Positions 1-12,503 of a DNA stretch of 12,503 bases are shown here, one piece after another. Numbering within the stretch: position 1 is the first letter of the stretch; each line of letters begins with the position of its first letter. Under the pieces are notes generated by a model. The model did not search any database, was not told the DNA's origin, and was given only the letters and a program-made list of their open reading frames with translations. Source of the stretch: Promethearchaeota archaeon (lineage in GTDB: Archaea > Asgardarchaeota > Lokiarchaeia > Sigyniarchaeales > SOKP01); assembly GCA_011364925.1 (NCBI GenBank), contig RDOA01000070.1, positions 1-12,503 of the forward strand, given 5' to 3'. The translations under genes and the position numbers were made by a program.

Positions 1-965
1 CTAAGCATTTCGAACTCCCTAAAAAAATGAAACGCGAAAAAAAGGGTGCAGATAAACCAGAAATGACAATGGATACTATACATGCGGTTGATGACATCAG
101 CTTTGAAGTAAAAAAAGGAGAGATTTTTGGATTTTTAGGGCCAAATGGTGCCGGGAAAACTACGACAATCCGAATGATGACTGGTGTCTTAAAACCAACG
201 AAGGGTAATATTGAGATTCTTGGTTTAGACGCTTGGAAAAATCAGATCGCTGTCAAACAATTCACTGGAAATGTACCTGAGATGGCAAATGTCTACTTTT
301 CATTTTCAGGTTGGGAAAATTTGATGTTTATAGGAGAGCTTTATGGAATTTCTAAAAAAGAACGGGTTATCACAGCGGAAAGCCTCTTAAAACAATTCGA
401 TCTATACGAAAAACGCAATCTTAAATCAAAAAAATATTCTAAGGGAATGAAACAACGATTATTGCTATGCATGGCATTAATGACGAATCCAAAAATCTTA
501 TTTCTTGACGAACCAACCGCTGGTCTTGATGTCCAATCAGCTAAAATTATAAAGCAACTAATAAGAGAGTACAATAAGCGAGGAGTAACGATTTTCTTAA
601 CGACGCACGATATGGATGTGGCAAACGAATTATGTGATCGGATTGCTATTATTAATCACGGTAAGATTATTAGCCTAGATACTCCGGATAATTTAAAGAA
701 ATTAACCCAGGAGTATCAAGCGATTGATCTCCAATTCATGAATGGCGTGGATAAACAAGAAATTAAAAACCTTAGTAACATCAAGGAGGTACAAGAAACT
801 CAAGACGGAGTTCACATTATTGTTGATGATATCCATGAGTCTATCTGTGAATTAGTGGATTACATCAAAAATCAGAATGTAAAAATTAAACAACTAAATA
901 CGCATCAACCAAAATTAGAGGAAGCTTTTCTAAAAATTATTGAACGGGGTGATAAACTTGATTGA
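1..965 (+). CDS. ABC exporter ATP-binding subunit, DrrA-like/ABC-2 type; probably 5'-truncated by the window edge
   Basis: Walker A GPNGAGKTT, signature YSKGMKQR, Walker B LFLDEPT, H-loop TTH and a ~90-aa C-terminal extension typical of this family. The frame is open upstream of ATG27 to the window start (KHFELPKKM), and KHF matches the usual N-terminal LTKxF strand, so the true start is likely before base 1. Confidence 0.93.
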   Translation, partial: KHFELPKKMKREKKGADKPEMTMDTIHAVDDISFEVKKGEIFGFLGPNGAGKTTTIRMMTGVLKPTKGNIEILGLDAWKNQIAVKQFTGNVPEMANVYFSFSGWENLMFIGELYGISKKERVITAESLLKQFDLYEKRNLKSKKYSKGMKQRLLLCMALMTNPKILFLDEPTAGLDVQSAKIIKQLIREYNKRGVTIFLTTHDMDVANELCDRIAIINHGKIISLDTPDNLKKLTQEYQAIDLQFMNGVDKQEIKNLSNIKEVQETQDGVHIIVDDIHESICELVDYIKNQNVKIKQLNTHQPKLEEAFLKIIERGDKLD

Positions 966-1746
966 AAACAATATAAGGTTAGAAGAACCTAAAATAAAGA
1001 CATTTGCTGTTCAATTAAAACGATCCTTTGTAATAACTAAAAAGGATTTAAAAATCTACTACAATAAACCTCCCGTTATAATTCAAGGGATACTTTTTCC
1101 GATAATATTATTCGTCGCTTTAACCGTAGGTAGAAATGTAGAATTAGTCTATGCGATTTCAGGATTAATGGCTATGATTACATTTTTAACATCAACTTCA
1201 ATAGGTCCAATAGTCTTCCCGTGGGAAACAATGAGAAGAACATTCGAACGATTAATAACTTGTCCAATTTCAATAAAAACTATTCTACTAGGGAGTGTTT
1301 GGAGTACTTTCATTTATGGAATTATTTTTTCTTCGCTTCCCTTAATATTTGGAATGATCTTCTTACCGGCTGAACTTTCAGTAAATCTAATAATAGTCAT
1401 TATTGGGATGATCGTAGCGGGATTAGCATTTGCTTGTTTTAGTCTTATATTGTCCGTACCTTCCACAGACACACCCGGAAATACTATGGTTTTTACGGTT
1501 CTAATTAAGTTTCCATTAGTATTCATGAGTCCGCTATTTATGCCGATAATTCTATCTCCAATTGCTTATATCTCTCCCTTGACCTATTTCGTTGACATAG
1601 TTAACACAGGACTAGGTGATAGCAGTGCTTTTGGATCGCTTGGGTTGCTTATTGATATTGGAGTTTTACTAGCCTTTGGATTAGGATTTCTATTTTTAGC
1701 ATTTCTATTACACAGTAAAACATTAGAAAGAAGATTTCGAGATTAA
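958..1746 (+). CDS. ABC-2 type transporter permease (DrrB-like), about 6 TM helices
   Basis: About six hydrophobic segments, ABC-2 motifs WETMRRTFERLITCPIS and SPLTYFVD, and an overlap with the ATPase stop. TTG958 is preferred over TTG940 because GGGGTGA (946-952) lies 5 nt upstream. Confidence 0.9.
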   Translation: MIENNIRLEEPKIKTFAVQLKRSFVITKKDLKIYYNKPPVIIQGILFPIILFVALTVGRNVELVYAISGLMAMITFLTSTSIGPIVFPWETMRRTFERLITCPISIKTILLGSVWSTFIYGIIFSSLPLIFGMIFLPAELSVNLIIVIIGMIVAGLAFACFSLILSVPSTDTPGNTMVFTVLIKFPLVFMSPLFMPIILSPIAYISPLTYFVDIVNTGLGDSSAFGSLGLLIDIGVLLAFGLGFLFLAFLLHSKTLERRFRD

Positions 1747-1756
1747 AAGTAAATTT

Positions 1757-1790
1757 CCTTTTTTTTTATATATGCTGTTATTTTTTATAA
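1757..1790 (+). terminator. Putative oligo-T (archaeal-type) terminator between convergent genes
   Basis: T9 run at 1759-1767 and T6 at 1781-1786 just after the permease stop, with no GC hairpin in front. Confidence 0.5.
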
Positions 1791-1794
1791 TTAT

Positions 1795-2532
1795 TCAGTA
1801 GATTTTGGGTACTAGTTTGTATTTTACTCGATTTCGATATTCCTCATAGCCATCCATTCCTTTTATAAGCATTTTTTCCTCAAATCGTATTCGCACAATC
1901 AACGCTATCGACCCAACAGCGGCAGGTATTAGCGATATCCAGGATCCTAACGCGATGGGAAGTCCAAGTATCATTACGATCGCTCCAGTGTAAAGCGGAT
2001 GACGAATATGGGCGTATAGTCCAGTATCAATAAGTTTTTGACCTTTATTTATATCCAATATTTTTGAAGCATAAGCATTTTGAACCATAGCAAGATCCAT
2101 GATAGTGAGACCAAGATTTAAGATCACAAGACCTATAATCTCCACATAGAAGGGAATTGTAACCCATTGGAAACGGTAATCTAATGGAGGTAATAATATT
2201 GCACCAAAAAACCCAATACTGATAAGTGGCATTATAAAGAGGTCTGATCGCGAAGAACTTTTTGTTTTTTCTGTAACACCAATTTTTTTTAATTTCATAC
2301 GATTTCGAATAACGCGTGGATTCTTCTTGTTTATGAGAGCAGTACTGATAGTAAAGTTTATCACAAATGAAATGATGAAAAGCCATGCTTCAATCCACAA
2401 CCAATCCTGAGCGAGAGGAAATAGGATAATTATGAACAATGCTGAAACATACACAGGGATGAGAGCTATCCCCCAAAGAGGAATGGGTTTATCCATCTTA
2501 TCAATTTCATTGGGTGGTGTTCCATTTGACAT
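1795..2532 (-). CDS. Isoprenylcysteine carboxyl methyltransferase (ICMT/PEMT/Ste14) family integral membrane methyltransferase
   Basis: Multiple TM segments and family motifs LIDTGLYAHIRHPLYTG and RIRFEEKML...YEEYRNRVKYKLVP. Start is ATG2532 or TTG2544. Confidence 0.9.
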   Translation of the reverse strand: MSNGTPPNEIDKMDKPIPLWGIALIPVYVSALFIIILFPLAQDWLWIEAWLFIISFVINFTISTALINKKNPRVIRNRMKLKKIGVTEKTKSSSRSDLFIMPLISIGFFGAILLPPLDYRFQWVTIPFYVEIIGLVILNLGLTIMDLAMVQNAYASKILDINKGQKLIDTGLYAHIRHPLYTGAIVMILGLPIALGSWISLIPAAVGSIALIVRIRFEEKMLIKGMDGYEEYRNRVKYKLVPKIY

Positions 2533-2544
2533 GATTTTAATCAA

Positions 2545-2683
2545 TGAGCAGTAGAATTAAAAATTATTCATTTCAGTCGCTTTTTCACTTAGTTTTTACT
2601 ATTTTAGGTAGATTTAAAAACTAAATTTTCTTATGGATTCATAACGATCTATATTCATAACGAATTCAAGAGACTTATTGAAT
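2545..2683. promoter_or_regulatory. Divergent promoter region with TATA-like boxes and a candidate PadR operator
   Basis: TTTTTAA on the - strand (2563-2557) about 25 nt upstream of ATG2532; TTTAAAAA at 2613-2620 on +; near-palindrome TTATG-gatt-CATAA at 2631-2644; perfect 11-bp direct repeat ATTCATAACGA at 2637-2647 and 2653-2663. Confidence 0.55.
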
Positions 2684-3265
2684 ATGTCTTCTGAGAAAAA
2701 TTTAGAATTAAGTCATGTTTCTTTTACTGTTTTAGGGCTAATATCAGAATATCCGTGTCATGGAAAAGATATAAATGGAAGAATTGAAGAAAGAGGTATG
2801 AGAGCTTGGACAGCTATAGGTGAATCATCTGTTTACGGAGTATTGAAGAATCTAAAGGAAAATGGATTAGTTGATTCGTGGATGGAAGAGGAAAATAATA
2901 GGCTAGTGAAAATTTACAAGATCACAGATAAAGGGATTAATATACTTAAGAAAAGGATATATAAAAGCCTTAATGAGTATAATGGTAGAAATGATCCTGA
3001 TTTCTATATGGCATTTTCAATGCTACCTTATTTATCTGAGAAAGAACTGACTGAAGTATTTAAAAATTCATTAAAAACGATAAAAAAACACAAATTGGAA
3101 TTGGAGAAAATGTTAGGAGAGAATTCTAAGATGCCATTGAATGTTAGGGGTTTGTTCATCCATCCAATTAATATATTACAAACGGATATTGAATTTTTAG
3201 AAATGGTTTTAGATGAAATTAAGAAAGGAGGAGGTCAAATTAACACAAAGACACATAATAAATAA
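2684..3265 (+). CDS. PadR-family winged-helix transcriptional regulator with long C-terminal helical domain
   Basis: VLGLISEYPCHGKDI...IGESSVYGVLKNLKENGLV...KIYKITDKG matches the PadR wHTH pattern. Start is ATG2684, or TTG2678 in the same frame. Confidence 0.92.
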   Translation: MSSEKNLELSHVSFTVLGLISEYPCHGKDINGRIEERGMRAWTAIGESSVYGVLKNLKENGLVDSWMEEENNRLVKIYKITDKGINILKKRIYKSLNEYNGRNDPDFYMAFSMLPYLSEKELTEVFKNSLKTIKKHKLELEKMLGENSKMPLNVRGLFIHPINILQTDIEFLEMVLDEIKKGGGQINTKTHNK

Positions 3266-4373
3266 TTTTGTTCATAGAATTGGTCATCATTGTGAATCCT
3301 CGTCGATGAGAGATTTACTTGAATTTCATGGTTTTCCTATGTCTGAACCGATGGTATTCGGTTTAGATGCTACAATGGGTTTCGGATTCTTTGACACTAC
3401 TAATAGTGTTTCGTTTATACCGGAATCTGACATACCCTTCTTCCTTGGAGGTAAGCAAGGAACAATAGAACCAAACTCTCTGGCTTGCCGTTTATTAGGA
3501 ATCACCTTACGGAAACAGTCATTTACTAGTGCTGATAAAGCGTGGGAAGAGTCAAAAATTATGCTAATCCAAAATCAACCTTTAATCCTCAAAGTTGATT
3601 TGGGATATCTAACTTATTTTGAAGAGGAGGGAGATATTCATTTCGGTGGACATGCGATTACTTTAGCGGGTTACGATGAGGAAAAAGGATTTGCTTATAT
3701 TGGTGATACAGACTATGAAGGATTCCAAGAAATCTCTATTGAAAAACTCAAGGAGGCGAGAAGTTCTGAATACGGCCCTAAATTCATGCACCCCAATAAC
3801 GCTCAATTTTCCATGACTAAAAGACCAGATGGGAAGCGCCCACCTTTAGCTGCTGGAACAAAAGTAGCAATTCAAAAAGTTGTAAACAATATGTTACGCC
3901 CCTCTGTAAATAATAACGGTATTCAAGGATTAAAACATTTTACCAATTCAATTCCATTGTGGAAAGAGAAATTGGTAGGAGAAGCTAAAGATCCCCAGGG
4001 AAAATCTATCTCACGCGCGAGGTTAATGTTTGAACTATTACATGGGTATATTGAGACCTGGGGTACTGGTGGAGCGAGTTTTCGCAATCTATATACGCAA
4101 TTTTTAGAAGAACTGCTCAGTCATCCTGAGATAAGAAAGGGACCTAAAGCATGGAGTAATGAAGACTTTAAGATTATAGAGGTTAGTATACCATTAATAA
4201 AGGATTCTGCCAAGTATTGGACTTTAATAGCAGAAACATTAAAAAAGGCAGCAGACGAGCACAAAAATGATTGTTTAAATAATGTAGATTTGAGTAAGTT
4301 GCAGGAATACGCAGAATTAATACTCAATAGGGAAGAAACATTGTTCAAGAATTTATTAAAACTAAGAATATAA
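3213..4373 (+). CDS. BtrH N-terminal domain (papain/C39-like fold) plus DUF4872-like C-terminal domain; putative cysteine hydrolase
   Basis: GHHCESSSMRDLL...SEPMVFGL, VDLGYLTYF...HFGGHAITLAGYD, YIGD and ETWGTGGASFRNLYTQFLEE are patterns I recognise from BtrH_N/DUF4872 proteins. Candidate triad is Cys27/His147/Asp165. The start codon is uncertain. Confidence 0.82.
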   Translation: MKLRKEEVKLTQRHIINNFVHRIGHHCESSSMRDLLEFHGFPMSEPMVFGLDATMGFGFFDTTNSVSFIPESDIPFFLGGKQGTIEPNSLACRLLGITLRKQSFTSADKAWEESKIMLIQNQPLILKVDLGYLTYFEEEGDIHFGGHAITLAGYDEEKGFAYIGDTDYEGFQEISIEKLKEARSSEYGPKFMHPNNAQFSMTKRPDGKRPPLAAGTKVAIQKVVNNMLRPSVNNNGIQGLKHFTNSIPLWKEKLVGEAKDPQGKSISRARLMFELLHGYIETWGTGGASFRNLYTQFLEELLSHPEIRKGPKAWSNEDFKIIEVSIPLIKDSAKYWTLIAETLKKAADEHKNDCLNNVDLSKLQEYAELILNREETLFKNLLKLRI

Positions 4374-4386
4374 AGGGATAGTAAAG

Positions 4387-4815
4387 ATGAGTGAAAAAAA
4401 TTTAGCAGCTCCATGTGGGATGTATTGTGGTGCGTGTAGATCATATTTAATACTTAAAAAGAATTTGTTAGAAGAAAAAGGACGCAAAAATGGTTGTAAA
4501 GGGTGTAGAATTCGAAATAAAAATTGTTCTTTTATAAAGAAAGATTGTGCGTTAATAAGAAAAAACGAAATTGATTTCTGTTTCGAATGCGATAGTTTTC
4601 CATGTTCAAATTTACAGAGGATTGATGGAAGATATTCTGAAAGGTATAATGTAAGTTTTATTCAGAATTTAAAAAGAATACAAGAAATCGGATTTGAGCG
4701 ATGGCTCGAGGAACAAGAAATTTTGTATCGATGTCCGGATTGTGGTGGAGAAATTAGCGTTCATGATAAAGAATGTTTTGATTGTGGCAAGAAAATAAAT
4801 CCAAATTTAAAATAA
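4387..4815 (+). CDS. Cys-rich DUF3795-like metal-binding protein with C-terminal zinc ribbon
   Basis: APCGMYCGAC, CKGCR and FCFECDSFPC pattern plus CPDC-x10-CFDC; 14 Cys in 142 aa. Confidence 0.82.
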   Translation: MSEKNLAAPCGMYCGACRSYLILKKNLLEEKGRKNGCKGCRIRNKNCSFIKKDCALIRKNEIDFCFECDSFPCSNLQRIDGRYSERYNVSFIQNLKRIQEIGFERWLEEQEILYRCPDCGGEISVHDKECFDCGKKINPNLK

Positions 4816-4837
4816 TGAATTTTAGGTATGAGTGAGA

Positions 4838-7333
4838 ATGGATAAAATTAAAGTGGTGGGAGCTAGGCTTCATAATTTAAAAAATTTGAACGTAGAAATC
4901 CCGAAGAAAAAAATGGTCTTAATAACAGGAGTATCAGGTTCAGGAAAATCAAGCTTAGCTTTTGACATTATATTTGACGAAGGAATGAATCGATACTTAC
5001 AATCTATAGGATTTCCCCCAAAATTTGAGGACGAAAAACCTTTTGATTTACTGGAAGGGTTAAGTCCTACTGTAGCAGTGGAGCAACGGACAACTCGAGT
5101 ACTTAATCCGCGTTCCACTGTGGGCACAAAAACTCGATTATACAACCTACTTAGGATGTTATATGCTACAGAGGGTTCCTTAATTTGTCCAATATGCAAA
5201 GAACCCGTAAATGAGAATCTTGAATGCAATATTTGTGGAATGGTCGTAGAACGATTGGAGATTAAACATTTCAGTTTTAACGAACCAAGCGGTATGTGTT
5301 TAGCCTGTAAAGGACGGGGTTACCAAATGCATCTTACAGAAGAACTGATAGTTCAAGATTACAATAAAAACCTTATTCAAATTACTAAAGCAGGATCAGC
5401 GGTCTTTGCAGATCAGATTCGATTTATTGAACAATTACCTAAATTTTATAATTTCGACATTAAAACACCATATAAAGATTTACCGGAAGAAGTTAAGCAG
5501 GTCTTCCTTTACGGAAGCGGTAAAAAACTTTCTTTTGATTGGGATTCGAAAACGTTTACGGGGACCTTAGAAAGAGTATTTGAAGGAGTTATTCCACACA
5601 TAGAGCGTGCTCTCACAGAATCAAAGAGTTCGTATCGCCGAGATAAAATTCATAAGAATTACATGTCATTGAAAAAATGCGAAGAATGTGAGGGATATCG
5701 AATAAACGAACAAGCAAGAGGGGTAAAATTAGGAGGAAAACATATAGGGGAATTGGGAATGATGCCTATTGATGAATTAAGCTCCTTTCTTGAAGATTTG
5801 AGTAAAAATAATATTTCAACGGTTCAAGGTAAAAATTTATGTGAATTAGTGATAAAAAGCCTTAAAAATATGAAGGATGTAGGATTAGGATACATTCATC
5901 TGCACCGTGCATTACCGACACTAAGTGGTGGAGAACTCCAGAGATTATCTTTAATGACTCATCTAGACGCAGGGATAGATTCCCTTATCTACATTTTAGA
6001 CGAGCCAAGTATGAGTTTACACGAATTGGAAAAGGATTCTTTAATAGAACTGTTAAAAAAGTTGAAACGATTAGGGAATACAATTATAGTTGTTGAGCAT
6101 GATAAACGTTTTATTGAGATAGCAGACCAAGTAATTGATATCGGTCCCGGTGCAGGAGTGAATGGCGGAGAATTAGTCTACCAAGGAGCATTAGACGGAT
6201 TGAAAAATGTAGATAAGTCCTATACTGGCCAATTTCTCACCGGTAAAATATCGTTACCAGTAAAATCGGATGAGTTAAAAAAAGTGGTCAAGGATTCAAC
6301 AATGTTTCTAACAATAAAAAATGTCAAAACTAACAATTTAAAGAATGTAGAAGTTAAAATTCCATTAGGCATGATGGTAGGAATTGCGGGCGTATCTGGA
6401 TCGGGGAAAAGTTCTTTAATTTTAGACACATTAGTTCCACTTTTGCAACCATTTTTCAAGCGTGGTAATGATAGAAATAAGATTGAAGATAATGAAAATG
6501 GTGAAGAGGAAAATGGAGAAGAACTTCTTGAATACTCTGGAATGATTAGCGGTTGGGAAAATTTAGATGAAGTTATCGTAGTTAGTCAAAAACCAATTTC
6601 AAGGGTTAAAACTTCTACACCAGCGTCATATATTGGGATTTGGGACAAAATTAGGAATATTTTTGCTAAAGTAGTCGAAGCAAAAAAACGTAAATATTCA
6701 GCGGGTCATTTTTCCTATAATTCCGATAAAGGACGATGTCCATCCTGCAAGGGAACTGGCGAACAAGACTTAAAGATATCATTTTTGAGTAGTTTTAATA
6801 TCTTATGCAGAGAATGTCATGGACTTAGATATAAGCCAGAAATACTAGAGGTAAAATATAAAGGTAAATCAATTGCCGATGTGTTAAATATGACCGTTTC
6901 AGAAGCAGCTAAATTATTCGCGTCAGATTCTAGCATATCCAATGTATTGCAGATCCTGGAAGATATAGGTATGGGGTATATAACTTTAGGGCAACCAGCT
7001 CCAACATTAAGCGGCGGAGAAGCTCAAAGAGTTAAACTCGCTAAGGAACTTGGAAGAGCTAGAAAAACAAGATCACTCTATGTTCTGGACGAACCTACAG
7101 TTGGATTATCGTTTTATGATGTAGTAAAATTAATAGAACTTTTAGATCAATTAGTACGAGAAGGAAATAGTGTCATAATTATAGAACATGATCCGGAAAT
7201 CTTATCATACTGCGATTATCTTATAGAATTGGGACCTGAAGGAGGACCAAAAGGAGGAAAAGTGATCGCAGAAGGTCCTGTAGCTAAAATTAAAGAGAAT
7301 ATTAACTCGAATACCAGTAAATATTTAAAATAA
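4838..7333 (+). CDS. uvrA: UvrA-family ATPase lacking the UvrB-binding domain (class II UvrA2/DrrC-like)
   Basis: GARLHNLKN, two GVSGSGKSS Walker A motifs, LSGGELQR and LSGGEAQR signatures, LDEP Walker B motifs, EHD H-loops and three Zn modules. Only 9 aa separate CPIC and CNIC, where canonical UvrA carries the UvrB-binding domain. Start is ATG4838 or GTG4832. The symbol denotes the family, not the housekeeping ortholog. Confidence 0.9.
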   Translation: MDKIKVVGARLHNLKNLNVEIPKKKMVLITGVSGSGKSSLAFDIIFDEGMNRYLQSIGFPPKFEDEKPFDLLEGLSPTVAVEQRTTRVLNPRSTVGTKTRLYNLLRMLYATEGSLICPICKEPVNENLECNICGMVVERLEIKHFSFNEPSGMCLACKGRGYQMHLTEELIVQDYNKNLIQITKAGSAVFADQIRFIEQLPKFYNFDIKTPYKDLPEEVKQVFLYGSGKKLSFDWDSKTFTGTLERVFEGVIPHIERALTESKSSYRRDKIHKNYMSLKKCEECEGYRINEQARGVKLGGKHIGELGMMPIDELSSFLEDLSKNNISTVQGKNLCELVIKSLKNMKDVGLGYIHLHRALPTLSGGELQRLSLMTHLDAGIDSLIYILDEPSMSLHELEKDSLIELLKKLKRLGNTIIVVEHDKRFIEIADQVIDIGPGAGVNGGELVYQGALDGLKNVDKSYTGQFLTGKISLPVKSDELKKVVKDSTMFLTIKNVKTNNLKNVEVKIPLGMMVGIAGVSGSGKSSLILDTLVPLLQPFFKRGNDRNKIEDNENGEEENGEELLEYSGMISGWENLDEVIVVSQKPISRVKTSTPASYIGIWDKIRNIFAKVVEAKKRKYSAGHFSYNSDKGRCPSCKGTGEQDLKISFLSSFNILCRECHGLRYKPEILEVKYKGKSIADVLNMTVSEAAKLFASDSSISNVLQILEDIGMGYITLGQPAPTLSGGEAQRVKLAKELGRARKTRSLYVLDEPTVGLSFYDVVKLIELLDQLVREGNSVIIIEHDPEILSYCDYLIELGPEGGPKGGKVIAEGPVAKIKENINSNTSKYLK
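6494..6523 (+). repeat. Imperfect 15-bp tandem duplication encoding ENGEE x2 in an acidic loop
   Basis: GAAAATGGTGAAGAG and GAAAATGGAGAAGAA, 13/15 identical. Confidence 0.6.
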
Positions 7334-7349
7334 ATAAAGTTAAACTATT

Positions 7350-10300
7350 ATGGAAATTAAAATTCGAGGAGCACGAGAACATAATTTAAAGGATATTGAT
7401 GTTGATATACAAGATGGGATTACAGCGGTAACAGGAGTATCAGGTTCAGGAAAAACTTCGCTTATATTTGACACATTATATAAAGAAGCGCGTCGTAGGT
7501 TTTTGGAAGCTTTTTCGGTCCGTAAAGATAAAGTAAACTTAAGCCCGGCGAAGGTAGAATCCATCAATGGACTTGGACCCATGATTGCCCTTGGTCAAAA
7601 TGTCCTAAATAGAAATCCTAATTCCACTCTTGCGTCAGCGACGGGTTTAATTCCTCTCTTTAAAATATTGTTCTCCAGATTTGGAGTAAGGAAGTGCCAT
7701 GTATGTGGTAATAAAATAACTGTATTACAAGAAGATGAGATTGTTGCCAAAATTGATAATTTAAGAAAGAAAGGGACCTTAAAAATATCTGCCTTATTGG
7801 TAAATAAAGTGAAAGGGAGTCATCATACGCTACTAGAACTTTTAGAAAAAGAATTTGGATCAGAAGCGGTTTTGGTAGATGGATCTTCTTTCACAACAAA
7901 TCTTAACCCAAAAGAACCTCACGACATTCAAATTCAAATTGGTCAAGTATCAGCAATGACCGATCTAAACACAATTAGAGGAATTATCCAAACTATAAGT
8001 TCATTAGGAGCAAATTCATTAATTATTGATACTAAATCAAGATCGATATCCATCTCTCGAGTTCCTGTGTGTTCGATATGCGGTACTTGGTTTGGAGATC
8101 TAGAACCGACTCATTTTACGAAAAACTGTCCTTATTGTAAGGGAGAGGGTTGCAAGCAATGTAATAACTCAGGGTATCACCCCCTCGCATCAAATGTTAC
8201 TTGGGAGGGACTATTTTTTACCGAGATCTTAGAAAAATCGGTAAAAGACTTAGTTTCTATTTTTTCTAGAGAAGATTTAGATGTCTCTGAAAGATTATTA
8301 CAGGAAATTAAGAAACGAGTTTTAGCTTTAAGCTCCGTTGGTTTAGATTACTTAGCATTGGATCGAATTTCTCCGACTCTATCGAGAGGTGAATCTCAAA
8401 GAGTTCGATTAGCTATAGCGTTATTAAGCGAGTTAGAAGATATAACTCATTTGCTTGATGAACCAACGATTGGTCAGCATCCTGCAGATACTGCACGAAT
8501 TTTACCTGTACTTCAAAAATTGGCAGGTCCAGTTATTTTTATTGAACACGATCGGGCAGCTACAGCGTTTGCAGATTATGTAATCGATATTGGACCCGGT
8601 GCGGGAAGAGAAGGAGGGAAAATCATATTTACAGGGACTTCTGCGGAATTATGGAAAGCTGATACTCCCACAGGTCGATATTTTAGTTTAAAAGACAAGG
8701 TAATTGCTCTAAAAAATAGACCAAAACCTCAGAGTTTTTTGACAATTAATAATGCTAATATGCATAACTTAAAAGATATAGACATTAAGGTTCCATTAAA
8801 TCGTCTAACGGTCGTTACAGGCGTTTCTGGTTCAGGAAAGAGCACTCTCGTAGAAGATGTTCTATATGCTACTTTGAAAGGAAAAAAGCCAATGGGATGT
8901 GATGGAATCATTGGTCTAAAAGTGAAACCTGTTATGGTAGATCAAGGACCAATTGGGAAAAATCCGAGATCGAATCCAGCAACATATACAGAGATCGCTG
9001 ATACTATTAGAAAATTGTTTGCCAAAGCTACTAAACTCAAAGCCACCTACTTTTCCTTTAATACTCCGGAAGGACAGTGTCCAACATGTAAAGGAATGGG
9101 TGCTCTCGAAATAAAGATGAGGTATTTGCCTTCTAATTGGCTTACTTGTCCAGATTGCAGTGGTCAAAGGTTTTCGGAAGATGTACTTGCTAAAACGGTA
9201 AATTTTGAAGGTAAAGAATATTCTATTGCAGAATTTTACGATCTTTCTATTTTAGAAGTTACAAAGATTTTTGAGAAAGAGAAAAGATTATCTACAGACG
9301 CTTTAAGCTCCATCAAGCAAATGCTAAAAGCTCTTAGTGACATTGGCTTAGGATATCTATCGCTTGGACAACCTTCTCCAACACTTTCAGGAGGGGAAGC
9401 ACAGCGAATTAAATTGTCAAAATATCTTGGGAGAAAATCCTTAAAGGATTCATTAATTATCCTTGATGAACCGTCAACGGGATTACATCCCCAAGATCTG
9501 GGAGGCTTATTAGCAATTTTAGATCGCTTAATTCGTAGTGGGGCTACTATTGTTATTGTAGAACATAATATAGACATCATCAGAGCTGCAGACTGGATCA
9601 TAGACCTTGGACCAGGTTCGGGACCAAGTGGTGGGACTGTCGTATATCAAGGTCCATTAAATCAATTTACGGAGGTAAAAAATTCTTTCACAGCTCAAGC
9701 ACTAAATGAAGAAAGTAAAATTTTACCATTAACTTCGAAAGAGAGAAAAGAAAGAAGAAGTTCAGAAAAGATTGTCATTCAAAACGCACATCTTCACAAT
9801 CTAAAAAATTTGAATGTTTCAATACCTAAAAGGAAACTTACTGTAGTCACGGGAGTTTCGGGGTCTGGAAAGTCTAGCTTGATGATGGATACGCTAGAAA
9901 AAGAAGCAAGTCGAAGATATTTAGAAACATTATCAATGTACGAGAGACAAAGTACTAAAGAAAGTAGCGAAGCTTTAGTAGAAAACATTCAAGGTTTAGG
10001 TATAACAGCTCTAATAACTCCTGAAAAAATTATGCAAGGGTGGTTTCTTAATCTTCGAAATACCATCGGAAAAGTTACTGAAATCACACTCCATTTGGCA
10101 AACATTTTCGCTTATATGGGTGAACGGGATTGCCCCAAATGTAATCAAAAAATGTTAAGGAAGGAAAAATGGTATTGCCCTAAGTGTAGTACTTCTATAC
10201 AACTTCCAAAACCAAGGCATTTTGTAAGTACAAACTACTCTGCGGCTTGTCTTAAGTGCCATGGAGTAGGCTCGTTTCAAGTCCCTAATCCAAATAAATT

Positions 10301-12221
10301 GATCATTCAACCTGAAAAAGCCCTTTGTAAAGGGGCCATGTATTCGCCGGGTTTCTTTCCTAAAGGTTTTCTATGTAAGCCGTATAATAGTGGTTACTAT
10401 GTTGTTCAAGCTCTCGCAACTCGCTATGGTTTTGATCCATTTGAAACACCTTGGAACGAAATGTCTGAAGCGGCTAAAAATGCTTTCTTATACGGTGATA
10501 AAAACCCTTTATATATAGACTATGAAAACAGAAAAGGAGAAGTACATAATCAGGAATTTGTTTTTCTGGGTTATTACGATCAATGGTTAAGAGATTGGGA
10601 TGTAGGAGGTACGTATACTGATAAAGAAGTATGTAATGCATGCAACGGAATGAAGTTACGACCGGAATATCTTGCTGTGACTCTTCTTGGATATAATATG
10701 CCGCAATTATGCGATCTTCCGTTAAAACACCTCTATGAAACACTAAAGGATGTAAGAATTGAAAAAAATATTCAAAGTTTTGTAAAAAATAGCCATAAAA
10801 TAATTCTAACCCGGTTAGAATTTCTTATTAAAACGGGATTAGGCTACATTAAATTGAATCGTGTCGCTGAGACTCTCTCTGCAGGAGAAGCTCAGAGAGT
10901 ACGTTTGGCAGGATTATTAGGCAGCGATTTATCATCGTTAACAGTCTTATTAGATGAGCCATCGAGAGGATTACATCCTTCTGAAATAGAGACATTGCTA
11001 GAAGTATTATACGAATTACGAGATAGGGGCAATACAATTATAATCATAGAACATGATCCCTTATTTATGAAAACAGCTGATTATATTATTGATATGGGAC
11101 CTGGAGCGGGAATTAATGGTGGTCAAATTGTAGCTAGAGGAACGCCAGAAGAAATTGAAAACTCAAAGAGTGTTACAGGAGACTGGTTAATAGGAAAAAA
11201 GAAATTTATGATATCAAGAGAACCTCGGAAATCTAAGAGTTGGTTAAAGGTTTTTGGAGCTAAAGAGAATAACTTAAAAGGTGATTTAGTTGAGATTCCT
11301 CATGGGTTAATAGTGGGGTTATGTGGGATTTCAGGTTCGGGGAAAAGCACTTTATTAATTGACACTTTAGGAAGAGCTCTCGTTCCTGCAAAGTATACAA
11401 CTTCAGTATCTCGAGAACCCGTCGATCCAGGAAAATATGAGAAGATTGAAGGCGCTTTACCCCAAACACTGCTAATAGATCAATCTAAAGTAAAAATTGG
11501 AAGCCCTTTGAAATATCTAGGAATAGAATCCTCTATAATAAAAATATACGCTGAAACTGAAGATGCAAAAATTTTAGGATTAAATGAAAAGAAATTAAAA
11601 ACGAGATGCTCTATGTGTGATGGACGTGGATATGTTAAAATAGATATGGACTTTTTACCAGATTTAATCGAAGATTGTGAAATTTGCAACGGTTCAGGTT
11701 ATCGGACTGAAGCTTGGCAAGTATACTTTAAAGGAGTATCGTTACCCAAAGTGAATAGTTTAACTATAGAAGAAGCATACAAATTATTTAGAGACAACGA
11801 AAGCATTGCTAGTAAATTAAAATATGCAAAGAAGGTTGGACTTGGTTATTTACAATTATCTCAACCCGCGCGCACACTTTCTGGAGGCGAAGCACAAAGA
11901 CTTAAAATTGTAAAAGAACTAGCTAAAAAATCTAATAAAAAAACGCTCTATATTTTAGACGAACCCACAATTGGTCAACATTTGGAAGACGTTTCTAATT
12001 TAATTAAGACATTAAATCTTTTAGTTGATAAGGGTCATACTGTAGTCGTTATTGAACATCATCCTCATGTCTTGGCGTCGTGCGATTGGTTAATAGAACT
12101 TGGTCCGGGAGCAGGTCCAGAAGGAGGTCGAGTGATTGCTAAAGGTTCTCCTAAAGAAGTCGCAAAATTAAATACGCCAACTGCATCGTACTTAAAAAAG
12201 GTAATGGAGGGTGGATTATGA
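7350..12221 (+). CDS. uvrA: Double-length UvrA-family ATPase (two fused UvrA units, four ABC modules)
   Basis: Four Walker A motifs (GVSGSGKTS, GVSGSGKST, GVSGSGKSS, GISGSGKST), four signatures (LSRGE, LSGGE, LSAGE, LSGGE), four LDEP, four EH loops, four D/E-x-GPGxGxxGG motifs and six Zn modules in one uninterrupted 1623-codon frame. Unit 2 starts near aa 807 (nt 9768). Confidence 0.92.
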   Translation: MEIKIRGAREHNLKDIDVDIQDGITAVTGVSGSGKTSLIFDTLYKEARRRFLEAFSVRKDKVNLSPAKVESINGLGPMIALGQNVLNRNPNSTLASATGLIPLFKILFSRFGVRKCHVCGNKITVLQEDEIVAKIDNLRKKGTLKISALLVNKVKGSHHTLLELLEKEFGSEAVLVDGSSFTTNLNPKEPHDIQIQIGQVSAMTDLNTIRGIIQTISSLGANSLIIDTKSRSISISRVPVCSICGTWFGDLEPTHFTKNCPYCKGEGCKQCNNSGYHPLASNVTWEGLFFTEILEKSVKDLVSIFSREDLDVSERLLQEIKKRVLALSSVGLDYLALDRISPTLSRGESQRVRLAIALLSELEDITHLLDEPTIGQHPADTARILPVLQKLAGPVIFIEHDRAATAFADYVIDIGPGAGREGGKIIFTGTSAELWKADTPTGRYFSLKDKVIALKNRPKPQSFLTINNANMHNLKDIDIKVPLNRLTVVTGVSGSGKSTLVEDVLYATLKGKKPMGCDGIIGLKVKPVMVDQGPIGKNPRSNPATYTEIADTIRKLFAKATKLKATYFSFNTPEGQCPTCKGMGALEIKMRYLPSNWLTCPDCSGQRFSEDVLAKTVNFEGKEYSIAEFYDLSILEVTKIFEKEKRLSTDALSSIKQMLKALSDIGLGYLSLGQPSPTLSGGEAQRIKLSKYLGRKSLKDSLIILDEPSTGLHPQDLGGLLAILDRLIRSGATIVIVEHNIDIIRAADWIIDLGPGSGPSGGTVVYQGPLNQFTEVKNSFTAQALNEESKILPLTSKERKERRSSEKIVIQNAHLHNLKNLNVSIPKRKLTVVTGVSGSGKSSLMMDTLEKEASRRYLETLSMYERQSTKESSEALVENIQGLGITALITPEKIMQGWFLNLRNTIGKVTEITLHLANIFAYMGERDCPKCNQKMLRKEKWYCPKCSTSIQLPKPRHFVSTNYSAACLKCHGVGSFQVPNPNKLIIQPEKALCKGAMYSPGFFPKGFLCKPYNSGYYVVQALATRYGFDPFETPWNEMSEAAKNAFLYGDKNPLYIDYENRKGEVHNQEFVFLGYYDQWLRDWDVGGTYTDKEVCNACNGMKLRPEYLAVTLLGYNMPQLCDLPLKHLYETLKDVRIEKNIQSFVKNSHKIILTRLEFLIKTGLGYIKLNRVAETLSAGEAQRVRLAGLLGSDLSSLTVLLDEPSRGLHPSEIETLLEVLYELRDRGNTIIIIEHDPLFMKTADYIIDMGPGAGINGGQIVARGTPEEIENSKSVTGDWLIGKKKFMISREPRKSKSWLKVFGAKENNLKGDLVEIPHGLIVGLCGISGSGKSTLLIDTLGRALVPAKYTTSVSREPVDPGKYEKIEGALPQTLLIDQSKVKIGSPLKYLGIESSIIKIYAETEDAKILGLNEKKLKTRCSMCDGRGYVKIDMDFLPDLIEDCEICNGSGYRTEAWQVYFKGVSLPKVNSLTIEEAYKLFRDNESIASKLKYAKKVGLGYLQLSQPARTLSGGEAQRLKIVKELAKKSNKKTLYILDEPTIGQHLEDVSNLIKTLNLLVDKGHTVVVIEHHPHVLASCDWLIELGPGAGPEGGRVIAKGSPKEVAKLNTPTASYLKKVMEGGL

Positions 12222-12503
12222 CTTGGATTCCACTTTTATTAACTGATCCCTCCCCATGTTTAAGATATTTGGTTTTAACTGAATTACTAAATTATTCTAA
12301 AAATGAAGAGGAAGTCCAAGAGTTATCGGAACTGCGAAAATCAGATCAACTTGTACAAAGTCTGTTTAAACTTCAAAAACGGGATGGATCTTGGGATTCT
12401 TTTGGTTTAATTCGGATAACTTCCAACAGTAATCTCCATATAACTTCTATGGCATTACAAAGATTGGGATATCTGGGATTTGATTTTAGAAATCCAGCAG
12501 TAC
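12218..12503 (+). CDS. 3'-truncated protein with QW motif; probable prenyltransferase/squalene-cyclase-like alpha-alpha toroid fold
   Basis: Not in the ORF track. ATGA overlap with the uvrA stop, GGAGG at 12206-12210, frame open to the window end: MTWIPLLLTDPSPCLRYLVLTELLNYSKNEEEVQELSELRKSDQLVQSLFKLQKRDGSWDSFGLIRITSNSNLHITSMALQRLGYLGFDFRNPAV. LQKRDGSW fits QxxDGxW and is followed by a TSMALQRL helix. Confidence 0.72.
   Translation, partial: MTWIPLLLTDPSPCLRYLVLTELLNYSKNEEEVQELSELRKSDQLVQSLFKLQKRDGSWDSFGLIRITSNSNLHITSMALQRLGYLGFDFRNPAV

Follow-up and report, generated by a model that had tools for sequence, protein, structure and literature searches.

Does an operon of an Asgard archaeon that sets two UvrA-type genes behind a PadR-family regulator, and ends in a gene of the squalene-hopene cyclase fold, serve resistance to a chemical, canonical DNA repair or some other task? 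The window analysed here (12,503 nucleotides) is the entire 12.5 kb contig C83 of its assembly, and the closest matches to its proteins were found in Hermod- and Promethearchaeota (76-95% identity). A sequence-only reading had taken the locus for an undescribed, ligand-inducible module in which UvrA proteins remove a DNA-binding compound from DNA and companion proteins modify it.

The operon ORFs all lie on the plus strand, in the order PadR, BtrH_N/DUF4872 (BtrH), DUF3795, a single UvrA paralog (UvrA833), a fused double UvrA and the fragment of an alpha/alpha-toroid gene (Table 1). As the window is the entire contig, the toroid gene stops short at the contig end, and the rest of it is not in the assembly. 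Gaps or overlaps of at most about 22 nt had been described between the genes. This was borne out for BtrH/DUF3795 (+13 nt), DUF3795/UvrA833 (+22 nt, or +16 nt with a GTG start), UvrA833/double UvrA (+16 nt) and double UvrA/toroid (-4 nt, ATGA), but not for PadR/BtrH, which overlap by 53 nt given the ATG at 3213 as start. With these tiny gaps and no terminator-like site on the plus strand of the window, the proposed arrangement as a single operon was upheld as far as the sequence can tell.

The region ahead of PadR contains a TATA-box-like element, TTTAAAAA, which may mark an archaeal promoter; in orthologous operons TTTAAATAT precedes PadR by a comparable distance. Two exact direct copies of ATTCATAACGA follow the TATA-like element and precede the PadR ATG, where 0.41 matches were expected and two were reached in 14 of 200 shuffles. 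The operons of relatives have other repeats or palindromes at the equivalent position. The presence of repeats at this point, here and in relatives, suggests a repressor-type layout with a candidate operator. A bacterial promoter scan of the window gave results at chance level and was discarded, the model being unsuited to an archaeal host.

Table 1. Features of the window and the evidence for each. Positions are those of the window.
Feature	Position	Strand	Evidence or remark
DrrA-type ABC exporter ATPase, loosely linked	27..965	+	TIGR01188, 315.7 bits vs cut-off 312.45
ABC-2 permease, exporter partner	940..1746	+	PF01061, 47.3 bits
TATA-box-like element TTTAAAAA	2613..2620	+	read from sequence; putative archaeal promoter
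Two exact direct repeats ATTCATAACGA	2637-2647 and 2653-2663	+	candidate PadR operator
PadR-family regulator	2684..3265	+	PF03551, 45.9 bits vs cut-off 27; N-terminal winged helix
BtrH_N + DUF4872, predicted papain-like cysteine acyltransferase/hydrolase	3213..4373	+	PF14399, 106 bits; PF16169, 72.5 bits
DUF3795 Cys-rich protein with C-terminal zinc ribbon	4387..4815	+	PF12675, 39.8 bits
Single UvrA paralog (UvrA833), 831 aa	4838..7333 (ATG); 833 aa from GTG 4832	+	two ABC modules
Fused double UvrA, 1623 aa	7350..12221	+	four ABC modules
Unit 1 UvrB-binding-type domain, retained but diverged	7707..8069 (residues about 120-240)	+	PF17760, E 4e-4
Unit 2 of double UvrA	9786..12221	+	TIGR00630 positions 1-126 and 247-924; without UvrB-binding domain
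Alpha/alpha-toroid gene, first 95 codons	12218..12503	+	start overlaps UvrA stop (ATGA)

The six ABC modules ascribed to the two adjacent UvrA genes were confirmed by six Walker A motifs, two in UvrA833 (residues 33 and 520) and four in the double UvrA (residues 29, 491, 835 and 1326). Each module carries both Walker A and Walker B; four have the LSGGE signature and two have conserved variants of it. Within the double-UvrA family (53 members) Walker A, Walker B and the H-loop are invariant, and the variant signatures, which belong to both NBD-I copies, are retained as LSRGE in 53 of 53 and LSAGE in 52 of 53 members. Judged by this conservation, all four ATP sites of the double UvrA are under selection.

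The two units of the fused protein differ in their accessory domains. Unit 1 can be aligned with a class I UvrA over residues 26-302 of the latter, and its AF2 model is confident across the UvrB-binding-type domain (pLDDT about 83-93 per 10-residue block). The model matched UvrA structures with Z 40-45, and 768 residues aligned to the UvrA of the UvrA-UvrB complex 3uwx_A (Z 40.5). Unit 1 has no insertion domain: its alignment leaves a gap at about 286-402 in the family model and at 303-427 in 9gxk. Unit 2 retains this DNA-binding domain (PF17755 at residues 1015-1076). The double UvrA is therefore predicted to be an asymmetric covalent pseudo-dimer with four ATP sites, one UvrB-binding-type domain and one insertion domain. 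Its homologs (1619-1685 aa) are 52-95% identical to it and come from Asgard archaea, Bathyarchaeia, Chloroflexota and Aminicenantes, with 52-57% identity between the archaeal and bacterial proteins. The gene is near-universal in one Asgard family (18 of 19) and patchy in the genus of the window (about 3 of 12 genomes), and a tree built with FastTree implies transfers between archaea and bacteria.

In UvrA833 the match to TIGR00630 covers positions 1-127 and 249-919, and the intervening UvrB-binding domain (128-248) is missing; CxxC pairs at 119 and 156 flank a short linker at the site of the lost domain. The insertion domain is kept (PF17755, 66.3 bits), and neither module has lost its Walker A, signature or Walker B motif. 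The likeness to DrrC and Ecm16 that had been proposed for such a protein held for the domain layout, without a UvrB-binding domain, and failed for the sequence. UvrA833 scored 670 bits to the class I protein 2r6f versus 512 bits to the Deinococcus radiodurans UvrA2 (2vf7) and 437 bits to Ecm16 (7sh1), and is by this measure nearer to class I than to class II UvrA. The analogy with drug resistance is thus one of domain layout.

The toroid gene was characterized through full-length homologs (342-351 aa, 73% identical over the fragment), on which the fold and QW repeats were tested; the 95-aa fragment itself has no Pfam match. The homologs matched SQHop_cyclase_C (PF13243) with 36-48 bits against a gathering cut-off of 26.1, carry three QxxxG(S/A)W-type repeats and were modelled by AF2 (pLDDT 84.4) as an alpha/alpha toroid with squalene-hopene cyclase (1gsz) as top structural match (Z 14.9). 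The profile match and the fold support the earlier assignment of a QW-fold protein. An invariant loop (AGYRRLxHSxxGCRxNTT) and a basic C-terminal tail were also observed. The catalytic DxDD was sought as D.D[DE], which was absent from the L016 homolog and from the invariant columns of 30 sequences, and as the toroid has only one invariant Cys it is without a LanC-type Cys-Cys-His zinc site. A thioester-like GCxxN reading of the loop was considered and rejected as unsupported. Foldseek and VIA-align returned generic toroid matches only, many unrelated toroids scoring Z 11-13, and the ESM Atlas held only automatic names of the type 'squalene-hopene cyclase C-terminal domain'. About 2,000 toroid protein clusters are known, and a search of 5.8 billion proteins turned up just two toroid fusions, of which the one inspected resembles read-through after a frameshift at the gene overlap and is thus a weak sign of interaction.

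The double UvrA and the toroid of about 345 aa were adjacent in 18 of 18 Asgard loci fetched and in 75 of 80 toroid-seeded loci, four of the five exceptions being contig edges or assembly gaps. This core pair has the same range as the double UvrA, from Asgard archaea and Bathyarchaeia to Chloroflexota and Aminicenantes; its genes usually overlap by 4 nt and bear consecutive NCBI locus tags. In Chloroflexota and Bathyarchaeia the pair stands alone, without detoxification genes nearby, so that its role need not be drug-related. The full gene order PadR-BtrH-[DUF3795]-[BtrH2]-[methyltransferase]-UvrA833-double UvrA-toroid was found in eight other genomes for which the upstream part was fetched, and the neighbours of the window thus recur. 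The view of one six-gene system nevertheless stood only in part: the set recurs, but it is modular, the core pair and the PadR/BtrH/UvrA833 module each occurring separately. The locus is composed of two modules, an ancient double UvrA-toroid pair and a PadR module that comprises PadR, BtrH, DUF3795 and UvrA833. Where the latter is found without the double UvrA it has its own distant toroid paralog (QW'), which in a variant operon directly follows BtrH and which occurs in operons whose sole UvrA is without the UvrB-binding domain. Docking of the toroid on the UvrB-binding-type domain was considered and is doubtful, in view of this co-occurrence and of the domain being the least conserved segment of the double-UvrA family.

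All orthologous operons seen begin with PadR. Alignment of 15 BtrH homologs shows H147 and D165, two putative catalytic residues, to be invariant, and the third, C27, to be kept in 13. The window genome has a single BtrH_N gene, the operon's own, and in five other genomes searched all seven BtrH_N matches lay inside the operon. The DUF3795 protein has 13 invariant Cys, among them CX3CX2C at residues 10-17 and CxxC...CxxC at 116-133. A SAM methyltransferase gene is part of the PadR module in some relatives. In most close relatives the toroid gene is followed by a glyoxalase/bleomycin-resistance gene (PF00903, VOC) with its H/H/E metal ligands kept, which lies directly 3' of it in 16 loci. An exporter is more loosely linked. 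DrrA orthologs (65-81% identity) flank the operon on one side or the other at a distance of 2-14 kb in loci L015, L035, L059, L061, L068 and L117, and are near it in four of five genomes searched; the ABC-2 permease has a single ortholog per genome, likewise near the operon in four of five. A DrrA score above the cut-off and an adjacent ABC-2 permease identify the two window genes as a DrrAB-type exporter.

The absence of uvrB and uvrC from the window was confirmed, and a separate canonical set was located in the same genome, with uvrB and a 962-aa uvrA on contig C28 and uvrC on C53. A full canonical UvrA, usually beside uvrB, was present in six of six double-UvrA carriers checked. The double UvrA is thus an extra copy beside a complete canonical UvrA.

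We read the operon as a PadR-controlled response to genotoxic or xenobiotic stress, built from two modules, with a probability of about 0.5; the chemical against which it probably protects DNA would be one that binds or damages DNA. Neighbours of the drug- or xenobiotic-resistance type (PadR, the DrrA exporter, PF00903 and the methyltransferase) support a genotoxin response, which would best be described as inducible and UvrBC-independent. In such a response the PadR module would sense a small molecule and its enzymes would chemically modify it, UvrA833 would clear the compound or adduct from DNA independently of UvrB, and the nearby DrrAB-type exporter would expel the compound. The double UvrA would scan DNA with ATP and pass its finds to the toroid, which would act as ligand receptor or adaptor. 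We infer ligand induction, action on DNA-bound compounds and contact between the toroid and the double UvrA; the removal of a drug from DNA and its modification, as first proposed, would be roles of the same standing. The high conservation between archaea and bacteria and the near-universality in one family would fit a housekeeping DNA task as well. A more tentative possibility is that the double UvrA and the toroid form a UvrB-free DNA-surveillance machine common to archaea and bacteria of anoxic sediments, which Asgard archaea have wired into an inducible genotoxin-response operon; here the asymmetric covalent UvrA pseudo-dimer would recruit a barrel-shaped effector in UvrB's stead.

Dependence on the canonical machinery was weighed against this. 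The double UvrA, and perhaps UvrA833, could be an alternative NER sensor that loads canonical UvrB for cutting by UvrC, with the toroid as an accessory. The UvrB-binding-type domain of unit 1 is confidently folded in the model, the protein is highly conserved between archaea and bacteria and is carried by nearly all members of one family, and fused complete UvrA tandems in other Asgard families indicate that a fused UvrA can act as a sensor. UvrB was found in 114 of 151 Asgard genomes searched, including nearly all double-UvrA carriers, which leaves room for UvrB dependence; over these 151 genomes its co-occurrence with the double UvrA was not discriminating. The canonical UvrA in every carrier checked, the poor conservation of the UvrB-binding-type domain and the absence of uvrB and uvrC from beside the core pair in every locus read make this role unlikely. 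Repair of DNA-protein or DNA-peptide cross-links and of aldehyde damage is more unlikely still. The UvrA paralogs would find the bulky lesion, BtrH would trim the protein attached to it, HNH where present would nick the DNA and the glyoxalase-fold enzyme would remove the reactive aldehyde. The papain-like fold of BtrH_N, suggested by weak Peptidase_C39 matches and the conserved Cys/His/Asp set, is consistent with this, as are the metal ligands that the VOC enzyme retains like glyoxalase I, and two genomes encode BtrH with an N-terminal HNH nuclease domain (37.3 and 44.4 bits vs cut-off 21.4). That fusion, however, is confined to two BtrH genes among about 15, and the BtrH of the window does not have it. 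The characterized member of the BtrH family is a small-molecule acyltransferase, and the presence of PadR, a methyltransferase and an exporter suggests that the ligand is a small molecule.

It is very unlikely that the cluster makes a small natural product, such as a modified peptide, against which the UvrA paralogs confer self-resistance. The toroid would then be the cyclase and BtrH a leader peptidase or acyltransferase, with tailoring by DUF3795 and the methyltransferase and export by DrrAB. UvrA-like genes do mark actinomycete clusters for DNA-intercalating products (PMC10413001), the toroid fold is common to terpene and lanthipeptide cyclases (Z 10.8-14.9), the DrrA-like ATPase also matches a lantibiotic-protection ABC model, and a toroid paralog directly follows BtrH in the variant operon. 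Yet neither a scaffold-forming enzyme nor a precursor gene was found, the toroid lacks both DxDD and a LanC-type zinc site, and the core pair stands alone in many phyla. The least probable of the alternatives is an anti-virus or anti-plasmid defence in which the double UvrA and toroid survey DNA for foreign features. The patchy occurrence in the genus of the window, the transfers implied by the tree and a nearby methyltransferase would be compatible with defence, and the PADLOC mad3 and mad8 ATPase models matched the UvrA modules (412 and 175 bits). The MADS rule, however, makes mad6, mad7 and mad8 mandatory together (10.1101/2023.03.30.534895); the mandatory partners are absent, and membership was rejected. 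As PADLOC gave only generic ATPase and methyltransferase matches, and none for the toroid, BtrH or DUF3795, the operon is not a known defence system. In other phyla the core pair is surrounded by unrelated housekeeping genes and not by defence islands, the double UvrA-toroid conservation is far above that usual for defence genes, and no fixed nuclease accompanies the pair.

The genotoxin response remains the preferred reading, and its interest is not confined to this operon. The known role of UvrA paralogs without the UvrB-binding domain comes from a few cases of antibiotic self-resistance in Streptomyces, whereas the paralogs themselves are widespread; the conserved double UvrA-toroid pair offers a handle on their function and on how UvrA-type ATPases are re-aimed. 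The asymmetry of the double UvrA, with its fixed variant signatures, could help to show what each of the four ATP sites contributes to damage sensing. Asgard archaea are the closest known relatives of eukaryotes, and the operon points to an unstudied inducible response to chemical DNA stress among them. The claim of an undescribed system is supported by a recurring gene set for which, as for the double UvrA-toroid pair, no published description was found in the literature searched (thin on subscription journals).

All three UvrA units share fold, predicted zinc modules and ATP motifs with class I UvrA (2r6f, 3pih, 3uwx, 9gxk). They differ in that each is without one of the two accessory domains, the UvrB-binding domain being found only in unit 1 and the insertion domain only in UvrA833 and unit 2, and none is thus a complete class I protein. 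Two of the units are fused, with LSRGE and LSAGE as NBD-I signatures, and the fused gene is coupled to a toroid gene and not to uvrB. Tandem UvrA fusions, of the Chlamydia type (PRK00635/NF001885) or of about 1920-1960 aa in Asgard archaea, likewise hold two UvrA units per polypeptide, but these are full-length, with two UvrB-binding and two insertion domains. The double UvrA scored 890.6 bits against a PRK00635 cut-off of 3054 and is not a complete tandem UvrA, and no toroid domain or gene was found at the three tandem loci examined. Asgard ORFs of about 1930 aa were considered as double UvrA-toroid fusions and rejected, as they consist of two complete class I units. With class II terpene cyclases such as squalene-hopene cyclase the toroid partner shares the fold, the QW repeats and the SQHop_cyclase_C match; unlike them it has no DxDD and consists of one domain of about 345 aa. 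The fold is also common to the complement thioester domain, LanC and other (alpha/alpha)6 toroids, and the structural match is in this respect generic.

The UvrA-type resistance proteins are parallels in domain layout. Ecm16, a UvrA paralog without the UvrB-binding domain, confers echinomycin resistance that requires ATP hydrolysis and for which UvrA, UvrB, UvrC and UvrD are dispensable, and class IIa UvrA resistance proteins are without the first zinc finger (PMC9328131). A DrrAB-type exporter near the window operon recalls the daunorubicin drrABC set; no antibiotic biosynthetic cluster or known toxin source linked to the operon was found. UvrA833 and unit 2 share with DrrC, Ecm16 and UvrA2 the absence of the UvrB-binding domain and the presence of both ABC modules and the insertion domain. 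The CxxC pairs of UvrA833 at the site of zinc module 1 may represent a retained zinc finger. In contrast to those proteins, UvrA833 is closer in sequence to class I, the host is an archaeon, and the partners are a fused double UvrA and a toroid.

Open reading frame (ORF) and domain searches resolved six + strand genes from 2684 to the contig end (see table), as the sequence-only reading had proposed in describing a co-oriented, PadR-led set with three UvrA units. The window makes up the whole of contig C83 in a 3.9 Mb host genome (112 contigs, approximately 35% G+C). The search for a separate canonical uvrABC was positive, with uvrB and a 962-aa uvrA adjoining on contig C28 and uvrC on contig C53; the three UvrA units of the window are extras beside the canonical uvrA. 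The nearest relatives of the double UvrA belong to Hermod-, Prometh- (Loki-), Hod- and Thorarchaeota, which identifies the host as an Asgard archaeon.

Features of the window (plain coordinates) and of related loci or host contigs (prefixed L or C)
Feature	Location	Strand	Remarks
DrrA-type ABC ATPase	upstream of PadR operon		TIGR01188, 315.7 bits (cut-off 312.45)
ABC-2 permease	upstream of PadR operon		with DrrA-type ATPase
ICMT/PEMT-like membrane methyltransferase	1795-2544	-	between exporter genes and PadR
TATA-like TTTAAAAA	2613-2620
PadR regulator	2684-3265	+	ORF and domain searches
BtrH_N + DUF4872 protein (BtrH)	3213-4373	+	ORF and domain searches
DUF3795 protein	4387-4815	+	C-terminal zinc ribbon
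UvrA833, single UvrA paralog	4838 or 4832 to 7333	+	831 or 833 aa
Double UvrA	7350-12221	+	1623 aa
Toroid fragment	12218-12503	+	95 codons; ATG overlaps double-UvrA stop codon (ATGA)
Distant toroid paralog	C73:7094-7918	-	27% identity to variant-operon toroid
Thor-type arrangement	L023:3575-7335		similar in L019, L021, L022, L028-L032
UvrAs of ~1920-1960 aa	L119:2525-8410; L120:6657-12446; L121:4865-10621	+; -; -	other Asgard families
Variant operons	L123:4141-11746; L124:4021-11615; L125:2863-9563; L126:4630-10623
HNH-BtrH fusions	L016:17249-18676; L125:7552-8967	-; -	PF01844, 37.3 and 44.4 bits (cut-off 21.4)
Actin-family genes	L061:9765-10808; L125:1562-2707	+; -	PF00022, E 1e-116 to 1e-129

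UvrA833 aligned to UvrA family model positions 1-127 and 249-919, and the gap in the match (127 to 249) indicates that the UvrB-binding domain is absent and the insertion (DNA-binding) domain, matched by PF17755 at 66 bits, is kept. Unit 1 of the double UvrA (residues ~1-805) covered model positions 2-285 and 403-918, retaining a UvrB-binding-type domain and missing the insertion domain, and unit 2 (positions 1-126 and 247-924) had the opposite pattern. The UvrB-binding domain is thus absent from UvrA833 and unit 2, and unit 1 keeps a diverged one. An AlphaFold model of unit 1, for which 27 family members were the input (mean pLDDT 86.4; residues 120-240 mostly 83-93 per 10-residue block), aligned over 768 residues with 3uwx_A, the UvrA of a UvrA-UvrB complex (Z 40.5), versus 595 residues with a T. 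maritima UvrA deleted for residues 117-399. From this difference, the extra domain of unit 1 is predicted to have the canonical fold; it is also the least conserved segment of the double UvrA. Among 53 double UvrAs, Walker A, Walker B and the H-loop were invariant at all four ATP sites. At NBD-I the signature of unit 1 was LSRGE (53/53) and that of unit 2 LSAGE (52/53); at NBD-II both units had LSGGE.

Units 1 and 2, UvrA833 and the host canonical UvrA were nearly equidistant (31-39% identity), and the splits among them are old. UvrA833 resembled class II UvrAs in domain layout only, its bit scores being higher to class I structures (670 to 2r6f) than to D. radiodurans UvrA2 (512) or Ecm16 (437). 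Each of the ~1920-1960-aa UvrAs of other Asgard families joins a pair of complete class I units and carries both the UvrB-binding and the insertion domain twice; these covalent dimers differ in kind from the double UvrA of the window. The PADLOC mad3 model (374 positions) matched the UvrA ABC modules unusually strongly (412 bits in the double UvrA and 248 in UvrA833); because the match spans the whole of NBD-II, mad3 apparently resembles an ATPase of the UvrA NBD-II type.

Gene order was assessed in 151 genomes of the phylum and in contigs representing one genome per species. A full-length double UvrA occurred in ~30 of the 151, patchily in the genus of the window (~3/12) and almost universally in one other family (18/19). 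The toroid gene, which encodes an alpha/alpha-toroid (QW-fold) protein, followed directly in 18/18 fetched loci, mostly with a 4-nt overlap. A toroid-seeded search of the one-genome-per-species contigs returned 274 relatives, and in 75 of the best 80 the same-strand 3' end of a double UvrA lay upstream; two of the five exceptions were at contig edges, two had N runs just upstream and one (L099) was real. The carriers were Asgard archaea (Loki, Hermod, Hod, Heimdall, Thor), Bathyarchaeia, Chloroflexota, an Aminicenantes and a Patescibacteria bin. No third recurrent neighbour of this core pair was seen in the loci read outside the Loki/Hermod/Hod clade, which makes two genes the minimal unit. 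FastTree analysis of the 53 double UvrAs placed the window in a Loki/Hermod/Hod clade; a second clade mixed Heimdall, Thor, Bathyarchaeia, Aminicenantes and Chloroflexota sequences, and this archaeal-bacterial mixture implies transfer between domains of life.

Near the core pair in Thor-type loci are genes for a SAM methyltransferase, a DUF3788 protein, two small proteins without a Pfam match and a divergent BtrH-like protein that lacks the catalytic Cys; this set echoes the Loki-type accessory genes.

The toroid fragment itself had no Pfam match, and its remainder was not found in the host assembly. The proposed QW fold was borne out on full-length homologs (342-351 aa), which matched SQHop_cyclase_C above threshold and were modelled as an (alpha/alpha)6 toroid (pLDDT 84, pTM 0.87). 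Squalene-hopene cyclase was the top structural match (237 residues aligned at rmsd 3.9, Z 14.9), with other class II terpene cyclases also among the best and many unrelated toroids at Z 11-13. The DxDD motif is absent from the toroid sequence. Two conserved features mark the family: the invariant loop AGYRRLxHSxxGCRxNTT, in a low-confidence region of the model, and a basic C-terminal tail.

Within the Loki/Hermod/Hod clade, UvrA833 precedes the core pair, usually after a 223-aa SAM methyltransferase gene that is not in the window operon. The order PadR-BtrH-[DUF3795]-[second BtrH]-[methyltransferase]-UvrA833 recurred in eight other genomes, and in the five of these searched all seven BtrH_N matches were inside the operon; the only BtrH_N gene of the host is that of the window. 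The neighbours recur together, and the set is modular rather than fixed. In the genus of the window, 11/12 genomes carry BtrH_N and only ~3 the double UvrA, and four without it have a variant operon (PadR-BtrH-toroid paralog-[DUF3795]-[second BtrH]-methyltransferase-UvrA833). An hhalign comparison matched its internal toroid (338-342 aa) to the partner family with 98.9% probability across 290 columns. This internal gene was missing wherever the core pair was present; both operon forms contain a toroid protein. Since the variant keeps UvrA833 without the double UvrA, UvrA833 belongs to the PadR/BtrH module; the core pair, with or without a VOC gene, is an addition seen in operons that lack the internal toroid.

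This 137-aa VOC gene, of the Glyoxalase/Bleomycin-resistance fold (PF00903, E 1e-13; His/His/Glu metal ligands kept), lies directly 3' of the toroid gene on the same strand in 16 loci (gap 40-80 nt), and in the window would fall past the contig end. Orthologs of the exporter (DrrA/ABC-2), with 61-81% identity, occur in many relatives, and in 4/5 genomes searched, at distances of 2-14 kb on one or the other side of the operon. The ICMT/PEMT-like gene was not found at the same place in related loci; in L117 that position is taken by an ornithine/arginine decarboxylase-type gene. Thirteen Cys are invariant in the DUF3795 protein, among them those of a CX3CX2C motif (residues 10-17) resembling radical-SAM iron-sulfur sites; the protein is far below the size of a radical-SAM enzyme. 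Several Loki-type genomes have an actin-family gene within a few kb of the operon, which probably reflects synteny only.

Between the TATA-like box and the PadR ATG, ATTCATAACGA occurs twice as an exact repeat, the copies 16 nt apart. In orthologous operons a TTTAAATAT box comes first and repeats or palindromes particular to each operon come after it (such as two copies of TCTCATATGAGA in L017 and L118), which fits a candidate repressor operator that co-diverged with PadR. No terminator-like site was found on the + strand within the operon. We infer that PadR binds the candidate repeats and that the operon is inducible.

The favoured model, at a probability of roughly 0.5, is an inducible response in which a DNA-binding or DNA-damaging compound would induce the operon, DNA would be the target of the UvrA units, and the asymmetric double UvrA would use the toroid as its receptor or adaptor. 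Four points limit this figure: the core pair occurs alone in other phyla; its conservation is very high; carriers nearly always have UvrB; and no segment of the double UvrA is less conserved than the UvrB-binding-type domain. Competing models are a specialised NER sensor, a cryptic natural-product cluster, anti-virus defence and cross-link repair, the last suggested by the two genomes in which an HNH endonuclease domain, absent from the window BtrH, is N-terminal on the BtrH_N/DUF4872 gene. These fusions hint at a possible role of the BtrH-like enzyme on DNA.

The inducible genotoxin response is favoured over these by its likeness to the layered self-protection of antibiotic producers. There, ATP-driven removal of intercalators from DNA by Ecm16 and DrrC proceeds without UvrB or UvrC (PMC9328131). 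No description of a fused double UvrA with a toroid protein as its partner appeared in the papers searched. The likeness to the producers lies in the combination of a ligand-sensing repressor type, small-molecule enzymes, a daunorubicin-type exporter, a VOC-fold enzyme and UvrA paralogs without UvrB-docking domains.

Follow-up and report, generated by a model that had tools for sequence, protein, structure and literature searches.

A double-length Asgard UvrA with complementary halves and a coupled alpha/alpha-barrel gene: a putative accessory DNA-surveillance module

The locus and its features

The window, i.e., the whole 12,503-nucleotide stretch of DNA analyzed, is an entire contig of a 3.9-Mb, 33% GC genome, the closest homologues of which carry Promethearchaeota and other Asgard labels. 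Its features are the following:

2678..4815, + strand: PadR regulator, BtrH-like protein and DUF3795 protein, the operon head in this lineage
4832..7333, + strand: single UvrA, 833 aa, UvrB-binding domain (UBD) absent, insertion domain present; operon neighbor in this lineage only
7350..12221, + strand: double-length UvrA, 1623 aa, with four ABC nucleotide-binding domains
7350..9710, + strand: unit 1 (aa 1-787), with the UBD fold and LSRGE as signature I; insertion domain and wedge lost
7707..8069, + strand: UBD-fold domain of unit 1 (aa 120-240), without canonical UvrB-contact residues
7797..7856, + strand: GSHxTLLxLL helix specific to the family (aa 150-169), predicted to form the core of the interface with the barrel
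8127..8162, + strand: unit-1 Zn module 2 with a 4-aa stub, insertion domain deleted
8943..9062, + strand: unit-1 signature-II DNA-binding motifs (Q532, GKNPRSNPATY, R554, FSFN), family-conserved
9705..9767, + strand: inter-unit linker, 19-27 aa across homologues
9765..12221, + strand: unit 2 (aa 806-1623), lacking the UBD, with the insertion domain and with hairpin F1435 kept
9939..9950, + strand: wedge residues Y864 and Q867 of unit 2, matching C. thermocellum Y62/Q65
10131..10187, + strand: unit-2 Zn module 1 with an 11-aa stub, UBD deleted
10260..10631, + strand: unit-2 insertion (DNA-binding) domain (aa 971-1094), with aromatic motifs specific to the family
12218..12503, + strand: alpha/alpha-barrel partner, first 95 aa, its ATGA overlapping the UvrA stop; the gene is truncated by the contig end

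The translation of the double-length UvrA contains four sets each of Walker A, Walker B, signature and H-loop motifs and 12 CxxC pairs, with three Zn modules per unit and with the catalytic Glu, Lys and His retained throughout; the protein thus displays the tandem ABC ATPase units, the Zn modules and the fold that characterize the UvrA family. A sequence-only reading had described it as a pseudo-dimer whose halves have lost complementary domains, and rereading of the translation bears this out: in unit 1 CHVC (aa116) and CSIC (aa241) are separated by 121 aa, whereas only 4 aa lie between CPYC (nt 8127) and CKQC (nt 8151-8162), so that the insertion domain is gone; unit 2 has the reverse layout, with 11 aa between its two CPKC motifs (nt 10131 and 10176-10187) and 124 aa between CLKC (aa967) and CNAC (aa1095). 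The insertion domain is recognized by Pfam UvrA_DNA-bind (residues 1015-1076, 31.2 bits, above cut-off); the match of UvrA_inter to residues 129-225 (20.6 bits) falls slightly below the cut-off of 23.3, a threshold passed by many orthologues. The predicted model of unit 1 (pLDDT 89.7) superposes on 3uwx_A with a TM of 0.91 (774 of 787 residues aligned at 3.0 Å), indicating that residues 120-240 have the UvrB-binding fold, as had been supposed.

Conservation and rarity of the complementary layout

The layout is kept in 125 homologues from Asgard archaea, Bathyarchaeia and Anaerolineae. Across 117 aligned full-length sequences, the unit-1 UBD spacer measures 121-133 aa and the insertion stub is 4 aa in all, while the corresponding unit-2 spacers measure 11-21 (UBD stub) and 121-127 aa (insertion domain). 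A chance arrangement, an artefactual fusion or an assembly artefact is ruled out by the 125 full-length homologues and their near-invariant spacers. The two units are 31% identical and the halves of the family form two separate clades on long stems with 100% SH-aLRT, so that a recent internal duplication is also ruled out; an origin of unit 2 from the adjacent single UvrA is supported by neither of two trees, the single UvrA not being its sister. By the measure of these alignments and trees, the double UvrA consists of two long-diverged units having complementary parts.

The rarity of this arrangement was surveyed by splitting 346 four-NBD proteins into halves and measuring both inserts, the sample being biased by the queries. 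The layouts found were complete/complete (115), complete/insertion-less (73), double UBD-less (22) and complementary (125); the first three layouts are all common, and other fused UvrAs often lack the insertion domain on one side (73 of the 346 sampled), whereas the fully complementary pattern is, within this query-biased sample, confined to one family. Single-unit UvrAs of 840-870 aa which carry the UBD and lack the insertion domain also exist (L052, L053, L054, L057, L061, L062, L078); such proteins nest among class I, which indicates that the insertion domain was lost repeatedly. Two tandem UBD-bearing uvrA genes lie beside uvrB in some Asgard families and a fused 1919-1975-aa form occurs in others; these constitute a natural split/fused series (G301:C76:29864 and 32764; G295:C52; G239:C14). 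Split genes also occur (L044:1902-6232; L155:4171-6703; L165:5812-8322): the double UvrA of G023 is broken past about aa 480, and in both G010 and G023 the single UvrA is interrupted close to aa 155.

A metagenome scan returned generic UvrAs only, which served as background; no plasmid match to the module was found, and promoter and terminator scans gave hits at chance level.

Residue-level differences between the two units

Residue roles for the comparison of alignment columns were taken from PMC12796330 and PMC3025350. In unit 1 the signature-II motifs (PRS, TY, R554, which is equivalent to R712, and FSFN) are 98-100% conserved in the family and both Q-loops are kept, while the wedge is lost. 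The family column comparison finds the signature-II motifs absent from unit 2, which has also lost the proximal Q-loop Gln, and finds the wedge residues Y864/Q867 (98%) and the hairpin F1435 (100%) conserved there; judged from these motifs, the DNA-binding elements of the two units sum to one complete set. Signature I reads LSRGE in unit 1 and LSAGE in unit 2; the canonical UvrA of the same genome has LSVGE, so that an altered signature I is, by itself, no proof of a dead site.

The UBD of unit 1 has the fold and not the contacts of its canonical counterpart. The columns that contact UvrB, conserved at 83-97% in class I (the E219 column being D/E in 87%), are not conserved in the double UvrA, and the charged face of the canonical domain is replaced by the family-specific GSHxTLLxLL helix. 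The lost residues comprise the GYVR and VDR arginines, which we take to be UvrB contacts in the 3FPN interface, and the equivalents of R216 and E222. The latter two are the E. coli UvrA residues contacting UvrB (PMC3025350). Of the earlier proposal that one partner-docking and one insertion domain are hard-wired on opposite halves, the arrangement stands, but UvrB is probably not the docked partner.

Relationship to known UvrA systems

With the Class I homodimer and its UvrA2UvrB1 and UvrA2UvrB2 complexes (3UWX, 3PIH, 9GA3, 9GXK) the double UvrA shares the fold, the Zn modules, Walker A/B and the H-loops, and by summed score it lies above the cut-offs of both Class I models, TIGR00630 and PRK00349. 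It differs in being a single chain with one UBD and one insertion domain, in which wedge and signature-II clamp are split between the halves, and in being devoid of UvrB-contact residues, encoded outside the uvrB operon and coupled to a barrel gene. Thus, neither the presence of UBD and insertion domain within one protomer nor the conserved UvrB-contact residues of Class I are found. In the asymmetric UvrA2UvrB1-DNA state, one protomer engages its UBD and frees its insertion domain while the other holds its insertion domain on the lesion, the two activities being mutually exclusive within a protomer (PMC11985968); the fixed layout of the double UvrA mirrors this state.

Like the Class II proteins (Ecm16, DrrC, D. 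radiodurans UvrA2), the double UvrA is an accessory paralogue present beside a canonical UvrA, and its unit 2 likewise lacks the UBD and has the insertion domain. Ecm16 guards against a DNA intercalator without NER (PMC9328131, PMC10192343). Class IIa UvrAs have neither UBD nor Zn module 1 (PMC9328131), whereas here unit 1 has the UBD and both units have Zn module 1; furthermore, the Ecm16/DrrC type acts alone as a homodimer, unlike the double UvrA with its coupled partner gene.

Two UvrA units per chain are also found in the Chlamydiae-type PRK00635 proteins and in the 1700-1980-aa forms. The double UvrA, however, scores 890.6 bits with PRK00635, below the cut-off of 3054; the sampled two-UBD fusions largely keep the UvrB residues, the wedge and the DNA motifs in both halves, and the halves of the complementary family form clades of their own. 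No description of the complementary architecture or of the UvrA-barrel gene pair was found in the literature searched, which contained no text defining the double-length classes; the module is an apparently undescribed, accessory double-length UvrA variant with a predicted new partner.

The barrel partner

In relatives, the protein truncated in the window has about 344 aa (range 323-362 aa). Its gene follows uvrA with a 4-nt overlap at 21 of 22 junctions and directly abuts it at the remaining one, and it persists beside even 40%-identical double UvrAs, every other neighbor being different. A hand-counted census of 301 Asgard genomes, related members of which are not independent, gave 68 carriers in the search for each gene; both genes are present in 66 of these 68, a figure that includes the truncated barrel copy of the genome of the window (G000), and in 59 of the 66, not counting G000, they lie on one contig. 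The two exceptions are a contig break and a joint deletion remnant. In the latter (L176:6064-7063) the double UvrA stops after its initial ~137 aa and is joined straight to the final ~205 aa of the barrel, which indicates that the module decays as one unit. The barrel gene is therefore coupled to the double UvrA.

Fold comparisons place the protein among squalene-hopene cyclase, prenyltransferase and thioester-domain barrels (PF13243, PF00432), with which it shares the fold and QW-like repeats; it differs in being a single barrel, 13-17% identical to them, with another invariant center and no functional match. Among solved structures it comes closest to cyclase/TED barrels, which are distant, and the matches (Z about 15, rmsd 4.3-5.4 Å) give no function. 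A class II terpene cyclase was rejected as its identity, the protein being a single 344-aa barrel with no DxDD in the alignment. Cys194, Asp259 and Trp169, invariant in both barrel groups and lying outside the predicted interface with UvrA, may be catalytic.

Docking was modelled for a close orthologue, L001, by folding its UBD (aa 105-256) with its own barrel, using alignments built by the authors; in the region of the interface helix the window protein is 75% identical to this orthologue and has the same numbering. The complex reached an ipSAE of 0.82, the best control 0.31; the mark applied is reached by 58 of 80 solved pairs and by 2 of 110 mismatched pairs. At least 76% of the contacts are common to the runs, and the partner pLDDT is at least 84. 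On the UBD side, the predicted interface centers on aa 150-169, the helix that conservation had singled out before docking, and includes the equivalents of UvrB contacts at 173, 198-199, 208 and 211; on the barrel side it comprises residues 4-42 and the tail 328-338. This tail has low confidence when the barrel is folded alone, is conserved and is apparently absent from the paralogue accompanying the UBD-less single UvrA. Conservation is 0.60 at interface positions and 0.79 in the core, against 0.44 for the remaining UBD. The barrel is thus predicted to dock to the unit-1 UBD fold at a face overlapping the UvrB site, and the complex score, being a model's confidence, supports such binding in the orthologue. 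We know of no comparable UBD-barrel complex. A distant barrel paralogue also accompanies a UBD-less single UvrA, so that barrels need not act via the UBD.

Genomic context

In the lineage of the window the UvrA-barrel pair closes a padR-btrH-DUF3795-(methyltransferase)-single uvrA operon, whereas at most loci outside this lineage no single UvrA adjoins the double UvrA. Operons devoid of the pair usually contain a distant barrel paralogue, which is missing where double UvrA and barrel occur. A genus operon consisting of padR-btrH-barrel paralogue-DUF3795-(second btrH)-methyltransferase-single UBD-less uvrA is conserved in many genomes of the genus (L148-L165, e.g., L149:3021-10615; window 2678-7333). 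Upstream of padR and divergent from it, the window (27-2544) encodes an ICMT-family methyltransferase together with a DrrA/B-type ABC-2 transporter pair; the synteny of this segment is limited to close relatives. Another recurrent neighbor, located downstream of either the single UvrA or the barrel, is a ~205-aa HEAT/ARM-like protein that belongs to no named family (L149:11950-12564, L136:2548-3168, L151, L153-L156, L159).

The canonical uvrB-uvrA (contig C28) and uvrC (contig C53) of the same genome lie away from the module, and uvrB was absent beside the double UvrA in every locus read. Most carriers have a canonical UvrA domain and uvrB is present in 60 of 67, a distribution that gives no proof of independence from UvrB. 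In other Asgard genomes the neighbors include Fpg/Nei, AlkZ-like, AlkD-like, radical-SAM and aminoglycoside-adenylyltransferase genes. The repair-type neighbors, with an apparently frameshifted radical-SAM gene included, are at L166:6731-7594, L172:3094-3918, L168:16371-17525, L174:16955-18877 and L047:472-1349. Such repair and resistance genes, taken as plain occurrences, would suggest a role in genotoxin defense.

Proposed mechanism and alternatives

The reading to which we lean, with moderate confidence, is that double UvrA and barrel form an accessory two-protein DNA-surveillance sensor apart from UvrABC, probably UvrB-independent, which passes its target to the barrel. The two units would pack like a UvrA2 dimer within one chain, unit 1 anchoring one DNA arm via the signature-II clamp and carrying the barrel, while unit 2 would probe the helix with its wedge Tyr, hairpin Phe and insertion domain through ATP cycles. 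The barrel, not UvrB, could then receive the target, be it a bulky adduct or a drug bound to the DNA; most speculatively, the barrel, with its Cys194/Asp259/Trp169 center and an Arg/Tyr loop, might modify or sequester the ligand or lesion, or else serve as an adaptor. Intramolecular pseudo-dimer packing is plausible, and so is the directional action that the sequence-only reading had proposed. A further-reaching version, in which the frozen asymmetric UvrA delivers a new alpha/alpha-barrel enzyme class to adducts via the repurposed UBD, in a UvrB/UvrC-independent repair or drug-removal pathway, strikes us as rather doubtful.

An arrangement in which the halves do not pack together, the chain dimerizing in trans or pairing with the upstream single UvrA, appears improbable. 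The halves are only 31% identical, unit 2 lacks the dimer-interface residue P83, neither half retains F66, and a single UvrA adjoins in this lineage; however, equivalents of R54/Y55 are present in both halves, the linker is nearly constant in length, and the single UvrA does not adjoin at most loci elsewhere. An equally low probability is assigned to an ATP-driven remodeller or activator of a barrel enzyme devoted to small-molecule detoxification, DNA binding being vestigial or merely regulatory: the strict 1:1 coupling to a probable enzyme, the loss of half of the DNA contacts from each unit and the PadR/BtrH/methyltransferase surroundings agree with it, but not the 98-100% conservation of the surviving DNA motifs, which jointly make one complete set over two units. 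Least credible is a hard-wired UvrA2 with one-sided loading of a single UvrB for directional excision with the host UvrB/UvrC, the barrel being a site-capping regulator: the retained UBD fold, the frequent uvrB of the carriers and a layout fitting the UvrA2UvrB1 intermediate would suit it, but the UBD contact residues are lost, signature II, which is the second UvrB interface of UvrA (PMC12796330), has diverged in unit 2, uvrB is adjacent in none of the loci read and most carriers already have a canonical UvrA domain.

Implications

Two questions on UvrA are open (PMC11985968, PMC12796330): how a symmetric dimer gives rise to a complex that is asymmetric and has a single partner, and which element, wedge or insertion domain, reads the lesion. 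Since the double UvrA separates these elements by half, its ATP sites, wedge, clamp and insertion domain can be altered individually. Furthermore, the predicted complex suggests that the UBD can be redirected to a partner of unrelated fold; if so, this would offer a first way into a barrel family that is widespread and uncharacterized.
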